From the NCBI GenBank assembly GCA_019058315.1, contig JAHPZH010000007.1, positions 128,001 through 192,000 on the forward strand: a stretch of 64,000 nucleotides of DNA. Reading direction: 5' to 3'. A program made the translations under genes and the position numbers. Position 1 is the stretch's first letter. The number at the start of each line of letters is the position of its first letter. Positions 1 through 64,000 of the stretch are shown here, in pieces. The notes under the pieces were generated by a model. It had not been told where the DNA came from, searched no databases, and saw nothing but the letters and a program-made list of their open reading frames with translations. This stretch comes from Candidatus Helarchaeota archaeon. GTDB taxonomy: Archaea; Asgardarchaeota; Lokiarchaeia; Helarchaeales; RDOG01.

Positions 1-318
1 AGCTCCTGTATATAACTTTATTCCTTTATATTGAAATCTTGCAAATGGAGTTGGACCTATATTTGAAGTTATAAGATAGTCAACTTTTTGATCCAATATC
101 AAATTAATAGGAGTATCACAAAGATGACCTTCAATTTCATCATTTTTAACAACGTTGATTTCACATTCTTCATCTTCGAAAAGATTTTTCTTTATTGTTC
201 CAGATGGAGGCAATTTTTTATCAATTTCTATTATTGTATAATATTCAGAATGTCCAAAGTGTTCACAAACTTCTGAATCGAGCCCTTTTTTATCCATTGA
301 TGGAATTGCAACTTTCAT
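1..318 (-). CDS. NifB/NifX-family (FeMo-cofactor-binding domain) protein, partial (runs off window start)
   Basis: Translated by hand (not in ORF track): MKVAIPSMDKKGLDSEVCEHFGHSEYYTIIE...VDYLITSNIGPTPF; KVAIP and HFG motifs typical of the family. Confidence 0.8.
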   Translation of the reverse strand, partial: MKVAIPSMDKKGLDSEVCEHFGHSEYYTIIEIDKKLPPSGTIKKNLFEDEECEINVVKNDEIEGHLCDTPINLILDQKVDYLITSNIGPTPFARFQYKGIKLYTGA

Positions 319-454
319 TAAATTTACACCTTTAATGTGTAAAAATAAACTTAAAATAAAAATTCTTTTTTCTTCCTTTAGAAAAAAAAATATATAAATT
401 ATTGTTTATTCACTTTAAAGAATTTAAAAATACAACTGAACTGGTATGTAAATT

Positions 455-1594
455 TTGACCGGAAAAAAAAGAAAACTTAGACATTTGTCAATAAAACCAG
501 AGGATTCAAAATCGTTAGATATTGAAGTTGAAGAGTCTGAATCCATTCCAAATTTAAAGAAAGTTGTATTAAAACCCATTGGTTATCCTCTAACTACCGT
601 TGGGGAATCAGATTCACCTATTTTAAAAACCAATCACCATGAATTATTTCAAGCTTATGCATTGGAAATGTGGCTAGGGCAAATAGCTACGGTAGGTACG
701 TATTTGTTCGATCAATATCTTTTCCCTGACTTTGCGTTCCAAGTAGTCAAAACTCAGCCTAAAATATCAGGAAAAATATCTTTATCAACGAAAATTAAAC
801 TTCTAGAATCAATTCCACCAATAAAAAAAATTGAAGAAAAAATTAGTTTTGATGATATTATTGGCAACGAAGAAGCTAAAAGGAAATGTAAGGTCATTAT
901 GAAATATTTGGATGATCCTGATTTATTCTTAGATTGGATTCCAAGAAATATTCTGTTTTATGGACCACCAGGAACAGGTAAAACAATGACTGCAAAGGCT
1001 TTAGCTACAACATGTAAAATACCCATATTTTTAACTAAAGCTACTGAGTTAGTGGGTATTCATGTCGGAGATGGGGCAAGAAGAGTACATAAGTTGTATT
1101 CAGATGCATCTAAAGGTGGTATTATTTTTATAGATGAATTAGATGCGATAGGATTAGATAGACGATATCAGGCTATTAGAGGAGATGTAACTGAAGTAGT
1201 AAATGCATTATTATCTGAGATGGATGGGTTAGATCCAAATTCAGGCATTGTTACTATTGGTGCAACTAATTCTTTATTTTTGTTAGATCCCTCCTTGGTA
1301 AATAGATTTGAATCTCAAATTAAATTTAACATATTTAATGATGAGGAACGCCTTCAATTTTTTGAAAAATATATTAAAAAATTACCTCTTCCGTTAGAAT
1401 ATGACTTAAAAAAATTATCAGATAAAACCAAGGGGATGACAGGCCGGGAATTGAAAGAAAAGGTTTTAAAAAATGCTTTACATCTAGCCATTCTTGATAA
1501 TTCTAAAATTATTCATTCTCATTTTGTAGATAAAGTTCTAAATGACTTTCAAAATGATAAAGATCCTGAAAAAATTAAAAAAATTTATTTGTAA
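455..1594 (+). CDS. Archaeal AAA+ ATPase (COG1223-like)
   Basis: Walker A GPPGTGKT, Walker B IIFIDE, SRH LDPSLVNRF; N-terminal VVLKPIGYP...YLFD domain. Confidence 0.85.
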   Translation: MTGKKRKLRHLSIKPEDSKSLDIEVEESESIPNLKKVVLKPIGYPLTTVGESDSPILKTNHHELFQAYALEMWLGQIATVGTYLFDQYLFPDFAFQVVKTQPKISGKISLSTKIKLLESIPPIKKIEEKISFDDIIGNEEAKRKCKVIMKYLDDPDLFLDWIPRNILFYGPPGTGKTMTAKALATTCKIPIFLTKATELVGIHVGDGARRVHKLYSDASKGGIIFIDELDAIGLDRRYQAIRGDVTEVVNALLSEMDGLDPNSGIVTIGATNSLFLLDPSLVNRFESQIKFNIFNDEERLQFFEKYIKKLPLPLEYDLKKLSDKTKGMTGRELKEKVLKNALHLAILDNSKIIHSHFVDKVLNDFQNDKDPEKIKKIYL

Positions 1595-1621
1595 TTTTAT
1601 TTTTAATGAACGGGGATTGTC

Positions 1622-2167
1622 TTGATAACAAAAGCCTACGGTATTGTAGGGATGCCTGGATCAGGAAAATCTGAAATTGTTAAAGTTGGTAAAGAAATGA
1701 ATATCCCTATAGTGGTAATGGGAGACGCTATTAGAGATGATTTAACTGAAAAAGGAATAGAAATAACTCCAGAAAATATGGGTAAATATGCCCTTAAGAT
1801 CCGGAAAGAAAACGGAATGGATGTTGTAGCTAAAAAGACTTTTAAAAAGATTTCAAATAAATCCATTAACAAATTAATAATCGAAGGTTTGAGAAATTAC
1901 GAGGAAGTAGAATATTTCAAATCTCATATTGAAAATTTTTTTATTATAGCAGTCCATGCATCTCCTAAAACACGATTTGTTCGTTTACAGAAACGAAAAC
2001 GTGAAGATGATTCTATAAAATGGGAAGTTTTTCTTGATCGAGACAAAAGGGAGATTAATTTTGGTATTTCTAAGCTCATCGCTCTTGCAGATTTTATGAT
2101 AATAAATGAGGGAGAATTAAATCTAGCTCAAGAAAAATTTAAAGAAATCTTACAAGGTCAAGATTAA
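1622..2167 (+). CDS. Archaeal dephospho-CoA kinase-like P-loop kinase (UPF0200/COG0237)
   Basis: GMPGSGKS, MGDAIR, EGLRN, VHASPKTRF..R, RDKREI..GI motifs. Confidence 0.8.
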   Translation: MITKAYGIVGMPGSGKSEIVKVGKEMNIPIVVMGDAIRDDLTEKGIEITPENMGKYALKIRKENGMDVVAKKTFKKISNKSINKLIIEGLRNYEEVEYFKSHIENFFIIAVHASPKTRFVRLQKRKREDDSIKWEVFLDRDKREINFGISKLIALADFMIINEGELNLAQEKFKEILQGQD

Positions 2168-2198
2168 AGTAAATATACCAAAATGAAAAAAATTTTAT

Positions 2199-3272
2199 TT
2201 ATTCTGACATTGGATAAGAACCAAAGATTCTAATCATATTAGTATATTTTTTTAATTCTTCTAAAGCTTCATTGCAAATTTTATTGTCTCTATGCCCCTC
2301 AAAATCTGTGAAAAAGAAGTATTCCCATGGAGTTGTTTTAGAAGGTCTGCTTTCTAATTTAGTAAGATTTATATTCCTTTCAGCAAAGACTTTAAGAGCT
2401 TTAACTAATGCTCCAGGAACGTGTTTTACCGAAAATGCTATAGACGTCTTATCTTTTCCAGTTTCTGGTACTTGAGACTTTCCAATAACAAAGAAACGAG
2501 TATAATTGTTTGGTGCGTCTTCTATTCCTTTGCGCATAATTTTCAAATCATAAATCTTTCCTGCTAATTCAGAACCGATAGCAGCAGCATTTTTTAGTTT
2601 ACTTACTGTTTCAGCTGCATTTGCAGTACTTTTAGTTGTAATCAGTTCTGCGTGTGATAAATTCTCCTCTAAATAGTTTCTACACTGCGAAAATGGCTGT
2701 GGATGGCTATATAATTGGTGAATATCTTTGAATTCGATTGTTTCAGGAGCTATCAAACAAAGAGAAATTCTTTCTATTATTTCACCGCAAACTATAATAT
2801 CTGACTCTAAAATTAAGTCTAAAGTCAATCCAATTGAACCTGTGGTTGAGTTTTCAATAGGAACTACACCATAATCAGATTCTCCAACTCTAACAGATCT
2901 AAAAATGTCAGAAATACTTTTTAACGGAACAAAATTACAGCTAGGTGAAAAATACCTTTGGGCTGCTTGTTCAGAAAAAGTCCCTCTAGGACCTAAGAAA
3001 GCTATTTTATAAGAACAATCTTGAATAATACGGCTAACTGATAAAATTTTTTCAAAAATTTTCCTAATTTCTTGAAATTGGGCACTTTTAAATTTTAATT
3101 TAGATAATTTTTCAAAGATTTTATTTTCTCTCTCTTTATCTATTATTGGGATTTGATTTTTCTTCTTAATGTTACCAATTTCTTTTACTAAAGCTACCCT
3201 TTCATCTAATAAATGAGCAATTTCTTCATTTATTTCATCAATTTTTTTCCTAGCTTTATTTAATTCTTCCAT
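2199..3272 (-). CDS. pheA: Bifunctional chorismate mutase/prephenate dehydratase
   Basis: AroQ N-terminal domain; FLGPRGTFS, PIENS, SHPQ, NYTRF; ACT domain ESRP. Confidence 0.95.
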   Translation of the reverse strand: MEELNKARKKIDEINEEIAHLLDERVALVKEIGNIKKKNQIPIIDKERENKIFEKLSKLKFKSAQFQEIRKIFEKILSVSRIIQDCSYKIAFLGPRGTFSEQAAQRYFSPSCNFVPLKSISDIFRSVRVGESDYGVVPIENSTTGSIGLTLDLILESDIIVCGEIIERISLCLIAPETIEFKDIHQLYSHPQPFSQCRNYLEENLSHAELITTKSTANAAETVSKLKNAAAIGSELAGKIYDLKIMRKGIEDAPNNYTRFFVIGKSQVPETGKDKTSIAFSVKHVPGALVKALKVFAERNINLTKLESRPSKTTPWEYFFFTDFEGHRDNKICNEALEELKKYTNMIRIFGSYPMSE

Positions 3273-3347
3273 TTAATTCCCTAATTAAAAATAATTAAAA
3301 ACTATATCCTTTTTGGAAGTGATTATTTAAAAATTTTTATTAAGAAA

Positions 3348-4064
3348 TTATATACCTTCTTGTAATTCTAATTTTGACATGCATCGAGGACATTTTTCAC
3401 CTGCAGCTTTTACCCACTCCATTATATGAGATCTATGGGCTGCTGATTTACAGTATTTACAACGAACTAATTCAGGGTCGTCGAACATCACCATTTGATG
3501 ACAAATAACACATTTTAATTGTCTTTTTTCTTGTTCAAAAGGTAAGCAGACTAATTCTTTCTTTAATTCATCATATTCACCGATAAGATCTCCATCAAAC
3601 ACGGCATTTTCAAGGATCTTTTCAACTGTTGAATTATCAATACCCAATTCCTTTGCGATCTTTTCTACAGAAACTCTATCAAACTCGCCAGTATTAGTTA
3701 CGCACCAATGTAAAACTCTATCTCTACTATTCATTAGAGCGGTGATAGGAATTTTTGTTGAATAACTTTCCATGGCTTGAAGTGCTCTACTAACATGCAT
3801 ATCAATAAAAGGATCCTCAAATAAATGACCATTAATTAGAAGAGCTACTGCATTAATTACATCATTTCCATTTGATTTTTCAATAACTTCAGTTAGAAAT
3901 TCATACATATCTCTAATAATTTCAGTATCGATGCCATCCATTTCTAAAATATAATATAATTCATTGATAGCTCCCTCATAATCAGAAATAGATACCATAT
4001 CTTTAGCTTTTTTTATTATTGCCTTTGCTTTCTTGTTCATTGATATAATGTCTAATTTAATCAC
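3348..4064 (-). CDS. Helical + PCI-like winged helix + C-terminal RING-type zinc finger protein
   Basis: VSVEKIAKELGIDNSTVEKILENAVFDGDLIGEYD (PCI-like); CVIC...CKYC...HRSH..W...CPRC. Confidence 0.7.
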   Translation of the reverse strand: MIKLDIISMNKKAKAIIKKAKDMVSISDYEGAINELYYILEMDGIDTEIIRDMYEFLTEVIEKSNGNDVINAVALLINGHLFEDPFIDMHVSRALQAMESYSTKIPITALMNSRDRVLHWCVTNTGEFDRVSVEKIAKELGIDNSTVEKILENAVFDGDLIGEYDELKKELVCLPFEQEKRQLKCVICHQMVMFDDPELVRCKYCKSAAHRSHIMEWVKAAGEKCPRCMSKLELQEGI

Positions 4065-4215
4065 CCGTTTGAAAAAAAAACCAATTTTTTAAAAATAAAT
4101 ATTTCCTTTTTTCTTTTCATTCAAATGAGTTAATTTAAAGTTAAAACTAGGTTAAATATAACTCAATAATTTTTGGTTTATTCATTACAGAAAAACAAAA
4201 TGAGGAGTAATTATT

Positions 4216-4965
4216 TTGATTCAAATAATAGGAATAAAAGGGATTCCGATTATAAAACCCGGAGATAAAATAGCTGAAATTATATTTAATTCTATACAGA
4301 ATCAATCGCCTCTTGAAAATAAGGATATAATTGTTATTGCACAATCAATTATTTCTCGTGCTGAAGGAAGGGTTGTTAATTGGACAGAAATTGATCCAAC
4401 TCCTGAAGCAATTAAGCTAGGTAAAGAATTAGATAAAGATCCTAGAATAGTATCTCTTATTTTAAATGAATCAGTTTCAATATCTAGAAAAGGCCAAGGA
4501 AAGTTAATTGTTGAATTAAAATCTGGAATAATCTGTGCTAATGCTGGGATAGATCGTTCAAACTCCGGGGGAAATGATTTAGTTACTCTATTACCAGAGG
4601 ATCCTGATAAAAGTGCCCAACAAATTAGAGAAAAGATTAAAGAATTCTCCGGTTTAGATATTGGTGTAATTATTTCTGATACTCATGGGCGACCGTTTAG
4701 GAATGGAGCAATAAATATTGCGCTTGGAATCTCTGGATTTGAAAATGGATTATTGAGTTATGCGGGAAAAAAAGATTTATTTAATTATGAATTAGAATCA
4801 TCAATAGTTAATGTTGTTGATGAATTAGCAAGTGCTGCAGAATTAGTTATGGGAGAATCCGATGAAGCTATTCCTGTAGTGCTAATTCGAGGTTATAAAT
4901 TCAATATTGGTAATGATCGTTCTAAATCATTGATTAGAGAAAAAGAATCCGATTTATTTAGGTAA
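4216..4965 (+). CDS. cofE: Coenzyme F420-0:L-glutamate ligase
   Basis: IISRAEG, CANAGIDRSN, LLPEDPD, SDTHGRPFR, DELASAA.LVMGE. Confidence 0.95.
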   Translation: MIQIIGIKGIPIIKPGDKIAEIIFNSIQNQSPLENKDIIVIAQSIISRAEGRVVNWTEIDPTPEAIKLGKELDKDPRIVSLILNESVSISRKGQGKLIVELKSGIICANAGIDRSNSGGNDLVTLLPEDPDKSAQQIREKIKEFSGLDIGVIISDTHGRPFRNGAINIALGISGFENGLLSYAGKKDLFNYELESSIVNVVDELASAAELVMGESDEAIPVVLIRGYKFNIGNDRSKSLIREKESDLFR

Positions 4966-4990
4966 TTAATCATTTAATAAAATTTACAAG

Positions 4991-5431
4991 ATGATTATCA
5001 TGGAAAAAGCAAAAAAATTAAAAAAATATCCTAAAATTACAGTAGACGCGATAATTATGGTTGATAAAGAGTCAATTGTTTTAATAAAAAGAAAAAATCA
5101 ACCCTATAAAGACTGCTGGGCAATCCCAGGTGGCTTTGTGGAATTAGGAGAAACTCTTGAGAATGCGGTTATGCGAGAGGCTAAAGAGGAAACTGGTTTG
5201 GATATTAAACCTATAAAAATTTTGAATATTTATTCAGATCCTAACCGAGATCCAAGAGGTCATACCATAACTGCCGCTTTTATTTGTGAAAAAATTGGGG
5301 GCACTTTAAAAGCAAATTCAGATGCAAAAGACATAAGAATTATCAAGATTAATTCAATAGAAACAATTAAACTAGCTTTTGATCATGATAAAATTCTAGT
5401 TGATTTTAATGAATTTTTAAAGGAGGAATAA
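4991..5431 (+). CDS. NUDIX hydrolase (ADP-ribose pyrophosphatase-like)
   Basis: Nudix box GGFVELGETLENAVMREAKEETG; RDPR; LAFDH. Confidence 0.9.
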   Translation: MIIMEKAKKLKKYPKITVDAIIMVDKESIVLIKRKNQPYKDCWAIPGGFVELGETLENAVMREAKEETGLDIKPIKILNIYSDPNRDPRGHTITAAFICEKIGGTLKANSDAKDIRIIKINSIETIKLAFDHDKILVDFNEFLKEE

Positions 5432-5433
5432 TT

Positions 5434-6150
5434 TTGGAAGAAGATTTTGATATAAGAGGTCATATTGAACCAATAGAAGAAAGAATTATTAAAAAATTTT
5501 ATATATGTAAAGTAACTTGTGATAAATATGCTGCTAAAACAAAAATGGAGGAAAAAAGACTTAAAAGCATCAAAACTATGCCGAGTGGGGAAAAATCTAC
5601 AAAGGGAATAGAATTTAACACAAAATATATTCCATATTTCTATCTTGAGGGGAATTACACTATAGATTACTTAAGACGTAATAAATACACGCTAAAAATT
5701 GATCCTGAAGTCAAGGCAATCAAAATTGAAGATAGTGAAAGTATTGTTAATTTAGAAAAAATGGTTAGAGTCAAATCTAATGAACTGGAACTGAATATAA
5801 TTGAGAAATTAAAATTCGAGAATAATGGCGAAATAACGTTAGATAAAGATATGAATTCAATCCAGAAAAAAACTATCCCTTATTATAATGAAATTGATGA
5901 AAATACATATAATGAATACGAATCAAATAAAGAAATTGAAGAATCAAAATATCCACATAATTATTTTATAGAAAAATTAAAAGAACTAATTATTAAACGT
6001 CCAAACGATACTGTTAGAACATTAAAAGAAATTTTTGAAGCAAATTTGAACATTATATTAAGACCAAATTATGAAGGAATATTTGAGTACAAAGGTAAAA
6101 TTGTTAAAATGATCGTAGATGGTGTTACAGGTAAAACTAAAATGGAATAG
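5434..6150 (+). CDS. Hypothetical protein
   Basis: 238 aa ORF with GGAGG SD-like site, directly after the NUDIX gene; ends IVDGVTGK. Confidence 0.7.
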   Translation: MEEDFDIRGHIEPIEERIIKKFYICKVTCDKYAAKTKMEEKRLKSIKTMPSGEKSTKGIEFNTKYIPYFYLEGNYTIDYLRRNKYTLKIDPEVKAIKIEDSESIVNLEKMVRVKSNELELNIIEKLKFENNGEITLDKDMNSIQKKTIPYYNEIDENTYNEYESNKEIEESKYPHNYFIEKLKELIIKRPNDTVRTLKEIFEANLNIILRPNYEGIFEYKGKIVKMIVDGVTGKTKME

Positions 6151-6262
6151 TTATACTATAATTAAAATTTATTTTCATTCCTAAAAAACAAAATTAAAAT
6201 AGGTTTAAGAAATATCATAAAAGTATCATTAATCAATTGAATTATTCTAAATGGTGTTTTAG

Positions 6263-6874
6263 ATGAAAATTAGAATTTTTTTGAAATCATTTAAATTAGC
6301 ATGGCGAACTGGGAAACGTTTTGTAATATTCGTCGCAGTTTATATGTTCTTAATAATTTTTACTTCATATATGCTTATACAACTATGGGGACCATCAATA
6401 CAGGCAATAGAGAATCCGTTTGAGCGATTGGGTAACCAAATTGTATTTGATATGGAATTTTTTACCCCAAAAGGTCCACTTATCATAGGTTTTACTTTAA
6501 TAGTTGTTGGAACAATTATAGTAGCTACTTTTTACGGTTTTATTGTGTCCGGTTACAGGAAAAGAGAAGTTGCAACATTAAGGACTATTGGTTGGGATGC
6601 GGGTTCTATTCGAACATTATTTTTAGGAGAATTACTTCTAGTTTACCTTGTAGCTTTTTTAATGGTTATTGAAATAGTTTTTCATATACTAGGTGTTAGT
6701 CACTATTTTCTAAAAACCACGGATGTTCCAGGTTTACGAGGAATTATAATTCCCGGTGAAGTATTAGCCACAACCTTTTTAATGATCTTGGGTTGTCAAG
6801 TTTTTGGGACATTTGTTGGATATCGTCGTATGCTTAGGGTAAGCCCAATGGATGCGATGCGTAAAGCAGTATAA
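6263..6874 (+). CDS. ABC transporter permease, FtsX/MacB-like (short)
   Basis: About 4 TM segments; RKREVATLRTIGW; SPMDAMR C-terminus. Confidence 0.85.
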   Translation: MKIRIFLKSFKLAWRTGKRFVIFVAVYMFLIIFTSYMLIQLWGPSIQAIENPFERLGNQIVFDMEFFTPKGPLIIGFTLIVVGTIIVATFYGFIVSGYRKREVATLRTIGWDAGSIRTLFLGELLLVYLVAFLMVIEIVFHILGVSHYFLKTTDVPGLRGIIIPGEVLATTFLMILGCQVFGTFVGYRRMLRVSPMDAMRKAV

Positions 6875-6886
6875 GGAGATGGATGA

Positions 6887-7573
6887 ATGAGTGAAGAAGA
6901 AGTCATAATCGCAGAAAATGTTTCTCATGAATACCGTAGAGGTAAAGATATAACTGTTGCAATTAAAAATATCAATTTGAAAATAAAGAAAGGTGAATTC
7001 TTAGTAATAGTAGGACCTTCGGGAAGTGGAAAATCCACTTTATTAAATATTCTTAGTGGAATGGATAAACCTACAGCTGGAAGAGTGATTCTAGATGGAT
7101 TAGACACTGGAATGATTGAAGAAGATCTTTTTCCAAAAATAAGAAGAGAAAGAGTCGGGTTTGTATTTCAAAATTGGAATTTAATTGATGGTCTCACAGC
7201 AATTGAAAATGTTGAAGCACCTCTTTGGCCCTCAGATTTAAATGGTAAAATTATCGAGGAGCGAGCGTTAACTTTGCTACGTTTGATTAACCTTATAGAA
7301 AGAAAAGATCATCATCCAAAAGAATTAAGTGGCGGGGAGCAACAACGGGTTGCAATAGCAAGGGCTTTAATTAATCAACCAAAAGTCGTTTTTGCTGATG
7401 AACCAACAGGAAACTTAGATAGCAAAACCGGTGAAGAAATAGTTTCATTATTAAAACGTTTAAACGAAGAAGAAAACGTAACTGTTATAGTAGTCACACA
7501 CGATGATAGTCTAATAAAATTCGCTGATAGAGTAATATATCTTAAAGATGGACAAATCAAAGAAACTAGATAA
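6887..7573 (+). CDS. ABC transporter ATP-binding protein (LolD/MacB-like)
   Basis: GPSGSGKS, LSGGEQQRVAIARAL, ADEPTGNLD, VTHD. Confidence 0.95.
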   Translation: MSEEEVIIAENVSHEYRRGKDITVAIKNINLKIKKGEFLVIVGPSGSGKSTLLNILSGMDKPTAGRVILDGLDTGMIEEDLFPKIRRERVGFVFQNWNLIDGLTAIENVEAPLWPSDLNGKIIEERALTLLRLINLIERKDHHPKELSGGEQQRVAIARALINQPKVVFADEPTGNLDSKTGEEIVSLLKRLNEEENVTVIVVTHDDSLIKFADRVIYLKDGQIKETR

Positions 7574-7616
7574 TCTTTTATTTTTTTATAATTTGCCTAA
7601 AAATAAGAATTGAAAA

Positions 7617-10600
7617 TTAAGTTCGATCCTTTAATTTCAATTTTGGCATTATATTTAAACTCATTAATTCTTGTAATAATAATTTAAATGCATATGATAC
7701 TGTAACTCTTGAAATTTTTACTTTATCTCCACAGATTGGGCAATAATATTTATCTTTATTACGATCATAGACCCCTATCATTCCACATTCATCACAAATT
7801 AAAACTGTGGTTTTATCTGATTCATCCAGTAATCTCTCTTTTAATAATAAAGCCGCACCATGTCCAATTAAACAATCTCGTTCCATTTCACCAAAGCGTA
7901 ACCCTCCTTCTCGTGCTCTTCCTTCTGTAGGTTGTCTAGTAAGAATTTGTACAGGTCCTCTTGCGCGAGCATGAATTTTATCAGCCACCATATGATGGAG
8001 TTTTTGGTAATAAACTATCCCTATGAAAATATCTGCATCATATTTCTCTCCAGTCGTCCCATTATACATTGGTTCACGACCATTATGATGAAATCCAAGT
8101 CTATTCAATTCTTCATGAAGAGTGCCTGTAGGAACCCCTGAAAATGCAGTACTATCTATTCTTTTTCCAGTTAAAGATCCAATTTTACCAGCAATAGCTT
8201 CAAAAATTTGCCCCAATGTCATACGTGAGGGGATAGCATGTGGATTAATGATTAAATCAGGAACAATACCGTCAGCTGTAAAGGGCATATCCTCCTGAGG
8301 AACAATTAGTCCTAATACTCCTTTTTGACCATGGCGAGATGCAAATTTATCTCCTAGTTCTGGAACTCTTTGATCTCTAACTTTTATTTTAACCAATCTA
8401 TTACCATCAATAGTTTCAGTTAAAATAACGGAGTCAACTACACCATTTTCACCATGACGTAAATTTACAGAAGTTTCTCTTCTTATTGGAGCTGGCAATT
8501 CAAATTCTCTATATTCTTCTAAGAATCGTGGTGGACTTGTTCTGCCTATTAAAACTTCACCACCTTTTATTTGAACTTCTGGCTCAATTATTCCATCTGC
8601 TCCAAGATGACGATATGCTTCGGCGACTCTATATCCCCGGACACTCCTATCTGGAACTTCGAACTTATCTTCTTGACCACCTGGATATTTCTGTTCTTCT
8701 GCTTCATAACAACGGAAAAATGAAGAGCAGCCTAAACCACGTTCTTTTGATGCTTTATTAATAATTAAAGCATCTTCTATGTTATATCCTTGAAATGAAA
8801 TGATTGCTATTATAAAATTTTGACCAGCTGGTCTTTTATCAAAGCCTATGGCTCCCATAGCTTTAGTTTTTACAAGTGGTAGCTGAGGATAATGTAGTAA
8901 ATGACCTCGTGTATCTACCCGTAAATTAAAATTAGCGCTATATAAGCCAAGAGCTTGTTTTGCCATTCCGGCTTCATAAGTGTTACGTGGAGATTGATTA
9001 TGTTCGGGATACGGAATTACTGCAGCCGTTATTCCAAGGATTGTAGAAGGTGCTATCTCTAAATGAGTGTGTGTTTCATTAATTTCAGATTCATCTAGAG
9101 CAATATAACAATTTTCTTCTTCTTCAGCATCAAGATATTCGACTATTCCATTAATAATTAAATCAGTCCATTGCCATTCCTTATTTTTTATTTTCTCAAG
9201 TATATCAACCGTTAGTTTAGATTTAGCATTTTCGACAATAATAACTGGCCTTCTAGCACGTCCCGCATCACAATTAATCTGAATTTCATTTGTATCCTCA
9301 TAAAGTGCTATATTCACTTCATGATCTATTTCATTCCTTCTCCTTTTGACTCGAATTTGATTTATTAATTCACCAGGATTAGAATGGAGTCCTACTAATC
9401 TTCCATTTAAGAAAACTTTCGCTCCACTCATGAGTTTCTTTTTTCTTATTTCTTCAATTAATTCAAGTCCTAGATCCAAAAGCAAACTTTCAATCTTTGC
9501 TTCATCAGATCCTACTGAAATATAAGCCATGAGGGTAAGATTCTTAACCAAGCCACAATTCGGTCCTTCTGGGGTTTCATTGGGGCATATCTTACCCCAA
9601 TGTGTTGGATGGAGGTCTCGCGCCTCAAAATGTGGCTGACTTCTGCTTAATGGGGATACAACCCGTCTTAAATGACTCAAAGACGAAATATAATTAGTGC
9701 GATCTAATAATTGTGAAACACCCGCCTTTCCTCCAACCCAATTTCCAGTTGCTAAAGCATGACGGAGTCGTTCAGTTACAACATCAGCACGAACAGCGGT
9801 TCTTATATTTGGACGTTTTCCCCTAACTGTTGTCCTTTCAAGTTGGTATTTAATATCACGACATAAATTTAAAAAGGCTACTCGAAAAAGACTTGTAAGC
9901 AAATCTCCTGCAAGTTTTAATCTTTTATTTGCATAATGATCTTTATCATCTGGGTCTCTTTTTGCTACAGATAATTCTAGTAAGCGTTGTGCCATTTGAC
10001 CCAAATAAAAAGCTTTTTTAATGCGATCTTTACTTTCTCTTCCAATATGTGGTAATAAATATCTATCCAAAATTTGGCCAGCTCGCCTAAGACGATATTC
10101 TCTAGTCTGTCCTACTGCTACTCGTTTTCCTATATAATCAAGTGCATTTTTTAACGTATTTTCTGGGTCTTTAGGTATATTTATTGGTGAAGCAGCCTCC
10201 AAAGTTGGTATTAATTTTCTATGAATCTGGGGATCAGCAGTAATTGCTTCTGTAATTTCCCTATCGCTAACTAGGCCTAATGCCCGCATCATAATAGCTA
10301 AAGGAACTTTTCCTGGAACTGAAGGAAATGTAACTCGTAATGATCCATCTCTTTTACTTTCAAGCGTAACTGGTGCTCTAAAGCCATGAGATGTTGAAAA
10401 TACTTTTGCTACATGTGTTGCAGATACACTCTGACTTGCTTCCTCAATAAGAATCCTATTTGGTGCTAAATCCTCTCGTGTTACTAATACCCTTTCAGAA
10501 CCGTTAATTATAAAATAGCCACCTGGGTCCATGAAGTCCTCATTGAATTTGGGAAGATCTTCATCTTTGATGTTTTTCAATAAACAGACGTTTGAACGTA

Positions 10601-10979
10601 ACATTATGGGTAATCGACCAATGTAAACATTTTCTGTTTCACCCTCTACTTCAAGTCCAGTACGTTCATCCTTAAAAACAGGGGTCATTTCTAGTTTTAA
10701 AGAAGCGGAATATGTCAAATTTCGTATTCTAGCTTCCATTGGGAAAATGGGTTTCATTGAACCATCTGCTTCTTTAATCGATGGTTCACTGACCGAAATT
10801 TTTCCTAATTTCACATAAAATTGAGAAATATCAAATTCAATTTTACCTACTTCATCAACTATTTGTTGTAAGGTATTTTCAATAAAATAATTATAAGAAT
10901 CTAAATGTTGGCGCACAAGCCCTTTCTCTACAAAGAAAGCGACCATAACTGGCCAGTTTTTATTTTCACTAACCATCAA
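7617..10979 (-). CDS. rpoB: DNA-directed RNA polymerase subunit B (Rpo2, unsplit)
   Basis: GGYFIINGSE, ETPEGPNCGL, GDKFASRHGQKG, QPTEGRAREGGLRFGEMERD, C-terminal Zn ribbon. Confidence 0.99.
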   Translation of the reverse strand: MMVSENKNWPVMVAFFVEKGLVRQHLDSYNYFIENTLQQIVDEVGKIEFDISQFYVKLGKISVSEPSIKEADGSMKPIFPMEARIRNLTYSASLKLEMTPVFKDERTGLEVEGETENVYIGRLPIMLRSNVCLLKNIKDEDLPKFNEDFMDPGGYFIINGSERVLVTREDLAPNRILIEEASQSVSATHVAKVFSTSHGFRAPVTLESKRDGSLRVTFPSVPGKVPLAIMMRALGLVSDREITEAITADPQIHRKLIPTLEAASPINIPKDPENTLKNALDYIGKRVAVGQTREYRLRRAGQILDRYLLPHIGRESKDRIKKAFYLGQMAQRLLELSVAKRDPDDKDHYANKRLKLAGDLLTSLFRVAFLNLCRDIKYQLERTTVRGKRPNIRTAVRADVVTERLRHALATGNWVGGKAGVSQLLDRTNYISSLSHLRRVVSPLSRSQPHFEARDLHPTHWGKICPNETPEGPNCGLVKNLTLMAYISVGSDEAKIESLLLDLGLELIEEIRKKKLMSGAKVFLNGRLVGLHSNPGELINQIRVKRRRNEIDHEVNIALYEDTNEIQINCDAGRARRPVIIVENAKSKLTVDILEKIKNKEWQWTDLIINGIVEYLDAEEEENCYIALDESEINETHTHLEIAPSTILGITAAVIPYPEHNQSPRNTYEAGMAKQALGLYSANFNLRVDTRGHLLHYPQLPLVKTKAMGAIGFDKRPAGQNFIIAIISFQGYNIEDALIINKASKERGLGCSSFFRCYEAEEQKYPGGQEDKFEVPDRSVRGYRVAEAYRHLGADGIIEPEVQIKGGEVLIGRTSPPRFLEEYREFELPAPIRRETSVNLRHGENGVVDSVILTETIDGNRLVKIKVRDQRVPELGDKFASRHGQKGVLGLIVPQEDMPFTADGIVPDLIINPHAIPSRMTLGQIFEAIAGKIGSLTGKRIDSTAFSGVPTGTLHEELNRLGFHHNGREPMYNGTTGEKYDADIFIGIVYYQKLHHMVADKIHARARGPVQILTRQPTEGRAREGGLRFGEMERDCLIGHGAALLLKERLLDESDKTTVLICDECGMIGVYDRNKDKYYCPICGDKVKISRVTVSYAFKLLLQELMSLNIMPKLKLKDRT

Positions 10980-11289
10980 AATTTTTCCCTACCATTAAAT
11001 GGAATTGTTTTATATGTTTTAATATTGTATTGCTAATCTTATTTAACATTCTCACTTTCTTAAATTGTTAATTTGCAATAAAGCATGGAATTATATAAAT
11101 TTCATGATAAGATTCTAAAAACCACAACTTGCAAAAAGACTAAATTAAAATGAAAAACAAAAGATTTTAAGTTTTTCGTTTTTATCATTTTAAATCTTAA
11201 ACTCTATCATATATTCACTTTTTAAAAAATATACGTTAATTATTGAAAATTCACGGATTAAGGACACTACTAAATCAATCATTATGTCC

Positions 11290-12090
11290 TCAATTTATTT
11301 GAGGTGCTTTCATAAACTCTGATCTTTCAAAACTTGTAGCAACTAGAATTAATGGAAAGAAAAATACAATTCCATAAAAAATTATTTGCCCAAAATCACT
11401 TTCTTCTCCAACAGGAAGTGGATCTCCAGTTACTAATAACCATGCACCAAGCCAAACCAAATAGAAAATAGCATATAATATGTTTAATTTAACTGCGTTG
11501 ATGAATTTTTCTTTCTGACTCCAATTTTTCATAGCAAAAATCCATAACATTAAATATCCAAAAGAAAGCATTATGATCCCAGTAAATAACATACTCCAAT
11601 GTATTGGGGGTGCAGTCCAAGGTTGAAAAGGCTGCTCAAAATTACCCGTCGACATTATTGCGGTGTATTCCGGAGTATTAGGATGAAATAACCAATCTAA
11701 ATGGAAATGAAATAACCCTCCTGCGAGCGTAAGTTTATAACAATCAAGATAACTCATGGCTGGTTCTTTTAATCTTATGAGTGTGGGTATGAATTTCTCA
11801 GTTTTTTCAATCGTATAATGTGAGAAATAATAATAAATCAAAGCTACTACTAATGAAAAAAGCGGCCAACCATAAGCACTATGGACTAAAACAATTGATA
11901 ACCAATTAGCGTTATCTTCTGGAAATCCGAAAAGTAAGAATAGTCCTAATATTAAAACTCTAAGATCCGGACCTATGTAATTATTGGTTCCAAATATTAA
12001 TACTCTTCTCAAATCAAACCTATTATTCGTTAAATATAAAATAATTAAGCCGAATCCAAATCCAAATACTAAATGAGTGACACCAGACAA
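11290..12090 (-). CDS. Membrane protein, possible YdjM-like metal-dependent hydrolase
   Basis: Multi-TM; TH, GPDL, VHS and HFHLD motifs in family-like order. Confidence 0.55.
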   Translation of the reverse strand: MSGVTHLVFGFGFGLIILYLTNNRFDLRRVLIFGTNNYIGPDLRVLILGLFLLFGFPEDNANWLSIVLVHSAYGWPLFSLVVALIYYYFSHYTIEKTEKFIPTLIRLKEPAMSYLDCYKLTLAGGLFHFHLDWLFHPNTPEYTAIMSTGNFEQPFQPWTAPPIHWSMLFTGIIMLSFGYLMLWIFAMKNWSQKEKFINAVKLNILYAIFYLVWLGAWLLVTGDPLPVGEESDFGQIIFYGIVFFFPLILVATSFERSEFMKAPQIN

Positions 12091-12256
12091 AAATTAACAC
12101 CTATTCCTTTGATTTATTTAACTTACTAATCTTCAACGCAAAATTAACTATTTATTAATTATCTTAAATTTAAAATGTCAAAAAAATTTACTTTGGAAAA
12201 ATAATTTAATTTCTTTATTTAAAACTGAATTAAAGAACTTTAAGAAGGATTATTCT

Positions 12257-12709
12257 ATGCCCGATAAGGATTTAAAAAAACTTCCAAGAAATTCAACAGA
12301 AGCTCAAGGCTTATTAATTAAAGCTTTTTACAAAAAATATGGTGATGAAATATTACCAATTGTTGATGATATATTAAGTCTTCAAGGTCGTGCTCTTGGA
12401 TTAAAAGTAAAGGAAAAAGTCCAAGATACTAAATTATCAACAATCGCGAAATTTTTTTCAAAAAACTGGGATCCAAAACTCGTGAAAGTAATTTCAATCT
12501 CAGACGAAAAATTCCATATACAAGGAACAAAATGTCCATTTGGATTAGAAAATACTTCTAGGAAACTATGTGAAGCCGTAATGGCTATTGATCGTGAATA
12601 TTTTTTTACCGCAACTGATGGGAAGACAAAATTGGAGATTCTAAAAACAGTTGCGGCGGGGGATCCCATATGCGATACTGTCTATAAGGTTTCAGAAAAA
12701 AAAGAATAA
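12257..12709 (+). CDS. ATC-hydrolase/V4R-like small domain protein
   Basis: CPFG...LC....D...KTVAAGDPICD pattern. Confidence 0.6.
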   Translation: MPDKDLKKLPRNSTEAQGLLIKAFYKKYGDEILPIVDDILSLQGRALGLKVKEKVQDTKLSTIAKFFSKNWDPKLVKVISISDEKFHIQGTKCPFGLENTSRKLCEAVMAIDREYFFTATDGKTKLEILKTVAAGDPICDTVYKVSEKKE

Positions 12710-12815
12710 GATTTATTCCTTTCTTTCAATATGAAAATTTTAATATGATTTTTTATTATATTAATAAACAAAAAATCTAAAGGTATAGTATAATTTCAAC
12801 GAAATAGAAAAATAA

Positions 12816-12892
12816 GCGTTCGTAGTATAGCCTGGCTAGTACTTCAGCCTGCCACGTTGATGGCCCGGGTTCAAATCCCGGCGAACGCACCA
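12816..12892 (+). tRNA. tRNA-Gly(GCC), CCA encoded
   Basis: Acceptor GCGTTCG/CGAACGC; anticodon arm TCAGC-CTGCCAC-GTTGA; T arm CCGGG-TTCAAAT-CCCGG; ACCA end. Confidence 0.97.
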
Positions 12893-12907
12893 ATTATCTA
12901 ATTTTAT

Positions 12908-12984
12908 GCGTATGTGGTATAGCTTGGTTAGAACAAGGGGCTTCCAACCCCTTAACCCGGGTCCGAATCCCGGCATACGCACCA
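12908..12984 (+). tRNA. tRNA-Gly(TCC), CCA encoded
   Basis: Acceptor GCGTATG/CATACGC; anticodon arm AGGGG-CTTCCAA-CCCCT; T arm CCGGG-TCCGAAT-CCCGG; ACCA end. Confidence 0.95.
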
Positions 12985-13037
12985 TTTTTTATAGAATGTT
13001 CGTGTTTTTATGTAAAAAAAAAATTTTTATGGGTTTT

Positions 13038-13427
13038 TTAGATATAATCACATGTTTTTAATAAAATAAGCGTTAAAAGCGATGAAACTATATCATAAAT
13101 TGACCCTGGGATTAAGAAAGTTGCTAATTGTGGTGACAATATTATATTTATAATTTCAAATCCCGCCATAATGAACCGAAAAATTACAGAAGTAATTGGT
13201 ATAATTAAATATGTTTCAATATCTTTTGTACAATATACAAGTAAAAATCCAAGTATTAATAATTCTACTCCTGCCATTTGAGAAAAAAGTGGTACACTAG
13301 ATAATCCTATTCCTCTTACAATAGAATCCATGAAGAAAATAAACAAAATTGCAAGAAAAATTTCAAGAATTCCACTAAAAATTAAAAATCCTTTTAAAAA
13401 TCCTTTTTTATCCATTATTTTCATCAT
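13038..13427 (-). CDS. Small membrane protein (about 4 TM)
   Basis: 129 aa hydrophobic ORF. Confidence 0.65.
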   Translation of the reverse strand: MMKIMDKKGFLKGFLIFSGILEIFLAILFIFFMDSIVRGIGLSSVPLFSQMAGVELLILGFLLVYCTKDIETYLIIPITSVIFRFIMAGFEIINIILSPQLATFLIPGSIYDIVSSLLTLILLKTCDYI

Positions 13428-13446
13428 CCATAATAATTCTAAAAGT

Positions 13447-13842
13447 CTAAAAAGGAGCTAAATAAAAATCGTTTCCAATTTGTTTACCCTTAACTAGTTC
13501 ACAATGTCTTAAGACAGCAATTTGATTTTCTAATTCTTTAAGAGTAATATTGAACCTATTAGTTACATCTTTAGGTAAAGCTTGACCTTTTGTTTTAATA
13601 TATTCGTAGATTTCCCGCTGCAATTTCGTTAATCCTTCTGCACCTTCTTGTCCTAAAGTCTTACGAACATTTTTAACTAATTGTACAGCCATAGGGTCAC
13701 AGACCTTTGATGGTTGGCTGGCATCTATTTGGGCATCCATATAACAATCTTCACATAATTTTTTTCCATCAAATTCAAAACTTTCGTCTGTTGAGATTTC
13801 ACAACCACAACTCTCACATTTCATTCTTTCAAACAGCTCCAA
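13447..13842 (-). CDS. Zinc-finger + winged-helix protein (start may be ATG at 13824)
   Basis: CESC...CEDC...CDP, then wHTH-like QREIYEYIK...LRHCELVKG. Confidence 0.7.
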   Translation of the reverse strand: MELFERMKCESCGCEISTDESFEFDGKKLCEDCYMDAQIDASQPSKVCDPMAVQLVKNVRKTLGQEGAEGLTKLQREIYEYIKTKGQALPKDVTNRFNITLKELENQIAVLRHCELVKGKQIGNDFYLAPF

Positions 13843-14081
13843 TAAAAATTAAGTTTATTCAATTGTAAATATAAAAAATAATTCAAAAATGTAACTTCTA
13901 ATTATCAAATAATATTATTCTTTAATTCTCAATATTCTACATGAAATTTAACTAATATCGCTATTACACTTTCAAATTAACACTAAAAGTAGTAAAAATT
14001 AAATAATTGAATTAATATAGACAATTCAAATAATATATTAGAAGTAATTGAAAGAGTGGACTATTAAGGGGATTTTATCCC

Positions 14082-16556
14082 ATGAATACTAAAAAGGAAA
14101 AGGAGGATCAACAACAAGAAAAATTTATTGATAAGAAAGCAATCCTAAGTATAATTCCAAAGGATGGAATTCCAATCAGACTGCTTTTAAAAGAACTAGG
14201 AATTTCAATTAGACATGATAAAGATATTGCTAAAAAATTATTGAGATTACTAAAAAAATTAGAAAAACAGAAGAAGTTAATAAAATTTAACAAGACATAT
14301 TATCCATATAACGAGAATTTAGCCTATAAATTGAAAGATATTAAATTTGATGATCAGTCAAAAAAATTTGAAGAAGTAAAATTTAAGGAAGAAATAAGTG
14401 AGGAAACGATACTAAGCTTGATTCCAATAGAAGGAATTTCAACCGGATCAATTTTAGAAATTTTAGGACTATTTGCTAAAGGAAATATGTCTAGCGCCAA
14501 GAAAGTATATGAAATTTTAAGAATCCTGAAGAATAAAAAAGTTATACTAGAGCACAACAATAATTATTATCCTTATAATGAGAAATTGGTTTTTATAATT
14601 CAAGACCAAAAATTTGATAAATTTCTAGAAAGGTTAGAAGAAGTTAAAATAGAAGAAGGTACAATTACTAATGATAACTATGAAGAAATAATAGCTGATT
14701 TTTTCGAAAACAAAGTATGGACATTTGAAAAACAAATTAATGATTATCAATTTAGAGAAAATTTATCTAAACTCGGTGAATTTGAATATTATGATGAAGA
14801 ATTAGATAAACCAATTATTTTCAAATATTGGACTGATACAAGATGGAAAATAGTTGAAATAGAAGGTAAAAAATATATCTTATCTCCAGCATTTTGGGAT
14901 GATGAAGAAATTCAAGTAAGATTTGCATTAATTTGTAATCCTAAATTCAATCTCAATGTTTATCTAAAGAGGGATAATAAGGAAAAAATAATCGGAAGAA
15001 TTGGATGTTTCAAAGTTATAATTGATTATTCTACCGACTTAGAGCCCACAAGCACTAAACATATAAAATTAACTATAAAAGACGAATTATTAGCTACAAT
15101 ACAAAATTTAGATCATTTTTTCACAGAACAAAAACCTTATTTCATGAGTTTTGACTATGATATCGTTCATCAAGCTTTAGAATTAATAGTAGATAAGGGA
15201 TTTGGTTCGAAGGAAATACTTAATCTCCGTTGTGATGAAATAAAGGAGATTATTTTACAGCTCATTAAAACAAATAAAGATGAGTCTAAAATAAATCCTC
15301 AAATATATATTCAACTTAAAGCTTTGCTTGACTTTAATCCAGAAAAATGGATTCATATTCTAAAGGATAAATTAGATATATGGAAATATTTTGAAAGAAT
15401 GGCTGAAATAGAAGAAGAAGATACTCTATATAAACTGTCCCCAATCATTTTGAACAATTTAAAAACGCTGAAGATTAAAAATAGAAAAGAAATCGATCCA
15501 AAGATTTATAATCAAATAAAAACCTTGCTGGGTTTTGATGAAAATGAATGGGTAGTTGATCTCAAAGACAATTTAGACATTTGGAAATATTTAGAAAAAA
15601 TATGTGTTAATGAGAAATCTGAGAGTGAAATATTTAGCGCATTATATGCAATTTCAAAATTATCTGATGAGAGAGCATTAAATTTATTATTAAAACTTTT
15701 GGATATGTCTTATAAAAGTAAGCAGAAATATCAATGGGATATTCAAAGTAGTATTATTCGAATATTAGGAGATATGGGCTTTAAGAAAGCAATTCCACCC
15801 CTTTTTGAGTTATGGAAAAAAGAGCGTCCTAGAGACCGTTTTTGGGGATTAAAGGTAGTAGCTCTTGGAAAATTAGGAGATGAGAGAGTTTTAAAATTCT
15901 TACTTCATATGTTAGGGTATTTTTATATTGGTTTATTAATAAGATTAGCGATCCCTCCAAAATCCCTAAAAATTTATCTGAAATATTTAGATCATTTGTC
16001 AAGTTCTGCAGCAGAAACCCTGGGAATGATAGGTTATGAAAAAGCTGTAGACCCACTCATCCAAGCTTTAAAAAAAGGAACTAAAGGTCTAAGAAGAACA
16101 GCAGCTATGGCCATTGGAAAAATTGGTGCAATCAAAGCTATAGATCCACTCATTAAAGCTTTAAATAATGAGGAAGACGAGATTCTTGATTCTATAATTT
16201 GGGCTCTTAGCGATATAGCGAGGGCTCATGAAGATGTAATTGATAAGATACGCACTATGGGATTAGAAAAACTTATAAAATACCTAAAAAGTAAACGTGA
16301 ACGGGTTCGACACCAGACAGCAGAGGCTCTTGGAGTTATCGGTGATGAAAGAGCAATAGATCCACTAATTCAAGCTTTGACTAATAATGATGATGATCCA
16401 TTTTTTAGGCATAATTTATTTTTTGCACTCACTGAAATTGGCGATCCAAGAGTAATAGAACCCTTAAAAAAAGCTATAGAAAAAGAGCTAGATACAGAGA
16501 CAAAGGAAAATATGGAATATTATTTGGAAGAATTTCTAAATGGTGAATTAGAATAA
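14082..16556 (+). CDS. HEAT (PBS-lyase-like) repeat protein with duplicated N-terminal wHTH-like modules
   Basis: C-terminal AAETLG.IG..KAVDPLIQAL repeats; two ILS.IP..G....YYPYNE modules; two KI.P.IY.Q...LDIWKY modules. Confidence 0.8.
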   Translation: MNTKKEKEDQQQEKFIDKKAILSIIPKDGIPIRLLLKELGISIRHDKDIAKKLLRLLKKLEKQKKLIKFNKTYYPYNENLAYKLKDIKFDDQSKKFEEVKFKEEISEETILSLIPIEGISTGSILEILGLFAKGNMSSAKKVYEILRILKNKKVILEHNNNYYPYNEKLVFIIQDQKFDKFLERLEEVKIEEGTITNDNYEEIIADFFENKVWTFEKQINDYQFRENLSKLGEFEYYDEELDKPIIFKYWTDTRWKIVEIEGKKYILSPAFWDDEEIQVRFALICNPKFNLNVYLKRDNKEKIIGRIGCFKVIIDYSTDLEPTSTKHIKLTIKDELLATIQNLDHFFTEQKPYFMSFDYDIVHQALELIVDKGFGSKEILNLRCDEIKEIILQLIKTNKDESKINPQIYIQLKALLDFNPEKWIHILKDKLDIWKYFERMAEIEEEDTLYKLSPIILNNLKTLKIKNRKEIDPKIYNQIKTLLGFDENEWVVDLKDNLDIWKYLEKICVNEKSESEIFSALYAISKLSDERALNLLLKLLDMSYKSKQKYQWDIQSSIIRILGDMGFKKAIPPLFELWKKERPRDRFWGLKVVALGKLGDERVLKFLLHMLGYFYIGLLIRLAIPPKSLKIYLKYLDHLSSSAAETLGMIGYEKAVDPLIQALKKGTKGLRRTAAMAIGKIGAIKAIDPLIKALNNEEDEILDSIIWALSDIARAHEDVIDKIRTMGLEKLIKYLKSKRERVRHQTAEALGVIGDERAIDPLIQALTNNDDDPFFRHNLFFALTEIGDPRVIEPLKKAIEKELDTETKENMEYYLEEFLNGELE

Positions 16557-16562
16557 TAAAAT

Positions 16563-16757
16563 TTGAGACTGAAGAAAAAGCAATCAAAGAGCTCAAAAAA
16601 AGAACTTATAAATCAATTAAAGGCAAAGGGAAAATTAGAACCTTCTTTAAAGAGTAAAATTAATACTTTAATACATAAAATCAATTTTATTGAGAAGAAT
16701 TCAGATCTTGAAGAACAAAAAAAGATTTCGGATTATTTAAATCAAAAAAAGAAATAG
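16563..16757 (+). CDS. Small basic hypothetical protein
   Basis: 64 aa Lys-rich ORF filling the gap directly after the HEAT gene. Confidence 0.35.
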   Translation: MRLKKKQSKSSKKELINQLKAKGKLEPSLKSKINTLIHKINFIEKNSDLEEQKKISDYLNQKKK

Positions 16758-16786
16758 GGTCTTTCTTTTTAAATTACTTAATATAA

Positions 16787-18085
16787 TCAATATTTACCAT
16801 AAAATTTAACTGTTCGTGCAATAGAGCGCACATTTAAAATGTTCACACCCCAGTGCAAACCGTTGTCACAAGCGGCTATGTAATTCCCTCCAGATTTCAA
16901 TGCTTTAAAGGTCTCTGCGACTGCTTGGTACACTTCTTGTGGTGATTTCGCATATTGCGCCACTTCTACACAAGATATTCCTCCAATCAAGCATAACTTA
17001 TCCCCATACCTCTCTTTAAGCTCGTATAAATTATTTACTGTTGCTTCGCAACCATGGAAACCATCTATTTGGGATTCAACTATTGCATCCATAAAATCCC
17101 AAGGTTTTTCTTTGCGGGGGATTTTCATTCGACCATCTGTATGGAACAATACCCGTATATCGAGTTTGTGAGCTTTATCTACGAATTTCCTTATCCTTGT
17201 TGTATAGATTTTTCGGTACATTTCAGGTGGAATCATAGGACCATGCGACGTAGCACAATCTTCTAATAGGATAACTGCTTTGATCCCCGCATCTGCATAA
17301 ATTTTCAATAATTCTAAATAAAATTTCAAAACTTCATCTAAAAGATTAAGATATGGTCCAGAACCCTTTTTATATTCTTTATACAATCCTGAAAAGAATT
17401 TATTCATATTACTTAATCCATAAATTTGATGCCATGTTTCAAAGAAACCCAGAATTCCAGGAATTAGAAGTTTATCTTCACCAAATTTTTTCTCAACTTT
17501 TTTATGAAACCCTAATTTTCCTTCAAGGTCATTAGTTTTTATATTTTCTATATATTTTTCCATTTGTATTTCAGGATCACTAAATAGAGCATCAACAGCT
17601 CTTATATTACCCCATTCATCAATATCGTGTAAGACGTAACTTTCATTTACCAAAAATTTTTGAATTTTATTATTCACCTTTTTTTTTGTAAAACCCCTCA
17701 TTAACCCAGGAAAGCCAAAAATAATAGTACCATCTACTCCAAGACGAAGTATTTGGGGGAGTAAACTTGCTGTTGCAAAATATATAAAATCATATGTTGT
17801 AGGTTGTTGAAGTAAACTACCAGTTAACGCATCAATAGGCAAGATTTTTCTAATCAAACTTTTATTTCTACTTTTAGGAATAAATCCATATAGTTCCCTT
17901 GTAGCCTTTATAAGTTCTTCATAAATATGAAGTTTGTCAAGCCATTTTTTCAATTTTCGAGGCCAATAATCTTGAAATAGGGCAATTTGTGCTAAAACAT
18001 AAGGATCCATTCCAAGTTCCATATAAGGAACTTGATCAGGTTCCTCTTTATTCAGGGCTGTTAACATTCTTTCTTTTGAGTTCAA
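16787..18085 (-). CDS. Uroporphyrinogen decarboxylase / MtaA-CmuA superfamily protein
   Basis: MNSKERML.AL..EEPDQVP N-terminus; ED...GPMIPP, FHTDG, LIGGI, GGNYI...DN. Confidence 0.85.
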   Translation of the reverse strand: MNSKERMLTALNKEEPDQVPYMELGMDPYVLAQIALFQDYWPRKLKKWLDKLHIYEELIKATRELYGFIPKSRNKSLIRKILPIDALTGSLLQQPTTYDFIYFATASLLPQILRLGVDGTIIFGFPGLMRGFTKKKVNNKIQKFLVNESYVLHDIDEWGNIRAVDALFSDPEIQMEKYIENIKTNDLEGKLGFHKKVEKKFGEDKLLIPGILGFFETWHQIYGLSNMNKFFSGLYKEYKKGSGPYLNLLDEVLKFYLELLKIYADAGIKAVILLEDCATSHGPMIPPEMYRKIYTTRIRKFVDKAHKLDIRVLFHTDGRMKIPRKEKPWDFMDAIVESQIDGFHGCEATVNNLYELKERYGDKLCLIGGISCVEVAQYAKSPQEVYQAVAETFKALKSGGNYIAACDNGLHWGVNILNVRSIARTVKFYGKY

Positions 18086-18100
18086 GATTATCCGCTAGAA

Positions 18101-18877
18101 TTAATATTTTTTTATTATTTCTAATAAATCATCATGAATTTTTGTTCCATTAGTTGCTAATAGATTTTTTGAATCAAAAGTAAAAGAATTCCCGTTAAAA
18201 TCTGTGGTTTTTCCTCCAGCTTCTTTGACCATTATCCATCCTGCTGCAACATCCCAAGATCTTACTCCAATCATAAAAAATGTTTCCACTCTTCCCGAGG
18301 CAACCATACACAATTCAAGTGCTGCAGAACCTATTTGACGAACGTAATTATTTGTCAATTTTAACTCACCATAGATTTTTCCTACTTTTTTTCTTGCTTC
18401 TTCGTCACGTGAATTACAAAAAGTGAAAATTGCTGCCTTCATCGAATTTTTAGAAGAGACTTTAATAGGTTTATTGTTTAGATATGCTCCCTTCCCTAAT
18501 TCAGAGTGAAATAATTCATCTTGAGGAGGATAGTAAACCACCCCTAAAATTGGTTCTTTATTTTTAAGGAGTGCAATTGAAACATTAAAAAAGGGATTTT
18601 TCATAGAGAAGTTGGTTGTACCATCAAGAGGGTCGACGCACCAAAGAAAATCTGAATCCGAATCCTGAAGTCCTGCTTCTTCACTTAAAATTGCATGATT
18701 AGGAAAACTTTTTTTAATTATATCTAAAATTACTTTTTCAGCTTCAAGATCTGCTTCCGTTACGATACTCCGGTCTTTTTTATAACTTTTTTTTATTACT
18801 TTACCGTAAAATTTCATAATTGTTTTACCAGCTTTTTTTGCAGCCTTTGTTGCAACAGATAAAAATTTGTTAGACAA
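18101..18877 (-). CDS. suhB: Inositol monophosphatase / FBPase family
   Basis: VTEAD, SEE, DPLDGTTNF, GSAAL, WDVAAG. Confidence 0.92.
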   Translation of the reverse strand: MSNKFLSVATKAAKKAGKTIMKFYGKVIKKSYKKDRSIVTEADLEAEKVILDIIKKSFPNHAILSEEAGLQDSDSDFLWCVDPLDGTTNFSMKNPFFNVSIALLKNKEPILGVVYYPPQDELFHSELGKGAYLNNKPIKVSSKNSMKAAIFTFCNSRDEEARKKVGKIYGELKLTNNYVRQIGSAALELCMVASGRVETFFMIGVRSWDVAAGWIMVKEAGGKTTDFNGNSFTFDSKNLLATNGTKIHDDLLEIIKKY

Positions 18878-18943
18878 TACATATTACCTTCTGATAGTTC
18901 AATAATTTAGTAGAGTTTGAAAGAATATTAATTTAATTATCAT

Positions 18944-19414
18944 TTATTTTTTAATATTTTTAGGGGTAATTGGAGCATTTTCAGATATTGTGTCAAAAAC
19001 AATCATGGTTTCTGTTCTTTCAACACCTTCCCAAGATCTTACACCCGTTCCTTTTTCGAAAATTAAATTCCCAAGTTCTTCTGTTGAACTTAATCTGACT
19101 TTTGCTATTATATCAAATTGACCAGCAGTTGCATGAACCTCTTCAACTCCTTCAAGATTTGCCAATTTTTTCGCAATTTCCTTAACACTTTTTTCTGAAC
19201 CAATAATTACATTAACAAATGCTGTGACAGGTCTTCCTATTTTTTTATGGTCAATCAAAGCTCTATATCCCTTAATAATTCCAAGATCTTCAAGTTTTTT
19301 AATCCTTAAATGCGTAGTCGATATAGGAAGTTCTGTATCTTTTGCAATGGATGTTACTTTTCTCTTTGAATCTCTTTGTAATTCCATTAGAACTTTAGAA
19401 TCTTTTTTGTCCAT
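18944..19414 (-). CDS. Lrp/AsnC family transcriptional regulator
   Basis: N-terminal HTH with RIKKLEDLGIIKGY; RAM domain AGQFDII. Confidence 0.92.
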   Translation of the reverse strand: MDKKDSKVLMELQRDSKRKVTSIAKDTELPISTTHLRIKKLEDLGIIKGYRALIDHKKIGRPVTAFVNVIIGSEKSVKEIAKKLANLEGVEEVHATAGQFDIIAKVRLSSTEELGNLIFEKGTGVRSWEGVERTETMIVFDTISENAPITPKNIKK

Positions 19415-19569
19415 ACAATCACATTTTTTCCAAAATTTTTAATGATTTCATGTACTCTATACAACTATTTTATATAAACCTACATATCTTCCAGAAATAT
19501 TTTAAAAATCTGTATTTTTTACAATTTTTTTAGAAATAAGTATAAATCAGATTAATTATTTGTCTACTT

Positions 19570-20820
19570 ATGAAAAAAATAACAGAAATTTTAGAAATTA
19601 TTGAGGCAAACGACAATTATAGAAGAAATACTCTTAACATGATAGCATCTGAGAATATAACAAGCCCTTTGGTATCTTACTTTTATAATAATGGGTTCAA
19701 GCACAGGTATGCATGTGGTAGAATTAATGAAAGGACATTTGCTGGTTGTAGGTGGGTGGATGAATTAGAATCCATAACTGAAGAATTAGTTAAGGAATTA
19801 TTTAGGTGTAAATATGTAAATCTCTACCCAATTGCTGGAGTAGTAGCAAATTTGATATCATATATATCAATTCTTAGAAAAGGTGATAAGGTATGTGTAG
19901 TAGAACCATCATGTGGGAGTCATTACAGCCATCATAAAAGAGGTATGCTGGGTATATCAGGAATGAACCCTATTTTTCTTCCATTCGATCTAGAAGAAGT
20001 GAATATTGATTTAGATAAAACTGAAAAGATAATTAAGAAGGAAAATCCATCTATGTTGATACTGGGTGCAAGTGAAATGCTTTTCCCAGTGCCTATTGAA
20101 GAAATTCGAGAGTTTTATAATAAAATTATACTTTTTGATAGCGCACATGTTCTGGGATTGATAGCAGGGGGAAAATTTCAGAAACCTCTTGATGAAGGAG
20201 CAGATTTAATAAGTACTTCAACTCATAAAACGTTCTTTGGTCCACAAGGCGGAATGCTTCTTACTAATAGCAGTGAAATTTACGAAAAAACTTTGAATAG
20301 AACTTTTGATATTATATCTAATCATCATATTCATAGATTACCTTCACTAGCTATCGCATGTCTGGAAATGCTCGAATTTGGCAAAGATTATGCTCAGACC
20401 ATTGTTAGAAATGCTAAAGCCCTCGGGAATTATCTATTTCAAAATGGAATGGATATATTAGGGCATAATAAAGGTTTTACAGAAAGCCATCAGATTATAA
20501 TGGATGTATCTAAACTTGGAAATAATATTGAAACATTAAAAAAACTAGAATCTGCTAATATAATTACTAGTCCTTGTCCAATTCCTGGAAATTTTAAAGA
20601 AGATACTGGGATTCGATTTGGGGTTCAGGAACTGACAAGAATGGGAATGAACGTAAATGAGATGAAATTTATAAGTGAATTGATTTCAAAACTTCTTAAC
20701 GGTGAAAAATCTGAGGGTCAAATAAGAAATGAAGTTATGTCTTTTGTACATGATTTTGAAAAAATTCACTATACCTTTGAAAACCCTGCTTTTATGTTAA
20801 ATACAGAGTTAATTTCATAG
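19570..20820 (+). CDS. Serine hydroxymethyltransferase-family PLP enzyme (divergent)
   Basis: MIASEN, DSAH, STHKTFFGPQGG, GIRFG; several SHMT substrate and folate residues altered. Confidence 0.85.
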   Translation: MKKITEILEIIEANDNYRRNTLNMIASENITSPLVSYFYNNGFKHRYACGRINERTFAGCRWVDELESITEELVKELFRCKYVNLYPIAGVVANLISYISILRKGDKVCVVEPSCGSHYSHHKRGMLGISGMNPIFLPFDLEEVNIDLDKTEKIIKKENPSMLILGASEMLFPVPIEEIREFYNKIILFDSAHVLGLIAGGKFQKPLDEGADLISTSTHKTFFGPQGGMLLTNSSEIYEKTLNRTFDIISNHHIHRLPSLAIACLEMLEFGKDYAQTIVRNAKALGNYLFQNGMDILGHNKGFTESHQIIMDVSKLGNNIETLKKLESANIITSPCPIPGNFKEDTGIRFGVQELTRMGMNVNEMKFISELISKLLNGEKSEGQIRNEVMSFVHDFEKIHYTFENPAFMLNTELIS

Positions 20821-20922
20821 GTTAAATCAAAAAATCCCCATTTTTTATAAGTCTGACCTTATCTTTATCTTTCAAAAAGATAAAAATTCTTTTAAGAATC
20901 GTTTGATAATTCCAAATATTAA

Positions 20923-22182
20923 GTGACTTTGAAAATGGGTTCAAATAAAACTAAAGGAAAAAAGCAAATAACCTATGTTCCTGCAACAGAACTGAAAAGA
21001 ACTCAAGTTCAAATGAGACGATGGAGTTCTGGACATAGAACAATATTCTTTTTAATTTCTACAGTGCATGATATTGCAATCGGCATCTATACTTTCTTAT
21101 TTAACCATATTATTGATAAATTTCCATTCCCATTAAGAAAATTATTGTATAGGTTTTTATATAGGGTAAAAATCGGTAAGGGAACCTATATTGATAATGG
21201 TCTTTACAGTTGTTGGGATATAAGTCATATTTCGATTGGTAAGAACACATACATTGATAGAGATGTAACTCTATGGACTCCGATTCATGAAATAAAAATT
21301 GGTAATAATGTTAAAATTGGTCGCGAGGCTCAAGTTTACACAGTTCAACATAATCTTGATGATCCCGAATTCGATTATATCGGAAATTCTGTAATAATTC
21401 GCGACAATGCTGTTATTGGAGCTTATTCAATTATTTTTGCTGGAACGATAATAAAAGAGGGTCAAAAAATACCACCTAATACAATTGTTTTTTCAAGAAA
21501 TCCTAAATATACTATAGCTATGATGCAAAAAGGGTTGGAGAAGCAAGTAAAGGATGAGGATATTGATACCAGAACATATTTATGGAAAACAATGCAGGAA
21601 GAATTTGTAAAAAAGGAATCTCAGAAATATATTAATACAATGCTTTCTCGGATAATGGAATTCGGTAAATATAGTAAAAATGAAGTAAAACGACTAAAGA
21701 AAAAAATGAGAGGCTTCTTTTGGGGCAAAATTCCTTCGTTTACTGTTAGAATGTTCATATATAGACATATTTACAAGATGAAAATTGGCAAACTTACACA
21801 TATTCACGAGAATTTCTTCTGTATTAATCCCTCTAATATAAAGATTGATAAAACCACAATTATAGGAAATAATGTCTTCATGGATGGGAGACAAAAAATC
21901 GAAATTGGCACAAATTGTCAAGTAAATGGTGAAGTGATTCTCTTGACTGAAACAAAAGATAGAAAAGGTCCAATTAAAATTGAAGATTATGCTTGGGTAG
22001 CAGCTCGTTCTACCATTTTACCTGGAGTTACTATAGGAAAAGGTGCAGTAGTTTCTGGCGGCTCATTAGTTACTGAAGATGTGCCTCCATATAACATCGT
22101 GGGAGGATGTCCTGCTAAATCTATGAAAATAAGAAATAAAGATTTGCGATATACTTTATCTTTTAGAAGACTTTTAGCCTAA
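20923..22182 (+). CDS. Acyltransferase with two tandem left-handed beta-helix (hexapeptide) domains
   Basis: Two LbH blocks (KIGKGTYID...; KIGKLTHIH...VTIGKGAVV...VGGCPAK). Confidence 0.85.
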   Translation: MTLKMGSNKTKGKKQITYVPATELKRTQVQMRRWSSGHRTIFFLISTVHDIAIGIYTFLFNHIIDKFPFPLRKLLYRFLYRVKIGKGTYIDNGLYSCWDISHISIGKNTYIDRDVTLWTPIHEIKIGNNVKIGREAQVYTVQHNLDDPEFDYIGNSVIIRDNAVIGAYSIIFAGTIIKEGQKIPPNTIVFSRNPKYTIAMMQKGLEKQVKDEDIDTRTYLWKTMQEEFVKKESQKYINTMLSRIMEFGKYSKNEVKRLKKKMRGFFWGKIPSFTVRMFIYRHIYKMKIGKLTHIHENFFCINPSNIKIDKTTIIGNNVFMDGRQKIEIGTNCQVNGEVILLTETKDRKGPIKIEDYAWVAARSTILPGVTIGKGAVVSGGSLVTEDVPPYNIVGGCPAKSMKIRNKDLRYTLSFRRLLA

Positions 22183-22971
22183 TTTAAAAATAGGTGGCAT
22201 TTTTCTTTTATGTTCTGTTCTTTTAACTATATTTATAATTCTTTGAACCTCATCTAAAGACAATTTTAATTCGTTCGTAATTTCTTTTTCACTCATTTTC
22301 AACTCTAAATATCCATACAAGATCAGATCTAATACTCTATATTGAATGCCCAATTCTCCTTCGTCTGTTTGTCCTATCCATAAACCAGCTGATGGAGGTT
22401 TCTCTATAATCGCCTTAGGAATTTCAAGATATCTTGCTAATTCCCAGACCTGAGTCTTATATAAATCCCCAATTGGTTCAAAATCAACCCCTCCGTCTCC
22501 ATATTTCGTAAAATAACCGACATATAATTCTGCTTTATTACCTGTTCCGATTACTAATCTGTTTAAAAGATTTGCATGATAATATAGAATCTGCATGCGA
22601 ATTCTAGGTCTGAGGTTTCCTGCCACAAGTTTATTTTCAGGGTCAAAATGGCTACACATATTATTGAAGCTATTTATCATGGGTGTAATATTTATGGTTT
22701 CATAGTTAATTTCCAAGGATTTTGCTAGATTTTCTGCATCTTCCATATCTTTCGGATCTGATTTATTTTCTGGTAATAATAAACCTAAAACTGAGTCTGC
22801 TCCTAATGCTTCAACGCTTAATTTCGTTGTTAATGCAGAATCAATCCCTCCACTTATCCCTAAAACAACTCCATTACTTCTTGCGCCATTAACATAATTC
22901 TTAATAAATTCTATTATCTTTTTGGATGTAATTTCAAAATCAATCTTTAATCTTTCTCTAGTAAGATTCAT
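22174..22971 (-). CDS. nadE: NH3-dependent NAD+ synthetase
   Basis: SGGIDS, GTGNKAE, GYFTKYGDG, PSAGLW, HKR. Confidence 0.97.
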   Translation of the reverse strand: MNLTRERLKIDFEITSKKIIEFIKNYVNGARSNGVVLGISGGIDSALTTKLSVEALGADSVLGLLLPENKSDPKDMEDAENLAKSLEINYETINITPMINSFNNMCSHFDPENKLVAGNLRPRIRMQILYYHANLLNRLVIGTGNKAELYVGYFTKYGDGGVDFEPIGDLYKTQVWELARYLEIPKAIIEKPPSAGLWIGQTDEGELGIQYRVLDLILYGYLELKMSEKEITNELKLSLDEVQRIINIVKRTEHKRKMPPIFKLG

Positions 22972-22993
22972 AATCTACCCTACCAACAATCTA

Positions 22994-23704
22994 TTATAGG
23001 TCTATACTGAATTTCCTAAATCTATCTTGTTTTAAATTTATTGCATGTTCATATGAATAAATTATCTCCCCAAGCACTGTAACTGTTTCAAGAGATTCTG
23101 GATCGATCGATATCTGTATGTCAGCGGATTCTTCGGTCTCTTTAGTAAAAGAACCGTGAGGGAATCCACCAATTAGAGATATTATATGAAATGGTTTAGG
23201 TTTTTCTTCAAAAAAATTATTTAAATCGACAGGTTTTCCTTTTTCATAAAAAAGTATTACTTCATTAGGATTTAATTCACTGATTAAATCTTTCAATGTC
23301 AGATTTTCTAGAATCATTAATGGTTCTTTATCTGGGGGGACTTTATGTGTTTCAAAAAGTTGTTCTATAAGTCCCACAAATCTATTATAATTCTTTGGAA
23401 TTCTAATTGAGGGATTCAACTTAATGACTTTGTTTTGTCTTGTATGAACAAATATATTCAATAAACCTGATTTAAAAAGAGGGCTATTTATTGCCAATAA
23501 TAAAGAAACGTGCACAATGTCAGGCCGTCCCCTTTTTTCTCTTTCTGAGAGTTCTTTCATTATATTATGATGAAGCGAAGTATCTAGTAGTAAATTTTTT
23601 GGTTTTTTATTTCTTTTCTTGGCTAATTTTTTTACTGAAGAATATTTTGTTAACTCTAATGGAAGGGGTTCAAGTGCTGATTCGACTAAAATTATGGTTA
23701 GCAT
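22994..23704 (-). CDS. nep1: rRNA small subunit pseudouridine N1-methyltransferase Nep1
   Basis: RGRPDIVH, RIPKNYNRF.GL, IGGFPHG. Confidence 0.95.
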   Translation of the reverse strand: MLTIILVESALEPLPLELTKYSSVKKLAKKRNKKPKNLLLDTSLHHNIMKELSEREKRGRPDIVHVSLLLAINSPLFKSGLLNIFVHTRQNKVIKLNPSIRIPKNYNRFVGLIEQLFETHKVPPDKEPLMILENLTLKDLISELNPNEVILFYEKGKPVDLNNFFEEKPKPFHIISLIGGFPHGSFTKETEESADIQISIDPESLETVTVLGEIIYSYEHAINLKQDRFRKFSIDL

Positions 23705-23727
23705 TTCAAGTCTTTAATGTCCAATAA

Positions 23728-25446
23728 TTAAAAATCTAATGGATCAATATCTAAGCCGGGAAAATTAATCCAATTAGTTAGATTTTTCCTTTGATAAATA
23801 AATAACATATCATTTACTTGACCAAATCCTGGATATATAGCAATCAAGTTATATTCTGAATTAAGAACTTCAGTAATATTTTTACCAAAGAAAATTTCAA
23901 GATCAAATTTCTCGGTAAGGAACGTAAAGAAAGCCTGACCAAGAGTAAATAAAGCCATAGTAGTATAGTTTGACTTTAATTGATGGTATAGAATTTCTCC
24001 GTTTAATACATGATAATACAAACAGACACATGAAAATAATCCGAAGGGTTCATACCAATGGTGGTAAGAAAAATAAGACATTTCATTTCCTGGCATGAGA
24101 TTTCTATCAGATTGTGTTGTTAAAGCACATTCATAAGTTGCAATATAGCCCCAAGGCGGCGAAGCAATTCCAATGAAATCGGAAACTTCCTGATACTGTT
24201 TTATATCATTAATTAAAATTCGTTCAGAAAAGGGACGACCTGCACGAGGAATAACAAATTGATTAATTTGGGGAAGTGTTGTTAACGGTATTACACAAAT
24301 TAATCCTATAAAAATAAATTTCTGATAATTCTTTTGAAATAATTTAAAATTTGTAAAACGAAATCTGCCATATCTAAAAAATTTAATAAGACCTATAAAA
24401 ACTACTAGAATGGTTATAGGCAAGATCGAAGTAATATATTCAGCAAATAATGTAGCTAACATCATGTAAACACCTATCACTACTAACTGAGTGAGAAATA
24501 TGAGAAAAATTACTTCATAATTTCTAAAGATCGTTTTAATATCATTTTTTATTACTAAGGCAAAAAAGAGAAAAATTGGCAAGAATATTATAAAAATTGA
24601 GATTACTAAATATTGTAATAATGCATCAAAAATAAGAACTATTCTTCCAAAAATCCCTAAACCAATATTTAGAGTCAAATTTCTATTAGAATGAACTCCA
24701 ATTAGATTATAAAGGGATCTATTTAATGAACCACTTTCGAGAAAGTCAATTAAAAAGATTGGACCATAAATAATTATTAGTGTTATAGCCGAAATCATTA
24801 AATATTTTATTAAATTCTTTAATAGGTCCATTTTTGATGTTTTATTCCATTCCTTAATGGCTATCCAACAAGAGAGAAATATTGGGAGAGCTGCAATATT
24901 CAAACGTACTCCACCCGCTAACCCCATGAAAACAATTGAAATAGTATATTTCCAACTTTCTTTCATATCAGTTGAATATATATAAAGGCCTAGAACAATA
25001 AAAAAAAGCGTTAAAGTGTACGTTTTGGTAATTATTAAATTATATAAAATCCACCAAGCTATAGACATAGCTAAAACAGTATAAATGCCAGCCATTTCAA
25101 ATTCTACATTTTTTCCTATTTTAATTATGAGAAACGCTGTTATAAATAAAAATACAAATGTAATTATTCTACTATTTAGTAAATTATTGCCAAATATTAG
25201 TAAAGGTAGTCCATATACATATAATAAAACTGGGGACTGAGTAAAGAAAAAATCAACATAAGGAATAAATCCCTCCCAGACTAATTTCGCACAATATGTG
25301 TAAAAATTTTCATCTACGTTTACATGACTTGTAAAAAGGAGAAATAAGCTATTAAAAGCAAAAAAAATAAGAACATAAATAGAATATTGATTGGATTTTA
25401 TCTTTATACTTTCCTTAAAATCTGAAATTATATTTTTAATACTCAT
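23728..25446 (-). CDS. GT-C fold glycosyltransferase (ArnT/PMT-like, GT39/83)
   Basis: N-terminal DE motif (NVDENFY), PYVDFF...P, multiple TM segments. Confidence 0.8.
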   Translation of the reverse strand: MSIKNIISDFKESIKIKSNQYSIYVLIFFAFNSLFLLFTSHVNVDENFYTYCAKLVWEGFIPYVDFFFTQSPVLLYVYGLPLLIFGNNLLNSRIITFVFLFITAFLIIKIGKNVEFEMAGIYTVLAMSIAWWILYNLIITKTYTLTLFFIVLGLYIYSTDMKESWKYTISIVFMGLAGGVRLNIAALPIFLSCWIAIKEWNKTSKMDLLKNLIKYLMISAITLIIIYGPIFLIDFLESGSLNRSLYNLIGVHSNRNLTLNIGLGIFGRIVLIFDALLQYLVISIFIIFLPIFLFFALVIKNDIKTIFRNYEVIFLIFLTQLVVIGVYMMLATLFAEYITSILPITILVVFIGLIKFFRYGRFRFTNFKLFQKNYQKFIFIGLICVIPLTTLPQINQFVIPRAGRPFSERILINDIKQYQEVSDFIGIASPPWGYIATYECALTTQSDRNLMPGNEMSYFSYHHWYEPFGLFSCVCLYYHVLNGEILYHQLKSNYTTMALFTLGQAFFTFLTEKFDLEIFFGKNITEVLNSEYNLIAIYPGFGQVNDMLFIYQRKNLTNWINFPGLDIDPLDF

Positions 25447-25590
25447 ATTGAGTTATTCCATAAATCAAAGAGATAATTATTAAATTTTTTGACAAATAAT
25501 GTAATAAAATTACTTAAACCTATAAATTTTATTAATTATTCCAAATGTTTCTAAATATTAACAATATAATTATAGGACGCCGAAATAATT

Positions 25591-25935
25591 TTGAAAAGAA
25601 AAGGAACTATAAAGGAAATTAGCAAAAGAATCGCTAAAAATCGTATTTATATTCTGTTAAGGAATGCTGAAAGGGTATTTTTAAAAAATAGAAACTTAGC
25701 TCAAAGATATATAGATTTGGTCCGAAAATTAAGCAGAAAATACCGTGTAAAGATTCCATATGAATACAAAATGCGTATTTGTCGTCATTGCAAATCCTAT
25801 TTATGGCCTGGAGTTAATTGTAGAGTCCGGTTAAGAAAAGATAACAATCTTAAAATAACTGTTACATGTTTTGAATGTAATAAGCAAATGAGATTAATTT
25901 ATCCTAGAAGAATTATGAAGGGTTCTCATGACTAA
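25591..25935 (+). CDS. rnp4: Ribonuclease P protein component 4 (Rpp21)
   Basis: IA..RI..L...A, RY, CRHC...CFEC. Confidence 0.93.
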   Translation: MKRKGTIKEISKRIAKNRIYILLRNAERVFLKNRNLAQRYIDLVRKLSRKYRVKIPYEYKMRICRHCKSYLWPGVNCRVRLRKDNNLKITVTCFECNKQMRLIYPRRIMKGSHD

Positions 25936-26194
25936 ATCTGAAAAAATGAAAAAAATAATCATTAAGCTTTGGCAAGAACCTCCCATTTTAAATGTGGGCA
26001 AAAAAGGAGTAAATCAAAGCTTTATAGATGAATTTAAAAAACAAATTAAAATAAAGAAAGTCATTAAAGTAAAAATTTTAAAAAGTGCCTTGGATAATGA
26101 AAAAAAAGAAAAAATCATTTCTGATATTTCCAGCCAGGGAAATGCTAAATGTTTAGAAGTCCGAGGAAATCAGGCAATTTTTTCAAAAAAATAA
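25928..26194 (+). CDS. YhbY/CRM RNA-binding protein
   Basis: NVGKKG, VIKVKIL, RGN; typical rnp4 neighbour. Confidence 0.85.
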   Translation: MTKSEKMKKIIIKLWQEPPILNVGKKGVNQSFIDEFKKQIKIKKVIKVKILKSALDNEKKEKIISDISSQGNAKCLEVRGNQAIFSKK

Positions 26195-26214
26195 AAAGTT
26201 TTATGTGATTTAAT

Positions 26215-26871
26215 ATGAAAATTCTAAAACAAATTGGGTTTATTATAATTGCAATTGGACTTATTCTTGGTTTATATCAAGCTTATTTGTTAATTCTTAA
26301 TTATTTATACGACATTTTTGGAATTATTGAGCTAATTGGAACTATTCGTTTAGTTATACTTTTCGCAATGTTAATTGGATTCTTCATAATAATAATGGGT
26401 GGAGTAGTTGAAAATTATTTTACCAAAAAAAATGGTTTAGAATCTGTTGAAAATCCTACATCTGGCTCGACTAGGAAACGAATTTATATAATCGCTGCTA
26501 TAATCGGAGGTTTAATCATATTAGCTCTAACATTTTTAATTATATCATATTCAGGCTTTTATGTTCCACGAGAAATTAGATTATGGATCGATTTATTATC
26601 AATATTTGCAATTATTTGGTTTGCTACTTCACTACCATTATATGTGGATAAAATAAATAAAGACACATTAGAAATCCAACTATTTGGGCTTCATATACAT
26701 GAAACATTTCTGGGAATTATATTAATGGTAACAGGTTTCTTTTTTATTTTTCATCATATAATTGCATTCGATTTTGTTTTCGGAGCTTATTATTTGATTA
26801 TAGGTGCATTTTTAATGGGACGAGACATAGAAGATCTAAGACAATTTAAAATTATTGAACGTATTAAATAA
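26215..26871 (+). CDS. Hypothetical membrane protein
   Basis: About 6 TM segments; GLHIHE motif. Confidence 0.7.
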   Translation: MKILKQIGFIIIAIGLILGLYQAYLLILNYLYDIFGIIELIGTIRLVILFAMLIGFFIIIMGGVVENYFTKKNGLESVENPTSGSTRKRIYIIAAIIGGLIILALTFLIISYSGFYVPREIRLWIDLLSIFAIIWFATSLPLYVDKINKDTLEIQLFGLHIHETFLGIILMVTGFFFIFHHIIAFDFVFGAYYLIIGAFLMGRDIEDLRQFKIIERIK

Positions 26872-26887
26872 CAAAATTATTAATTTT

Positions 26888-27988
26888 TTAATTTTCAGAT
26901 CTATTTGAAAAATTTTTAGTAGAAATTCCCCTAGTTTCTAGCCAATTTTTTGTAGTTCCACTAATAATCAAGTTTGAATTCTTTAGATCGTTTAAATTCT
27001 TCGATTTAGTTAAAAACATGGCAATTTTAAGCTCTTTAATGAATTTTTCCATTAATTCTTTTAATTTATTATAATCATCTTCATATGCGGGTTTTAAGAA
27101 AGGAAGCGAAATTCCAACCAAATCTGCACCAATAGCAATAGCTTTTGCAATATCCAATCCATTTCGAACACCACCAGAAGAAATCAAATTAATACCAATT
27201 GTAGATGCCTCAATAGTGGCAACAGCAGTCGGAATTCCCCAATCCCAAAATGTTTTTGTAATTTCTGGTAAAGTTTTTACTTTATCTTTTGATCTATAAT
27301 ATTCCACAGCTGCCCAACTAGTTCCACCAACTCCACTGATATCAACTGCATCTATTTCAAGGTTTTTTAGTAACATTATTTCTTCTTTTGCTATCCCTGC
27401 TCCAGTTTCTTTAACTATTAATGGAATTTTTATATCTTTTTTGATTTTTTGGAGTCCATTTATAACTCCTTTATAAAATGGGTCTCCCTCACTCTGTAAA
27501 CATTCCTGTAATGCGTTCAAATGAATGGTAAATGCATTAGCTTGGATCATTTTAATTGCACGATTGATTTCAAACATACCATACTCATCTGAAATTTGAG
27601 GAGCACCAAGATTACCTATAATAAAAGCATCGGGAGCTGTCTCTCGTGCAATATTATAAGTATATTCCAAACTAGGATCTTTAATTGCGGCTCTTTGGCT
27701 TCCTAGAGCAAGACTAATGTTGAATTCTTTTGCAAGTTTGGCCAAATTTTTATTTATTTTTTTGCTAACTTCATGTCCTCCAGTCATTGCATTAATTAGA
27801 ATGGGACTATTAAATTGATGATTGAAAATATTTATTGAAGTATCAATTTCATTAAAATCAATTTCTGGAAGAGCTCGATGGATAAATTCAATATCTTGAA
27901 ACCCAGTTTTTTTATAATTTGCTTCTATATTCTCTTCTATACAAATTATGATATGTTCGAATTTACGATTTTCTATTTCTTCAGCCAT
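26888..27988 (-). CDS. fni: Type 2 isopentenyl-diphosphate delta-isomerase
   Basis: RKFEH, MTGG, GSQR, HLN.LQE, KETG.G, GGTSW, SGGVR. Confidence 0.97.
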   Translation of the reverse strand: MAEEIENRKFEHIIICIEENIEANYKKTGFQDIEFIHRALPEIDFNEIDTSINIFNHQFNSPILINAMTGGHEVSKKINKNLAKLAKEFNISLALGSQRAAIKDPSLEYTYNIARETAPDAFIIGNLGAPQISDEYGMFEINRAIKMIQANAFTIHLNALQECLQSEGDPFYKGVINGLQKIKKDIKIPLIVKETGAGIAKEEIMLLKNLEIDAVDISGVGGTSWAAVEYYRSKDKVKTLPEITKTFWDWGIPTAVATIEASTIGINLISSGGVRNGLDIAKAIAIGADLVGISLPFLKPAYEDDYNKLKELMEKFIKELKIAMFLTKSKNLNDLKNSNLIISGTTKNWLETRGISTKNFSNRSEN

Positions 27989-28000
27989 TTTTCATCTGTC

Positions 28001-29281
28001 CTAACTCTTTTTACCTCTTCCTAAACGTTCATGAGAAATTGATAAATGACCAGCAGATAATGCTGCACAAAGACTTATTTCACCGGCTAATGCGGTCGAT
28101 GTAATAATTTCTGCAAATTTTACTGCCATAGTACCAGGGGGTTTATCCTTATAAAAACCTGCACACCCTAAAATAGATAAACCTTCTTTTTGGGTGGGTA
28201 GATGAGTTCCTCCACCAGTAGTACCAATTTCTAATGATGGTAAAAGAAGGGACATATATAAATCATTATTTTCTAAAATTTCTGCAGTTAATATTCCCAT
28301 TGAGCTCTCTACTACTTGTGCTGGATCTTGTCCAGTAGCTAAAAAAATTGCTGCTATAATATTTGCTACATGAGCGTTAAGTCCATAGGCAGCCGCTTGT
28401 CCTGATCCGATATATATTTTTCGGAATACAACTTCAGCAATAGCTTCAGGTGTGGTCTTTAATGTCTCTTTAATATAAGATTTTGGTAAAACAACCTCAG
28501 CCTGTACTGTTTTACCCCTTCCTAAAATATAATTAAGTGCACTAGGTTTCTTATCAACACACATATTTCCTGAAGTTGCGATTAACTCACATTTAACAGG
28601 TCCTTTTTCTATAATGAAATCAGCTGCTTTTCTTGAACCCGTTGTTATCATATTCATTCCCATTGCATCTGCGGAAAATACTAAAAACCTTATAAATAAA
28701 CTTCTTCCTACTATCCAACTCTGGATATCCTTTAATATTGCGAAAGGATCGACATTTTTAAAAATTTCAGCAATTTTTTCAAAATGATCATTAATCCATT
28801 TAACCAAGATTTGACCATTTTCCGTGAATGGTGGTTCTATTATTTTAAAAACTGGAGCCCTTGCCATCATATTTTTTAAAACTTTTACATTACATCCCCC
28901 AGCATTCGTTATGATAGAACAACCTCTGTTTACAGATGCTACTAATGCACCTTCTGTCGTACATAGTGGGACATAATAATCACCTTTCGCAACTTCCCCA
29001 TTAACTTTTATAGGTCCTGCACACCCTATTGGTATAGAAGCACATCCAATCGGATTTTCTATGTTTCTGGAGGCAGTTAAATTCATATCTATTGAATAAT
29101 TCCCAATATTTTCTAATTTAATATGTTTAAGTTTTTCCAAAGCTTTTCTACGTAATGTTGTTGCTTTTTCAATGTCACCATCTACAAATTTTTCCACTTG
29201 ATATAATTTAATTTCACCAAGGACTATTTTTTCGATTATTTCTTGTTCATTCATTGGATGCAACTCAGAACTATAGATCAT
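28001..29281 (-). CDS. hmgA: HMG-CoA reductase (NADPH, class I)
   Basis: ENPIG, TTEGALVAS, DAMGMNM, DKK, GQDPAQ, GGGT, C-terminal His. Confidence 0.97.
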   Translation of the reverse strand: MIYSSELHPMNEQEIIEKIVLGEIKLYQVEKFVDGDIEKATTLRRKALEKLKHIKLENIGNYSIDMNLTASRNIENPIGCASIPIGCAGPIKVNGEVAKGDYYVPLCTTEGALVASVNRGCSIITNAGGCNVKVLKNMMARAPVFKIIEPPFTENGQILVKWINDHFEKIAEIFKNVDPFAILKDIQSWIVGRSLFIRFLVFSADAMGMNMITTGSRKAADFIIEKGPVKCELIATSGNMCVDKKPSALNYILGRGKTVQAEVVLPKSYIKETLKTTPEAIAEVVFRKIYIGSGQAAAYGLNAHVANIIAAIFLATGQDPAQVVESSMGILTAEILENNDLYMSLLLPSLEIGTTGGGTHLPTQKEGLSILGCAGFYKDKPPGTMAVKFAEIITSTALAGEISLCAALSAGHLSISHERLGRGKKS

Positions 29282-30930
29282 TTCAGCTTTATCATATCTT
29301 TTGCGAAATATCTTTTTATTAGAGAAATATATTTTTTCCCTGTTATTTCGTCCGGATTGTGTAATCTTTGAGAAAATGGATATATATTATTTAAATATTT
29401 CTTATATAGTTCTGTTACTTCGAAAATAGCACAACCTCCTCCAGCTCCGGAACCATACCAACCTGTCAAAATCTTGTCTCCTTCCATCAATTTAATAGTT
29501 GGGTTATCTGGATTTTCAAATCCAACTTTTTTTGCGGTTTCTTTATCAATCTTAATAGCATGTTCTGGTTCATTCACTATTTCAGCTAATCCGAACATTG
29601 TAGCTGCGGAATAAGTATTGCCCAGATAAATCACTGGTTTTCCAATAACACAAGGTTTCAATCCAGCTTCAATTCTACTTTTATCATCTAATTTATATTT
29701 CTGAACTTCTTTTTTCTCAAAATTATAATTGGGTTGATGAAAAGTGGCAGCAACTATTTCTTTAAGATCAATATTCATCATTTTTAAAGTCTTATTAATG
29801 GCTGCCTCTTGATATGCAAAATATGATGGGTTTCCAGTAAATGCATGACCATGAAATGGATAATTTTGATATTTACGACGAGCAAAATCTGGATGATCCC
29901 CTACATGTGTATTCATTGTTAAGTATTCTAAAATAACATTATATTTTGAAATAACCATACACACAGCTCCAGCTCCAGTATCTAAGTCTAAAGGATCGCC
30001 AGGAGATCCTTGAGCCACATCCGCCCCAATTAATAATGCAGTATCTATTTCTCCAGTTTTAATCATTGAAATGGCTGGCTTAATCTGCATTCCAGTTGCT
30101 ATACACGCAAATTCTGCATCATAAACAATAATGTTTTCGGGTGCACCTACGTAACTCATTACATTTGTAGCCGAGGGCTTTACCGAATATGGTTTGGATT
30201 CTGAGCCTACAACAATCATACCTATTGTCTCAACAATTTCAGGAGGTAATAATGAAAGTGCATCAGCAGCAGCATCCATGGCTAAAGTACTTGTATCTTG
30301 GTCCCAATTTGGAACGGTTACTTCTTTAACTCCCAAACCTTTTAAAATATAATTAGGATCGATATTCAAGTGTTTTGCCATATTTTGAGCAGTTGTTTTA
30401 TATCTAGGAATTGAAACTCCTATAGAAGCGATTCCGGGATTTTTACATTCAATTAGTTTATCTGTGAAAGGTATCTGTTTTTTTCTATTTATTGGTTTAG
30501 GTTTAAATTTAACCCCATAATATATTGCGCCATCTGGGTTATTATCTAATATTCGCATAGTTGGTTCTACTTCTTTACCGATCCATTCTTGAACAGAAAA
30601 TATTTTATTTGCTGGAATATCAATATCTGTTAGTTCAGTAGGAATTCTTACTTCAGATCCATCAAAATCTATCTTAATAATTCCCACTGCCTTATTTTTC
30701 ACCCATTCCAAACCGATTTGAGATTCTCTAGATATACTAATAGCATCAATAACTCCATCTTGTACTAGAGATACAGTATTTATTGTTCCACCTCTTCCAC
30801 ATTCAGGACAAATTTGTTTAATTTTAGAAGAAAAAAATATTTTGCCGCATTCTGAATGTTTATAACCTATTAATCTATGTCTAATATCCCTAGTTCTAGT
30901 ATAATAAGGTAAACCATAACGACTCATCAT
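29278..30930 (-). CDS. DUF35 (Zn-ribbon/OB-fold) - HMG-CoA synthase fusion
   Basis: N-terminal HSECG...CPECG and YGVKFKP (DUF35); then GSESKPY, EFAC, GAGA, FHQPN, GNTYSA, YGSGAG (HMGS). Confidence 0.9.
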   Translation of the reverse strand: MMSRYGLPYYTRTRDIRHRLIGYKHSECGKIFFSSKIKQICPECGRGGTINTVSLVQDGVIDAISISRESQIGLEWVKNKAVGIIKIDFDGSEVRIPTELTDIDIPANKIFSVQEWIGKEVEPTMRILDNNPDGAIYYGVKFKPKPINRKKQIPFTDKLIECKNPGIASIGVSIPRYKTTAQNMAKHLNIDPNYILKGLGVKEVTVPNWDQDTSTLAMDAAADALSLLPPEIVETIGMIVVGSESKPYSVKPSATNVMSYVGAPENIIVYDAEFACIATGMQIKPAISMIKTGEIDTALLIGADVAQGSPGDPLDLDTGAGAVCMVISKYNVILEYLTMNTHVGDHPDFARRKYQNYPFHGHAFTGNPSYFAYQEAAINKTLKMMNIDLKEIVAATFHQPNYNFEKKEVQKYKLDDKSRIEAGLKPCVIGKPVIYLGNTYSAATMFGLAEIVNEPEHAIKIDKETAKKVGFENPDNPTIKLMEGDKILTGWYGSGAGGGCAIFEVTELYKKYLNNIYPFSQRLHNPDEITGKKYISLIKRYFAKDMIKLK

Positions 30931-30944
30931 AATATCCCACCAAA

Positions 30945-32162
30945 TTATTTTTCCAATATATGTATCATTTGTTTTGTTCCAGAAGCAGATTGTTCATGTA
31001 ATAAAGCAATTTTTGGGTTATTTTCTACTTGGTTTCTTCCTTTACCATTTAATTGATCAACTAATTGAACCAATCTACTCAATCCAGCTACACCCGGTAC
31101 ATTTCCATAAATATAAGTGCTTCCACAAGGATTTAATATAAAAGATCCACCTGTATCATTTTCATAAATTATATGTTTATTTCCGTAATCATCAGGTAAT
31201 GCTTTTAATTTATTTGAGATTTTTGGAAGTGCTGGATATTCTAAAATTTCTAATCCTTCCAAAGCTAATGGACCAACAATAGTGACTTTTGTATCCACAC
31301 TTACTAAATCCAAATCATTTGGAGTAATTTGTGCCTTTTCATAGGCAATATTTGCTGCTCTACTTAAAGCAGGGTAATGAAAAATATTATTTTGATTCCA
31401 AAATTCTGAGGGTCCAGTAGTACTCACTGAAGCTTTAATATAGATAGGTGATTTATATTCTCGAGCCCTTTCTACAGAGGTTAATAGAATAGCAGCCGCA
31501 CCATCATTTTTAGTAGAAGCGAAGTCATAAAATGTTAAAGGATCATAATATAATCTACTATCTGCATTTTCTTTTAAGTAATTAAATTGTGATAATTTCT
31601 TTGGACCTCTTGTCGCATTATATTTATCATTAATTGCGATTGATATAAGATCTTTATGAGTAGTTTTTGTTTCATGTAAATATTTGGAAGCTAAAGTTGC
31701 ATATACATTTTGCCACTTCCAATTCCATAGCCTTAAATTGGGATCTATGCTCTTATCGGAAACATCAACTGTATATTGTTGGTCAGAGCGTTTATCGCAA
31801 CCAGCTACAATTACAAATTCACATTCATTTGATTTAATCGCACTTATAGCAGCATTTAAAGCCTCACTGCCTTTTGAAAAACCATGCATTCTTGACATTA
31901 TCCCAAAATTAGAAGCAAAAATTGACTCCCATGCCAATTGACCTTTTTTCCCAATAACTGCAGATGCAGTAGCACTTGATAAGAATATTCCATCAAAATC
32001 TTTTCTATGAAATCTTTTCTTTGATTCTAATTCAACTTTAGTAACCAAACCCATAGCAGCGGTTGCGGCTAGTTCTTCAAATGAAATTAGATATTCTTCT
32101 CTACAAGGAACTAAATAAGTTCCAATTATAGCCGCATCTGAATTTTTAATATTTCTTTCCAT
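30945..32162 (-). CDS. Thiolase-fold protein lacking catalytic Cys/His residues
   Basis: Archaeal/SCP2-type thiolase scaffold (DPLT, DGAAAILL, AYEKAQI, NPCG, QL...RNQV); ACASG, EVHDCF and GH.GATG motifs degenerate. Confidence 0.8.
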   Translation of the reverse strand: MERNIKNSDAAIIGTYLVPCREEYLISFEELAATAAMGLVTKVELESKKRFHRKDFDGIFLSSATASAVIGKKGQLAWESIFASNFGIMSRMHGFSKGSEALNAAISAIKSNECEFVIVAGCDKRSDQQYTVDVSDKSIDPNLRLWNWKWQNVYATLASKYLHETKTTHKDLISIAINDKYNATRGPKKLSQFNYLKENADSRLYYDPLTFYDFASTKNDGAAAILLTSVERAREYKSPIYIKASVSTTGPSEFWNQNNIFHYPALSRAANIAYEKAQITPNDLDLVSVDTKVTIVGPLALEGLEILEYPALPKISNKLKALPDDYGNKHIIYENDTGGSFILNPCGSTYIYGNVPGVAGLSRLVQLVDQLNGKGRNQVENNPKIALLHEQSASGTKQMIHILEK

Positions 32163-32181
32163 TATTTTAACCTATTTAATT

Positions 32182-33234
32182 TTATATATCTCTAAATTGA
32201 ACAAAATCTACCAAATTCGAAAAAAATTGATTAGTACTTTTAGTAAATTTTATTTTATCGAGGACCTTTCTTGCTTGATTCACGATATCCAAAGCTTTTT
32301 GTTTCGTATGTTCAAGAGCTTTAGTATCTTTAAATATTTGCTTAACAGTTTTAATTTCCTTTTCTGTAATTTCAGGTTTACCTAATAATTCTTGCAATCT
32401 ATCATCCTTTTTATTTGCATAAATTGTAAGTAGGGTCTTTTTACCCTCCCTAATATCACTATCAGTAGGCTTTCCAATCTTCTGCTTCTTACCAAACACT
32501 CCTAAAATATCATCTCGTATTTGAAAAGCTTTTCCCAATAATAAAGCAAACTGACTTAAAAGTGATTTATCTCTTTCAGATTTATCACCTAATAATGCTC
32601 CTATTAGAATTGATTTTTCAAAAAGGGCTGATGTCTTACCTTCAATCATGGCCATATAATCCTTTTCTGAAACCATTTTTAAAGGTAAGTTCTGTAAATA
32701 GGTTTCATACAAAACGCCATTAATAATATCCCGATAAGCTTGCTGATAATAAGTAACAGCCTTTTTAATGATATTGGTAGAAAAATTTGATGATAAGATA
32801 GGCTCAAAGCCCATATCTAATAAATAATCACCACCCAAGATACCCATTGTAACCCCAAAATCTTTCTGTTGTGATGATTGACTTAAATTATAATCAAACC
32901 ATTGTTGATAAGCCACATGAAAGCTGGGTTGTCCTCGCCGTGTCACATCATGGTCAATTATATCATCATGAATTAAAGATGCATTATGTAGTAACTCTAC
33001 ACAAATGGATAATTTATGAATTGCTTCTAGACTTCTTCCACCTTTCCCCTCATATGCAGCGATTAAAGCAATAGGTCTTAGTCTCTTACCTCCTGCTAAA
33101 ATAAACTGCTTTAAATCTGAATAATATTTAATAATAAATGGATTTTTTTCGGGAATCATCTTTTTAAAAAAGAAAATTCCAATTTCCACATCAATTATCT
33201 CTTTCTCATCTTTCAGAACTTTTTGAAAATCCAT
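32182..33234 (-). CDS. idsA: Geranylgeranyl diphosphate synthase / polyprenyl synthetase
   Basis: GGKRLRP, HDDIID...RRG, KT, FQIRDDILG, GKKT. Confidence 0.93.
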   Translation of the reverse strand: MDFQKVLKDEKEIIDVEIGIFFFKKMIPEKNPFIIKYYSDLKQFILAGGKRLRPIALIAAYEGKGGRSLEAIHKLSICVELLHNASLIHDDIIDHDVTRRGQPSFHVAYQQWFDYNLSQSSQQKDFGVTMGILGGDYLLDMGFEPILSSNFSTNIIKKAVTYYQQAYRDIINGVLYETYLQNLPLKMVSEKDYMAMIEGKTSALFEKSILIGALLGDKSERDKSLLSQFALLLGKAFQIRDDILGVFGKKQKIGKPTDSDIREGKKTLLTIYANKKDDRLQELLGKPEITEKEIKTVKQIFKDTKALEHTKQKALDIVNQARKVLDKIKFTKSTNQFFSNLVDFVQFRDI

Positions 33235-33376
33235 TATATTTCACATAAATTATTAAAACAATTACTTAATCATATAAAGAAATAATTATATTTAGAGTAT
33301 GGTTAACTTATTTAAAATTAATCCTTTTACCACTCCAAATCCAATTCATTATTAAAATTAATAAATTTGAATTATA

Positions 33377-34438
33377 TCACTCAATGACACCAGTATTTTT
33401 CGCTAAATGCTCAGCAGCATCTGCAGTAAGTCCCGAATTTATAATTGTGTACCTATCACGCATTTTATGAGCTATAGTGAGAGCTTCTATTATTTTATCA
33501 TCTTTTACTCTCAGTTCTTTCGCATTTATAGGTGCTTTTACATATTGTAAAGCTTTTTTAATTTGTTGCCAATCCCCATCATGTAAATACATCATCATTA
33601 TTGTTCCAACCCCGCATTGTTCACCATGTAATGCATATTCAGATCCTAAGAAATCTAATGCATGAGAAAATAAATGTTCACTTCCGCTTGCAGGTCTTGA
33701 AGATCCAGCCACTGAAATTGCGATACTTGAAGTTATTAAAGCTTCAAGGACGGTTCTTACACTTTCCTCTGTTGGTTTTATCTTTTCATAATTTTGTAAA
33801 AGCATCTCTGCAGATTGTTGTGACAACATTGCGGCAAAATGCCCATAATATTCATTTTTAATCCTGTGGGCAAATTTCCAATCTAATACAGCGGTTAGAT
33901 TTGCTAAAATATCACCAACTCCCGCAGTTAATAACCTAAACGGTGCTTTCGAGATAATTTCTGTATCAGCTAGAATTGCAATTGGTGTTTGTGCAACTAC
34001 TGTGTGTTCTTGTTCCATACCTTTAACAGAAGCAAATGGGGACGCAATTCCATCATGTGATAATGTGGTTGGAACACTAATAAATGGGAGACCTAATTCA
34101 TTACTTGCCAATTTTGCTATATCAATGTTTTTTCCCCCTCCAACCCCTAAAACAAGATCTGGTTTAACCTCAATCATTTCATCTTGACACCAATTAACAT
34201 AACCCATATTTGCTTCTTTAACTTCCATGAAACTTACATTATATTTCTCGTCCTCTAATGTATGCATTAATCTATTCCCAGCAATTTTCAATGTGGTTGG
34301 TCCAGTTACAATAAAAATAGTTCTCTTACCGTTATGAGAATGGAAACCCAATTTTTCGCAAAGTTCCCCAATTTTATCTAATACACCATGTCCTATTATT
34401 ATTTTTGATGGTAGATTAATTTTATGTGCTGGAATCAT
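33377..34438 (-). CDS. egsA: Glycerol-1-phosphate dehydrogenase [NAD(P)+]
   Basis: GGGKNID, SHDGIAS, SRPASGSEH.FSH, HGEQCG. Confidence 0.97.
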   Translation of the reverse strand: MIPAHKINLPSKIIIGHGVLDKIGELCEKLGFHSHNGKRTIFIVTGPTTLKIAGNRLMHTLEDEKYNVSFMEVKEANMGYVNWCQDEMIEVKPDLVLGVGGGKNIDIAKLASNELGLPFISVPTTLSHDGIASPFASVKGMEQEHTVVAQTPIAILADTEIISKAPFRLLTAGVGDILANLTAVLDWKFAHRIKNEYYGHFAAMLSQQSAEMLLQNYEKIKPTEESVRTVLEALITSSIAISVAGSSRPASGSEHLFSHALDFLGSEYALHGEQCGVGTIMMMYLHDGDWQQIKKALQYVKAPINAKELRVKDDKIIEALTIAHKMRDRYTIINSGLTADAAEHLAKNTGVIE

Positions 34439-34471
34439 TTTTTTCTTACTCCTTGTTAATGTTCTTTTAAA

Positions 34472-35377
34472 TCACCATGGCAAAATTATATTTCTAAATG
34501 GATTTGGATCTGGTAATAATAAACCTGGAAATCCAAGTAAAAATGAAAATAACCCAATAAACATTCCAAATTTTAATATTCTTTTAACAAAATGGGCATT
34601 TTCGGAAGAATCCGGATTTCTTAAGAGTAATATTATAGAAATAATCATAATTGAGTCCACTCCTCCTAAAGCAACAAATAAATATATTTCATTAAATAAT
34701 TTGAAGAAATATGGAAGAGGGGAAAGAATTATTGTGAATATTAAAAATAAAACTGCCAAATATGATCCGTTTTTTCTACCAAGTAAAACTGCTAATGTTT
34801 TAACGCCCTCTTCTTTATCTCCAACATAATCGTCAACACCTTTTGTTATTTCACGACCAATATTCATTACAAAAGCCAATAAAGCTGCCCAGAAAGAAAA
34901 TTCAATTTTATTTAATGCCGCCCCACCTAATAAGAGACAAAAAGAGGTGAGCAAACCAATTGTAATATTTCCTATAAATCCTAATTTTTTGAATTTTAAA
35001 GAATATGCAGCAATAAATACAGAACCAATTAATAAAATTAATATTGCTTGAATATTTTCAGTTAAAAAAATGATTGCATCCCCTACCACAAAAAGGGCTA
35101 TAGTTAATATAAGGGCAGTATTTCTAGATATTCTTCCTGATGGAATTGCCCGCTCTGGACAATTTATTCTATCAATTTCTACATCCTTCCAATCATTTAA
35201 AGCATGACCTGCAGAAGCAGTTAAAAATGCGGCTAGGAAGCAAATTAAAACGTTAAATAAATTCCTTTCGAGATTAAACAAGAAACCACTTGCTATGGCT
35301 CCAATCAAAACTCCAATGGCTGCTCCTATACCATTTAGAGGGCGCATAATCTGAAAAGCACCCTTTACTGCTTCCAT
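34472..35377 (-). CDS. Digeranylgeranylglyceryl phosphate synthase (UbiA family)
   Basis: RPLN, NDWKDVEIDRIN.PER.IPSG, REITK..DD..GD; lipid cluster context. Confidence 0.9.
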   Translation of the reverse strand: MEAVKGAFQIMRPLNGIGAAIGVLIGAIASGFLFNLERNLFNVLICFLAAFLTASAGHALNDWKDVEIDRINCPERAIPSGRISRNTALILTIALFVVGDAIIFLTENIQAILILLIGSVFIAAYSLKFKKLGFIGNITIGLLTSFCLLLGGAALNKIEFSFWAALLAFVMNIGREITKGVDDYVGDKEEGVKTLAVLLGRKNGSYLAVLFLIFTIILSPLPYFFKLFNEIYLFVALGGVDSIMIISIILLLRNPDSSENAHFVKRILKFGMFIGLFSFLLGFPGLLLPDPNPFRNIILPW

Positions 35378-35378
35378 A

Positions 35379-36728
35379 TTAATCTATCCCACATATTTGA
35401 TAAACATTTTGATAAATATTTGTAATATGAGAAATCCAATTGTCTAATTTATCAGGAGATTTGGGAAAATTTCTATACATTGATTTAATCGTTTTCATCT
35501 CCTTTGCAACTTTTCTCAACTTATTTAATAAAGATAATTTTCTAATACCCCTAAATACTCTCTTTATCTTATCTGTAATTCTTAATTTAAATTCCTTACC
35601 TAAGGATGCATTTAAAATGTCTTCTTCAGTCATTATTTTATGTGACATTCCATAATTAAGATCCTGGTCGTCCATTAATTGTAATAATATCCTAAATAAG
35701 TCCAAACCAGCTTGTTTAGCCCCATACCCCTTCATATACTCTAAATTATAATTCCATAAAGATTTTTTGCTAGTATCTTCTTTCTCTAATGCTGAAATTA
35801 CAGTTTTTCCTGCGATAACTCCTGCTTGCATACTAGGACCAATCCCTCCACCATGAATCGGGTTTACTTGACAAGCAGAATCTCCCACCAATACTAGCCC
35901 ATCATCAACCAGACTGTATATTGGTCTACGAGTCGGAACAACTCCACCTCCACCTTTAATGAGAGTTGAATTTTCAAATAAAGGGTCATTTAGGACATGT
36001 GTTTGAAATAATGTTTTTGGATTTTTATGATCCGGAATCATCTGGACACCCAAACCCGAGTTAACCCTCGAATCACCTTCAGGAAATATCCAATAATATC
36101 CACCAGGAGCAAAACTAGAAGTTAAATATATTTTACAGTGTTGAGTATTTTCTAAACCCGAATTTAAATCACGAATCTCTCGATAACAAACCTCCACTTC
36201 GGTAGGTTGAATTTTATCATCATAAAACATTTTAATTTTATTTCTAATTACTGCATGGAATCCACTTGCATCTATAATGATTGATGCAATTAATTTTTGC
36301 TTCGTATTTTCTTTTAAATTTTTAATATGCACTCCCCATCCATTGTCAGTAATTGGCTCTAAGACTAATGCCTCATCAATTAATGTGACTCCTGCATCTA
36401 TTGCCTCATTAACTAATCTCTGTCCGAATAAATGTCGGTTTATTATAAACCCATCTCCAGGAACTGTAAACACAGTTTCTTTATCTGGAGATATTAATTC
36501 AATGGCGGTAATTGTATTCTCTAATTCCTCACCCTTTGGCGGTCCTAATATTCCACTTAAATCTTCAAAATGATGCTGACCTATGGCATCACCACAAACT
36601 TTGTCTCCTATATTAATTCTTGGTTTCTGATCTATCATACAAACGTTAAAGCCTGCTTTTGCAATTGTTTTTGCAGTTAATGAGCCCGCAGTTCCCGAGC
36701 CGACAATAATAACATCAAATGTAGCCAT
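35379..36728 (-). CDS. Geranylgeranyl reductase family flavoprotein
   Basis: GSGTAG, VCGDA, IDASG, PGGYYWIFP, VGDSA..VNPIHGGGI. Confidence 0.92.
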   Translation of the reverse strand: MATFDVIIVGSGTAGSLTAKTIAKAGFNVCMIDQKPRINIGDKVCGDAIGQHHFEDLSGILGPPKGEELENTITAIELISPDKETVFTVPGDGFIINRHLFGQRLVNEAIDAGVTLIDEALVLEPITDNGWGVHIKNLKENTKQKLIASIIIDASGFHAVIRNKIKMFYDDKIQPTEVEVCYREIRDLNSGLENTQHCKIYLTSSFAPGGYYWIFPEGDSRVNSGLGVQMIPDHKNPKTLFQTHVLNDPLFENSTLIKGGGGVVPTRRPIYSLVDDGLVLVGDSACQVNPIHGGGIGPSMQAGVIAGKTVISALEKEDTSKKSLWNYNLEYMKGYGAKQAGLDLFRILLQLMDDQDLNYGMSHKIMTEEDILNASLGKEFKLRITDKIKRVFRGIRKLSLLNKLRKVAKEMKTIKSMYRNFPKSPDKLDNWISHITNIYQNVYQICGID

Positions 36729-37009
36729 TCTGTCAATTCCAAATTTTTTTATCGTAAAAAAAAATTAATTTTGTGGAATATATTTCAAAAAAAGCTTTAA
36801 AAATCTCTATCATACCAAAAAAAAATATTTTAAAATTATAAAATATAGCGAAAAACCTTTAATTTATGATTAATTCAAAAAATTTTCAATTTTAATTGGT
36901 CTAAATGGATCTAAAGTTAATTTATTCTAATATCAAAAAGAAGTGTTTAGTTAAATAAAAAATATTTTAATGAAAGTTTTTATTAATTTTAAAGTAATTT
37001 AGGCTTTCA

Positions 37010-38092
37010 CTAAAGAGAATCAATCAGTCCTTTCCAGTCAACGTGTTTTTCAATCAATTCTTGAGCCAATTTAATTTTTTCTTTGTTTTCTAAAGATATA
37101 TATCCTTGAGCATTAGCAAGAAGTCTGGCAGTTGTGTTCGTGTCATAGGGCACAAGAATTATAGGGACATTTAGTTCTCTTGCTTTGACCAAAATTGTTA
37201 CTGGTGGATAAAGATTTCCTGTACAAATAAGTACATTAAATTGTTTTGTTTCTAAAGCAGCAGTTAATAGATCTGGTCTATCTCCTCCTGTTATTAAGCA
37301 ATTATCCACAGTCCTTCTGAAATATTTTATTGCATTCTCTGGGTTCATTGCTCCAACAAGTAGATTTTGAACTAATTTTAATCTAGCCTCTTTAGTATCC
37401 GCTTCAATGATCGAACCACCTATAATTGAAAAAATATCGTCAACAGTTGGAGAAATTAATTTTGATTCAATTGGTATTATACCCCACGTTTTAAGTCCTG
37501 TTTGATTCTTTATGACTGGAATAAATTCGGATTTTATAGTTTTAACCGCATGTGAACTTACATTATTAAACAAAATACCAGCTAACTCTGCTTTATTTAG
37601 ACTAAAATATTCTTTTTGTAAGAAAATATCATCTAATAGTGTATATTCCTCTCCATTAGTAATTACAAGACTTTTAGCTTGCAAAAATTTTCCAAAAACT
37701 GGATTACATAGTCCTAATACCGCCATATCTTGATTTCTCTGTTGTCCTTCTATGATCATAATATCGTAATTCGCAGATACTCTTTCAAATGTATCAACTA
37801 TTTTTTGAATTGTCTCCTTTCTTTTTTCTTTTGACAATACTTGAAGAATGAATTCCCTACTTAAAAGGACAGGACATAGATCTTCTGGAGATTCTTTCAA
37901 ATCTAACAAAGCTTTCATCATCATTGCATCATTATCTTGAATTACTTTACCAGTTGGAGTCTCCTTTTTGCGCCCTATAGGTTTGAAGTATCCTACTTTA
38001 TGACCTGCTTTTTTCAACAATAGAGAAAGACCTACGATAACTGCTGTTTTTCCCGAAAATCTCCTTGGTGATGTAATAAATAATTTCTTTAT
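37010..38092 (-). CDS. Phosphotransacetylase N-terminal-like protein (BioD-like P-loop + DRTGG); start extended to ATA at 38092
   Basis: In-frame KKLFITSPRRFSGKT lies upstream of the track start at 38020; GYFKP, IIEG, VGAM, ITGGDR. Confidence 0.85.
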   Translation of the reverse strand: MKKLFITSPRRFSGKTAVIVGLSLLLKKAGHKVGYFKPIGRKKETPTGKVIQDNDAMMMKALLDLKESPEDLCPVLLSREFILQVLSKEKRKETIQKIVDTFERVSANYDIMIIEGQQRNQDMAVLGLCNPVFGKFLQAKSLVITNGEEYTLLDDIFLQKEYFSLNKAELAGILFNNVSSHAVKTIKSEFIPVIKNQTGLKTWGIIPIESKLISPTVDDIFSIIGGSIIEADTKEARLKLVQNLLVGAMNPENAIKYFRRTVDNCLITGGDRPDLLTAALETKQFNVLICTGNLYPPVTILVKARELNVPIILVPYDTNTTARLLANAQGYISLENKEKIKLAQELIEKHVDWKGLIDSL

Positions 38093-40224
38093 TTTTGTTC
38101 ATCTCCTATACTTAATGTGATTTTAACATCTAAAGCAACAGATTTTTTACCTTTTTCAAATACAAATAAAGGATTTACATCCAATTCATTAATAATGGGA
38201 TAATCTTTACATAATTTTCCAACTCTACAAATGACATCTACTAAAGAATCGATGTCTGAGGGTGGTTCTCCCCTAGCTCCTTTTAATAATGAATATACTT
38301 TTGTTTCACTAACCATTTTAAAGGCTTCTTTTTTACTTAATCCCTTATGATTTAAGCGAAATGCAACATCCTGGAGGAAATTTACATAAATACCTCCTAA
38401 TCCAGTCATTATTAAAGGACCAAATTGAGGGTCTCTATTCATACCAATAATTATTTCTTTAAAATTAGGTATATCGACCATCTCTTGAACTTCAATACCA
38501 TAAATTTGTGCAGTTGGCATTGCTCTTGTAACTCTGCTCATTATAGTTTTATATGTATTCCTAACTTCTTGAGCATCCTTAATCTTAATAACAACTCCAC
38601 CTATATCCGACTTATGAAGTATTTGTGGTGAACAAATTTTCATTACTACTGGATATCCAAATTTTTCTGCAACTGATACAGCCTCATCGGCGGATGTTGT
38701 AAGCTGTACTTTAGGAACTGGTATTCCGTATGCTGAAGCTATGTTAACTGCTTCGGGTTCGAGCAATACAAGTCTATTATCATCTCTAACACTTTTAAAT
38801 ATCCGATCTACTTTTGCTCGATCAATACTATCAAATTCAGCGGGTGGATCTTTTGCCTTAAGTTCCTCTTGATAATCAAAATAGAGTGATAAACCTTTTA
38901 AAGCTCTAACTCCCCTTTCTGGAAAATCATAACATGGAATATTTGCTTTAGAGAGGATTTCCGCACCTTCTTCCACACTCTTTCCTCCCATATATGCCGT
39001 AACTATAGGTTTATCCTTAAAACTTGGAGCAATTTTAACTACTTTATTTGAAGTTTCTTTAAATTCGGTCATTGCTTGAGGAGACATAAGAATTATTACC
39101 ATATGAACGTGTTCGTCTTCTAAACAAGTTTTTAGGGCAAATTCATATCGATCGCTGTCTGCATCTCCTAACACATCAACAGGATTTAGAACTGCTGCTG
39201 CAGCTGGAAGTCCCTCATGTAATTTATTAATTGTTTCTGTTAAAAATCCAGCAACTCTTAATTGATTCTTCTCAACAGCATCAGTACATATGATGCCTGG
39301 TCCACCGGCATTAGTAATAATTGCTACTCCCTTGCCTTTAGGAATTGGTTGATTTGATAAAGCAATAGCGTAATCAAATAGACTTTGCATATCATCTGCA
39401 CGTATAACCCCTGTTTGTTTAAAAGCCATCTCATAAGCGATATCTGCACCAGCAAGCGCTCCGGTATGTGATGATGCGGCTTTTGCTCCTGCGCTTGATG
39501 TACCCGATTTTAAGATTACAATAGGCTTTTTTGAGTTTTCTGCTACATCTAGAAATTTCTCTCCATTAACTATATTTTCAAGATATAGAAGAATGACTTT
39601 AGTTTCTGGATCTTTTGAAAGGGCTTCAACAAAATCGACTGAATTTAAATCTGCTTTATTTCCTAAAGAAATGAATTTACTAAAACCTATACCTTCTTGT
39701 AAACTCCAATCTAATATGGAAGTAAGCATTGCCCCTGATTGCGATATAAAAGCAATAGAACCCTTAAGCGGGGCTCTTGGAGCAAAGGTAGCATTTAATA
39801 ATGTTTTAGAACCATAACTAGTTAATCCCAAAACATTTGGTCCCAACATTCTAATTCCATATTCCTTACAGATTGAAACCAGCTTCTTTTCAAGTTCTGC
39901 TCCCTCAACACCAATTTCCTTGAATCCTGCAGATATCACAATTACTGCAGTAATCTTTTTTCGACCACATTGTTCTAATACACTTGGAACAAACTTAGCT
40001 GGAATAATAATCACTGCAAGGTCAACGTTATCTGGGACATCTTCAACAGATGGATAAGCTTTTTTTCCTAAAATTTCAGTAGCTTTGGGGTTAATTGGAT
40101 AAATTTTCCCACTATAACCGCCTTGAATTATATTGTTAAGAACGGCATATCCTACTTTAGCGGGGTTACTCGATGCTCCAATAACAGCTACTGATTCTGG
40201 ATTGAAAAACTTATCTATAATCAT
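38089..40224 (-). CDS. acd: Acetate-CoA ligase (ADP-forming), fused alpha-beta
   Basis: VAVIGAS, GPN, SQSG, SHTGALAG phospho-His, NPVD, HKSDIGGV ATP-grasp, DVNP. Confidence 0.93.
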   Translation of the reverse strand: MIIDKFFNPESVAVIGASSNPAKVGYAVLNNIIQGGYSGKIYPINPKATEILGKKAYPSVEDVPDNVDLAVIIIPAKFVPSVLEQCGRKKITAVIVISAGFKEIGVEGAELEKKLVSICKEYGIRMLGPNVLGLTSYGSKTLLNATFAPRAPLKGSIAFISQSGAMLTSILDWSLQEGIGFSKFISLGNKADLNSVDFVEALSKDPETKVILLYLENIVNGEKFLDVAENSKKPIVILKSGTSSAGAKAASSHTGALAGADIAYEMAFKQTGVIRADDMQSLFDYAIALSNQPIPKGKGVAIITNAGGPGIICTDAVEKNQLRVAGFLTETINKLHEGLPAAAAVLNPVDVLGDADSDRYEFALKTCLEDEHVHMVIILMSPQAMTEFKETSNKVVKIAPSFKDKPIVTAYMGGKSVEEGAEILSKANIPCYDFPERGVRALKGLSLYFDYQEELKAKDPPAEFDSIDRAKVDRIFKSVRDDNRLVLLEPEAVNIASAYGIPVPKVQLTTSADEAVSVAEKFGYPVVMKICSPQILHKSDIGGVVIKIKDAQEVRNTYKTIMSRVTRAMPTAQIYGIEVQEMVDIPNFKEIIIGMNRDPQFGPLIMTGLGGIYVNFLQDVAFRLNHKGLSKKEAFKMVSETKVYSLLKGARGEPPSDIDSLVDVICRVGKLCKDYPIINELDVNPLFVFEKGKKSVALDVKITLSIGDEQK

Positions 40225-40309
40225 TTTTCAAAAATCCTTAATAATTTAACAAAACTGGGTTTTTTAAAATTTAAATCTTTTTTAACACACTAATTTAAAT
40301 GAATTATTA

Positions 40310-40951
40310 TTATTTTATTTGGATTGGGATATAATAAACAATATTATTTTCATTTATTGAATTAATGAAATTGAATTCTAATAATTTTTTGATATGTGGT
40401 CTTATTTGACCATGATCTAAATTTAAAATTCTCTCTAGTTCAGAAAGTCTTAATTTCTTATGGAGTTTAATTTGATGATAAATTAACTTTGTTCTTAAAT
40501 TCTTAAATAATAGTATTTCCATATCAAATTCTTCATTTGTATCAGATAAAAAATAAACTTTTTTATTCATGAATTTCTTACTTCGAAGGAAATCGAACAT
40601 TTCTAAGTATTCAAGATTTCTGAACGTTTCATAAGCACCAAGATTAAGTTCTTCCCTAATCTCCCTTACATGAGTTCCAGGATGTTCCAATATGTAATAA
40701 TATATTCTCCTACGATTTTTATTATTTAATATATTTTTCTTTGTTAAATTAAGACCTTCAATTAAATATTTCTTTTCAAATAGTTGATTTAAAGCAATGT
40801 AAATTTCTTCTTTTGAATAACTCAATTGAGAAACTGCTTCTTCAAATAAATTTTCAGCTCTTATTGCCTTCTTTTTTCCTCCTAAATCTGTCGCAATAAT
40901 TAAAATTAGTCTTTCAATAACCCCAAGCTCTTCTAAAAACAAATTAAACAC
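40310..40951 (-). CDS. Multi-winged-helix transcriptional regulator
   Basis: NRRRIYYYILEHPG.H..EI...L; further wHTH LRLSELERIL...H...L. Confidence 0.8.
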   Translation of the reverse strand: MFNLFLEELGVIERLILIIATDLGGKKKAIRAENLFEEAVSQLSYSKEEIYIALNQLFEKKYLIEGLNLTKKNILNNKNRRRIYYYILEHPGTHVREIREELNLGAYETFRNLEYLEMFDFLRSKKFMNKKVYFLSDTNEEFDMEILLFKNLRTKLIYHQIKLHKKLRLSELERILNLDHGQIRPHIKKLLEFNFINSINENNIVYYIPIQIK

Positions 40952-41059
40952 TCGTTTATTGTTATTTAGAATTGGAATTTTCCATTTAAAAAATTTTATG
41001 TAATTGCAATAGTTGAAATCTTATTTTACTAAAATAAAGAGATAAAAAAATAATTAATT

Positions 41060-42721
41060 TTATTTCTCAAGATTTTCTACTTTTCTTAACCATTCATCAA
41101 TTTTTTCAGTTTTGATTGTGACAAGATCTCTTAAAAGTAGTTCTTTTTCTTTTTCTGTTAGATTTTTAATAGCTTTCACTCTTGAATATATATCTGATGA
41201 TAATAATTTAAACGATTTTACCATGATATTTTCTTTATCAACAGAATAAGTGCTTTCATTGTTTCTATTTTCATCAGACTGTTTTAAAATATCTAATATT
41301 TCTTTTGCATTTAAAGTTGATTTGGATTTAGATCCATACATTGTTGTGGGTTCTTGAATTAAAGCCTTTTCTTTAGTTTTTATTATTTTTCTAATTTCTT
41401 TAGCACCTAAATATACTCCCTTAGTAGATTTTTTTTCTATTGACCTTTTAGATTCTGATTTATCCTTATATTTATACACGGCTATTGCTGTGAACGTAAT
41501 CGAGACAGCTGCAATACTACCGATGATTATAATTATAATTATTGTATAATCGTCACCTGGTATCACAATCCATGGAAAAGGACTATCAATTATATTTACG
41601 GTGAATTGATAAAAAGATGAGAATCTGGCATTTCCATCTGTGTCGTTGACGAATATTGAATATGTTATTGTTCTACCCGTGGCATTTGGAGGAATAATAC
41701 TCGTAAAATTCCAATAGCCATCTGTGGTATTCCCCGAAATAAGTGTCATGTCGAAATATTTGAATAAACCGTATAGGTCTGAATAAAGCCCGACATGAGA
41801 AACTCCAATATTATCTTTGATTCGAACTGTAATATATAATTGATCAAAAATCTGAAAATTTTGTTTATTTATCCAAATATCTAGTATTTTTGGTATTTCA
41901 CTTTCAGTTAGATTATAGACAAATTCTACTTGGTTAATGAGGAACTGTTTACATGTAGTAGTCATATAATCATCCCTAAAATAACCCTCATATGACCATA
42001 ATAAAATTCTAATATTATTTTCATACCCTTTATAATGTCCAAAATTCACATGATCACTTTGAATATTCTCTGCATATCCTATAATTTCAAAATCAGCATC
42101 AGAAGTACTAAAGGTCCTACTCGTTCTCATATAAGTAGTATCTATTGCAAATGTTAATGGTAGATTATAGGGATTGTTTAATACAGGATGACTACCTTGA
42201 GAAGATAACATCCTCTGAGCATCACTTCCACTCACCACTATACTTCCATAATTTGAATAAGACAATCCTAAAGCAAATACGAATAAACTTCCGCCCCTAC
42301 CTCTTGCTATTATAGGTTTTCCAATATCTGCTATTCCTTCTGCTTCAGTTGTAGTCCAAGCATGAGGGACGTAACCCTCTTGACAATCACCAATTAGTAA
42401 TACATCGTAAGGATCAGCTAATGACGGATCATTGAGTAACTCTTGATAATGTAATGTGCTAGTTTCATAACTTCCAAAATCTCTTAATATACGTAACCAA
42501 TTCACATCATGATCCATTGAAATATAGGAAGTATTAACAAATAAAATATCTAAATCACTAGCTTTTATCTCTAAGCGTTGATCTTCCTCATCAGTTTTGG
42601 CATACAAATTTGGGAATGAAAGGTTACTCGAATTATATATTGAATAACTGATTATAATTGCGCTGAAAATGAAAATAGCTACCACTATTAAATAAATTCC
42701 TTTATTATATTTATATCCCAT
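41060..42721 (-). CDS. Membrane-anchored surface glycoprotein with cytoplasmic tail
   Basis: N-terminal hydrophobic segment, many N-X-S/T sequons, Ig-like stretch, TM IIIIIIIGSIAAVSITF, charged C-terminal tail; AGGTGA SD before ATG at 42721. Confidence 0.75.
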   Translation of the reverse strand: MGYKYNKGIYLIVVAIFIFSAIIISYSIYNSSNLSFPNLYAKTDEEDQRLEIKASDLDILFVNTSYISMDHDVNWLRILRDFGSYETSTLHYQELLNDPSLADPYDVLLIGDCQEGYVPHAWTTTEAEGIADIGKPIIARGRGGSLFVFALGLSYSNYGSIVVSGSDAQRMLSSQGSHPVLNNPYNLPLTFAIDTTYMRTSRTFSTSDADFEIIGYAENIQSDHVNFGHYKGYENNIRILLWSYEGYFRDDYMTTTCKQFLINQVEFVYNLTESEIPKILDIWINKQNFQIFDQLYITVRIKDNIGVSHVGLYSDLYGLFKYFDMTLISGNTTDGYWNFTSIIPPNATGRTITYSIFVNDTDGNARFSSFYQFTVNIIDSPFPWIVIPGDDYTIIIIIIIGSIAAVSITFTAIAVYKYKDKSESKRSIEKKSTKGVYLGAKEIRKIIKTKEKALIQEPTTMYGSKSKSTLNAKEILDILKQSDENRNNESTYSVDKENIMVKSFKLLSSDIYSRVKAIKNLTEKEKELLLRDLVTIKTEKIDEWLRKVENLEK

Positions 42722-42872
42722 TAGATTCACCTATTAATTTAAAGAGATTGGAAATCATCTATCTATAATCCATTCACTATTCCCATATAATAAATGGATA
42801 TGGTCCAGTTTTATCCGAATTATCACAAAAAAAATGATTTGATATTAAAAAAGGCAAATTTTTTTTAAATTT

Positions 42873-43568
42873 TTAAATTACATCATGCGAACGAATTTTA
42901 TCTAATTCAATAAGATTTTTCGATAAATCTTCTCTTATTTTTGATAAATCTTCTTCTCTATCCGCTAAAGCGTTCTTTTTAGTAAGTAATTCGATATTAA
43001 TTTTACTTAAATCCTCTTGAGCGACTTTTAAATTCTTAGTCAACTTCTCGATATTCTTTTCTATTTTTTCTCTTTTTTCAGATGTTTTATCTAATTTTTG
43101 AAATGTATCTTTTTCCTTGGCAAGCTCAAATTCTTTCTTAGAAATCTCATCTCTTAAACTTGATATCTTTTTTTCTATTTTTCCAATTTCTTCTCTATCC
43201 CCAGTTATCGCAATCTCCATTTGGGCCACACTTTTACGAACTTTAGAAATTTCAAGCTCTAATTCCGAAATTTGTTCATTAAGAAGTGCTTCTTGCATAC
43301 TTTCGGTAATTTCGTCTTCTGTAAATTCTATAATTCCTGCATTTTTAATTTCGTTTTTTTCATTAACCTTATTCCGAATTTTTTCGGCTAATTTCTCTCT
43401 TATTTTGGCGGATTCTTCTTCCATCTTTGCCAATTTCTCTTGTTCTTTTGCAATTTTGAGTTGGACTTTAATTAGTTCAAGTCTAGATTCAGCGGCGATA
43501 AGTTCTTGCTTGGCCAAATCTTTGTTTCGTTGTGCTGCTTGCTTAAGTTTCTGAATTTCTTCATCCAT
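42873..43568 (-). CDS. Coiled-coil protein
   Basis: Continuous E/K/L heptad pattern over about 230 aa. Confidence 0.75.
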   Translation of the reverse strand: MDEEIQKLKQAAQRNKDLAKQELIAAESRLELIKVQLKIAKEQEKLAKMEEESAKIREKLAEKIRNKVNEKNEIKNAGIIEFTEDEITESMQEALLNEQISELELEISKVRKSVAQMEIAITGDREEIGKIEKKISSLRDEISKKEFELAKEKDTFQKLDKTSEKREKIEKNIEKLTKNLKVAQEDLSKINIELLTKKNALADREEDLSKIREDLSKNLIELDKIRSHDVI

Positions 43569-43659
43569 TTTGTTGGTTCTTCCTTATAATTTTTTTTGAC
43601 TCTTTGTATTTTTATAATCAAAGATTATTAATTTTTCTAAATAGTTTTTAAATTGGTTA

Positions 43660-44052
43660 TTAGATATTGGAATTATATAAAGTTACTTTGCTTGCCATTA
43701 TTTCTATAAAATCTCCAACTTTTATCAAATCTGTTTTTTTCACATCCAGCATTATTGAACTTGCAGGTGATAAGGATATTACTATTACCCCATCATCATA
43801 AATTTGATCAATTTTACCATGTATTATTAAATTATTGCGTTGGTAATCAATTAAAGGTTTATTTTCTGTAATTTTATTAATATTTTCTCCCCATAGTAAT
43901 TTATCATTTATATTAAATTCAACAAAATATTTAGATCCTACATTTGGTGTTTCTCCATCCCACTTGGCTGCCCCAGAGCCAAATTTGGTTTCAAACCATA
44001 TCAAGATCCTATCTTTACTTCTTTCAATAATACGCTTAACTATTATTTTCAT
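43660..44052 (-). CDS. Hypothetical beta-rich protein
   Basis: 130 aa ORF with ATG start; no motif confidently recognised. Confidence 0.6.
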   Translation of the reverse strand: MKIIVKRIIERSKDRILIWFETKFGSGAAKWDGETPNVGSKYFVEFNINDKLLWGENINKITENKPLIDYQRNNLIIHGKIDQIYDDGVIVISLSPASSIMLDVKKTDLIKVGDFIEIMASKVTLYNSNI

Positions 44053-44080
44053 ATATTTTTCACTATTTTTTCGATTTTAA

Positions 44081-44413
44081 CTAATATAACTCCCTTCTCT
44101 TTTTTTCAAATTTTTTAATAGTATCTACCTTCCGAATAATGTTTGGTCTCCATTGGGTTGCTTTTACAATTGTTCTTAGCATAACACCATTTTTACCAAT
44201 AAGTAGACCTGGTTTTCTGGCTTCAATTATTACTTCACCAAGAGCTTCATCAAACTCAATGCTTGTAATTCCTGCATTTGGTGGGCTTAATTCAATAATC
44301 TTTTTTTCAGCTTGTTCAGGCGGTAATCTATGCTTGAAATCTGAGTATTTATCTATTCTTTTTCTAATTTTTTTAGACATTTCTTTAATTTGTTTTTTAA
44401 AATCCTCTTCCAA
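44081..44413 (-). CDS. Stand-alone KH-domain fragment resembling the N-terminus of aCPSF1/FttA
   Basis: IKEMSKKIRKRI...RLPPEQAEKKI...AGITSIEFD...GEVIIEARKPGLLIGKNG...W.P.IIR; no metallo-beta-lactamase domain. Confidence 0.8.
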   Translation of the reverse strand: MEEDFKKQIKEMSKKIRKRIDKYSDFKHRLPPEQAEKKIIELSPPNAGITSIEFDEALGEVIIEARKPGLLIGKNGVMLRTIVKATQWRPNIIRKVDTIKKFEKKRRELY

Positions 44414-44538
44414 TTTTATTTTCCTCGTTATTGTATTTTCATATAAGAATTAGTTAAAATGATAATTAATATCTTCCAAATTAGTAATTCTCTATATTTT
44501 TCTTTATAAAAATATTAATACAAAATAAATTATTACAT

Positions 44539-45072
44539 TTAGACATTTGCTGCATTTAATAAAGAATGGTATAAGAGCTTTGAAATAGAATTCAAATAAA
44601 TTTCAAATTCATCTTTAAATATTTTAAATAAATTTCTATAAGGATGTTCTAATATTTCTGGATTACTTTTAACCCAATTGCATTTTGGATCAAGTACAAA
44701 GTAATATTCTTTTTTTGAAATTTGCTTAAAATTTCTTATTGGAAATATTTTACACATCACAGGTTTATTCTCATGAATAGAACAACCTGAATTCTCACTA
44801 TAAAAAGGGCAAGGGAGGTTTAAAAAGTAATGAAATGTAAATTCTTCTTTGTTTAAAGGATTTACTATTTTTTCTTTGGTAATTTTTAATTTTAAATTAC
44901 GTTTTCTTGCCTCTAACTCTAAAAAGTTCTTCTCATCATTAGTTATTTGTAATTTCTTAAAAAGAGAAACACAACATCTATTTTTACATTGCTTGCATGA
45001 ATATGAATTTGAATTATTATTAATCGAATGTAAATTAATTTCAGTGAAATAAGTCTTGAAATTATTTAAAAT
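44539..45072 (-). CDS. YkgJ-family cysteine-cluster protein; start extended to ATT at 45072 (or a nearby non-NTG codon)
   Basis: Hand translation upstream of the track ORF gives YSCKQCKNRCC...LPCPFY...GCSIHENKPVMCKIFP in one open frame. Confidence 0.8.
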   Translation of the reverse strand: MLNNFKTYFTEINLHSINNNSNSYSCKQCKNRCCVSLFKKLQITNDEKNFLELEARKRNLKLKITKEKIVNPLNKEEFTFHYFLNLPCPFYSENSGCSIHENKPVMCKIFPIRNFKQISKKEYYFVLDPKCNWVKSNPEILEHPYRNLFKIFKDEFEIYLNSISKLLYHSLLNAANV

Positions 45073-45168
45073 TGGTCAGCTCCAACCGATGAAATTTTTT
45101 ATAACTATTATTTGATTATTATAATAAAATTGTTTAAAATTTGTGAATTAAAAATTTAAGTGAAATGA

Positions 45169-45507
45169 TTGCATTTATTTGTATACGGGACTTTAACAGA
45201 CGAGGTATTTCTCCACCGCGTAACTAAAAGACCATTCGGACACTTTCAAATTATTGAAGCCAAACTACCCGAATATAAAAGAGATTCATCAATAAAAATA
45301 TCAAAGTGTGACCATGATTCAGCAGTTAATGGCCGATTAATTTTAAATCTAGATAAAAATGATCTAGATCTTCTGGATTATTACGAAAGTTGTAATACTA
45401 ATAATGCTGAGTCAGATCAAAATAATTGGTATAACCGGAAAATAGTCTCTGTAATTACAAGTGATAATAAAACGTTTAATGCATACGTATACATTCCCAA
45501 TTTTTAG
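45169..45507 (+). CDS. Gamma-glutamylcyclotransferase (AIG2-like) protein
   Basis: LFVYGTL, V.G.L, LDYYE, Y.R..V.V, AYVY. Confidence 0.88.
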   Translation: MHLFVYGTLTDEVFLHRVTKRPFGHFQIIEAKLPEYKRDSSIKISKCDHDSAVNGRLILNLDKNDLDLLDYYESCNTNNAESDQNNWYNRKIVSVITSDNKTFNAYVYIPNF

Positions 45508-45534
45508 AGTTTATAACATTTTGGTGATTAATTA

Positions 45535-46860
45535 ATGTCCATCTTCAAAAAAAAACCACTTGGCAAATGTCCTCGCTGCGGAAATGTAACACATGCAAGA
45601 TGGATTAAATTAGGTAGAGAAATTAAATGTGAAAATTGCGATTTTAAATTAAGGGTTATTGTAAAAAGAAAACAAAATTTAGAGGATAAAAAGAAGCCTT
45701 TGGGGATTGTTGATACAATAGAAGAAGCTTATGGAATTTCTATGGGTATTGAAATTGAAACTTATACCATTAGAATTTCAGCTGGAAAATATTCGATTGG
45801 ATATGACGATGTAGTATACCCTAAAGAGCAAGTTTTTGAAGATGGAGAAATATTTACCCAAGATCTTACCATTGGTTCTGAATTTAATAGTCCAGTTTTT
45901 TATCAACTTTATAATGCGTATTTTCGCTTGAAAGCCAGTCTAAGAAAATATAATGTATTCCAAGATAAAACTGAAGAAAATGTGGAAAAACGAATCTGTT
46001 TTATGGGAACATGGTTGGATGCGCCGGCGGCAACACACTTTCATATTGGATTTGGTAAAGATGGAATAGGCGAACAAGATGCGGAGTATATTGCGCAGCA
46101 TGTTCATAGTCATTTACCTTTTTTGATAGCATTATCCGCAAATTCACCAATTTTAAATAATGAAATTACTCCAATTGCCTCGAATAGGTTAAAAGAATTT
46201 CCATATTGTAATCCCATTGCTATAAAAGATTTCTTTAAAGAATACGAGAAATTAAGTGATTATCATTTTACAGAAATGAATTATAATACCTTTCCTGGAA
46301 GTGGGGAGGATACTAAACCTCCTACCCTTGAAATTAGAGTAGCTGACTCAAATATTCCCGAATATTGTATTGCTTGTCTTGCAATTATTCAAGCTATCGT
46401 ATTAAAAGCTATTAGAAAGAAAAAAGGTAAACCCGTTAAACCCCCTAACATATGTGATTATGACAATTACATTGAAGCACGAAATAATGCAATTAATGAT
46501 GGATCAAATGCAATATTATGTTGGAACAACAAACCAGCGAAAGTTCCAAAATATATTGATAAATTCTTTTATTTCTATAAAAAAGAATTAGAAGAAATCG
46601 AAATTCCACCTAAAATTTTAGATGTTTTTAAATATTTAAAATCTGGAGTTAATATGGCTGATATGATTCGGGAATCATGTTCTAAAATGAAGGAAAAAAA
46701 TCCAGCTAATTGGGAGAATGAGTTTGCTAAACAATATGTTTCAGCATTAGAACAAAATTTAGAAGGAAATGATCTCGAAAACTTCGCAGGGTATTTAGGT
46801 ATTAAACTTCCAAACATTTCCAAAACGATTTTAGGAGAAACATCATTTTATTCTCCTTAA
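45535..46860 (+). CDS. Glutamate-cysteine ligase (GCS2)-like carboxylate-amine ligase with N-terminal Zn ribbon
   Basis: CPRC...CENC; GIEIE, EFNSP, HFHIG, ALSANSP, TLEIR..D. Confidence 0.85.
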   Translation: MSIFKKKPLGKCPRCGNVTHARWIKLGREIKCENCDFKLRVIVKRKQNLEDKKKPLGIVDTIEEAYGISMGIEIETYTIRISAGKYSIGYDDVVYPKEQVFEDGEIFTQDLTIGSEFNSPVFYQLYNAYFRLKASLRKYNVFQDKTEENVEKRICFMGTWLDAPAATHFHIGFGKDGIGEQDAEYIAQHVHSHLPFLIALSANSPILNNEITPIASNRLKEFPYCNPIAIKDFFKEYEKLSDYHFTEMNYNTFPGSGEDTKPPTLEIRVADSNIPEYCIACLAIIQAIVLKAIRKKKGKPVKPPNICDYDNYIEARNNAINDGSNAILCWNNKPAKVPKYIDKFFYFYKKELEEIEIPPKILDVFKYLKSGVNMADMIRESCSKMKEKNPANWENEFAKQYVSALEQNLEGNDLENFAGYLGIKLPNISKTILGETSFYSP

Positions 46861-46901
46861 ATCATAACATTTTTTCCTCTAATTCTTGTTTTTCGTGTGA
46901 A

Positions 46902-47525
46902 TTATTCTTTTATGAATAAAAACGCCAGAATAAAAATCCATGACTGATAGGCATATATTGAAATCCGTTCAAATAATCCCAATAATTCAATATTATTCAT
47001 CATCAATACCGAAGTTAAGCCACCAAAACTAGCCATAATAATCAGTGTAATTATTGAATATAATCTAAATGATTTCCACTGTTTCTCACTGTAAAGACCT
47101 ATCCCAATCATTGGTATAGCTAGTACTATTAATATAATGTTTAATCCTGTGAGAATTATATGCATTGTTCCAGGGAAAGTTCCGGGCATAGGAATAGCAG
47201 TAAAAGGATCCATTGGAAAAATACTCCCCGATAATGCTGAAAATATTCCCAGAATCATAATGAATATGCCACCTAAGAATATTAATTTACTCTGCTCAAA
47301 TTTATAATATGTAATTACTCCAATTCCAAAAATAACTAACATAATTGCAGAGATAACGAAAAGCGAACTTAATAAGTAAGTATTTTTAGAACCAGCTTGA
47401 GTTAATTCACTCACCGCATTTATAATTGGACTATAGCCTTGTGTAATGATACTACCGATAATATCATTTAATAAAAATACGATGGGACCTAAAATACCAC
47501 CATAAAAGAGAAGTTTTTTATCCAT
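46902..47525 (-). CDS. DUF998-like membrane protein
   Basis: GYSPI...VSEL, IFPMD, H, GLFERI; about 6 TM segments. Confidence 0.8.
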   Translation of the reverse strand: MDKKLLFYGGILGPIVFLLNDIIGSIITQGYSPIINAVSELTQAGSKNTYLLSSLFVISAIMLVIFGIGVITYYKFEQSKLIFLGGIFIMILGIFSALSGSIFPMDPFTAIPMPGTFPGTMHIILTGLNIILIVLAIPMIGIGLYSEKQWKSFRLYSIITLIIMASFGGLTSVLMMNNIELLGLFERISIYAYQSWIFILAFLFIKE

Positions 47526-47670
47526 GTCTTTATCATCACCGAATTATTATTGCAAATAATCTCGTTGCTTTATAAAATCAATGTTTTTATATCTTATTAA
47601 AAATATAATTAGATAATTTTATTTATATTTATTGATAATTATTGATAGTACTATTTTTGGTGGAGATATT

Positions 47671-49950
47671 TTGAAAAAAAGTAGCGATCAGACTAAAGAA
47701 ACGATATTAACCATGCTTTCAAACCCACTACGCTCACAAGTTCTGAAATTTCTAAGTCAACAAAGCCCATTATCATTTACGGATATAATGGAAAAATTAA
47801 AAATGGATCCCTCCACAGATGCTGGTAAATTTGGATACCATCTTAGAGCTTTGAAAGATACCCAACTAATCAGTGGTGGATCCGAATCGGGTTATAGGTT
47901 AACCAAAATTGGAGAAAAAGTAGTTGAGTTTTTATGGACTTTAGGTGATTTGATAAAATCAGAAGCTCTTGGAGAAATCCAGGTTAGAACATCAAGATAT
48001 TCAGTTGAAAAATTTGACAGAAATAAGATAGCCCTAGCTCTACAAAAAGAAGCAAATATTCCTAGAGATCTTGCTGAAGATATTTCAAAAGAAGCTGAAG
48101 AACGATTGATTAATTCAAAAATTAAATATTTTACCGCACCCTTGATACGTGAATTTGTTAATTTTATCCTTTTAGAAAGAGGTTTAGAAAATTATCGACA
48201 TGCTCTTACAAGATTGGGTCTTCCACCATATGATGTTAAAGAATTAATAAAATCACAAAAGAGCATTTCAAATCCAACATTTATAAAAAGAATAGCAGGT
48301 GATGCTATTCTGGAACAATATTTATTATTAAATGTTCTGGACCATAAAATAGCCGATGCTCATTTAAGTGGTGATATTTTCATTCCAAATGCTAATTATT
48401 TCATCTTAAGACCAAATTCTGTACAACATGATGCACGAATTTTTTTCAGTGAAGGTCTTCCAAGTATGGGCTCTCTAATTGCAATAAGCCCTCCAAAGAG
48501 CTTTAGAACCGCTTTAGGCATTATAGCAAAAATTTTTAACATTTCAAATAGCGCAAGCGACCAATCCTTTGATCATTTTAATGTATTTTTAGCCCCTTTT
48601 ATAAAAAATTTATCACAAGACGATATAAAGAAAAATATTCGAATTTTTTTGGAAGATATCGGCTATCAATTCGATTCCTCAGGAATAAATATTAATTTAG
48701 AGTTTTTAATACCTTCATATCTTCAAGATAGTCCAGCAGTTGGTCCCGATGGTAAGGTTAATGGTATTTATGGGGATTATTTGGAGGAAACACAATTATT
48801 ATTATCGTTACTATTAGATGTGCTAATAGAAGGAGATATCAAAGGGCGTCCCTTTCTTTTACCAAATCAAATTCTTAAAATTCGTCCTGAGGTATTAGCT
48901 CGTGATGAATATAAACCATTATTAATGAAAGTCCATGAGTTAATTCTAAAATTTGGAACACCTTTTTTAGTGAATGCAACGAAAGATTGGCAAACTAAAA
49001 ACGTTAATTTAACAGGAGGTCTAGATCGACTCGCGGCTACATGGAAAGAAGTAGAAGTAGATACTTTACGGACTGGAAATTTAGATTGGGTCATTATTAA
49101 TCTCCCTAGAATTGCTTATGAATCGGAAAATGACGATGATAAATTTTTTGATTTATTAGATACTAGATTAGATTTATCTTATAATGCTTTAAAGCAAAAA
49201 AAAGAAATAATTGATATAAGAATGAATGAAGATAGACTACTACCTTTCTTATCTGCTTCGGTAAAGGGAGAGCCTTATTTTCGAATTGAAAATGCCTCTT
49301 TTTCTATTAGCTATCTAGGTTTACCCCAAGCAGTTAAAATACATACGAATTCAAAAGTATCTGATCATACAGGTTTTAATTTCGCAAAACGAATATTGGT
49401 ATATTTAAATAAATTTTCAAAGGAATCTAGTGAGAAATCAGGTCTTAGGTTTACAATAAAGCAATCAATTTCAAATGGATGGGCCTTCAAACTGGCGGAA
49501 TTGGATAGAGAGTATAATATCTGGAGAAAACGAAAAATAGATGCTAAGCATCAATTCGACTTTTATACTGCAGAAAATTTATTCTCCTCAACCTCTATTC
49601 CGATGAAAAAAAGAATTCAATTAGAAGGAGAATTTCAACAGTATCTTAAAGGCGGTCATATGTCTTTAATCTCAATTGATAGTCCATCATTTGATAGTAA
49701 AAATCTATTGGAGATTACTCGTGATATTTGTAATTCTTCTATAGGAATATTTGGATACGTTCATAACCTTACTTATTGCTCTTCATGTGGTATTAGTTTA
49801 AACGGAATTCATGAAAAATGCCTTAAATGCAGCTCTGCAGGGACTAATATTAACCATTATAGCCGTCAAGTTGGACCATATAAAATTATTTCTCCACAGA
49901 ATAATATTATTATGAATAATATTAAAAATCGGCAAATTTATTCGGCATAA
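47671..49950 (+). CDS. wHTH + ATP-cone + class III ribonucleotide reductase (NrdD)-like protein, catalytic residues lost
   Basis: LSNPLR..L..L...LSFTDIM...GKFGYHL (wHTH); VRTS...EKFDR.KI...TAPLIRE (ATP cone); AHLSGD, GNL..V.INLPR, GGH, CSSC..CLKC; GGAGAT SD before TTG at 47671. Confidence 0.85.
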   Translation: MKKSSDQTKETILTMLSNPLRSQVLKFLSQQSPLSFTDIMEKLKMDPSTDAGKFGYHLRALKDTQLISGGSESGYRLTKIGEKVVEFLWTLGDLIKSEALGEIQVRTSRYSVEKFDRNKIALALQKEANIPRDLAEDISKEAEERLINSKIKYFTAPLIREFVNFILLERGLENYRHALTRLGLPPYDVKELIKSQKSISNPTFIKRIAGDAILEQYLLLNVLDHKIADAHLSGDIFIPNANYFILRPNSVQHDARIFFSEGLPSMGSLIAISPPKSFRTALGIIAKIFNISNSASDQSFDHFNVFLAPFIKNLSQDDIKKNIRIFLEDIGYQFDSSGININLEFLIPSYLQDSPAVGPDGKVNGIYGDYLEETQLLLSLLLDVLIEGDIKGRPFLLPNQILKIRPEVLARDEYKPLLMKVHELILKFGTPFLVNATKDWQTKNVNLTGGLDRLAATWKEVEVDTLRTGNLDWVIINLPRIAYESENDDDKFFDLLDTRLDLSYNALKQKKEIIDIRMNEDRLLPFLSASVKGEPYFRIENASFSISYLGLPQAVKIHTNSKVSDHTGFNFAKRILVYLNKFSKESSEKSGLRFTIKQSISNGWAFKLAELDREYNIWRKRKIDAKHQFDFYTAENLFSSTSIPMKKRIQLEGEFQQYLKGGHMSLISIDSPSFDSKNLLEITRDICNSSIGIFGYVHNLTYCSSCGISLNGIHEKCLKCSSAGTNINHYSRQVGPYKIISPQNNIIMNNIKNRQIYSA

Positions 49951-49978
49951 ATGGTTAAAAAAGGTTCAAGGTTAGGAT

Positions 49979-50320
49979 TTAAGTTAAATCTAATTTAATA
50001 AATTCATATTCTCTGATAAATTTACGTTGTGTAATATAGCTATATGCCTCGATGACCATTTTATTTTCATAAATTCTTCCATCATATTCAACTATACCAC
50101 TAATACTAGTCGTTGTAAATTTTATCCGAATACTACTTAAAATGAAATTACCTTTACCTACTGATTTAACAGAATCTTTAACAAACCATTTTTTCATTGA
50201 TTGAGGAGATGTTTTCGAATAAGCGGTAATTACCGTCCCATCTTCAAAAAATCTAATATAATGACTATAATCCTCCAATTTACTCCTATAAATTCCATCG
50301 AATCTTAACAAATTGCCCAA
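49979..50320 (-). CDS. Hypothetical protein
   Basis: 113 aa ORF, LRFDGIY...YIRFFEDGTV. Confidence 0.6.
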   Translation of the reverse strand: MGNLLRFDGIYRSKLEDYSHYIRFFEDGTVITAYSKTSPQSMKKWFVKDSVKSVGKGNFILSSIRIKFTTTSISGIVEYDGRIYENKMVIEAYSYITQRKFIREYEFIKLDLT

Positions 50321-50490
50321 CTCTAATTTTAGATTGAACTAAATAAGAGTCAAAATCAATAAAATATTGCATTTCCAAATTTTAAAAAATTTATATTTTA
50401 ATTATTACTTAACGTAAAATAGTAAATGAAGAAATTTGGGGAGTTAAAATGGAAAAATGGTTACTTCAGTTATTTAAAAGGATGATTTAA

Positions 50491-51702
50491 TTGACTTATC
50501 GAAATAGAAGACATAGAATGTATTTAGAATTCGGAGGACCAAAAATTGCCAAAAAATTTGAACTTGCTCAAGTACGTGGAATGGATGAAATTGAAAATGG
50601 AAAAGTTTCAATAATTGGTTCAGATTTAAGAGATTTGGAACAAGGAAAATCGTATCCAATTGGAATTCTTATTGAAATTGCTGGAAAAGAAGTTAAAAAA
50701 GAGTTAGAACCGATTTTTGAGTGTAGAATTAAGGATTTCACAGATAGTATTGGTAATATGTTTTATGTATATCATCGATCAGATATTTGGTTTAGATTCT
50801 CAACATTTGTCTATGAAAGAGGATTCAACTCTCTCAAAGTGTGGGGTGAAATGTTGATTGCTTCTTATCAAAGGGAATACGAAAAAATTATTGAAAAAAT
50901 CCAAATAACTTTTTTTACTGAAGAGAATAAAGTTAATGAATGGCATGAAAAAGCCACTAAGATTTATTGTTCAAGAGATGACCAAGTAAAATCTCTTTCA
51001 GACGAGAGAGTTGATACTTTTTTTGGGTGTGCTTTGTGTAATTATATTGTTCCAAATCATTTTTGTATAATCACACCAGACAGTTGTGGTCTATGCGGTT
51101 CAATAAACTGGATTAATGCAAAAGCAAGTTTTGAGCTGGATCCAAAGGGTCCAATTTTCTTCATCAGAAAGGGACAAAGTATAGATACTATTAGTGGTGA
51201 ATGGAGCGGAATTAATGAGATCATTAAGGCAAGAACCCTGGGTCAAATTGAAAGAATTCATCTTTACACGATTCTAAGCCCATTTAACCATACTAGTTGT
51301 CATTGCTTAGAGGCAGTCGCCTTTTATATACCTGAGGTTGATGGGATAGGAATTTTAAATAGAAATTTTAAAGTGCCCGCTATTAATGGATTGCCATTTT
51401 CAACTATGTCAAGTGTAATTAGGAAAGGAGAACAAAGTTATGGTTTTGTTGGAACAGCAATAGGACAAATGCGCTCCCCAAAATTTTTACAAGCTGACGG
51501 TGGATGGGATAGAATTGTTTGGATAACTAATCATGTAAAAGATCGCATTAAAGATGATATATCGATTGAAATAGTTAATAAAATCGCAACTGAATCGGAT
51601 GTAACTAATTTAATGGAATTAAAAGATTTCCTTATATTAAATAATCATCCCATAGTTAAAAAATGGACAAAAGAAATATATAATTCTAATTTTGAGGAGT
51701 AA
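50491..51702 (+). CDS. cdhC: Acetyl-CoA decarbonylase/synthase beta subunit homolog (divergent, orphan)
   Basis: EFGGPK, CALC...C...LCG, HTSCHC.E, IPEVDGIG, GLPFS, SPKFLQADGGW.R.VW, HP. Confidence 0.85.
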   Translation: MTYRNRRHRMYLEFGGPKIAKKFELAQVRGMDEIENGKVSIIGSDLRDLEQGKSYPIGILIEIAGKEVKKELEPIFECRIKDFTDSIGNMFYVYHRSDIWFRFSTFVYERGFNSLKVWGEMLIASYQREYEKIIEKIQITFFTEENKVNEWHEKATKIYCSRDDQVKSLSDERVDTFFGCALCNYIVPNHFCIITPDSCGLCGSINWINAKASFELDPKGPIFFIRKGQSIDTISGEWSGINEIIKARTLGQIERIHLYTILSPFNHTSCHCLEAVAFYIPEVDGIGILNRNFKVPAINGLPFSTMSSVIRKGEQSYGFVGTAIGQMRSPKFLQADGGWDRIVWITNHVKDRIKDDISIEIVNKIATESDVTNLMELKDFLILNNHPIVKKWTKEIYNSNFEE

Positions 51703-51770
51703 ATGTTAACGGGATGGTTGTTCATAAGAAACTAGATACTTAAATTCGATAAATTGTTGAATTAATTATT

Positions 51771-52388
51771 GTGATTTTAGATGATGAATTGCTTGTTCCA
51801 CGTAAATTATATATAGATGCCGGAGTTCACTTTGGAACTGCCAAAAAAACTTCAAATATGGAACCATATATTTATAAAACTATTAATACGGGCAAAAACC
51901 AAATTAATCTTATTGATATTCGAAAAACAGCTGCCAGAATTCGAGTAGCAGCAAAGTTTATTTCTAGATACCACCCAAATAAAGTTCTAGTAACTTCAAA
52001 GCGAAGATATAGTCATCAAGCAATAAAAAAATTTTCAGAAATAATTGGTACAAAATATATAAAGGGGGAAATTAAACCGGGAACTTTAACAAATTATTCA
52101 TCTAAGCATTATATTGAAACGGATTTATTAATTATAATTGATCCTAAAAAAGATGTTGATGCGATAAATGAATCTTCTATTTCCAAAATACCAATAATAT
52201 GTCTGTCTAATACAGATAATAACTTCATAAATGTCGATTTGGTGATTCCGGCAAATAATAGAGGAAGAAAAGCATTAGCATTAATTTTTTGGATTTTAAC
52301 AAGGCAAGTTCTTTTGGAAAGTGGTGAAATAAAATTTTTTAGCGAATTTAATTTTCCAATTTCCGACTTCCTTTCCCCCTTACATTAA
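51771..52388 (+). CDS. rps2: 30S ribosomal protein uS2 homolog (divergent)
   Basis: LLVP...Y..AGVH.GT, M.PYIY, PGTLTN, DP..D..AI.E, PANNRGRKAL. Confidence 0.88.
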   Translation: MILDDELLVPRKLYIDAGVHFGTAKKTSNMEPYIYKTINTGKNQINLIDIRKTAARIRVAAKFISRYHPNKVLVTSKRRYSHQAIKKFSEIIGTKYIKGEIKPGTLTNYSSKHYIETDLLIIIDPKKDVDAINESSISKIPIICLSNTDNNFINVDLVIPANNRGRKALALIFWILTRQVLLESGEIKFFSEFNFPISDFLSPLH

Positions 52389-52472
52389 ATTTTATAAATA
52401 TAGTTCATATTAAGTAGAAAATCTAAATATTTGAATTAAAAAATGATTAAAGGAATATAAAAAAGGGATTTT

Positions 52473-52886
52473 ATGGTCAAGTCAAAGAAAAATCTAGATA
52501 TTTATGGTCTCATCGTAATAGATCGTTCAGAAATGACAATAGCCACATTATCTGGTGGTAAAAAAAATATTATAAAGATAATGAGTGCAGCCAAACCATT
52601 TAAACGATTGGAGCGTTGCGAAATACAGAAAAATTATAGACCCCTTATTGAACAAGCTACACAGGAGTTCTTCATTCGTGCAGGAGAACACATTAACAAT
52701 CAATTTTTAAGTCTACAATTAAAAGGGATAATTATAGGGGGAGGTGGACCAACTAAAAAATATTTCGTAAAAGGTGATTATTTAGATAATCGTTTAAAGG
52801 AAAAAATAATTGCTATAATCGATATTGGTTATTCTGGTGAGCAAGGTATTGACGATTTAATTAAAAAAGCCAAATTAATATTATAA
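52473..52886 (+). CDS. Stand-alone aRF1/eRF1 middle (M) domain lacking GGQ
   Basis: YGLIVIDR.E.TIA.L.G, LIEQ...EFF.R.GE..N..F, GIIIGG.GPTK..F..GDYL..RL...I...D..YSGEQG...L. Confidence 0.8.
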   Translation: MVKSKKNLDIYGLIVIDRSEMTIATLSGGKKNIIKIMSAAKPFKRLERCEIQKNYRPLIEQATQEFFIRAGEHINNQFLSLQLKGIIIGGGGPTKKYFVKGDYLDNRLKEKIIAIIDIGYSGEQGIDDLIKKAKLIL

Positions 52887-53224
52887 AATGGCGATAATTA
52901 TAAATAAAGGAAGTAAATGTAAACTAGTGCGGTACTAGTCTAATAAATTTAAAAATTAATTACATTTTTTATGAGATTTTTTCTTCTATTTATTCTAAAA
53001 TATTTCAATTTCGAAAATTCGCATTTCTTGTATAAATGCTTATTAAATTCCTTAAAAAATTGTGGGGTTTTTATTATTTTTTAAAAATTCACTATTGTTT
53101 TGAATGGAAAAAGAGTTAGATTAATTAAAAAAATATCAATTTAATTAGATAAATTTATCAAAAAAAGTTTAAATAATAGAAAAACCCATTATGATTATCA
53201 AATTCAATTTAATTTTTAAAAGGT

Positions 53225-53395
53225 ATGGGATGTCTTGCGATGAATATTAGAACTTTTCCAAGATATTGGTATCATAGAAAGATTTTGAAAGCTCCAGTCG
53301 AGAAATCAGATGATATGGATCCCAAAATACAAGATATTAATCCCAAAATAGGAAAAGCTGACCCTGGCCCTACTAAAAAATCCAAATTAATCTAA
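53225..53395 (+). CDS. Possible small protein (51-56 aa; start 53225 or 53240)
   Basis: Hand translation MGCLAMNIRTFPRYWYHRKILKAPVEKSDDMDPKIQDINPKIGKADPGPTKKSKLI; higher-GC patch inside an AT-rich gap. Confidence 0.35.
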   Translation: MGCLAMNIRTFPRYWYHRKILKAPVEKSDDMDPKIQDINPKIGKADPGPTKKSKLI

Positions 53396-53603
53396 AAACA
53401 ATTGAAATAATCCAAATTCATATTTAATTATATTTTTTTTAATTAATTATTTGTTATTTTAAATAAACGAATTATACTATTTCTAAAATTTTTATAAATA
53501 CCATAAATAAGAAAAAATTCTATTCTGAAATTTAAATTGAGATTATTTATTCTTTGGACTCAAAAAATTTATTTTATAACTGAATAAATAAAAATAGATT
53601 AAA

Positions 53604-54542
53604 TTGACTAAAACTTCTGAGATTTCATTTAATGATAGGGACATAATTTCAATCAAAGATTTAACTCGCGATGAAATTGAATACATTTTAGACATTGCAC
53701 TTAAAATGAAGAAATATCATGATGACCCTACTGATCTTTTAAAGGGAAAAATTCTCGCAACTCTTTTTTATGAGCCCAGTACTCGAACCCGTTTGAGTTT
53801 TACAAGTGCAATGTTAAAATTAGGAGGGGAAGTAATGGGGTTCAGCGATCCAAAGGCTTCATCTGCTGCAAAAGGTGAAAACTTATCTGATTCTATTCTT
53901 TGTATTGAAAGTTATTGTGATATTATAGTTATTCGTCATAAATTAGAAGGGAGTGCCAGATTAGCAGCTGAAGTTTCTAAAAATCCTATTATTAATGCTG
54001 GAAGTGGGACTCAGGAACATCCTACTCAAGCTTTATTAGATTTATTGACTATCAGGAACGAATTTAAATCATTAGATGGTCTAAAAATTGGAATGGTTGG
54101 GGATCTAAAATATGGTAGAACAGTAAAATCCCTCTCCTATGCACTTTCATTATATGATGTTGAATTATCATTCATCTCTCCTTCCATGTTAAGCATGAGA
54201 AAAGAAGTATTAAAGGATCTTGATGATGCTGGAATAAAATATGAAGAATTTTCTGATTTAAGTTCAGTTCTTCCCTCATTAGATGTGATTTACGCTACCC
54301 GTATACAAAAAGAACGTTTCCCCGATCCTGCGGATTATGAAAAAGTTCGAGGATCTTATAAAATAAACAAAGAGTTTTTAAATAATGCAAAAGATTCAAT
54401 GATTTTAATGCATCCTTTACCCAGAGTCGATGAAATAGCATTTGATGTTGATAAACTCCCTTGTTCTAGATATTTTATTCAACCGCTTAATGGTGTTTTA
54501 ATTAGGATGGCATTACTTGGGTTAGTATTAGGAAAAATATAA
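53604..54542 (+). CDS. pyrB: Aspartate carbamoyltransferase catalytic subunit
   Basis: FYEPSTRT, HPTQ, GDLKYGRT, RIQKER, HPLPR. Confidence 0.98.
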   Translation: MTKTSEISFNDRDIISIKDLTRDEIEYILDIALKMKKYHDDPTDLLKGKILATLFYEPSTRTRLSFTSAMLKLGGEVMGFSDPKASSAAKGENLSDSILCIESYCDIIVIRHKLEGSARLAAEVSKNPIINAGSGTQEHPTQALLDLLTIRNEFKSLDGLKIGMVGDLKYGRTVKSLSYALSLYDVELSFISPSMLSMRKEVLKDLDDAGIKYEEFSDLSSVLPSLDVIYATRIQKERFPDPADYEKVRGSYKINKEFLNNAKDSMILMHPLPRVDEIAFDVDKLPCSRYFIQPLNGVLIRMALLGLVLGKI

Positions 54543-54543
54543 A

Positions 54544-55023
54544 GTGAAAAAAATGGTAGAGAAAGAGCTTAGAGTTAGAAAAATCAAGCAAGGCACAGTT
54601 ATAGATCATATAAGCCCTGGAACTGCGTTAAGGGTTTTATCTATTCTTGGAATTATGGGAAAGGAGGGTCATATACTTTCCATTGCTATAAACGTTCCAA
54701 CGGGTAAAAATCAGAGTAACAGAAAAGATATTGTAAAAATTGAAAATAAAGAATTAGAGATTACCGATATTAATAAAATAGCTTTAATAAGTCCTCATGC
54801 TACAATAAATATAATTAGAGACTACAAAGTCGTTAGCAAAGAAAAAGTAAAACTTCCATCAGAACTTAAAGATATTATTAAATGCATTAATCCTAACTGC
54901 ATCACAAATAGTAGAGAACCGATAAAATCGCATTTTACAGTCGAAAATAAAGAACCAATATTATTAAGATGTAATTATTGTAATATTATTATGGATTTAA
55001 AGGATATTTTAAAAAATATATAA
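54544..55023 (+). CDS. pyrI: Aspartate carbamoyltransferase regulatory subunit
   Basis: GTVIDHI, KDIVKIE, CINPNC...CNYC. Confidence 0.97.
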   Translation: MKKMVEKELRVRKIKQGTVIDHISPGTALRVLSILGIMGKEGHILSIAINVPTGKNQSNRKDIVKIENKELEITDINKIALISPHATINIIRDYKVVSKEKVKLPSELKDIIKCINPNCITNSREPIKSHFTVENKEPILLRCNYCNIIMDLKDILKNI

Positions 55024-55050
55024 TATTTAAATAAAAGAGGTTGAAAACCT

Positions 55051-56022
55051 TTGAGTTTTTGGAAAGGAAAACACGTATCTGTAACCGGAGGCGATGGTTT
55101 TTTAGGCCGCCATCTAATTAGGATGCTAAAAGAAAAGGGAGCAATTCCATATGTAGTTAAAATTGAAGACTATGATTTGACAAAATATGAAGATTGTGAT
55201 CGTTTAGTCTCCCAAAAACCTAAAGCTGATATAATAATTCATCTTGCTGCAGTTGTAGGAGGTATTGGGATTAATAAGGATAATCCAGGGAAATTTTTCT
55301 ATGATAACTTAATGATGGGGGTCCAATTAGTAGAAACGTCTCGTTTAGCTGAGATCCCTAAAGTTGTATTAATTGGGACAATCTGTGCATATCCTAAATT
55401 TACAAATGTTCCTTTTAAAGAGGAAGATATATGGGATGGATATCCAGAAGAAACCAATGCTCCGTATGGACTTGCAAAAAAGATGTTGCTTGTTCAGAGT
55501 CAAGCATATAGGCAACAATATGGATTTAATTCAATATATCTATTGCCAGTCAACATGTATGGACCTGGTGATAACTTCGACTTATATAGCTCACATGTCA
55601 TACCAGCTCTTATTAGAAAATGCGTAGAAGCAGTTCAAAATAATAAAGATTATATCGAGGTTTGGGGAACAGGTAAAGCATCACGTGAATTTTTATATGT
55701 AGAAGATGCTGCCCGGGGAATTATGTTAGCCGCTGAGAATTATAATTCCAGTGAACCAGTAAATTTAGGAGCTGGTTTTGAAATTACCATAAAGGAACTT
55801 GTTCATAAAATTGCAAAATTAACTGGGTTTAAGGGAGAAATCCGTTGGGATTCTTCAAAACCAGATGGACAACCTAGACGAAGTTTGGACGTTTCAAGAG
55901 CAAAAAAAGCCTTTGGATATCAGGCGAAGGTAAATTTTGATGAAGGTCTAAAAAATACTATTGATTGGTTTAAAGAAAATCAAGATGTAATCTATCAAAA
56001 AGAAAAAAAGATGAGAAGTTAA
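55051..56022 (+). CDS. fcl: GDP-L-fucose synthase-like NAD(P)-dependent epimerase/reductase
   Basis: GG.GFLG, AAVVGGI..N, CAYPK, YGLAK, SHVIPAL, WGTG...REF, KPDG. Confidence 0.9.
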
Positions 56023-56053
56023 AAAACTAAATTTTAAAATTTTAATTATTAAA

Positions 56054-56992
56054 ATGCAATGTAGGGGTATAAATATCGATCCAAATATTATGAAAGAGGT
56101 CTTGAAACAAATTAATAAAGACAGAATCTCGTCTGAATTAATTTATAATATAATTAGAGATAAAGGATGGGATTTTAAAAGGAAAGAATTATATTTAATT
56201 TCAAAATTAAGAATAGAGTTTGAGGATCCAGAATTTTGGTATTATTTGGGTCTATTTTTCTTTGAAAATTATGAATTGGATAAAAGCCAAGATATATTTT
56301 TAGAAAATGCGTTATATTGCTTTAATAAACCATTTGAAAACAATAAAAATAAAGGTAAAACCATTTTATGTGATGCTTTTGATAATCCAAAAGATATTTT
56401 TTCCTTATCATATTCAGAATATATTGAATTTTTGAACGAATCTCTTGATCATTTGATTGTGATTTATAATAAACCATGCTTTTACGAAGGTTTTTCTTTA
56501 CTTGAGGTTATTCCAAAGAAACCAGAAATAGTCGAGAGGTTTGAGGTTATTATTACAGCTGAATATAATGAACTTATTCAAGATAAAGAAAAAATATTTG
56601 GTGAACGATTACGTCAAATTCAATTTGAAAATAAATTATATGGGATTTTAAAAATATATAAAAAAATACGGCTCTCTGAACTGGCAAAAAAATTAGATTG
56701 TGAACAATCCTATTTAGAAGAAACTTTAGAAAAACTTGTTTTAGAAGAAAAAATTAATGGAACCATAAGAAATCAGTTTTTAACAATTACTAAATTACCT
56801 GAAGATCAAGAAATAATACCTATTATTACAATTAAAGAAGGTCAATGTGCTATATGCAGGGAGGAAATCAAAGAAGAATCATTAACTTGCTCAAATTGCT
56901 CTTCAAAATTCCATAAAAGCTGTTTTTCAAAATGGATTGAAAAAAGCGAATTATGTCCAGTTTGTCAAAAAGAACTTGAAATATTTGAATAA
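56054..56992 (+). CDS. Helical/TPR-like + PCI-like winged helix + RING finger protein
   Basis: IYKKIRLSELAKKL...LE..L..LVLEEKINGTI (PCI-like); CAIC...CSNC...FHKSC..KW......CPVC. Confidence 0.78.
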   Translation: MQCRGINIDPNIMKEVLKQINKDRISSELIYNIIRDKGWDFKRKELYLISKLRIEFEDPEFWYYLGLFFFENYELDKSQDIFLENALYCFNKPFENNKNKGKTILCDAFDNPKDIFSLSYSEYIEFLNESLDHLIVIYNKPCFYEGFSLLEVIPKKPEIVERFEVIITAEYNELIQDKEKIFGERLRQIQFENKLYGILKIYKKIRLSELAKKLDCEQSYLEETLEKLVLEEKINGTIRNQFLTITKLPEDQEIIPIITIKEGQCAICREEIKEESLTCSNCSSKFHKSCFSKWIEKSELCPVCQKELEIFE

Positions 56993-57051
56993 TAATAAAT
57001 AAATCATATATTTTTTATTAGAAAATTAATTTAAAATAAGTTGGGAATGAT

Positions 57052-57792
57052 ATGAGCCATGATTATTGGTTAAGAAAAGGTTTAAACGAGAGTACGAGAG
57101 AAAGGAAAATTAAATGCTTTGAAAATGCAATTCGCAAATACTCAACTCACGAAATCTTTGCATTTGATGAGTTGGGTCATTGGATTGCTGGATATTTGAA
57201 ACTTAACAACATAAATAGTTTTCTGACTTATAGATTTTTTGGAAGTGTCCATGATAGACTTGGAAATACAAGAAAAGCCATCGAATATTATAAAAAAGCA
57301 ATAGATATCGACCCTAATGATGAGTTTATCTGGCATAGAATCGCGGAAAACTATAGAAACTTGTTAAATTACGAAAAAATAATAGAATGTTATGAAAATT
57401 CAATAAAAATTGATCCAAATATAAAATTTAAATGGATTAATTTAGGAGAAGCTTATTTCAATTTAAATAAATATAAGAAAGCAATTGAATGTTATCAAAA
57501 AGCTTTAGCTATAGAAGAACATCATCTCGAACAAATTGATTTAATTAATGCATGGGAAGGTTTAGGAAATGCACATAAAGAGTTAAAAAATTATGAAAAA
57601 GCTATAAAATGTTATGAAAAAGTAATAAAACTAGATTACAATTATGATTTGGCTTGGGAAAATATGGGATTGATTTATGAGGAATTAAAAAATTATCCAA
57701 AAGCAATTGAATGTTATAAAAATGCATTAAAAATTAACAAATTTAATGAAATTGCTCAAGAACGATTAGAAAAGTGTGAGTCAAAGGAGTGA
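57052..57792 (+). CDS. Tetratricopeptide repeat protein
   Basis: About 5 repeats W..LG..Y..L..Y.KAI.CY.KA. Confidence 0.92.
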   Translation: MSHDYWLRKGLNESTRERKIKCFENAIRKYSTHEIFAFDELGHWIAGYLKLNNINSFLTYRFFGSVHDRLGNTRKAIEYYKKAIDIDPNDEFIWHRIAENYRNLLNYEKIIECYENSIKIDPNIKFKWINLGEAYFNLNKYKKAIECYQKALAIEEHHLEQIDLINAWEGLGNAHKELKNYEKAIKCYEKVIKLDYNYDLAWENMGLIYEELKNYPKAIECYKNALKINKFNEIAQERLEKCESKE

Positions 57793-57799
57793 ATAAAAT

Positions 57800-59812
57800 A
57801 TTTCTAATATACAAGAACCAGATGTAGAAAAATTAGGTCTCTCCAAAGATATTGATGGTTTAATTAAAGCTTTAGAATATCCAAAATGGTATATTAGAAA
57901 AGATGCTGCAAAATGGCTTGGAAAATTAAAGGAATTAAAAACAGCAAAATTATTAATACAACTACTCAAGGACGAAGATTGTTATGTACGAGAGAATGCA
58001 GAGGATTCTCTTATAAGTATGGGTAGTGATGTGGTTGAACTCCTCATCCCTTATCTTAAAGACAAAAATAATAGTATTAAGGGAAATGTAGCAAGTATTC
58101 TTGGTCGTATTGGAGATAAGAGAGCAATTAAACCCCTTATGCCGCTTTTAAATGATGATGACGAAATTGTTCAAATCCGAGTATCTTATGCTCTTAAGAA
58201 TCTTGACTGGAAACCTACCGATAAACAATTAGAAATGAGTTACGAATTTGCTAAAGGTGATTGGAAAGATCCTCATACAATGGACAAAGGTCTACAAAAA
58301 ATTGAAGAAATAATAAACTCTCCTGATTTATTACCAAAACCACCTATAAAACCACCAATCAAACCAGTTCCTAAATCAAAACCTCCTATTCCATCTTTAA
58401 AAGGAAAACCATTAGAAATTATTCTTCCATATTTAAATGATAATGATGAAAATATCCGTATTGAAGCAATAAAAGCTCTTAAACATGTAAAAGACGATAA
58501 AAAAGTGAATCTTCTCATCCATTCTTTCGAAGATAAAGATGAAGATGTCAGATATGAGGCAGTTAAATCTTTAAGTAAGATAAAAAATCTTAAAGCGGTA
58601 GATTCTATAGCTCAACTTTTATGGGACGATTCCTATTTAGTTCAAAAAAAGGCATTAGAAGTCTTAAGAAAAATTGGAAATGCAAACGCGGTAGATCCTC
58701 TGATTAAAGCTCTAAAAGATAAAGTCATTTATACTGAAGCTTTTGAAACTATTGAAAAAATTGGAAAATCTGCTATTACACCTCTTATCAAATTCCTTAG
58801 GGATGAAGATTATTGGATTCGAAAAAACACAGCAGAAACTCTTAATAAACTTGGATGGAAAGCAAAGAATGAAACCGAAAAAGCTTATTATTTAATTGCA
58901 ATTGATGACTCTAAAGGGTGGGAAGAGATAGTAAAATTAGGAGATTTTGCCCTAGAACCCCTCATTAAATCATTAAGTTATAAAAAGTTTCCTAGATTTG
59001 GAGATATTATTTTTCCGGATGATAGAGCAATTGCCCTTTCTGAATTAGGAGAGATAGCATTAGAGCCTCTTATAAAGGCACTAAAGGAAGGAGATTCTAA
59101 TACAAGATGGGGTGCAGCTGAGGCTTTAACGTTTATAGGAGATGTAAGGGCTCTAGAACCCCTTGCCCAAGCTTTAAATGATGAAAATTCAGATGTGAGA
59201 CATAGCGCAATTAGTGCTTTTAGTCATTATTCAGATAAAGAAGTAATAGATGTTTATATAAAGTATAATATGTTAAAGCATAAAGATATTCGAGTCAGAT
59301 TTAGTGCAATGAGAGATATAGGTTGGAGAGAAGATTATCGATTAGTGGAACCTCTACTCCAAGCATTAAAAGAAGATAACTATAGAATTATTGATTCAGC
59401 AGTTCATTCTTTATCAAAGTTAAAAGAAAAAAGAGCAGTAGAACCTCTTATAAAATTACTTAAACATAAAGACTCGATGATTATAAGAACAGCAGCTGAA
59501 GGTCTTGGAGATATAGGAGATGTAAGAGCAGTAGAACCTCTCATAGGGATGCTTAATAATGAAGATTGGCAAATTTTAAGAGAAATAATCAATGCGCTTG
59601 GTAAAATAAGAGATAAAAAAGCAGTAGAGCCCCTTATCCAACTCTTAAATGATAAGGATAAATTTATTAGATTGGAAGCTGTAGAAGCTCTTACAAATAT
59701 TGGTGACTTTACAGCAATTGATCCGATTTATGAGACCATACAAAAAGAAAAAGTTAATTATATAGCAGAAGCTATGCAAAAAGCCTTGGAAGAGTTAAGA
59801 AAAAAAATTTAA
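57800..59812 (+). CDS. HEAT (PBS-lyase-like) repeat protein; start extended to ATT at 57800
   Basis: In-frame upstream of ATG 58019: ISNIQEPDVEKLGLSKDIDGLIKALEYPKWYIRKDAAKWLG...; many AVEPLI..L.D repeats; Pro-rich linker. Confidence 0.88.
   Translation: MSNIQEPDVEKLGLSKDIDGLIKALEYPKWYIRKDAAKWLGKLKELKTAKLLIQLLKDEDCYVRENAEDSLISMGSDVVELLIPYLKDKNNSIKGNVASILGRIGDKRAIKPLMPLLNDDDEIVQIRVSYALKNLDWKPTDKQLEMSYEFAKGDWKDPHTMDKGLQKIEEIINSPDLLPKPPIKPPIKPVPKSKPPIPSLKGKPLEIILPYLNDNDENIRIEAIKALKHVKDDKKVNLLIHSFEDKDEDVRYEAVKSLSKIKNLKAVDSIAQLLWDDSYLVQKKALEVLRKIGNANAVDPLIKALKDKVIYTEAFETIEKIGKSAITPLIKFLRDEDYWIRKNTAETLNKLGWKAKNETEKAYYLIAIDDSKGWEEIVKLGDFALEPLIKSLSYKKFPRFGDIIFPDDRAIALSELGEIALEPLIKALKEGDSNTRWGAAEALTFIGDVRALEPLAQALNDENSDVRHSAISAFSHYSDKEVIDVYIKYNMLKHKDIRVRFSAMRDIGWREDYRLVEPLLQALKEDNYRIIDSAVHSLSKLKEKRAVEPLIKLLKHKDSMIIRTAAEGLGDIGDVRAVEPLIGMLNNEDWQILREIINALGKIRDKKAVEPLIQLLNDKDKFIRLEAVEALTNIGDFTAIDPIYETIQKEKVNYIAEAMQKALEELRKKI
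58335..58392 (+). repeat. Short imperfect 12-bp tandem repeat encoding a KPPI/KPVP Pro-rich linker
   Basis: aaaaccacctat aaaaccaccaat caaaccagttcc ... aaaacctcctat. Confidence 0.6.
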
Positions 59813-59880
59813 TTCAATATTTTATTTTAGATTTTTTTGAACACAAACAAAATAAAAGAAAAAAAATTAGGAATATTCTG

Positions 59881-60978
59881 TTAATCTACTTTTAACAATG
59901 GATTCATTATTCCGAAAGAACCCGTTCGAACTAACGCTGCTTTTAAGAATTGGTAACCAATATCGTATGTTGAGCCATCTCCACCAATTGCAATAACAAC
60001 ACTTGGTGTTCCCTTAAAATGACCTTTAGTTTTTAAAATTCGTTGTGTAGTAGCGATTGCATCTCCTATTGTGGCAGATGTTTCAAAAAGGTGATGCATC
60101 CAAGGCACTTTCCAGCTAGGAACATCATCTTTTGAAAGTGAGACTTCTGAGCAACTCGTGTTATTTGTAATTATGACATTCTTTCCAGCTACCATATATG
60201 CGGCTAAAGCTAAATGGTTGAGTGATACTGCGAGTCCACATCCTGAGCAAAGTCCATAACCTGGTGCAAATAGATCTTGATTTGGAATCTCTTGAGGTTT
60301 AATTGTATACATTTCTATTTGAGCATCAGGATCTCCAAATGCTCTAACTAAATTAAGTATATTTTCATTACGTTGTCTATAAGATTCCCAAATTTGGTCG
60401 ATAGCATCTTCATTAAGTGTTGGTCTTACGAGATGTCTATATTTCCCTAAAAGGTTTATATATTCTACTAATTTCTCTCGATCAGGTTCAGCTTTGAGCT
60501 TTCGACTGAGATAATAAGTTGGTCTTCCATCTCTTACCTTTATAGAAAATAGGGGCCATATACCTGCATCAACTGCGAGTTTGTCGACTTTGTGTGTGAC
60601 ATTTAGTGCATGTCGCCATCCTCGATCGCATGAAGTAAGGGCTTGGATAAAAGCAGATCCGGGAGTTTTAAGTGCTTCAACAACTTTACCTATGAAATCT
60701 TGTGGGTAAGCTGCACTTACTGTTGCTAAGAAAGATGATTTCATACCTAGAAAAGCAAAACCGTTTATTATATCTTGTTTAACTCCAATTTTTCCTGGTA
60801 TTGCTTTTCCACCAGGACCAGTAGTAGTAGACGCAAAAGGGGGAGTAGAACCAGATTCCTGAATTCCCGTATTCATAAAAGCTTCGTTATCATAATTATA
60901 ATATAACATATAATTTTTTGTAGGACGTTTTAATAGATCTTGAACTTTAATTACACGTGCTTTCATTTTTTCACTCAT
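59881..60978 (-). CDS. porB: 2-oxoacid:ferredoxin oxidoreductase beta subunit, circularly permuted
   Basis: YDNEAFMNTGIQ and SCDRGW in the N-terminal half; PG..LCSGC, TSC.EV and GGDGSTYDIG in the C-terminal half; AGGTGA SD before ATG at 60978. Confidence 0.9.
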   Translation of the reverse strand: MSEKMKARVIKVQDLLKRPTKNYMLYYNYDNEAFMNTGIQESGSTPPFASTTTGPGGKAIPGKIGVKQDIINGFAFLGMKSSFLATVSAAYPQDFIGKVVEALKTPGSAFIQALTSCDRGWRHALNVTHKVDKLAVDAGIWPLFSIKVRDGRPTYYLSRKLKAEPDREKLVEYINLLGKYRHLVRPTLNEDAIDQIWESYRQRNENILNLVRAFGDPDAQIEMYTIKPQEIPNQDLFAPGYGLCSGCGLAVSLNHLALAAYMVAGKNVIITNNTSCSEVSLSKDDVPSWKVPWMHHLFETSATIGDAIATTQRILKTKGHFKGTPSVVIAIGGDGSTYDIGYQFLKAALVRTGSFGIMNPLLKVD

Positions 60979-60987
60979 ATTTATCAC

Positions 60988-62202
60988 CTATATTTCTTCA
61001 ATAACTCCTTTTTTCTCTCGTACACCGAGAAATGTATAAAGTTCTCCTTTCATATCATTTATTTTCTTCATTTTCTTCAAAGCCGCGTTAAACTCATCGT
61101 AAGTCACGTCACGACCACCTAAACCAGTAATAAAGCTGTGAACAATAGTTCCTAATGGATAGAGTGATGGTAAAACACTTTGAGTAACTTGAGGTGCGGG
61201 TGCACCAGGAGCATCATTCTTCTCTAATACTATAACCTTTTCAATTCCATTATCATTAATGATTTTACGAAGTTCTTCTGTGGGAAATGGTCTATAAGAT
61301 CTGATTTTAATCAAACCAGCATCTTTGGGGTCAAGCATCCACTGCTTCAGGGTACCACACATCGAACCAAGAGTAAGAAAAGCGATTTTTTTACCATCAA
61401 GATTGAAAGTCTCAATTCGTTCATATTTTCGACCTGTAGCTTTTTCAAATTCTTTGAATTTTTCATCCATTATTTTGGGGACATCCTTTTTTGCTACATC
61501 AATAGCTCTTCTTTGTTCCATGAAATAATCTGGGGTAACTATTCCACCCCAAGTACCGGGCTTTTCAGTAGTAATTGTATGTCTTTTAACACGGGGTGTC
61601 ATCTTGCGAACTACCTCATCTGGGATTACTTTGAATGTTTGTGCTGAATGGGAAATTATGAAACCATCATGACAGAATAATGTTGGAAATAACGATTTTT
61701 CAGCTATCATGCAACTTAATATAGCGGCATCATAGGTTTCTTGAACATTTTCAGAAAATAATTTATTCCATCCATGATCCATAAGAGTAACTTCCCAACT
61801 ATTCCAGATTGATAAATTGGGAGCATTCCAAGCTCTATTTGAAATCAACATATAAACCGGGACTCGCCACCCAACAGCCATTGGTAAACCTTCTTGCATT
61901 AATAAATAACCTTGAGATGCAGTTGCAGTGAATCCGCGAGCTCCAGCTGCAACAGCGGCAGTTATATAAGCTATTGCTGCATGTTCACTTTCAACGTTCA
62001 CGAAAGCAGATTTTAAACGTCCATGATTAACTACATCGCTTAAACCCTCAACGGATTGAGTTTGTGGCGTGATAGGAAATGCGCAAATTACATCCGGATC
62101 GGTCTGAGCGACAGCTCCAGCAACTGCATAATTTCCAGTCATAATTAAAGTTTTTTCTTCTTTGATTTCTTCAAAAAATGGCGCCATTGGAACAACACTC
62201 AT
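60988..62202 (-). CDS. porA: 2-oxoacid:ferredoxin oxidoreductase alpha subunit
   Basis: GNYAVA, FPITPQT, ESEH, TATASQG, DGF..SH, RPFP, GLGGRD. Confidence 0.93.
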   Translation of the reverse strand: MSVVPMAPFFEEIKEEKTLIMTGNYAVAGAVAQTDPDVICAFPITPQTQSVEGLSDVVNHGRLKSAFVNVESEHAAIAYITAAVAAGARGFTATASQGYLLMQEGLPMAVGWRVPVYMLISNRAWNAPNLSIWNSWEVTLMDHGWNKLFSENVQETYDAAILSCMIAEKSLFPTLFCHDGFIISHSAQTFKVIPDEVVRKMTPRVKRHTITTEKPGTWGGIVTPDYFMEQRRAIDVAKKDVPKIMDEKFKEFEKATGRKYERIETFNLDGKKIAFLTLGSMCGTLKQWMLDPKDAGLIKIRSYRPFPTEELRKIINDNGIEKVIVLEKNDAPGAPAPQVTQSVLPSLYPLGTIVHSFITGLGGRDVTYDEFNAALKKMKKINDMKGELYTFLGVREKKGVIEEI

Positions 62203-63131
62203 GCTTCCACCCCCGTTTTCTTTAATTCTGCAGTTAAAGCTCCTTTAGGGCATACTTCAACGCAATTTCTACAACTTTTACAATGTTTCTTATCTACTCC
62301 TACGACTTTCCATGTTCCATCAGATTGTTTTTCTCTTATTATTGAAAGATCAGGACACGTGAGAAAACATCTTTGACAATTTATGCATTTTTCAATATCA
62401 TGCTTTATAATGTAAGGACCCCATTCACCAGTTTTCACTTTTTCAGAACCACCAGGAATATACCAGATAGCACCAGTATCTAGATCTTTATAACCAAGAA
62501 GTTCAGGTTTTACATGGCTCCACTCTTTTTTAACACCCTTTTCAAGATCTAATTTTATATCAGTTTTCATGAATTCAACTGTATCATAAGCTTCTTGGAC
62601 CAATTGAACGTTTTTTTCAGCAATATTTTTCGAAAAAACTTTAAATAATGCATTTTTCACACCATCGATGGTAAATACATCTGAAGCTTTCGCAATTGCT
62701 CCAAGAATTGCGGTATTAGTAATTTCTCTCCCAAGAAGTTTTATTGAGAGGCTCGTAGCATCAATAATACCTATATTGATATCATTACGCTTAATGAATT
62801 TTTTAATCTGATCAAAGCTCATTTCTGTATTTACTATTAATGTGCCACCAGGAGGCATCCCTTCTGTTACGTCAAGTTCTTTTAAAAGAGAATCATCGAG
62901 AACTCCAACAATTTCGGGTGTATAAATTTCGGTTTGAAGTTGAACTAGTTTTGGATTTTTGCTCATAGCAGCATATGCTGCTGTTGGAGAACCCATTCTT
63001 TCCGCTCCAAATTTTGGTTGTGCTCGTCCAGGACCATCAAAGCTTTCTACGGCTAATTGTGCAGCAGTAACACCGCCTTGTCCACCTCTTGCATGGAATC
63101 GTATAAAAACAACTCTATCTTCTTTAGACAT
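62199..63131 (-). CDS. 2-oxoacid:ferredoxin oxidoreductase gamma-delta fusion
   Basis: RFHARGGQG.VT, FGAERMG.P, NTAILGA; then KTGEW and two CxxCxxCxxxCP motifs; GGAGA SD before ATG at 63131. Confidence 0.9.
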   Translation of the reverse strand: MSKEDRVVFIRFHARGGQGGVTAAQLAVESFDGPGRAQPKFGAERMGSPTAAYAAMSKNPKLVQLQTEIYTPEIVGVLDDSLLKELDVTEGMPPGGTLIVNTEMSFDQIKKFIKRNDINIGIIDATSLSIKLLGREITNTAILGAIAKASDVFTIDGVKNALFKVFSKNIAEKNVQLVQEAYDTVEFMKTDIKLDLEKGVKKEWSHVKPELLGYKDLDTGAIWYIPGGSEKVKTGEWGPYIIKHDIEKCINCQRCFLTCPDLSIIREKQSDGTWKVVGVDKKHCKSCRNCVEVCPKGALTAELKKTGVEA

Positions 63132-63323
63132 TTTAATTTCTCCTGAAACTTTTAAATTATGTATGTAATGCACATTTTAATTACATTTAAAAATTCATAT
63201 TGTTTGATCTTCTTAAAACATAGCAAACTTAGTATTATTAAAATTATTGATTTTAAAGTAAGGAGAAATAATAAATCTAATTTGAGGGAAGAAAATTTTA
63301 AAATAGGAAAAAATTTTATCCAG

Positions 63324-63716
63324 TTATTTAATTTTACTATATAATTCTTTTAAAATTTCTTTGTGTACAACTAGACCAACTAGTTTGTTATCTTCTACAA
63401 CAGCAATACGCCTTAGACGTTTTTCTAACATAATTTCAAGTATTTTCTTTAAAGAGGTCTCTGGAGAGACGGATTCTATATTTTTTTTCATAATATCCTC
63501 AACTTTCATGCCCCCAACTGAAATATTAAATCTAGAAAGCATGATGTCACGCATTGAAATCTCCCCAATAAAATTTCCTTCTAAATCGATAACTGGTAGC
63601 CCACCAATACTATTTCGAGTCATTAATAGATCAGCTGCAGCAACTTGTTCTGTTGGAGGTATTGAAATTGGATTCTTTACCATAACATCTTTGGCTTTAA
63701 TATCTTTTATCGACAT
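63324..63716 (-). CDS. CBS domain pair protein
   Basis: KAKDVM, GGLPVID, VEDIM, VVEDNKLVGLV. Confidence 0.9.
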   Translation of the reverse strand: MSIKDIKAKDVMVKNPISIPPTEQVAAADLLMTRNSIGGLPVIDLEGNFIGEISMRDIMLSRFNISVGGMKVEDIMKKNIESVSPETSLKKILEIMLEKRLRRIAVVEDNKLVGLVVHKEILKELYSKIK

Positions 63717-63839
63717 TATTATACATTCCAGTTCCTAAATTAATAAAATATTAATTTTTGTTTTTAATAAAATTTATCATTTGTCCTTGAATTTAAAAAT
63801 TAATAAAATCATTTCATATATGAATGAGTTTGATCAGAC

Positions 63840-63962
63840 GGGTAGGTAGTCTAGCTACTTGCAGATGTAAATGCGAGCTATAATGGCTATGATTCCGGTT
63901 TCGGGACGAATTAAAAGCGAAATAATCGGAGGTCGTGGGTTCAAATCCCACCCTGCCCACCA
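63840..63962 (+). tRNA. tRNA-Pro(CGG) with two introns (63857-63883 in the D-loop; 63906-63923 at 37/38), CCA encoded
   Basis: Acceptor GGGTAGG/CCTGCCC; T arm GTGGG-TTCAAAT-CCCAC; anticodon stem CCGGT/ATCGG; removing both inserts restores a normal cloverleaf. Confidence 0.9.
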
Positions 63963-64000
63963 AATAAATTTCAATATATAAAATAAATAGATTTAAAATG

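Follow-up and report, generated by a model that had tools for sequence, protein, structure and literature searches.

The complex formed by a thiolase, HMG-CoA synthase (HMGS) and a DUF35 protein is described as near-universal in archaea, and its supposed purpose is to allow HMGS to pull the uphill thiolase reaction through a shared CoA site. A stretch of DNA from Candidatus Helarchaeota (64,000 nucleotides, referred to here as the window) encodes the components of such a complex, and raises the question of why a thiolase whose catalytic residues have been replaced should be retained beside an HMGS that still has its own.

The lipid operon and its thiolase-like protein

The thiolase-like protein (P0002) and a DUF35-HMGS fusion (P0001) are encoded within an archaeal lipid operon of eight genes, listed here from its upstream end, with the two domains of the fusion given separately.

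35379..36728, minus strand: digeranylgeranylglycerophospholipid reductase (GGR)
34472..35377, minus strand: UbiA-type prenyltransferase, DGGGP synthase-like (DGGGPS)
33377..34438, minus strand: glycerol-1-phosphate dehydrogenase (G1PDH)
32182..33234, minus strand: short-chain prenyl (GGPP-type) diphosphate synthase (GGPPS), P0004
30945..32162, minus strand: thiolase-like P0002, 405 aa; thiolase fold kept, catalytic residues replaced
29278..30930, minus strand: DUF35-HMGS fusion P0001, 550 aa
30481..30930, minus strand: DUF35 domain of P0001, residues 1 to about 150; predicted zinc ribbon followed by an OB fold
29278..30444, minus strand: HMG-CoA synthase domain of P0001, residues about 163-550
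28001..29281, minus strand: class I HMG-CoA reductase (HMGR), P0003
26888..27988, minus strand: type 2 IPP isomerase (IDI2), P0005

The GGPPS gene lies 19 nt upstream of P0002, and the fusion shares 4 nt at its stop with the start of HMGR.

The best PDB match of P0002 is 6esq_A, the thiolase of the M. thermolithotrophicus complex, at an E-value of only 1e-13 (phmmer). In both the phmmer and the MAFFT alignments the nucleophilic cysteine of N-A-C-A-S falls on F95 and the serine of this motif on K97, while H-D-C-F corresponds to D290-T291-K292-V293, G-H-P to G353-N354-V355 and N-x-G-G to E390-Q391-S-A. Within HDCF the histidine is essential, and in SCP2-type thiolases the cysteine serves as the second catalytic residue (PMC12960953, PMC12329534). 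A preliminary description of the locus, made from the sequence alone, had claimed that the nucleophilic cysteine and both histidines are gone; the alignments agree, and every motif string that it quoted for the thiolase and the fusion is found in the sequences. With all catalytic positions replaced, P0002 is, going by its sequence, unable to carry out thiolase chemistry. The AF2 model (pLDDT 85, pTM 0.89) retains the five-layer thiolase fold, and its top PDB matches by Foldseek are 6et9_C and 6esq_A, with TM scores of 0.78-0.83.

Conservation and descent of the thiolase-like family

P0002 scores far under the cut-offs of the curated mevalonate (MVA) thiolase families (125.8 bits against 420 for NF004720, PRK06064, and 94.9 against 600 for NF053570), as might a decaying pseudogene or an annotation artefact. 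We attach almost no weight to that explanation, as the reading frame is uninterrupted over its 405 codons, the fold is modelled with confidence and the family numbers about 35 proteins at 36-90% identity (orthologues 51-90%, distant members 36-39%). The dN/dS of P0002 is 0.084, compared with 0.108 for the adjoining GGPPS over the same contig pair, and its identity to relatives is comparable with that of GGPPS, IDI2 and DGGGPS. P0002 is under strong purifying selection, and neutral decay of the orthologues, which the preliminary description had raised, is ruled out. The gene order GGPPS, thiolase-like, fusion, HMGR, IDI2 is retained on 12 contigs. The dead thiolase and the fusion, whose co-occurrence in relatives the preliminary description had named as a check, adjoin on every sufficiently long contig.

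Another cysteine in the active site had been considered as well, and on grounds of conservation we rejected the candidates for this role. No cysteine is kept throughout the family; C122 is near-invariant only within the Helarchaeal clade, being V or F in distant members, and the position of C346 is occupied by C, S or N. The former nucleophile position (F95) is F, S or Y, and its conservation is merely average. The loop in place of HDCF (S-x-D-T-K) lies at the 97th percentile of conservation in the family. D290 is invariant, including in the high-GC homologue, and K292, N354 and E390 are nearly invariant, N354 being present in 25 of the 26 non-redundant members. Conservation of the HDCF-replacing loop goes beyond what a passive scaffold would strictly need, and the loop could point to a newly acquired site for binding or catalysis.

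A neo-functionalised enzyme or ligand-binding subunit would be consistent with such a pattern, since the four former active-site loops hold new conserved sequences and not relaxed ones, the second loop being highly conserved and its aspartate invariant. The putative new site would comprise K97, D290, T291, K292, N354, E390 and Q391, and might serve to capture and hand over free acetoacetyl-CoA, to regulate HMGS by sensing CoA thioesters, or to catalyse a reaction that is independent of cysteine. Thiolase-fold proteins without the cysteine can indeed be enzymes, as in the Ltp2 and Sal aldolases (PMC12329534). However, with both histidines gone and no conserved cysteine, no candidate chemistry fits, and we consider neo-functionalisation unlikely. 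Where Ltp2, Sal and SLP carry a Y-D-x-F/Y motif, P0002 has V-D-T-K, and we rejected an aldolase of the Ltp2/Sal type on the absence of the catalytic tyrosine motif Y-D-(H/C)-(F/Y). A decarboxylative condensation using malonyl-CoA is disfavoured too, as the genome, which is 94% complete, yielded no carboxyltransferase. It is improbable, in our estimation, that the D-T-K / N / E-Q site is a re-tooled entry port or catalyst that captures 3-ketoacyl-CoA from alkane or fatty-acid beta-oxidation and feeds HMGS. Were this true, membrane-lipid synthesis would be wired directly to catabolism and thermodynamic channelling would have been abandoned.

In a quick maximum-likelihood tree the dead thiolases form one monophyletic clade (support 100). 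The stem of this clade is long, and the clade is nested (support 98) among the PRK06064/MVA-type thiolases. On these sequence relationships, P0002 derives from an archaeal mevalonate-pathway acetoacetyl-CoA thiolase. The lineage includes Helarchaeota-like members and at least four more distant clusters of uncertain origin, one of them in a MAG labelled Myxococcales; a metagenome scan returned Helarchaeal-type loci only. The distant dead clades include P0159, P0160 and P0311, and two sister proteins, P0163 and P0168, are degraded in part, with some of the residues missing but not all.

The fused HMGS and the other thiolases of the genome

Residues 163-459 of P0001 match the HMGS chain 6esq_I (E 6e-51) and residues 16-144 the DUF35 chain 6esq_E (E 1e-6), both by phmmer, which bears out the proposed fusion of DUF35 to the amino-terminus of HMGS. 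The synthase was said to keep its Glu, Cys and His, and E244, C276 and H398 are present together with N438; this tetrad is invariant across all aligned HMGS, fused and unfused. The HMGS fold matches 6esq_I with a target-normalised TM score of 0.90. The DUF35 part is modelled as beta strands with pLDDT of 80-90, and no Pfam family matched at E 0.01 or better. Its predicted zinc knuckles are H25-x-x-C28 and C41-x-x-C44. The HxxC that had been read in place of CxxC at the first knuckle is present, with H25 conserved in the orthologues, and Shy-DUF35 provides a precedent for a Cys3His1 zinc site (PMC12329534). The HMGS domain also has about 30 aa inserted around residues 455-482, a feature specific to the family. 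P0001 falls below both archaeal HMGS cut-offs (239.3 bits against 244 for NF003274, 211 against 353 for TIGR00748), and this insert cuts the NF003274 match short at profile position 283 of 347.

The nearest live relatives of the dead thiolase belong to an Asgard family (f19) in which a live thiolase also stands beside a DUF35-HMGS fusion. As the live thiolase is already paired with a fusion, the fusion probably predates the inactivation of the thiolase. Fusion and dead thiolase are separable traits, f19 having one without the other. The f19 fusion is 33% identical to P0001 overall and does not contain the insert of about 30 aa, so the interface in P0001 may be remodelled in a way unlike the canonical complex.

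The genome contains four HMGS-like genes and the E-C-H-N tetrad occurs in P0001 only; scans with TIGR01835 and NF003274 found no second HMGS bearing it. Among the relatives, one genome (G302) has the tetrad in the fusion only, another (G301) has a second tetrad-bearing gene on contig C392, and a contig end interrupts the fusion in G304 and G297. The other three HMGS-like genes (C1, C5 and C11) are PhlA-like and dead, each paired with a live thiolase in a thiolase/HMGS-like/DUF35 module. E, C and H are missing from all three, and in two of them D replaces N as well. Given this loss and their divergence (29% identity to P0001 for the C1 copy) they are old paralogues, and reciprocal degeneration after a recent duplication is ruled out.

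At least 14 thiolase paralogues in the genome have the cysteine and both histidines intact, and six are without the cysteine only. There are also one Hbd-type dehydrogenase, 13 crotonases and three MCR-alpha-like genes. Acetoacetyl-CoA could come from other thiolases or from beta-oxidation, as the preliminary description suggested, candidate genes for both being present. The same inventory bears on whether P0002 forms a mixed dimer with a live thiolase paralogue encoded elsewhere, in which one active site per dimer would channel acetoacetyl-CoA to HMGS. Several live thiolases of the P0002 subfamily are present, and live and Cys-less thiolases adjoin one another in the genome (for example C11:453949-455115 and C11:455120-456331), and the six paralogues without the cysteine also speak for such a dimer. 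Against this, the operon contains no further thiolase gene on any of the 12 syntenic contigs, and the live paralogues closest to P0002 are only about 23-27% identical to it, which makes a conserved dimer interface doubtful. We consider a mixed dimer a rather poor candidate.

Proposed role and comparison with known systems

In the reading that we favour, with a probability of roughly 60%, HMGS would require P0002 as a partner without catalytic function, and other thiolases or beta-oxidation would provide the acetoacetyl-CoA. In the canonical complex the CoA-binding chamber is built jointly by thiolase and HMGS, and archaeal HMGS alone is inactive while the thiolase (ACAT) alone is insoluble, according to the account of Vogeli 2018 given in PMC12960953. 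Because HMGS is inactive on its own and the chamber is shared, the dead thiolase is likely to support HMGS and the CoA site. Most likely it would keep HMGS soluble and active and contribute its own half of the CoA site, with the fused DUF35 domain stapling the two proteins together. The complex would then convert free acetoacetyl-CoA, from the organism's live thiolases or from beta-oxidation, and acetyl-CoA to HMG-CoA for the HMGR encoded next door.

A whole Asgard lineage retains the architecture of the complex and yet has inactivated its thiolase. This suggests that archaea can outsource the first step of their lipid synthesis, and that HMGS probably depends structurally on its thiolase partner. 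The locus is a natural system in which to ask what, beyond catalysis, the thiolase subunit contributes, and bears on how Asgard archaea may link the breakdown of hydrocarbons or fatty acids to the synthesis of isoprenoid lipids. In the literature that we searched, no dead thiolase is described next to a live archaeal HMGS.

The closest known system is the M. thermolithotrophicus complex (6ESQ), which provides the best PDB matches for all three modules by sequence, and for thiolase and HMGS also by fold. There too, in the account of Vogeli 2018 in PMC12960953, thiolase, HMGS and DUF35 are encoded side by side, serve the mevalonate pathway and include an intact HMGS tetrad. In contrast, P0002 is without the Cys of CxS, HDCF and the GH histidine, and P0001 has DUF35 fused to the HMGS amino-terminus, a putative H-C3 zinc knuckle and the insert of about 30 aa. 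Acetyl-CoA cannot be channelled here in the manner described for 6ESQ.

The Ltp2-ChsH2(DUF35) and Sal-Shy(DUF35) complexes (6OK1, 9MYR; PMC12329534) likewise pair DUF35 with an SCP2-thiolase fold that is without the nucleophilic cysteine. They differ in their catalytic tyrosine motif, where P0002 has V-D-T-K, in their weak similarity to P0002 (6ok1_A, E 4e-6, a partial match) and in their context, which is steroid breakdown and not lipid synthesis.

Bacterial relatives of the complex also retain dead partners (PMC12960953). PhlACB, MucABC and the P. fluorescens PfACAT/HMGS-DUF35 complex (Nat Commun 2026, PMC12960953) are tripartite with one inactive member, and in the Pseudomonas complex HMGS and DUF35 are fused, although in the order HMGS-DUF35 and not DUF35-HMGS as here. 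In these bacterial complexes the HMGS-like protein is dead and the thiolase live (PMC12960953), whereas in P0001 and P0002 the HMGS is live and the thiolase dead. The C1, C5 and C11 modules are of the bacterial type, with a thiolase that has its cysteine and an HMGS-like protein without the tetrad, and one genome holds both mirror-image forms of pseudoenzyme retention.

Gene pair and operon

P0002, a thiolase-like protein, and P0001, a DUF35-HMGS fusion, are encoded within a tightly packed run of eight minus-strand genes, from 36728 to 26888, which is an archaeal membrane-lipid operon.

Genes of the operon, in operon order
digeranylgeranylglycerophospholipid reductase
UbiA-type DGGGP synthase
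glycerol-1-phosphate dehydrogenase
GGPP-type prenyl synthase (GGPPS)
30945-32162, minus strand, thiolase-superfamily protein P0002, 405 aa
29278-30930, minus strand, fusion of DUF35 and HMG-CoA synthase (HMGS), P0001, 550 aa
class I HMG-CoA reductase (HMGR)
type 2 IPP isomerase (IDI2)

The spacers around the pair measure 19, 14 and 12 nt, and the stop of the fusion and the start of HMGR share a 4-nt overlap. At the downstream end of the operon we observed ORFs of 572 aa (window 23728-25446, minus strand) and 218 aa (26215-26871, plus strand), neither with an NCBIfam match at E 1e-6. The genome (G000) comprises 5.8 Mb in 12 contigs at a GC content of about 30%, and the closest homologues carry the source names Helarchaeota, Lokiarchaeota or Promethearchaeota.

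In the PDB, P0002 comes closest to 6esq_A, the thiolase of the Methanothermococcus complex, at only E 1e-13, and its NCBIfam scores fall far below cut-off (NF004720, 125.8 bits versus 420; NF053570, 94.9 versus 600). The AF2 model is confident (pLDDT 85, pTM 0.89), with 6et9_C and 6esq_A as the best fold matches. F95 occupies the position of the nucleophilic Cys, D290-T291-K292-V293 replaces H-D-C-F, the Cys of which is the second catalytic cysteine of SCP2-type thiolases, G353-N354-V355 replaces G-H-P and E390-Q391-S-A replaces N-x-G-G. Every alignment made gave this result, in agreement with the preliminary description of a full-length thiolase that has lost its nucleophilic Cys and both His. 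HDCF is the SCP-2 thiolase motif, and thiolase active sites contain a pair of catalytic cysteines (PMC12329534); in the archaeal enzyme the His of HDxF is essential (PMC12960953). Among the 21 thiolase-superfamily paralogues in the genome P0002 is the only one to lack all these residues. Six others lack the nucleophilic Cys, four of which retain both HDxF and GH.

Other G000 paralogues without the nucleophilic Cys
C11:794516-795766
C3:1066306-1067541
C3:429995-431287
C3:1225823-1227055
C11:829020-830216, with Y-A-P-F at the HDxF position
C11:455120-456331, with L at the GH His, directly behind a live thiolase with which its product may form a heterodimer

P0001 matches both the HMGS (6esq_I, E 6e-51) and the DUF35 protein (6esq_E, E 1e-6) of the same complex. 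As first described, the HMGS retains its catalytic residues (the tetrad E244, C276, H398 and N438) and the DUF35 domain has HxxC at the first knuckle of a putative zinc ribbon, H25-x-x-C28/C41-x-x-C44. The His is kept in orthologues, and Shy provides a published precedent for a Cys3His1 DUF35 zinc site (PMC12329534). The AF2 model is again confident (pLDDT 84, pTM 0.88), and its HMGS domain superposes on 6esq_I with a target-normalised TM of 0.90.

Conservation and co-occurrence

A word-index search returned 31 orthologues that share 51-90% identity with P0002; the next matches were canonical thiolases at 27%. A profile search run against 1.84 billion representatives added just four clusters below E 1e-30. 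Three of these were aligned; they are 36-39% identical to P0002 and carry the same motif replacements. P0162, a fragment of 124 aa, is the fourth and was left out. Within this dead thiolase family the replacement motifs are themselves conserved. Neutral decay in the orthologues, which the preliminary description had named as one of the observations that would overturn it, was not borne out: in the least saturated contig pair the thiolase-like gene has dN 0.036, dS 0.429 and omega 0.084, versus an omega of 0.108 for the adjacent GGPPS. This omega, the many orthologues and the conserved replacement motifs rule out decay of P0002. The protein is as similar to its relatives (49-61% identity) as GGPPS, IDI2 and DGGGPS are to theirs.

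Co-occurrence in relatives, raised in the same description, was confirmed. The dead thiolase is present in four of the seven GTDB species of the order and the fusion in five; the two adjoin wherever the contig permits, and the order GGPPS, thiolase-like gene, fusion, HMGR, IDI2 is kept on 12 contigs, eight of them metagenome contigs. At least 17 orthologue pairs lie on contigs of equal size, and the accession numbers of one pair are consecutive. On one metagenome contig (L069:5490-6889) about 1.4 kb of ORF-poor sequence lies between the two genes; elsewhere they are 12-60 nt apart. Proteins of both kinds also occur in a high-GC MAG labelled Myxococcales, which could reflect horizontal transfer or mis-binning.

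Loci in the Myxococcales-labelled MAG
L049:157-1776, DUF35-HMGS fusion, 44% identical, at a contig start
L060:1417-2616, dead-type thiolase, at the end of another contig

Origin of the module

Among canonical thiolases, those of the PRK06064/NF053570 type stand closest to the dead family. A quick ML tree recovers the family as monophyletic (support 100), with a stem of 1.49 changes per site, nested with P0164, P0165, P0168 and P0184 (support 98). The family and the first three of these homologues have in common a roughly 15-aa insert (K-H-I-x-Y), P0184 not being in that alignment. In the Asgard genome family f19 a relative of P0165 is a live thiolase, with Cys, HDCF and GHP intact; the gene after it encodes a DUF35-HMGS fusion of 506 aa that has CxxC...CxxC and the tetrad. 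Because f19 pairs a DUF35-HMGS fusion with a live thiolase, the sequences suggest that fusion probably preceded thiolase death. Among 400 Asgard genomes full-length fused matches were found only in f19 and this order, other lineages carrying the gene unfused, at about 350 aa. Proteins with partial loss, which may be intermediates, occur in the sister group or next to it: P0163 has Asp for Cys and keeps both His, and P0168 lacks Cys and the GH His and keeps HD.

HMGS of bacterial or eukaryote type is present in the Loki-type genomes examined and in family f2, within the same order. The f2 mevalonate operon (L034, G240:C95:10000-24000) encodes a 545-aa HMGS of this kind, a decarboxylase, class II HMGR, mevalonate kinase, IP kinase and IDI2, and the dead thiolase is absent from it.

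Proposed role and mirror-image modules

Our literature searches found no description of a dead thiolase next to a live HMGS in an archaeon. According to PMC12960953, citing Vogeli 2018, archaeal HMGS has no activity on its own, ACAT by itself is insoluble and the CoA chamber is shared by both; dead partners are retained in bacterial relatives (PMC12960953). Given these properties, P0002 would, by analogy, best be read as an obligate non-catalytic partner of HMGS. It is also possible that P0002 has a new binding or catalytic role, since the loop in place of HDCF lies at the 97th percentile of conservation, with D290 invariant; the lost-nucleophile position shows only average conservation. The motif of an Ltp2/Sal-type aldolase is absent from P0002, and that candidate was rejected.

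With P0002 as a non-catalytic partner, the complex would accept free acetoacetyl-CoA, which other enzymes of the genome could supply. We identified at least 14 thiolase paralogues with Cys and both His intact, one Hbd-type dehydrogenase, 13 crotonases (enoyl-CoA hydratases) and three MCR-alpha-like genes with frames of about 600 aa (G000 C5:377506, C3:198869 and C11:316902), a set that points to oxidation of alkanes or fatty acids. Supply by way of malonyl-CoA is unlikely, as no carboxyltransferase match was found in the genome.

Only P0001 carries the tetrad among four HMGS-like genes in the genome and, judged by these residues, the fusion is the organism's HMGS. The pattern is much the same in relatives: the fusion is the sole tetrad-bearing copy in G302, and G301 (88% complete, 7% contamination) has one extra at C392:3182-4141, in a 385-aa frame. 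G304 and G297 were unscored, the fusion being cut by a contig end. The other three copies in G000 are PhlA-like and lack E, C and H, two also having D for N, and each adjoins a live thiolase and DUF35.

Live thiolase/HMGS-like/DUF35 modules in G000
C1:374230-376860 (L017:6237-8862)
C5:149595-152213
C11:533745-536414, with a 491-aa HMGS-like-DUF35 fusion resembling the published Pseudomonas fusion

The bacterial complexes published in 2026 (PMC12960953) likewise combine a live thiolase with a dead HMGS-like subunit. The P0002/P0001 module is their mirror, a dead thiolase with a live HMGS, and with three modules of one form and one of the other this genome holds both.

Follow-up and report, generated by a model that had tools for sequence, protein, structure and literature searches.

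High rates of gene duplication have been documented for Asgard archaea, whose lineage-specific duplicates diverge asymmetrically and whose tandem paralogues have a median dN/dS of 0.367 (PMC13247210). Strongly diverged second copies beside a canonical gene are also known among ribosomal proteins, for example in zinc-independent bacterial paralogues; archaeal ribosomal-protein paralogues are rare: across 87 genomes there are 26 of them as compared with 5,412 primary genes, and most of the 26 come from Halobacteria (PMC3353972). Two other described systems resemble single genes of the locus reported here. Pelota/Dom34 and other eRF1-fold proteins without GGQ have the domain-2 fold of eRF1 minus its hydrolysis motif, and NrdR – a transcriptional repressor of ribonucleotide reductase genes – combines a DNA-binding domain with an ATP-cone.

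The locus lies within a window of 64,000 nucleotides from a Candidatus Helarchaeota archaeon, the genome of which is a 5.8 Mb metagenome assembly with an estimated contamination of 6.6% (G000 among the 41 genomes that we searched). Like the genomes in which Asgard duplicates have been described, it is large and rich in paralogues. A preliminary description of the window had singled out five frames – a KH fragment of aCPSF1, a dead NrdD, a lone ACS beta subunit (CdhC), a divergent uS2, and an aRF1 M domain without GGQ – and had proposed either a set of decoy or modulator proteins or a hotspot for gene-fragment duplication. All five frames are present where that description placed them and have the homologies it gave. 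Each also has a canonical counterpart elsewhere in the genome: aCPSF1 (638 aa), two NrdDs (708 aa and 624 aa), CdhC (479 aa, within a cdh cluster), uS2 (211 aa), and aRF1 (444 aa). Our analyses suggest that the patch is probably a composite rather than a single system, in which lineage-specific duplicates occupy insertion-prone gaps around a conserved core.

The core gene encodes a 772 aa protein with a winged helix-turn-helix, an ATP-cone, and an NrdD-like body (47632-49950, plus strand). The protein scores 281 bits against TIGR02487, below the curated cutoff of 326. In this protein and in the four orthologues aligned with it, which come from three families, the loop bearing the thiyl cysteine (CCR) is deleted and the TNS and GGxITH motifs are absent. 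The C-terminus retains a CxxC...CxxC ribbon and the glycine, with SRQVGPY in place of the SR(I/V)TGYY of NrdD; in more distant orthologues the zinc ribbon and the glycyl-radical motif are both missing. Orthologues are present across the whole class, and 31 of 40 relatives have pyrB next to the gene, at a distance of no more than about 1 kb on a single contig. Consistent with these patterns, we regard the gene as old and conserved and its NrdD body as catalytically dead, judging by motif content. Its inclusion with the other four frames is not borne out, since an ancient, class-wide, pyrB-linked gene does not belong with them. The protein may instead be a nucleotide-sensing regulator. NrdR offers a likeness for this gene only, both having a DNA-binding domain and an ATP-cone and lying near nucleotide-metabolism genes. 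Unlike NrdR, the protein carries a winged helix in the place of a zinc ribbon, adds an entire inactive NrdD body, and is linked to pyrB rather than to nrd genes – and its function is one that we infer from sequence.

The locus is bounded on the left by a conserved gene for a 231 aa coiled-coil protein (orf231; 42873-43568, minus strand) and on the right by pyrB and pyrI (53604-54542 and 54544-55023, plus strand; Pfam assignments). Between orf231 and the NrdD-like gene lie 4.06 kb, as compared with 248 bp in G001, the one genome compared at the same-family level. Between the NrdD-like gene and pyrB lie 3.65 kb, as compared with about 1 kb or less in 31 of 40 relatives; in G001 this right-hand slot holds other accessory genes, a 439 aa orphan and an LRR protein. 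The KH, CdhC, uS2, and aRF1-M copies thus sit in two lineage-specific insertions that split gene pairs otherwise adjacent in relatives. Extra copies of these four genes turned up only in G000; a search of the 40 relatives found none. Three junctions in the right-hand insertion (NrdD-like/orf113, orf113/CdhC, and CdhC/uS2) are bridged by metagenome contigs from an independent study. The idea that the patch is a non-random cluster fared poorly. When genes were shuffled, with dispersed low-copy paralogues flagged by a generic count, three flagged genes stood in a row in 52% of shuffles, and at least four fell within an 11-gene window in 96%.

The left-hand insertion (block A) contains, besides the KH copy, a 130 aa orphan (orf130; 43660-44052, minus strand), a 73 aa orphan frame that is putatively coding (44539-44760, minus strand), an accessory pair comprising a GGACT gene (45169-45507) and a gene for a GCS2-type carboxylate-amine ligase (45535-46860; both plus strand; PF06094 and PF04107), and a gene for a DUF998 membrane protein (46902-47525, minus strand; PF06197, E = 1.6e-23). 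Searches of Pfam, NCBIfam, PHROG, and PADLOC returned no match for orf130, and no paralogue of it was found; the 73 aa frame likewise has no family match and no paralogue that we could find. Among 20 relatives, the ligase has a full-length match only in G005 (42%); in G004 and G014 the matches are short and partial. A 92% orthologue is present in another MAG, which also encodes the NrdD-like protein at 91% and is distinct from the MAG that carries a uS2-copy orthologue. The right-hand insertion (block B) opens with a 113 aa orphan (orf113; 49979-50320, minus strand), for which family searches gave no credible match. The ESM Atlas neighbours of orf113 and orf130 are small bacterial hypothetical proteins. 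Block B ends at an AT-rich spacer of 717 bp upstream of pyrB (52887-53603), in which neither gene relics nor repeats were detectable.

The KH copy (110 aa; 44081-44413, minus strand) derives from aCPSF1/FttA. It matches the genome's own aCPSF1 at 58% identity but spans no more than residues 46-136 of that parent and contains no metallo-beta-lactamase or beta-CASP nuclease domain; the score against TIGR03675 is 79 bits (cutoff 580). The GxxG loop is retained (IGKNG), and matches to PF07650 and PF17214 fall at or slightly below their cutoffs. In the 40 relatives, a search for a stand-alone KH domain found full-length aCPSF1 only. The estimated branch dN/dS is 0.92 (0.48-1.54), and the frame stayed free of stops in 66 of 5000 neutral simulations (1.3%). 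This rate is compatible with neutral drift, and the fragment may be near neutral and possibly decaying.

The CdhC copy (403 aa; 50491-51702, plus strand) is 55% identical to the genome's own CdhC and scores 428.6 bits against TIGR00316, above the cutoff of 355.95 (parent, 653.6). It aligns all six A-cluster cysteines, with Cys-His-Cys replacing Cys-Gly-Cys. The copy is shortened at both ends, by ~25 N-terminal and ~75 C-terminal parent residues, and its partners cdhA, cdhB, cdhD, and cdhE are not alongside it. Its estimated branch dN/dS is 0.31, and none of 5000 neutral simulations remained stop-free. A short out-of-frame frame lies upstream and may be a relic of the N-terminus.

The second, divergent uS2 (205 aa; 51771-52388, plus strand) is a full-length match to TIGR01012, at 216.6 bits barely above the cutoff of 211.5 (parent, 268). 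It retains 44 of 59 sites that are invariant among orthologues, and 15 are changed. The estimated branch dN/dS is 0.45, and no neutral simulation (0/5000) stayed stop-free. An orthologue of this copy (P0002, 92% identity) is intact in a second MAG, a divergence between MAGs similar to that of the NrdD-like protein (91%) and the GCS2-type ligase (92%). The start codon is weak, GTG or TTG, and strains differ by a 10-nt indel at this point. The parallel with zinc-independent bacterial paralogues is limited, as this copy is archaeal and has no metal motif, and condition-dependent use is not implied.

The last copy is a stand-alone M domain (domain 2) of aRF1 (137 aa; 52473-52886, plus strand; PF03464, E = 4e-25). 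Against residues 167-295 of the genome's own aRF1 its identity is 67%, and against TIGR03676 it scores 122.9 bits (cutoff 234.7). It lacks the N and C domains, to which eRF1 owes its stop-codon recognition and the greater part of its contact with the GTPase. The GGQ loop has changed from HAGGQSQ in the parent to LERCEIQ through point substitutions, without a frameshift. Among proteins of 75-240 aa, a search brought up no further stand-alone M domain of aRF1. The estimated branch dN/dS is 0.19, and 6 of 5000 neutral simulations stayed stop-free. Whereas Pelota is ancient and has three domains, aRF1-M is the M domain alone and a recent derivative of aRF1; the genome also encodes its own pelota. 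Further stand-alone domain copies occur in the same genome, including Spt5 NGN and the EF-2 N-terminus.

Gene trees, which covered the CdhC, uS2, and aRF1-M copies, group each with its parent gene from the same genome as sisters, with support of 87/93, 80/79, and 89/85, respectively. Branches are 4- to 40-fold longer than those of the parents (1.01 vs 0.13, 1.26 vs 0.29, and 0.53 vs 0.014); sister-group support is moderate (80-89%), and such long branches are hard to place. Copy-parent dS ranges from 0.72 to 2.26 and differs between pairs, so the copies are probably of different ages, though dS approaches saturation in the CdhC and aRF1-M pairs, which makes the ages and dN/dS values rough. All three tree-tested copies have diverged from their parents by 33-45% at the protein level without a stop or frameshift. 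Sites invariant among orthologues are preferentially retained in the copies (odds ratios 2.7-3.5), with 25-30% changed. Branch dN/dS thus points to constraint on three copies (0.19-0.45) and leaves the KH copy near neutral (~0.9) – bearing in mind that these values are averaged since duplication, so that a recently dead gene would still appear constrained. The constrained copies fall within the range reported for Asgard tandem paralogues.

Of the proposal that binding surfaces are kept while catalysis is lost, only part stands. By sequence motifs, it holds for aRF1-M and for the NrdD-like protein. The proposal is inapplicable to the KH copy and to uS2, which has no catalytic motif to lose, and for CdhC a loss of catalysis is at most putative. 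The other alternative in the preliminary description, a hotspot for duplicated genes or gene fragments, agrees with the insertions, the uniqueness of the copies, and the tree placement of three of them.

On the composite reading, the core would be the old winged-helix, ATP-cone, and inactive NrdD-like gene, directly beside pyrB in most relatives, and the two gaps flanking it would have become insertion-prone in this lineage. The left gap has acquired the GGACT/GCS2 pair, the DUF998 gene, orphans, and the KH fragment; the right gap has acquired an orphan, followed by duplicates of cdhC and rps2 from the genome itself and by the middle third of its aRF1. Because dS values differ, the four housekeeping-derived copies probably arose through separate intragenomic duplications; since then, judging by the three tree-tested copies, they have changed 4- to 40-fold faster than the parent genes. 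The CdhC, uS2, and aRF1-M frames appear to be still kept open by purifying selection, and so probably have some function other than the parental one. aRF1-M would be incapable of stop-codon recognition or peptidyl-tRNA hydrolysis, the CdhC copy lacks complex partners and both termini, and the uS2 copy is altered at a quarter of otherwise invariant sites; none of the three would be expected to do its parent's job. No repeats, transposase, or tRNA that would point to a mechanism of insertion were found at the locus. Unlike the Asgard duplicates described before (PMC13247210), these copies stem from information-processing genes that normally occur once per genome; two of them are fragments that hold an internal domain, and the copies lie dispersed from their parents rather than in tandem.

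The CdhC, uS2, and aRF1-M copies are co-directional and head-to-tail, with spacers of 68 and 84 bp – an order that would fit a selected operon as well. The copies could form a set of decoys or modulators, with aRF1-M, uS2, and KH binding their parents' partners (the ribosome, aEF1-alpha, and terminator RNA or the elongation complex) to tune translation and termination in stress, dormancy, or infection, and with CdhC-uS2-aRF1M as one expressed unit. Purifying selection on the three copies, preferential retention of invariant sites, a conserved aRF1-M scaffold around a scrambled catalytic loop, and maintenance of the uS2 copy in a second MAG agree with this, as does the arrangement in short-spaced, co-directional genes. 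We nevertheless consider it unlikely: aRF1-M lacks its N and C domains, KH is near neutrality, the copies are unequal in age, CdhC has no evident translation link, no co-occurrence was found outside this lineage, and no defence or stress genes were found nearby. It is also rather unlikely that the copies are non-functional recent duplicates heading for loss, open for want of time in a duplication-prone, expanding genome. The KH copy, with its near-neutral rate and its survival in 1.3% of simulations, behaves as such a duplicate might, and lost key motifs, a truncated CdhC with a possible N-terminal relic, changes at 25-30% of otherwise invariant sites, and the weak, strain-variable uS2 start point the same way. 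However, frames as diverged as CdhC, uS2, and aRF1-M essentially never stay open in neutral simulations, their branch dN/dS is 0.19-0.45, and a second MAG carries the uS2 copy intact, about as diverged as neighbouring genes are.

Carriage by an integrated virus, plasmid, or other mobile element with captured host genes is improbable. The blocks are insertions missing from relatives, the Atlas neighbours of orf113 and orf130 are small hypothetical proteins of bacteria, and the GGACT family is known also as a phage auxiliary gene, but at the locus we found no integrase, transposase, capsid or other structural gene, tRNA target, terminal or flanking repeat, or composition shift, and the copies descend, at unequal ages, from the genome's own genes. 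An assembly or binning artefact that mixed in a related organism's genes is more improbable still. A metagenome assembly with this contamination estimate invites the suspicion, yet the copies are truncated or altered rather than another organism's orthologues, the flanks are syntenic with relatives, and three junctions are bridged independently; duplicated markers such as a second uS2 would themselves raise the estimate.

The composite locus offers a view of essential single-copy genes whose recent copies, diverging fast, gather in insertion-prone gaps of a large genome, within a group in which duplication is thought to have been important in the emergence of eukaryotic complexity. In practice, contamination estimates based on marker genes are pushed up by such copies, which can also be mis-annotated as genuine uS2 or CdhC. 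The conserved, pyrB-linked NrdD-like pseudo-enzyme is in our view a more promising lead than the copies. It is doubtful, if conceivable, that the locus reflects a eukaryote-like subfunctionalisation of Asgard translation and termination, in which a specialised uS2 and an aRF1 M domain reduced to binding, perhaps on one transcript with a lone nickel-cluster CdhC, would be condition-specific ribosome modulators and not junk. A second uS2 is in itself a rarity in archaea, and any copy that proved functional would give archaea one of their few examples of a ribosomal-protein or termination-factor paralogue with a specialised role.

A tblastn search of the whole source genome (5.79 Mb in 12 contigs, ~30% GC, the window being C7:128001-192000, with close public protein matches that bear the names Helarchaeota, Promethearchaeota, and Hodarchaeota) bore out the view in the preliminary description that the patch at ~44081-52886 holds secondary forms of core genes – for all of them, a better copy lies elsewhere. 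The canonical aCPSF1 (638 aa) is 58% identical over the KH piece (44081-44413, minus strand). The canonical CdhC (479 aa, within a cdh cluster) and uS2 (211 aa) are each 55% identical to their counterparts at 50491-51702 and 51771-52388 (both plus strand), and the 444-aa aRF1 is 67% identical to a stand-alone M domain (domain 2) at 52473-52886 (plus strand), called aRF1-M here. Two canonical NrdDs of 708 aa and 624 aa share 31% and 24% identity with an NrdD-like protein that has winged-helix, ATP-cone, and NrdD domains (47632-49950, plus strand). Curated NCBIfam scores tell the patch copies apart from the parents, as we call the canonical copies: 216.6 versus 268 bits for uS2 (cutoff 211.5), 428.6 versus 653.6 for CdhC (cutoff 356), 281 versus 489 for NrdD (cutoff 326), 123 versus 505 for aRF1 (cutoff 235), and 79 versus 922 for aCPSF1 (cutoff 580).

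In the NrdD-like protein, the CCR thiyl-radical loop, TNS, and GGxITH are missing, but a zinc ribbon and a glycine (in an altered motif) are retained. Its orthologues are class-wide, with 43-56% identity inside the order and weaker yet full-length similarity beyond it, and the catalytic-loop loss is common to four aligned orthologues from three families. Comparing orthologue coordinates of both genes across 40 relatives, we found the NrdD-like gene and pyrB on one contig within ~1 kb in 31, mostly tail to tail. Judged from its sequence, the gene is an old, conserved pseudo-enzyme because of this class-wide distribution, the shared loop loss, and the pyrB linkage. Its initial description as a dead NrdD agrees with the missing catalytic loop, but its inclusion in the patch does not stand, as this old, class-wide gene is unlike the four other copies. 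From its DNA-binding and ATP-cone domains we infer a nucleotide-responsive regulator, and the linkage suggests that a nucleotide-sensing regulator is tied to pyrimidine synthesis.

Insertions lie on both sides of this gene. To its left, the distance from a coiled-coil protein gene (42873-43568, minus strand) is 248 bp in the sole same-family genome compared (G001) versus 4.06 kb here. The added sequence holds the orphan orf130 (43660-44052, minus), the KH gene, another orphan (44539-44760, minus), a GGACT gene and a GCS2-type ligase gene (45169-45507 and 45535-46860, both plus) that occur patchily among relatives as a pair, and a DUF998 gene (46902-47525, minus). To its right, relatives have pyrB immediately after the NrdD-like gene or facing it, whereas here pyrB and pyrI (53604-55023, plus) begin after 3.65 kb that comprise the orphan orf113 (49979-50320, minus), CdhC, uS2, and aRF1-M, with a strandless 717-bp spacer (52887-53603) at the end. 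Downstream of the NrdD-like gene, the slot appears variable within the family, because G001 has other accessory genes there (C53:1-3057), which encode a 439-aa orphan and a leucine-rich-repeat protein, and not pyrB. Both orf113 and orf130 resemble small bacterial hypothetical proteins, with Atlas matches to unnamed bacterial clusters only. A 25-nt direct repeat of 84% identity lies at the 3' end of aRF1-M (52862-52886) and 512 nt further downstream (53374-53398), where a 51-codon frame ends; in such AT-rich DNA it may have arisen by chance.

The source genome is the sole member of its genus in the collection, and searches of 40 relatives (2.6-4.7 Mb) found no extra KH, CdhC, uS2, or aRF1 M copy, each relative showing the normal full-length gene only. 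In maximum-likelihood trees of uS2, CdhC, and aRF1-M (KH was left out), each copy branches beside the genome's own parent gene, with UFBoot/SH-aLRT of 80/79, 87/93, and 89/85, respectively, and branch lengths of 1.26, 1.01, and 0.53 for the copies against 0.29, 0.13, and 0.014 for the parents. This placement points to in-lineage duplications followed by accelerated change, not to transfers or contaminants. Since dS is unequal between copy/parent pairs, the four copies are assigned to separate duplication events, though only tentatively because dS is near saturation for CdhC and aRF1-M. A third lone CdhC paralogue (C5:642230-643585, 451 aa, 35% identical to the window CdhC) has Ser-Cys-Arg-Tyr versus the canonical Ser-Cys-Gly-Cys and a very long branch; none of the 40 relatives showed anything like it.

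The copies differ from their parents in distinct ways. aRF1-M corresponds to parent residues 167-295, and in the alignment its GGQ segment is swapped residue by residue between flanks highly similar to the parent. At the DNA level the loop differs by point changes, codon by codon, which explain the loss; a double (compensated) frameshift was rejected, and none of the other frames encodes GGQ. The CdhC copy has lost both parental termini and has Cys-His-Cys versus Cys-Gly-Cys in the parent, but all six cluster cysteines are present, so the enzyme need not be dead. Immediately upstream of the CdhC TTG start lies the end of a frame of 13 codons (50449-50490), which has a good GGGGAG ribosome-binding site and may be what remains of the missing N-terminus. 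The KH copy retains its GxxG loop.

Selection was gauged by NG86 dN/dS, with G001 serving as outgroup for the branch values and dS divided equally, and by 5000 neutral simulations in which parent DNA was mutated to the observed divergence. Pairwise dN/dS against the parent is 0.54 for KH (dS 0.72), 0.19 for CdhC (dS 1.80), 0.32 for uS2 (dS 1.02), and 0.11 for aRF1-M (dS 2.26), and simulated frames stayed stop-free in 66, 0, 0, and 6 trials, respectively. That the copies are constrained holds for CdhC (branch dN/dS 0.31, 95% 0.17-0.47), uS2 (0.45, 0.29-0.74), and aRF1-M (0.19, 0.09-0.40) but not for KH, which is near neutral (0.92, 0.48-1.54); parent branches range from 0.02 to 0.20. Ortholog-invariant sites are preferentially retained in KH, uS2, and CdhC (odds ratios 2.7-3.5), with 25-30% of them altered.

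Parts of the patch recur elsewhere. A 201-aa protein in another MAG (MFX0138559.1) shares 92% identity with the uS2 copy, and a further MAG matches the NrdD-like and GCS2 proteins at 91% and 92% (MFX1449911.1/MFX1449912.1). Contigs from an independent sediment study, 95-98% identical, span three junctions: NrdD-like/orf113, orf113/CdhC, and CdhC/uS2. This recurrence and the bridged junctions rule out an assembly chimera. In the bridging contigs, the 10-nt sequence GATGATGATT is inserted after 51779 and provides uS2 with an ATG start (MMIDDE...), which is the start of the 201-aa protein; here the in-frame starts at 51771-51790 are GTG or TTG only. The two uS2-copy orthologues differ at 3 of 60 conserved and 11 of 138 other sites, a tendency to spare conserved sites that is not significant (p = 0.56). 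JGI metagenome contigs matched the uS2 copy at just 22-23%, and a search of 5.8 billion clusters for proteins of 75-240 aa turned up no second stand-alone aRF1 M domain of similar sequence. Runs X2 and X3 left the KH gene uncovered, which was not counted as evidence, and joints that bypass much of the patch (X4, X6) had sides of just 21-25 nt and were taken as AT-rich chance matches.

We compared all 4961 called frames against each other and flagged 270 as dispersed low-copy paralogues at 40-80% identity. When these flags were shuffled, 52% of trials produced a run of three and 96% placed four or more within an 11-gene window, so the patch is not borne out as a cluster beyond chance. Similar clusters elsewhere in the genome are operon duplications or metabolic paralogues. 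What is unusual about the concentration is its kind, since normally single-copy housekeeping genes are the source of all four copies; in number it is not statistically compelling. Among the 47 fragment-like paralogues genome-wide are a stand-alone 88-aa NGN domain (C5:41377-41643) that shares 44% identity with Spt5 and a 98-aa protein (C6:81254-81550) that matches the N-terminal end of an EF-2-type GTPase of 810 aa. In a second patch (C6:219000-236200), the paralogues have partners scattered genome-wide and are all metabolic: NAD synthase, PPDK-like, GlmS-like, methylmalonyl-CoA mutase, and an aconitase-family gene in two frames. The canonical uS2 (C6:147444-148079), flanked by Toprim (DnaG-like) and adenosine-specific kinase genes, lies two genes from an IS605-type TnpB in two frames (C6:149903-151174), of which an intact 423-aa copy (C3:1385544-1386815) is ~92% identical.

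The best-supported reading is that an insertion-prone, variable region round a conserved regulator-like gene took up several of the genome's own genes as separate duplicates; of these duplicates, CdhC, uS2, and aRF1-M would have been retained under relaxed purifying selection. The roles of these three are probably altered, of a binding or stand-alone type, and the KH piece may be decaying. Pure decay of all the copies is possible too, at lower probability. Delivery as mobile-element cargo is likewise a lower-probability option: transposases, tRNAs, flanking repeats, phage signals (PHROG), Rfam elements, and intergenic gene relics were sought, and nothing credible was found. A PADLOC search returned no defence signal at the patch, which counts against the coordinated decoy module first proposed, again possible but less probable than capture of separate duplicates.

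Duplication is frequent in Asgard genomes, where tandem paralogues have a median dN/dS of 0.367 (PMC13247210). Although the process behind it is ordinary, the second uS2 is noteworthy because ribosomal-protein paralogues are rare in archaea, with 26 versus 5,412 primary genes in 87 genomes (PMC3353972).

Follow-up and report, generated by a model that had tools for sequence, protein, structure and literature searches.

A catalytically dead class III ribonucleotide reductase joined to a winged helix and an ATP-cone: a candidate transcription regulator of archaea

The gene and its genome

The gene described here lies in a stretch of 64,000 nucleotides (the window) from contig JAHPZH010000007.1 of a Candidatus Helarchaeota archaeon, and all coordinates below are those of the window. 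A protein of 759 amino acids is encoded on the forward strand at 47671-49950, in an open reading frame that spans 47632/47671-49950. The start codon is the TTG at 47671, with GGTGGAG just 5' of it, and relative L110, which is 91% identical, has the same start. The features to which we refer are as follows.

47620..47670, + strand: putative promoter/leader with an AT-rich TATA-like stretch, a direct repeat, a palindrome and the ribosome-binding site GGTGGAG (from sequence)
47630-47637 and 47640-47647, + strand: direct repeat TATTGATA in the putative promoter/leader
47645-47654, + strand: perfect palindrome ATAGTACTAT, 10 bp, in the putative promoter/leader
47671..49950, + strand: complete gene of 759 aa from a TTG start, encoding a winged helix, an ATP-cone and an NrdD fold that is catalytically dead (ORF and translation, Pfam, NCBIfam, AF2, Foldseek)
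47704..47940, + strand: ArsR/SmtB-type winged helix-turn-helix, residues 12-90, with the putative recognition helix DAGKFGYHLRAL (Pfam, family profile, AF2 N-terminal model)
47977..48240, + strand: ATP-cone, residues 103-190, more conserved across the family than any other part of the protein (PF03477, predicted fold, NrdR structure match)
48271..49770, + strand: NrdD-like ten-stranded barrel lacking the radical-chemistry residues (PF13597, Foldseek, column comparison with true NrdD)
48418..48420, + strand: codon of Ser250, at the position of the beta-A active-site cysteine (alignment with paralogues)
49003..49029, + strand: finger-loop remnant NLTGGLDRL, with G449/G450 opposite the CC of true NrdD and no thiyl-radical cysteine
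49777..49830, + strand: retained Zn(Cys)4 site, C703, C706, C717 and C720 (alignments)
49861..49881, + strand: degenerate glycyl-radical loop SRQVGPY; G735 kept, Thr replaced by Val and Tyr by Pro
53604..54542, + strand: pyrB (Pfam), syntenic neighbour and candidate regulon member
54544..55023, + strand: pyrI (Pfam), syntenic neighbour and candidate regulon member

Databases name proteins of this family 'anaerobic ribonucleoside-triphosphate reductase'. Pfam indeed finds the NRDD domain (PF13597) over residues 201-754 with an E-value of 3.2e-80, but the score is 272 bits, against 488-522 bits for the two intact NrdD paralogues of the same genome, and on the NCBIfam equivalog for NrdD (TIGR02487) the protein reaches 281.2 bits, under the cut-off of 326.35. 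The AF2 model of the 759-residue protein has a pLDDT of 88.5 and a pTM of 0.77.

The first-pass annotation of this DNA, made from the letters alone, had pointed out that no nrdG activase is adjacent and had advised a look for an intact nrdD and nrdG elsewhere in the genome. Both points are borne out. Two nrdD genes of the genome are intact, and its only NrdG (180 bits, above the cut-off) is on another contig, with no nrdD linked to it. Our gene adjoins neither nrdD nor nrdG and is far from both nrdD genes. No class I or class II ribonucleotide reductase (RNR) is present in the genome. A six-frame search of the genome with PF03477 returned no second protein of the ATP-cone family; hence the genome lacks an NrdR-type protein.

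Loss of the radical chemistry

The body of the protein has kept the fold of NrdD. Foldseek gives class III RNR structures as the top matches, with E-values ranging from 4e-28 for the best of them, Prevotella copri NrdD, to 1e-20, and the target-normalised TM-scores are 0.72-0.79 against the NrdDs of P. copri (8p2s), T. maritima (4col) and T4 (1h79). The four zinc cysteines are invariant in a family alignment of 103 sequences, and they are common to true NrdD as well.

The same cannot be said of the residues that carry out the chemistry. The first-pass annotation had compared the protein with archaeal NrdD motifs and had listed a series of replacements, which we aligned with the two intact paralogues. 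RPNSVQHD does carry a serine (S250) where the paralogues have the beta-A cysteine; the finger loop NLTGGLDR is free of cysteine, G449 and G450 standing opposite the CC of the paralogues; the change from HIHD to FIPN is seen as DIFIPN against DIHIH, that from TPAES to SISNG as KQSISNGWA against EQPAESTAG, and the GLPQ substitution is present too. Its reading of the glycyl-radical loop as RQVGPY needs to be qualified. The loop is altered, SRQVGPY against SR(I/V)TGYY, and does not match the glycyl-radical motif R-V-x-G-[FWY], since Pro follows Gly735 and Val stands for Thr; the radical glycine itself, however, is kept, and it is the flanks alone that differ. The five cysteines of the protein are residues 687, 703, 706, 717 and 720, with none before residue 687, so that no alignment can place a cysteine on the finger loop. 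Both active-site cysteines, the PAE phosphate loop and the canonical glycyl-radical motif are absent; therefore radical ribonucleotide reduction is impossible. Judged by its sequence, the gene product is a catalytically dead copy of NrdD. The earlier proposal, that the enzyme chemistry was lost while the open reading frame and the allosteric scaffold were kept, agrees with these results: the residues of the radical chemistry are gone, but the protein retains its fold, its Zn site and its ATP-cone.

The loss is a property of the family and not of this one gene. At the beta-A position, 120 homologues have S in 47, E in 31, D in 15 and N in 14, and the only two with Cys are both true NrdDs. The column of the radical glycine holds G in 67 family members, A in 27 and S in 14 (55% Gly), and the glycyl-radical region is the least conserved of all. 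When 82 columns that are near-invariant in 27 true archaeal NrdDs are followed into the family, 33 are kept and 30 are lost; the lost ones include the beta-A Cys, the finger-loop CC, the Glu of PAE and the residues flanking the radical Gly, and the NrdD-invariant columns still present (about 40%) are mostly structural. Not one of the 120 close homologues has the full catalytic set, nor does any of about 100 other full-length proteins that carry the N-terminal module. One Bathyarchaeia subgroup has kept a TGCR finger loop and a Glu. Among the residues of the barrel that are invariant, polar and other, are H253, D254, N435, N477, Y536, D612, Y632 and G661-G662. Invariance of this kind would be compatible with a further ligand or activity of the barrel.

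Comparison with the ATP-cone-bearing NrdDs (P. copri, 8p23/8p2s; the 708-residue paralogue of this genome) summarizes how much is shared. The fold, the Zn(Cys)4 site and the domain order of ATP-cone, barrel and Zn/C-terminal domain are the same, and the two groups are sister clades in the tree. The present protein differs in having lost the beta-A Cys, the finger-loop Cys and the PAE loop, in its degenerate glycyl-radical motif, in a score under the equivalog cut-off and in carrying an extra winged helix at its N-terminus.

The N-terminal domains

That an ArsR-like winged helix stands at the N-terminus, followed by an ATP-cone, was also part of the first-pass annotation. The winged helix proves genuine, and profile and predicted fold agree on the cone. 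For the winged helix, Pfam reports DUF7347 at residues 12-87 (E 1.9e-11) and HTH_5 at residues 18-67 (28.3 bits, over the gathering cut-off of 22). A family profile searched against the PDB matches CadC (1u2w, E 2e-4), with the YHL motif falling on the ArsR recognition helix, and the AF2 model of the N-terminal part resembles ArsR, CadC and HlyU with target-normalised TM-scores of 0.72-0.75. Six residues, A51, G52, F54, Y56, H57 and L58, do not vary among 103 homologues.

The domain shares its fold and the position of its recognition helix with the ArsR/SmtB proteins (CadC, ArsR, HlyU), yet it is not one of them in every respect. ArsR/SmtB proteins are stand-alone dimers of roughly 100 amino acids, whereas here the winged helix continues into an ATP-cone and an RNR body, and a 4-residue insertion (DAGK) precedes the recognition helix. 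The alpha-3 cysteine metal site of ArsR/SmtB is absent from the sequence; indeed the domain contains no cysteine, so that a thiolate metal site is impossible.

For the ATP-cone, PF03477 covers residues 103-175. In hmmscan it scores 25.7 bits, 0.1 under the cut-off of 25.8, whereas the six-frame genome search gives 30.2 bits, which passes the cut-off; the domain is recorded for most homologues. AF2 predicts strands at 104-106 and 112-114 and then four helices, which is the beta-hairpin and four-helix fold of a cone, and the cone part of the N-terminal model resembles the NrdR structures 9a6n and 7p37. A single-sequence search of the cone alone against the PDB gave no relevant match, and the profile search against it retrieved the winged helix only. 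At the phosphate motif the cone reads RTSR where canonical cones read KRDG, and its nucleotide ligand is putative.

Distribution and evolution of the family

The first-pass annotation had asked for a survey of this architecture across archaea, and the survey reveals a conserved and selected family. At least 584 stretches are confirmed in species-representative genomes, and the hosts among the matches listed are Asgard archaea, Bathyarchaeia and Methanomethylicia. At E<=1e-30 the N-terminal module is found in 205 clusters (50% identity). The family is monophyletic (SH-aLRT 100), its sister group is formed by the ATP-cone-bearing archaeal NrdDs, and its internal clades follow taxonomy. Comparison with three relatives (91%, 75% and 71% identical) gives dN/dS values of 0.064, 0.085 and 0.110. 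Taken as a whole, the family is a single archaeal clade of old standing, passed on vertically and subject to strong purifying selection.

Selection is not spread evenly over the protein. In the closer pairs (with L110 and L108) the winged helix (0.02-0.06) and the cone (0.035-0.045) have the lowest dN/dS, and the mean column entropy is 0.94 bits for the cone, 1.51 for the winged helix and 1.8-2.4 for the barrel. None of the catalytically intact NrdDs examined carries an ArsR-type winged helix. Relatives with the same N-terminal module progressively shed the C-terminal domain, down to lengths of 560-700 amino acids. Stand-alone proteins made of winged helix and ATP-cone only are without a proven example, since the short candidates that we inspected stop close to the end of a contig or seem to be frameshifted. 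One complete Bathyarchaeia genome of 1.3 Mb encodes a family protein and a class II RNR and has no true NrdD. No description of this fusion of winged helix, ATP-cone and NrdD was found in the full-text literature that we searched.

Gene neighbourhood and operator search

Neighbours were counted at 49 informative loci, each with at least 4 kb of downstream sequence. At 20 of the 49 a true nrdD follows the gene directly on the same strand, often after a glutaredoxin gene (grx); pyrB lies within 4 kb at 22, and one or the other is present at 34. This neighbourhood spans Asgard lineages, Culexarchaeia and Bathyarchaeia. In many Bathyarchaeia grx-nrdD comes straight after the gene on the same strand. 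At one locus an nrdJ is downstream, and at most Asgard and Methanomethylicia loci the gene is unlinked to nrdD. An orthologue with pyrB/pyrI directly downstream is found in Odin, Atabeya, Baldr, Culex, some Bathyarchaeia and the closest relatives, and in the window, too, pyrBI is located downstream of the gene. In the relatives of 71-75% identity, GCS2 precedes the gene with a gap of about 45 nt. Other conserved neighbours are DUF35 and, with no evident link to nucleotide metabolism, HMG-CoA synthase and thiolase upstream and NAC downstream. Because of such neighbours the synteny may in part be inherited order rather than co-regulation.

Dyads and k-mers were searched in 49 dereplicated upstream regions and 501 control upstream windows. 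In front of the gene, of nrdD/grx and of pyrBI, the search brought up no operator conserved from lineage to lineage, and no dyad recurs in the 49 regions. The only enriched words are those of TATA boxes and CACTA/TAGTG (18 of 49 against 40 of 501), and the latter signal is confounded, since many of its sites overlap the GGTG of the ribosome-binding site. The word CACTATTAATGTAG occurs in one Odin promoter of the gene and in one Bathyarchaeia pyrI leader, which we regard as an isolated resemblance. No consistent motif was seen by eye in the pyrB-pyrI intergenic regions. Conserved blocks do exist 5' of Bathyarchaeia grx-nrdD, namely TAAATGTTAATTTG and TTATACAGAATTTTATAC. The palindrome ATAGTACTAT has 10 copies in the 5.79-Mb genome, 4 of them intergenic; one of these is 5' of the gene and another precedes the intact nrdD that shares its contig. 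As a possible operator it is a weak lead, absent from L110. Nothing like the NrdR box, with its paired palindromic boxes at RNR promoters, was found for this gene.

The hypothesis and its alternatives

We consider it likely that the gene encodes a one-component transcription regulator, a pseudoenzyme derived from class III RNR, whose DNA binding, ligand and regulon we infer; it is probably an undescribed archaeal switch of DNA-precursor metabolism. The barrel would serve as a dimerisation scaffold, as it does in NrdD, and may offer a second nucleotide pocket. The ATP-cone would distinguish ATP from dATP and change the oligomeric or conformational state accordingly, and this state would govern how two winged helices bind their operators. 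The expected targets are the promoters of nrdD/grx, nrdJ and pyrBI, and perhaps that of the gene itself.

A reuse of this kind has a precedent in another pathway. PurR of Bacillus subtilis is a winged helix joined to an inactive phosphoribosyltransferase fold that senses PRPP. There, too, a metabolic enzyme fold dead in catalysis has been turned to ligand sensing or dimerisation in a winged-helix protein that regulates the pathway of the enzyme, although both fold and ligand are unrelated to those considered here. We found no example of a regulator derived from an RNR in the literature searched.

The bacterial repressor specific for RNR genes is NrdR, which consists of a Zn ribbon and an ATP-cone. 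Our protein resembles it in linking a DNA-binding domain to an ATP-cone, and the expected logic is the same, a reading of ATP and dATP for the control of RNR genes. The parts differ: a Cys-free ArsR-type winged helix takes the place of the Zn ribbon, a dead NrdD body of 560 residues is added, and according to the tree the ancestry is that of NrdD and not of NrdR. By analogy, the protein would be, in functional terms, the archaeal counterpart of NrdR made from other parts.

A wider reading we put forward only tentatively, as a single claim on which we would not quite rely. The family may be an ancient master regulator that governs the supply of DNA precursors in archaea through the transcription of RNR and pyrimidine-synthesis genes, and it may be older than the divergence between Asgard archaea and Thermoproteota (Bathyarchaeia, Methanomethylicia). 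Its origin may lie in a tandem duplication of nrdD, after which the copy lost its radical chemistry and acquired a winged helix, and it may read the ATP/dATP/dNTP state through the ATP-cone and possibly through retained effector or substrate pockets of the RNR.

Other explanations deserve to be weighed. Class III RNRs are homodimers. The protein might act on the real NrdD directly, as a dead subunit that heterodimerises or docks and relays the signal of the cone, with the winged helix left for autoregulation or protein contacts. The sister position to ATP-cone NrdDs, the probable origin by tandem duplication, the many Bathyarchaeia in which the gene directly precedes grx-nrdD and the retained structural columns of NrdD would all suit such a partner. 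In our opinion it is nevertheless unlikely. The gene is unlinked to nrdD here and at most Asgard and Methanomethylicia loci, and the winged helix, the residues of its recognition helix included, is among the most constrained parts of the protein. Because the complete Bathyarchaeia genome with a family protein has a class II RNR but lacks true NrdD, we prefer a transcription factor to an obligate partner of NrdD, the two roles between which the first-pass annotation had left the choice. One may also accept a DNA-binding nucleotide sensor and doubt its targets, which could lie outside RNR and pyrimidine genes, for example in replication, repair or the cell cycle, the synteny being inherited order. 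The conserved HMG-CoA synthase/thiolase/DUF35 and NAC neighbours, the empty search for RNR-linked operators and the distance of the gene from both nrdD genes in this genome speak for it; the adjacency of true nrdD and the nearness of pyrB at so many loci in several lineages, together with the nrdJ locus, speak against it and make it, to our mind, improbable.

BirA and PutA are bifunctional enzyme-repressors, and the old active site might in a similar way perform some non-radical nucleotide chemistry in a protein that also binds DNA. We find this very improbable. The invariant polar residues of the barrel and the TGCR loop and Glu of one Bathyarchaeia subgroup could be taken as traces of such an activity; on the other hand the former catalytic positions vary freely (S, E, D or N at beta-A; G, A or S at the radical glycine), relatives bearing the module shrink by shedding the C-terminal domain, and the N-terminal domains evolve more slowly than the barrel. 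To the idea that the gene is a pseudogene in decay, or that annotation has made an artefact out of a broken nrdD, we give practically no credence. The missing catalytic residues and the score under the equivalog cut-off might suggest it, but it is already refuted by conservation: there are 759 open codons, dN/dS values of 0.06-0.11, hundreds of orthologues of identical architecture and a predicted fold of high confidence.

Implications of the hypothesis

NrdR has been reported to be rare in archaea (PMC9110341), so that the control of archaeal RNR genes needs another candidate. The regulator proposed here is a concrete one, encoded by hundreds of species, among which are the Asgard archaea, relatives of the eukaryotes.

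The current database name has consequences of its own. The label 'anaerobic ribonucleoside-triphosphate reductase' wrongly credits genomes with a class III RNR, as in the complete Bathyarchaeia genome, which has only a class II enzyme, and it also skews what is inferred about oxygen physiology from metagenome-assembled genomes.

Should the wider reading hold, the family would be the analogue of NrdR that has been missing from archaea, and no transcription factor built on an RNR fold would have come before it. On our hypothesis it would also be the first known case in which the scaffold of an RNR and its allosteric ATP-cone are reused as the sensor of a DNA-binding regulator.

The gene and its protein

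The dead-NrdD gene encodes an RNR-derived protein that is catalytically dead and bears a winged helix and an ATP-cone. It starts at a TTG codon at 47671, with GGTGGAG just before it, and ends at 49950 on the forward strand; the 91%-identical orthologue has the same start. Since the nearest database proteins bear the labels Helarchaeota, Hodarchaeota or Promethearchaeota, the host is an Asgard archaeon. Its genome amounts to 5.79 Mb in 12 contigs and is 94% complete; the window, AT-rich with a G+C content of about 30%, lies on contig 7. The Pfam matches of the protein are as follows.

Residues 12-87: DUF7347
HTH_5: 28.3 bits against a cut-off of 22
Residues 103-175: ATP-cone, 25.7 bits against a cut-off of 25.8 in hmmscan, 30.2 bits and above the cut-off in a six-frame genome search
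Residues 201-754: NRDD, E 3.2e-80

With the NCBI NrdD equivalog model the protein scores 281 bits, under the cut-off of 326. It was aligned with two paralogues from the same genome. One (624 aa, on the same contig) has SMCCRL as its finger loop and SRVTGYY as its radical motif; the other (708 aa, contig 6) has an ATP-cone, SQCCRL and SRITGYY. All the motif substitutions named in the first-pass annotation are present in this alignment. The beta-A cysteine position is Ser250, the finger loop is NLTGGLDR without a cysteine, DIHIH of the paralogues has become DIFIPN, and EQPAESTAG has become KQSISNGWA, while all four Zn cysteines are kept, as had also been claimed. The radical loop calls for a more careful wording: its context is indeed altered, from SRxTGYY to SRQVGPY, but the radical glycine itself, G735, is still there. 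It had been pointed out that a cysteine placed on the finger loop by structural alignment would speak against a dead enzyme. Cysteines occur at just five positions of the protein (687, 703, 706, 717 and 720), hence no structure-based alignment could put one there.

With an alignment of 103 homologues, AlphaFold2 gave a confident model of the protein (pLDDT 88.5, pTM 0.77), which finds only class III RNRs among its best PDB matches: P. copri 8p2s at the top (E 3.9e-28), then S. thermophilus 9dca, T. maritima 4col and T4 1h79, with target-normalised TM-scores of 0.72-0.79. Residues 1-195, modelled separately (pLDDT 83.6), match the winged helices of ArsR, CadC and HlyU with target-normalised TM-scores of 0.72-0.75, and the second half of this model matches the NrdR ATP-cone (9a6n, 7p37). 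The N-terminal family profile matches CadC (E 2e-4), and its invariant YHL motif falls on the ArsR recognition helix. Together with the HTH_5 match, this bears out the earlier reading of the N-terminus as a winged helix.

Distribution and origin of the family

The dead family is ancient and under selection. Among 5.8 billion proteins searched, more than 120 of 700-780 aa match the protein at E < 1e-155 and share its three Pfam domains, most of them named 'anaerobic ribonucleoside-triphosphate reductase' in the databases. The survey across archaea that had been proposed thus finds the architecture in Asgard archaea (Helarchaeota, Lokiarchaeia, Odin-, Jord-, Njord-, Freya- and Atabeyarchaeia), Bathyarchaeia and Methanomethylicota. 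At least 584 confirmed stretches turned up when a single genome of each GTDB species was scanned, and among 1.84 billion cluster representatives a profile covering winged helix and ATP-cone gave 205 clusters at E<=1e-30. Every full-length carrier checked is catalytically dead; some carriers are reduced to 560-700 aa, with the Zn/C-terminal domain gone.

None of 120 homologues has a complete catalytic set, and the finger-loop CC was not found in any of them. The beta-A column holds Ser in 47, Glu in 31, Asp in 15 and Asn in 14; the radical-glycine column holds Gly in 67, Ala in 27 and Ser in 14. One Bathyarchaeia subgroup keeps a TGCR finger loop and a Glu and has Ala at the radical glycine, apparently a halfway point in the decay.

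A maximum-likelihood tree places the dead proteins in a single group (SH-aLRT 100), whose sister is the archaeal NrdDs with an ATP-cone and whose subclades (Methanomethylicia, Bathyarchaeia, Asgard) track taxonomy. This topology is consistent with a family that arose once, long ago, and has since been inherited vertically. The winged helix occurs in none of 120 true Asgard NrdDs.

Two further observations concern domain content. A relative in Candidatus Mnemosynella biddleae (locus L085) aligns to query residues 102-745 only and may be an ATP-cone plus dead barrel without the winged helix. Several true Asgard NrdDs of about 1,160-1,220 aa bear the intein domains PF14528 and PF14890 (database proteins P0130-P0132, P0135, P0137, P0138, P0140, P0150); none of the dead-family sequences listed has them.

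Against relatives of 91%, 75% and 71% identity, dN/dS of the gene is 0.064, 0.085 and 0.110, respectively; both closer pairs have their lowest values in the winged helix (0.02-0.06) and the ATP-cone (0.035-0.045). Mean column entropy over 103 homologues rises from 0.94 bits in the ATP-cone through 1.51 in the winged helix and 1.8-2.2 in the barrel to 2.4 in the one-time glycyl-radical region. An alignment of 27 true archaeal NrdDs has 82 near-invariant columns; the dead family retains 33 of these, mainly Gly, Pro and the Zn cysteines, along with H231, D254, R256, N435, N477, K510, D612, Y632 and G661-G662; it lacks 30, among them the two cysteine sites, the glutamate of PAE and the radical-glycine flanks. 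As judged from these alignments, the family has the conservation pattern of a scaffold in which the N-terminal sensor and effector domains are kept, the opposite of what an enzyme would display.

Gene neighbourhood

Genes of the family recurrently adjoin RNR and pyrimidine-synthesis genes. Among 49 species loci, each with at least 4 kb of downstream sequence, a true nrdD lies directly downstream of the orthologue in 20, pyrB within 4 kb of it in 22, and one or the other near it in 34; the class II RNR gene nrdJ is downstream in one. In Odin-, Atabeya- and Baldrarchaeia, Culexarchaeia and some Bathyarchaeia, pyrB (convergent) and then pyrI directly follow the orthologue. Many Bathyarchaeia have same-strand grx (glutaredoxin) and true nrdD after it, and then pyrB/pyrI, while in Methanomethylicia it lies between an HMG-CoA synthase/thiolase/DUF35 operon and NAC. 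The nrdD tandem would suit an origin by tandem duplication as well as a regulator standing beside its own target.

Of the relatives with long contigs, the two closest (L108, L109) show the order GGACT, GCS2, orthologue, a 49-51-aa ORF, pyrB, pyrI, epimerase and RING protein. The window keeps this order, with two additions.

46902-47525, reverse strand: DUF998 membrane-protein gene, between GCS2 and the dead-NrdD gene
49979-53600: 3.6-kb block between the dead-NrdD gene and pyrB

The relatives have no DUF998 gene, and their GCS2 stops about 45 nt before the orthologue; the promoter of the gene in the host genome may therefore be new. The 3.6-kb block contains a minus-strand 113-aa ORF, a short CdhC/ACS-beta-like protein (403 aa), a ribosomal S2-family ORF (205 aa) and a 137-aa ORF with eRF1 domain 2 only. 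It is absent from L108 and L109, where pyrB follows about 600 bp after the orthologue, and looks like a lineage-specific insertion.

Further along, at 56054-59812, the window encodes a PCI plus RING-H2 finger protein (312 aa), then a TPR protein and a HEAT-repeat protein of 597 aa, with eukaryote-like domains of the kind that typically mark Asgard archaea.

Other ribonucleotide reductases

The further intact nrdD and nrdG that the first-pass annotation proposed to look for do exist: the 624-aa and 708-aa nrdD, and a single nrdG (180 bits, above the cut-off) on contig 5, unlinked to any nrdD. The host genome has no class I or II RNR large subunit. A six-frame profile search found no second ATP-cone protein at the family threshold, hence no NrdR; NrdR is reportedly rare in archaea (PMC9110341).

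It could be supposed that the dead fusion is a partner of the true NrdD. In a complete 1.3-Mb Bathyarchaeia chromosome (G034, locus L081), however, it is the sole PF13597 match and the working RNR is class II. Given a genome with the dead fusion and a class II RNR and without a true NrdD, the fusion is not an obligate NrdD partner. Automatic annotation would falsely credit this organism with an anaerobic class III RNR.

Search for an operator

The start codon is preceded, at a distance of 17 nt, by a perfect palindrome, ATAGTACTAT. This 10-mer also stands upstream of the 624-aa nrdD, and there are only 10 copies in 5.79 Mb, four of them intergenic; it is absent in the 91% relative. Another perfect palindrome, the 17-bp AACTGTTATTAACAGTT, about 170 nt upstream of the intact 708-aa ATP-cone nrdD (L002:900-1000), is a candidate regulatory site. 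The grx-nrdD promoters of Bathyarchaeia have two conserved blocks in common, TAAATGT(T/C)AATTTG and TTATACAGAATTTTATAC, immediately upstream of the BRE/TATA-like CTAAAAAATTAAATA, between the dead-NrdD gene and grx-nrdD (loci L019, L050, L052, L070, L073, L076, L078, L080, L087, L095, L097); no tie between these blocks and the dead fusion protein was found. An enumerative search of 49 dereplicated upstream regions against 501 controls yielded TATA-box words and CACTA/TAGTG only, and identified no operator. The CACTA/TAGTG signal is confounded with the ribosome-binding site.

Proposed function

Our literature search found no description of a fusion of winged helix, ATP-cone and dead NrdD. The protein shares the fold of NrdD, but fails in its defining catalytic features. 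We liken its proposed mode of action to that of NrdR, yet it is not a member of the NrdR family, because the Zn ribbon is absent. In our opinion, the winged helix would bind DNA, while the cone and the old pockets would sense ATP/dATP and perhaps further nucleotides. The dead fusion would thereby control nucleotide-synthesis genes, as NrdR does in bacteria.

What the first reader, a model, noticed from the sequence alone, without database searches (positions are those of the whole stretch)
59881..60978. Circularly permuted PorB with the TPP-binding motif split between C- and N-terminus
Established: PorB-type beta subunits run PGH.AC.GC ... TGC.EV ... GGDG ... (about 25 aa) ... YDNE.YMNTG.Q ... 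C..GW. Seen: this ORF begins with the second half (YDNEAFMNTGIQ at aa ~32-43, SCDRGW ~119-124, GIWPLF). A linker follows (~212-238), then the canonical first half (APGYGLCSGC ~241-250, TSC ~277-279, GGDGSTYDIG ~335-344), and the protein stops about 14 aa after ALVR. The break falls inside the GDG-x24-27-N Mg/TPP motif. All four [4Fe-4S] cysteines are retained, and the gene sits in an intact gamma-delta/alpha/beta operon. Inference: a functional natural permutant whose new termini flank the cofactor site, possibly changing substrate access or assembly.
Basis: partly seen in the sequence, partly recalled or inferred. Interest (0 to 1): 0.85.

Follow-up and report, generated by a model that had tools for sequence, protein, structure and literature searches.

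The report
Circularly permuted oxoacid-oxidoreductase beta subunit
This Asgard (Loki/Hel-type) archaeon encodes the cofactor-binding subunit of a pyruvate-type 2-oxoacid:ferredoxin oxidoreductase with its two halves in swapped order; the rearrangement is real, old, conserved and under selection, I found it in no paper, and NCBI labels these proteins 'hypothetical'.

Summary
The gene at 59881-60978 (-) gives 365 aa from the ATG; I number residues on the 368-aa ORF that starts at the upstream GTG. Residues 25-204 match PorB profile positions 119-297. Residues 231-355 match positions 5-118. The break lies between the GDG and the DN of the ThDP/Mg motif.

All four cluster cysteines and the cofactor motifs are invariant in 36 relatives. 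It is not a misassembly:
- More than 200 full-length homologues (52-100% identity) share the order, including one in the closed genome of Ca. Lokiarchaeum ossiferum.
- Contigs from an independent study bridge the linker and both gene ends.
- pN is 0.07-0.11 against a saturated pS of about 0.70.

The gene occurs in 128 of 160 other genomes of its class and in 1 of 239 elsewhere in the phylum. It forms one clade on a very long stem, nested among canonical PorB proteins. A predicted alpha/beta complex passes its controls and puts the new C-terminal tail on alpha.

The substrate is unknown. This scan already found the same family on other DNA (at least 7 genomes). Verdict: a new variant of a known kind.

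The parts
59881..60978 (-). Permuted OFOR beta gene (365 codons plus TAA). The likely true start is ATG 60978-60976; the longest ORF starts at GTG 60987.
   Evidence: The relatives P0003 and P0004 start at the equivalent MSEK.
60983..60989 (-). AGGTGAT Shine-Dalgarno-like site, 4 nt upstream of the ATG. It overlaps the alpha stop codon TAG (60988-60990).
   Evidence: Read directly from the sequence.
60916..60978 (-). N-terminal extension (residues 4-24), not matched by the canonical profile. L19 is invariant. The model gives strand 10-14 and helix 15-19, with pLDDT about 97 for block 11-20.
   Evidence: No significant similarity to any canonical part.
60376..60915 (-). Residues 25-204 = canonical second half (PorB profile 119-297). 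Holds the strand plus DN (D33, N34), MNTGIQES, cluster ligand C120 and RGWR.
60859..60894 (-). YDNEAFMNTGIQ (residues 32-43): the distal end of the ThDP/Mg motif, now near the N-terminus.
   Evidence: invariant N31-S45 except position 37.
60304..60375 (-). New linker (residues 205-228) joining the canonical C-terminus to the canonical N-terminus. It is the least constrained part (pN 0.17-0.27).
59923..60303 (-). Residues 229-355 = canonical first half (profile about 3-118). Holds C247-x2-C250, C279 and G336-D337-G338.
59974..59982 (-). GDG (residues 336-338): the proximal end of the ThDP/Mg motif, now about 30 residues from the C-terminus.
   Evidence: invariant.
59884..59922 (-). New C-terminal tail (residues 356-368). 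N362 is conserved in at least 90% of relatives. Residues 358, 362 and 364-365 touch alpha in the predicted complex.
   Evidence: No detectable relic of the canonical strand.
60988..62202 (-). Alpha subunit (404 aa; POR_N + PFOR_II). Best NCBIfam match is PorA_Arch at 316.5 bits, below the 550 cut-off.
62199..63173 (-). Fused gamma-delta subunit (POR domain plus two 4Fe-4S motifs). The likely start is the ATG at 63131, giving 310 aa as in relatives. Its stop overlaps the alpha start.

Best explanation
The gene encodes a natural, functional circular permutant of the PorB-type beta subunit (ThDP-binding PP domain plus proximal [4Fe-4S] site) of a four-domain-set 2-oxoacid:ferredoxin oxidoreductase.

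Shown here: the chain starts at canonical position 119, runs to the canonical C-terminus, crosses a new linker of about 24 residues, continues from the canonical N-terminus to position 118, and ends in a 13-residue tail.

Inferred: the protein folds to the same three-dimensional domain. Mg-ThDP would then be held by D337 (GDG, near the C-terminus) and D33/N34 (near the N-terminus). The cluster would be held by C247, C250 and C279 plus C120. The subunit would assemble with the co-transcribed alpha and fused gamma-delta subunits and oxidatively decarboxylate a 2-oxoacid to acyl-CoA, reducing ferredoxin. Pyruvate is the first guess for the substrate.

The rearrangement happened once, at or near the base of the class that holds Loki- and Hel-type Asgard archaea. 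It was followed by a burst of change and then strong conservation. The enzyme is one of three POR/VOR-type enzymes in this genome, alongside two with the canonical order.
For: Swapped two-piece matches to the PorB profile and to solved PorB and OOR-beta chains.

36 aligned relatives keep the order with 67% mean column identity. GDG, NYDNEA.MNTGIQES, C120, C247, C250, C279 and RGWR are invariant.

232 homologues were found; the 120 listed cover 77-100% of the query (mostly 96-99%) in one local alignment. All non-family hits among 1197 in the 50%-clustered library have the canonical order.

The gamma-delta/alpha/beta operon is conserved at 54-55% identity.

Purifying selection: pN 0.07-0.11 against pS about 0.70, equal in both halves and weaker in the linker and tail.

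Distribution: 128/160 other genomes of the class against 1/239 elsewhere in the phylum.

Tree: the family is one clade (100), on a stem of 1.54 changes per site, nested among canonical proteins. Two of those that were scored, P0179 and P0184, pass NCBI's PorB cut-off.

Ca. Lokiarchaeum ossiferum has the protein on a 6.27-Mb contig.

Contigs of an independent study bridge the linker, the alpha/beta junction and the stop, with no joints.

AF2 model pTM 0.87. Its second-half piece superposes on PFOR domain VI and on PorB/OOR beta at Z 11.4-13.1, rmsd 2.9-4.0 A, over 177-186 residues.

Predicted alpha/beta complex: ipSAE 0.78, best of 3 controls 0.00. That mark was reached by 58 of 80 solved complexes and 2 of 110 mismatched pairs. 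The runs agree in at least 95% of contacts and the partner's pLDDT is at least 85. Similar complexes are solved, so this pass may partly reflect memory.

The alpha subunit keeps the ITP-Thr (T45) and Arg (R123) that bind the substrate carboxylate in D. africanus PFOR. That mapping is from my own knowledge; their invariance is.
Against: There is no biochemical, proteomic or structural data for any member.

The summed score against the PorB model is 204.6 bits (cut-off 405), and alpha scores 316.5 (cut-off 550). By NCBI's rules neither is an equivalog.

The long stem (1.54 changes per site) could mean a changed substrate or role.

The cofactor loops are modelled with low confidence (pLDDT below 60 for about residues 40-80 and 283-289), as expected without cofactor.

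No circular-permutation-aware superposition could be run, so 'same 3-D fold over the whole chain' rests on sequence homology of both halves plus a half-length structural alignment.
Confidence: 0.88

Rival explanations
1. Functional permutant, but the enzyme has a changed substrate or role (not pyruvate; another 2-oxoacid, or a reductive/carboxylating or regulatory role). The long post-permutation burst of change would reflect this.
For: The stem is 1.54 changes per site, against crown branches of 0.3 or less. Beta and alpha both score well below the PorB and PorA cut-offs. The genome has two further canonical POR/VOR-type operons whose alphas match PorA_Arch better (452.8 and 434.3 bits). It also has about five KorAB-type and three IOR-type enzymes, so redundancy would allow divergence.
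Against: The best profile matches are still PorB, PorA and PorC/PorD. The tree neighbours that were scored (P0179, P0184) pass the PorB cut-off. The carboxylate-binding T45 and R123 of alpha and N39 of beta are invariant.
Confidence: 0.3
2. Assembly artefact: the swapped order is a local misassembly of a metagenome-assembled genome.
For: The window comes from a MAG (12 contigs, 6.6% contamination).
Against: More than 200 independent sequences from NCBI, JGI, ENA and Logan share the order. So do 130 species-level genomes, several of them single-contig, and Ca. L. ossiferum on a 6.27-Mb contig. Contigs from a different study span the linker (59882-60396 and 60171-60477) and both gene ends, without joints.
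Confidence: 0.01
3. A decaying or non-functional remnant of a duplicated porB that is merely carried along in the operon.
For: NCBI annotates members as 'hypothetical protein'. Pfam barely sees the domain (19.7 bits, below 21.9).
Against: pN/pS is about 0.1 with saturated pS, and both halves are equally constrained. Catalytic and cluster residues are invariant across a whole class. The gene is single-copy and has an intact frame in most matching genomes; the exceptions are a few contig-end truncations and five matches with an in-frame stop. The operon has no other beta gene.
Confidence: 0.03
4. The chain is repaired after translation: intein-like splicing or cyclisation would rejoin positions 118 and 119 and restore a canonical or circular protein.
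For: The nearest canonical PorBs carry LAGLIDADG inteins at three sites inside the same GDG...N motif. One site (V|C-YDNE) is six residues from the break.
Against: The protein has no Hint or intein domain (Pfam). The extension (21-24 aa) and tail (13 aa) are too short for split-intein halves. They show no similarity to anything tested.
Confidence: 0.01

Closest known systems
PorB, beta subunit of the four-subunit archaeal pyruvate:ferredoxin oxidoreductase (Methanosarcina acetivorans, PDB 9bt4 chain C; NCBIfam NF008819)
   Same: Both halves are homologous (E 1.5e-38 overall). It has the same ThDP/Mg residues, the same four cluster cysteines and the same partner subunits in an operon. The second-half piece superposes at Z 11.4, rmsd 3.5 A, over 178 residues.
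   Different: The chain order is cyclically shifted at position 118/119. It has a new linker of about 24 aa, a 21-24-aa N-terminal extension and a 13-aa C-terminal tail. Gamma and delta are fused. The score is below the family cut-off (204.6 against 405). It sits on a very long branch.
Oxalate oxidoreductase beta subunit (Moorella thermoacetica, PDB 5c4i/5exd chain C/F)
   Same: The same two-piece homology (E 2.2e-33). Structural match at Z 11.5-11.8.
   Different: OOR has the canonical order and a different substrate pocket, and it does not use CoA (from my own knowledge of the OOR papers). It is the third-best NCBIfam profile match to the permuted beta here, after PorB and the VorB-type model.
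Domain VI of single-chain PFOR (Desulfovibrio africanus 1b0p/2c3y; Moorella 6cin)
   Same: The same PP-domain fold and motifs. Top structural Z of 12.3-13.1 over 177-186 residues.
   Different: Domain VI is the last domain of a polypeptide of about 1,170-1,230 aa in canonical order. Here it is a separate subunit and is permuted.
Domain-order rearrangements among ThDP enzymes (for example transketolase PP-PYR against pyruvate decarboxylase PYR-TH3-PP; my own knowledge, not tested here)
   Same: The superfamily is known to tolerate reshuffling of its modules.
   Different: Those are changes in the order of whole domains. Here the cut lies inside the PP domain and inside the cofactor-binding motif itself.

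Membership tests
PorB-type OFOR beta subunit (NCBIfam NF008819 / Pfam PF02775 PP domain) | ThDP/Mg motif residues GDG ... (D)N | tested here: met
   G336-D337-G338 and D33-N34 are invariant in 36 relatives. They are 303 residues apart, rather than about 27, because of the permutation.
PorB-type OFOR beta subunit (NCBIfam NF008819 / Pfam PF02775 PP domain) | Four cysteines of the proximal [4Fe-4S] cluster (CxxC, TxC, C..GW) | tested here: met
   C247, C250, C279 and C120 are invariant. C247, C250 and C279 align to C812, C815 and C840 of 1b0p; C120 does not pair with C1071 in that alignment but is aligned to the cluster cysteine of 9bt4_C and 5c4i_C, and the equivalence to C1071 is by motif (my reading).
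PorB-type OFOR beta subunit (NCBIfam NF008819 / Pfam PF02775 PP domain) | Colinear match to the family model above its curated cut-off | tested here: not met
   204.6 bits against 405, in two swapped stretches. Pfam PF02775 gives 19.7 against 21.9. It is therefore homologous to the family and probably works like it, but it is not a member as the models define one.
PorB-type OFOR beta subunit (NCBIfam NF008819 / Pfam PF02775 PP domain) | Encoded with alpha, gamma and delta partners | tested here: met
   The gamma-delta fusion, alpha and beta are adjacent on one strand here and in relatives.
PorB-type OFOR beta subunit (NCBIfam NF008819 / Pfam PF02775 PP domain) | Forms the alpha/beta heterodimer | tested here: met
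   In silico only: ipSAE 0.78 against a best control of 0.00. The mark was reached by 58/80 solved complexes and 2/110 mismatched pairs. A similar complex is solved, so memory may contribute.
PorB-type OFOR beta subunit (NCBIfam NF008819 / Pfam PF02775 PP domain) | 2-oxoacid-dependent ferredoxin reduction | not testable with these tools
   Needs an anaerobic enzyme assay.
Natural circular permutant (definition) | One ORF; both parts homologous to one canonical domain in cyclically shifted order; old termini joined | tested here: met
   The end of the linker (229-245) equals canonical positions 3-20 (hhalign E 7e-4), and the canonical C-terminus is reached at residue 204 (profile 297/300).
Natural circular permutant (definition) | Same three-dimensional fold over the whole chain | tested here: inconclusive
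   Sequential aligners can superpose only one half (TM 0.33-0.45; Z 11.4-13.1 over about 180 residues). No permutation-aware aligner was available.
Intein-containing or split-intein protein | Hint/intein splicing domain or its halves at the chain ends | tested here: not met
   Pfam finds no Hint or intein match in the protein, whereas canonical relatives P0178, P0185 and P0189 score 54-72 bits.

The most novel reading that the evidence does not exclude
The permutation created a functionally distinct enzyme. New chain ends at the alpha/beta interface, followed by a burst of adaptive change, gave Loki-type Asgard archaea an OFOR with altered assembly, substrate range or oxygen/redox behaviour. 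This permuted enzyme may also be the one written as 'pyruvate:ferredoxin oxidoreductase' in metabolic reconstructions of the closest cultured relatives of eukaryotes. The MK-D1 operon DSAG12_00808-00810 has the same beta, alpha and fused gamma/delta layout, but its orthology was not verified here.
Probability: 0.25. Interest if true: 0.75.

Novelty: new variant of a known kind. Interest (0 to 1): 0.6.

Why it matters
2-Oxoacid:ferredoxin oxidoreductases are the central energy-yielding step in the amino-acid-fermenting metabolism proposed for Asgard archaea and for the archaeal host of eukaryogenesis (PMC7015854).

A class-wide member of this enzyme family has its cofactor-binding domain cut inside the GDG...N motif and re-joined. 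This is a rare natural experiment on the ThDP fold. It shows that the beta-alpha-beta unit carrying both Mg ligands need not be contiguous.

There is also a practical consequence. Profile-based annotation fails on these proteins: NCBI calls them 'hypothetical protein', Pfam falls below threshold and NCBIfam reaches about half its cut-off. Pathway calls that require all subunits will therefore wrongly score this OFOR as incomplete in Lokiarchaeia genomes. A dedicated family model would fix that.

Tried and rejected
1. Relics of the duplication that the classical permutation-by-duplication model predicts.
- hhalign of the N-terminal extension and of the C-terminal tail against a canonical alignment gave E 0.11 and 0.26.
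- A fixed-register PSSM test of the tail against the canonical strand that would follow R354 gave a median rank of 152 of 290 positions.
- The extension scored negatively both at the helix register (rank 5) and at the canonical N-terminus (rank 6).
- Nothing was detectable.

2. Tandem beta-beta fusion intermediates. None appeared among proteins of 645-2000 aa or in the listed best hits of the other searches (120 of 232; 150 of 1197). The longer hits are single-chain PFORs, alpha-beta or flavoprotein fusions and intein carriers.

3. Apparent short forms (P0177, 257 aa; P0367, 278 aa). Their contigs have many neighbouring genes broken into pieces, so these are frameshift noise, not natural split forms.

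4. 'The permuted enzyme is the only POR of the genome.' Not supported: the alphas of the two canonical operons match PorA_Arch better than this one does.

5. Intein origin of the break. There is only positional proximity (six residues) and no sequence trace.

6. Expression. No RNA holder was listed for this stretch.

7. MK-D1. Supplementary Tables 3 and 4 of PMC7015854 list an operon DSAG12_00808-00810 (beta, alpha, fused gamma/delta; RPKM 286, 372, 314) with the same layout. I could not confirm that DSAG12_00808 is the permuted orthologue.

8. Foldseek and VIA-align are sequential and cannot test the whole-chain fold.

9. Four literature searches for a permuted OFOR or ThDP domain found nothing relevant.

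Full report
**Observation**

The minus-strand ORF 59881-60987 (368 aa from a GTG) is the last gene of a three-gene operon:
- a gamma-delta fusion at 62199-63173 (POR domain plus two 4Fe-4S motifs);
- alpha at 60988-62202 (POR_N + PFOR_II);
- this beta gene.

The sequence upstream reads TAG-GTG-ATA-AAT-ATG. AGGTGAT is a Shine-Dalgarno-like site 4 nt before the ATG at 60978, and the closest relatives start at the equivalent MSEK.

**The permutation is real**

NCBIfam's PorB model (300 positions) matches residues 25-204 to positions 119-297 and residues 231-355 to positions 5-118. The solved PorB of Methanosarcina acetivorans (9bt4_C) and the oxalate oxidoreductase beta subunit (5c4i_C) give the same two swapped stretches.

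A profile comparison shows that residues 229-245 equal canonical positions 3-20 (E 7e-4). The whole canonical chain is therefore present. It is cut between positions 118 and 119 and rejoined by about 24 new residues (205-228). Beyond that there is an N-terminal extension of 21-24 residues and a C-terminal tail of 13 residues.

All four cluster cysteines are present (C247, C250, C279, C120).

**Not an artefact, not a relic**
- A word-indexed search of 5.8 billion proteins found 232 homologues. The 120 listed are mostly about 360 aa (285-375) and cover 77-100% of the query, mostly 96-99%, in a single local alignment at 52-100% identity. They come from NCBI, JGI, ENA and Logan assemblies labelled Helarchaeota, Lokiarchaeota or Promethearchaeota.
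- In 36 aligned members the mean column identity is 67%. GDG, NYDNEA.MNTGIQES, RGWR and the four cysteines are invariant.
- Ca. Lokiarchaeum ossiferum carries the protein on a 6.27-Mb contig, named 'hypothetical protein'.
- Contigs from an independent 2025 sediment study, at 90-99% identity, bridge three places with no joints: the linker (59882-60396 and 60171-60477), the alpha/beta junction (60874-61298 and 60730-61163) and the stop (59700-60041).
- Against the two closest relatives, pN is 0.07-0.11 while pS is saturated at about 0.70. Both halves are equally constrained. The linker (pN 0.17-0.27) and the tail (0.13-0.21) are looser, as expected for new connecting pieces.
- The gamma-delta/alpha/beta order is kept in relatives at 54-55% identity and in a closed genome.

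**Distribution and origin**

Among 400 genomes of the phylum, 130 have the gene at E <= 1e-60. That is 128 of 160 other genomes of the same class, against 1 of 239 outside it. The single outside hit is truncated and comes from a genome with 8% contamination. Some highly complete genomes in the class lack it with this query.

In the exhaustive search of the library clustered at 50% identity, the family collapses to one representative plus fragments. Every other hit (1197 at E <= 1e-3) has the canonical order.

I cut the family computationally at the linker, restored the canonical order, and built a tree with 54 canonical representatives, six intein-free versions of intein carriers, the genome's own paralogues and a KorB-type outgroup:
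- The family is one clade (support 100) on a stem of 1.54 changes per site. Crown branches are 0.3 or less.
- It is nested, with weak support (81), beside canonical proteins. Cluster mates of two of the closest canonical proteins, P0178 (in this group) and P0183 (not in it), are labelled Altiarchaeales and Bathyarchaeia; the Korarchaeota-labelled P0212 lies outside this group in the tree.
- Two of those neighbours (P0179, P0184) pass NCBI's PorB equivalog cut-off.
- The genome's own canonical betas lie elsewhere. P0122 is VorB-like at 427.9 bits; the other is P0123.

The evidence therefore points to one ancient event at or near the base of the class, then a burst of change, then stasis.

How the permutation arose is not shown:
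- No beta-beta tandem fusion turned up.
- Neither new terminus keeps a detectable relic of a duplicated segment.

**Fold and assembly**

AlphaFold2 with the family alignment gives pTM 0.87 and mean pLDDT 79.9. Confidence is low only in the cofactor loops.

Sequential aligners can superpose only one half:
- Foldseek gives TM 0.33-0.45 on PorB, OOR and PFOR.
- VIA-align gives Z 11.4-13.1, rmsd 2.9-4.0 A, over 177-186 residues on PFOR domain VI and on PorB/OOR beta, far above the next unrelated rows.

The predicted alpha/beta complex scores ipSAE 0.78, against 0.00 for the best of three controls. That mark was reached by 58 of 80 solved complexes and 2 of 110 mismatched pairs. The runs agree in at least 95% of contacts and the partner's pLDDT is 86. 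Similar complexes are solved, so part of the pass may be memory.

The confident interface uses beta residues 269-365. These are the first-half piece, the helix after GDG, and tail residues 358, 362 and 364-365. They face alpha residues 37-38, 64-88, 104-108 and 204-221.

**Where the break sits**

In the model GDG ends strand 330-335, helix 343-358 follows, and the chain then ends. The next canonical element, strand 27-33 carrying DN, opens the protein.

In the known beta-alpha-beta fold of the ThDP motif (established knowledge), both Mg ligands lie at the C-terminal ends of neighbouring parallel strands. The helix-to-strand loop lies at the opposite edge. The new termini are therefore adjacent to the motif in sequence but about one helix length away from the cofactor in space, and on the alpha interface in the predicted complex. 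I could not measure this.

**Function**

The best profile matches are:
- PorB, then VorB, for beta;
- PorA_Arch for alpha (316.5 bits, cut-off 550);
- PorC and PorD for the fusion.

Alpha keeps the Thr (T45, in ITPQ) and Arg (R123), and beta keeps N39. These bind substrate in D. africanus PFOR (mapping from my own knowledge; invariance).

The genome also has two canonical POR/VOR-type operons whose alphas fit PorA better. It further has about five KorAB-type and three IOR-type enzymes. My call is a ThDP- and Fe-S-dependent 2-oxoacid:ferredoxin oxidoreductase. Pyruvate is the first guess at about even odds, and another small 2-oxoacid is the main alternative.

**Known or new**

Four full-text searches found no description of a permuted OFOR beta or of a permuted ThDP PP domain.

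Imachi et al. (PMC7015854) place 2-oxoacid:ferredoxin oxidoreductases at the core of Asgard energy metabolism. They list an MK-D1 operon with the same beta, alpha and fused gamma/delta layout as POR, expressed at RPKM 286-372. I could not verify that it is the permuted orthologue.

This scan has already reported the same family from at least seven other genomes, with the same verdicts. My results agree and add the following:
- the class-restricted distribution;
- the long stem and the PorB-equivalog neighbours in the tree;
- the negative relic tests;
- the intein hot spot next to the break;
- the independent-contig bridging;
- the placement of the tail on alpha.

**Verdict**

This is a real, conserved and selected circular permutant of a known enzyme subunit. 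It is a new variant of a known kind. Its interest is moderate to high for enzymologists and for annotation of Asgard metabolism.

Noticed in passing
Proteins P0178, P0185, P0211, P0212, P0225, P0241 (site a); P0189, P0219, P0251, P0269 (site b); P0209, P0230, P0189 (site c): Canonical PorB genes of other archaea (cluster mates labelled Altiarchaeales and Korarchaeota) carry large inteins at three different sites, all inside the GDG...N ThDP motif; a LAGLIDADG domain and an intein splicing domain were confirmed by Pfam for the three scanned (P0178, P0185, P0189). The sites are after GDG[AG], at V|C-YDNE (six residues from the permutation break) and at YMN|TG. P0189 carries inteins at two sites. 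This is an intein hot spot in PorB.
   Followed up: partly
L033 and L034 (contigs of P0367 and P0177): A more divergent permuted lineage (49% identity) sits on long contigs whose genes, including the OFOR alpha and gamma-delta, are broken into pieces. This looks like frameshift noise in a long-read assembly, not a natural split of the beta gene.
   Followed up: partly
window 63324-63716 (-): A 130-aa protein with two CBS domains lies directly upstream of the operon on the same strand. It keeps this position in the closest relatives (L035, L036) but not in distant ones. It is a possible small-ligand-sensing partner or regulator.
   Followed up: no
window 56054-56992 (+): A 312-aa protein combines a PCI domain and a C-terminal RING-H2 finger, both eukaryote-signature-type domains. 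The same gene lies near the operon in relative L037.
   Followed up: no
window 58019-59812 (+) and 57052-57792 (+): A 597-aa HEAT-repeat protein (9 or more repeats, with a proline/lysine-rich spacer near residues 95-125) and a 246-aa TPR protein converge on the 3' end of the beta gene.
   Followed up: no
G075:C23:2008-2796 (and L044, labelled Hermodarchaeota): This is the only hit outside the class among 239 genomes. It is truncated (266 aa), 51% identical, and in a genome with 8% contamination. It could be bin contamination or a lateral transfer.
   Followed up: no
window 60834-60941: Contig depth from other sediment metagenomes spikes (up to 158x) over the YDNEAFMNTGIQES codons, with loose ends on both sides. 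Many other organisms' OFOR genes share this stretch nearly letter for letter at the DNA level.
   Followed up: no
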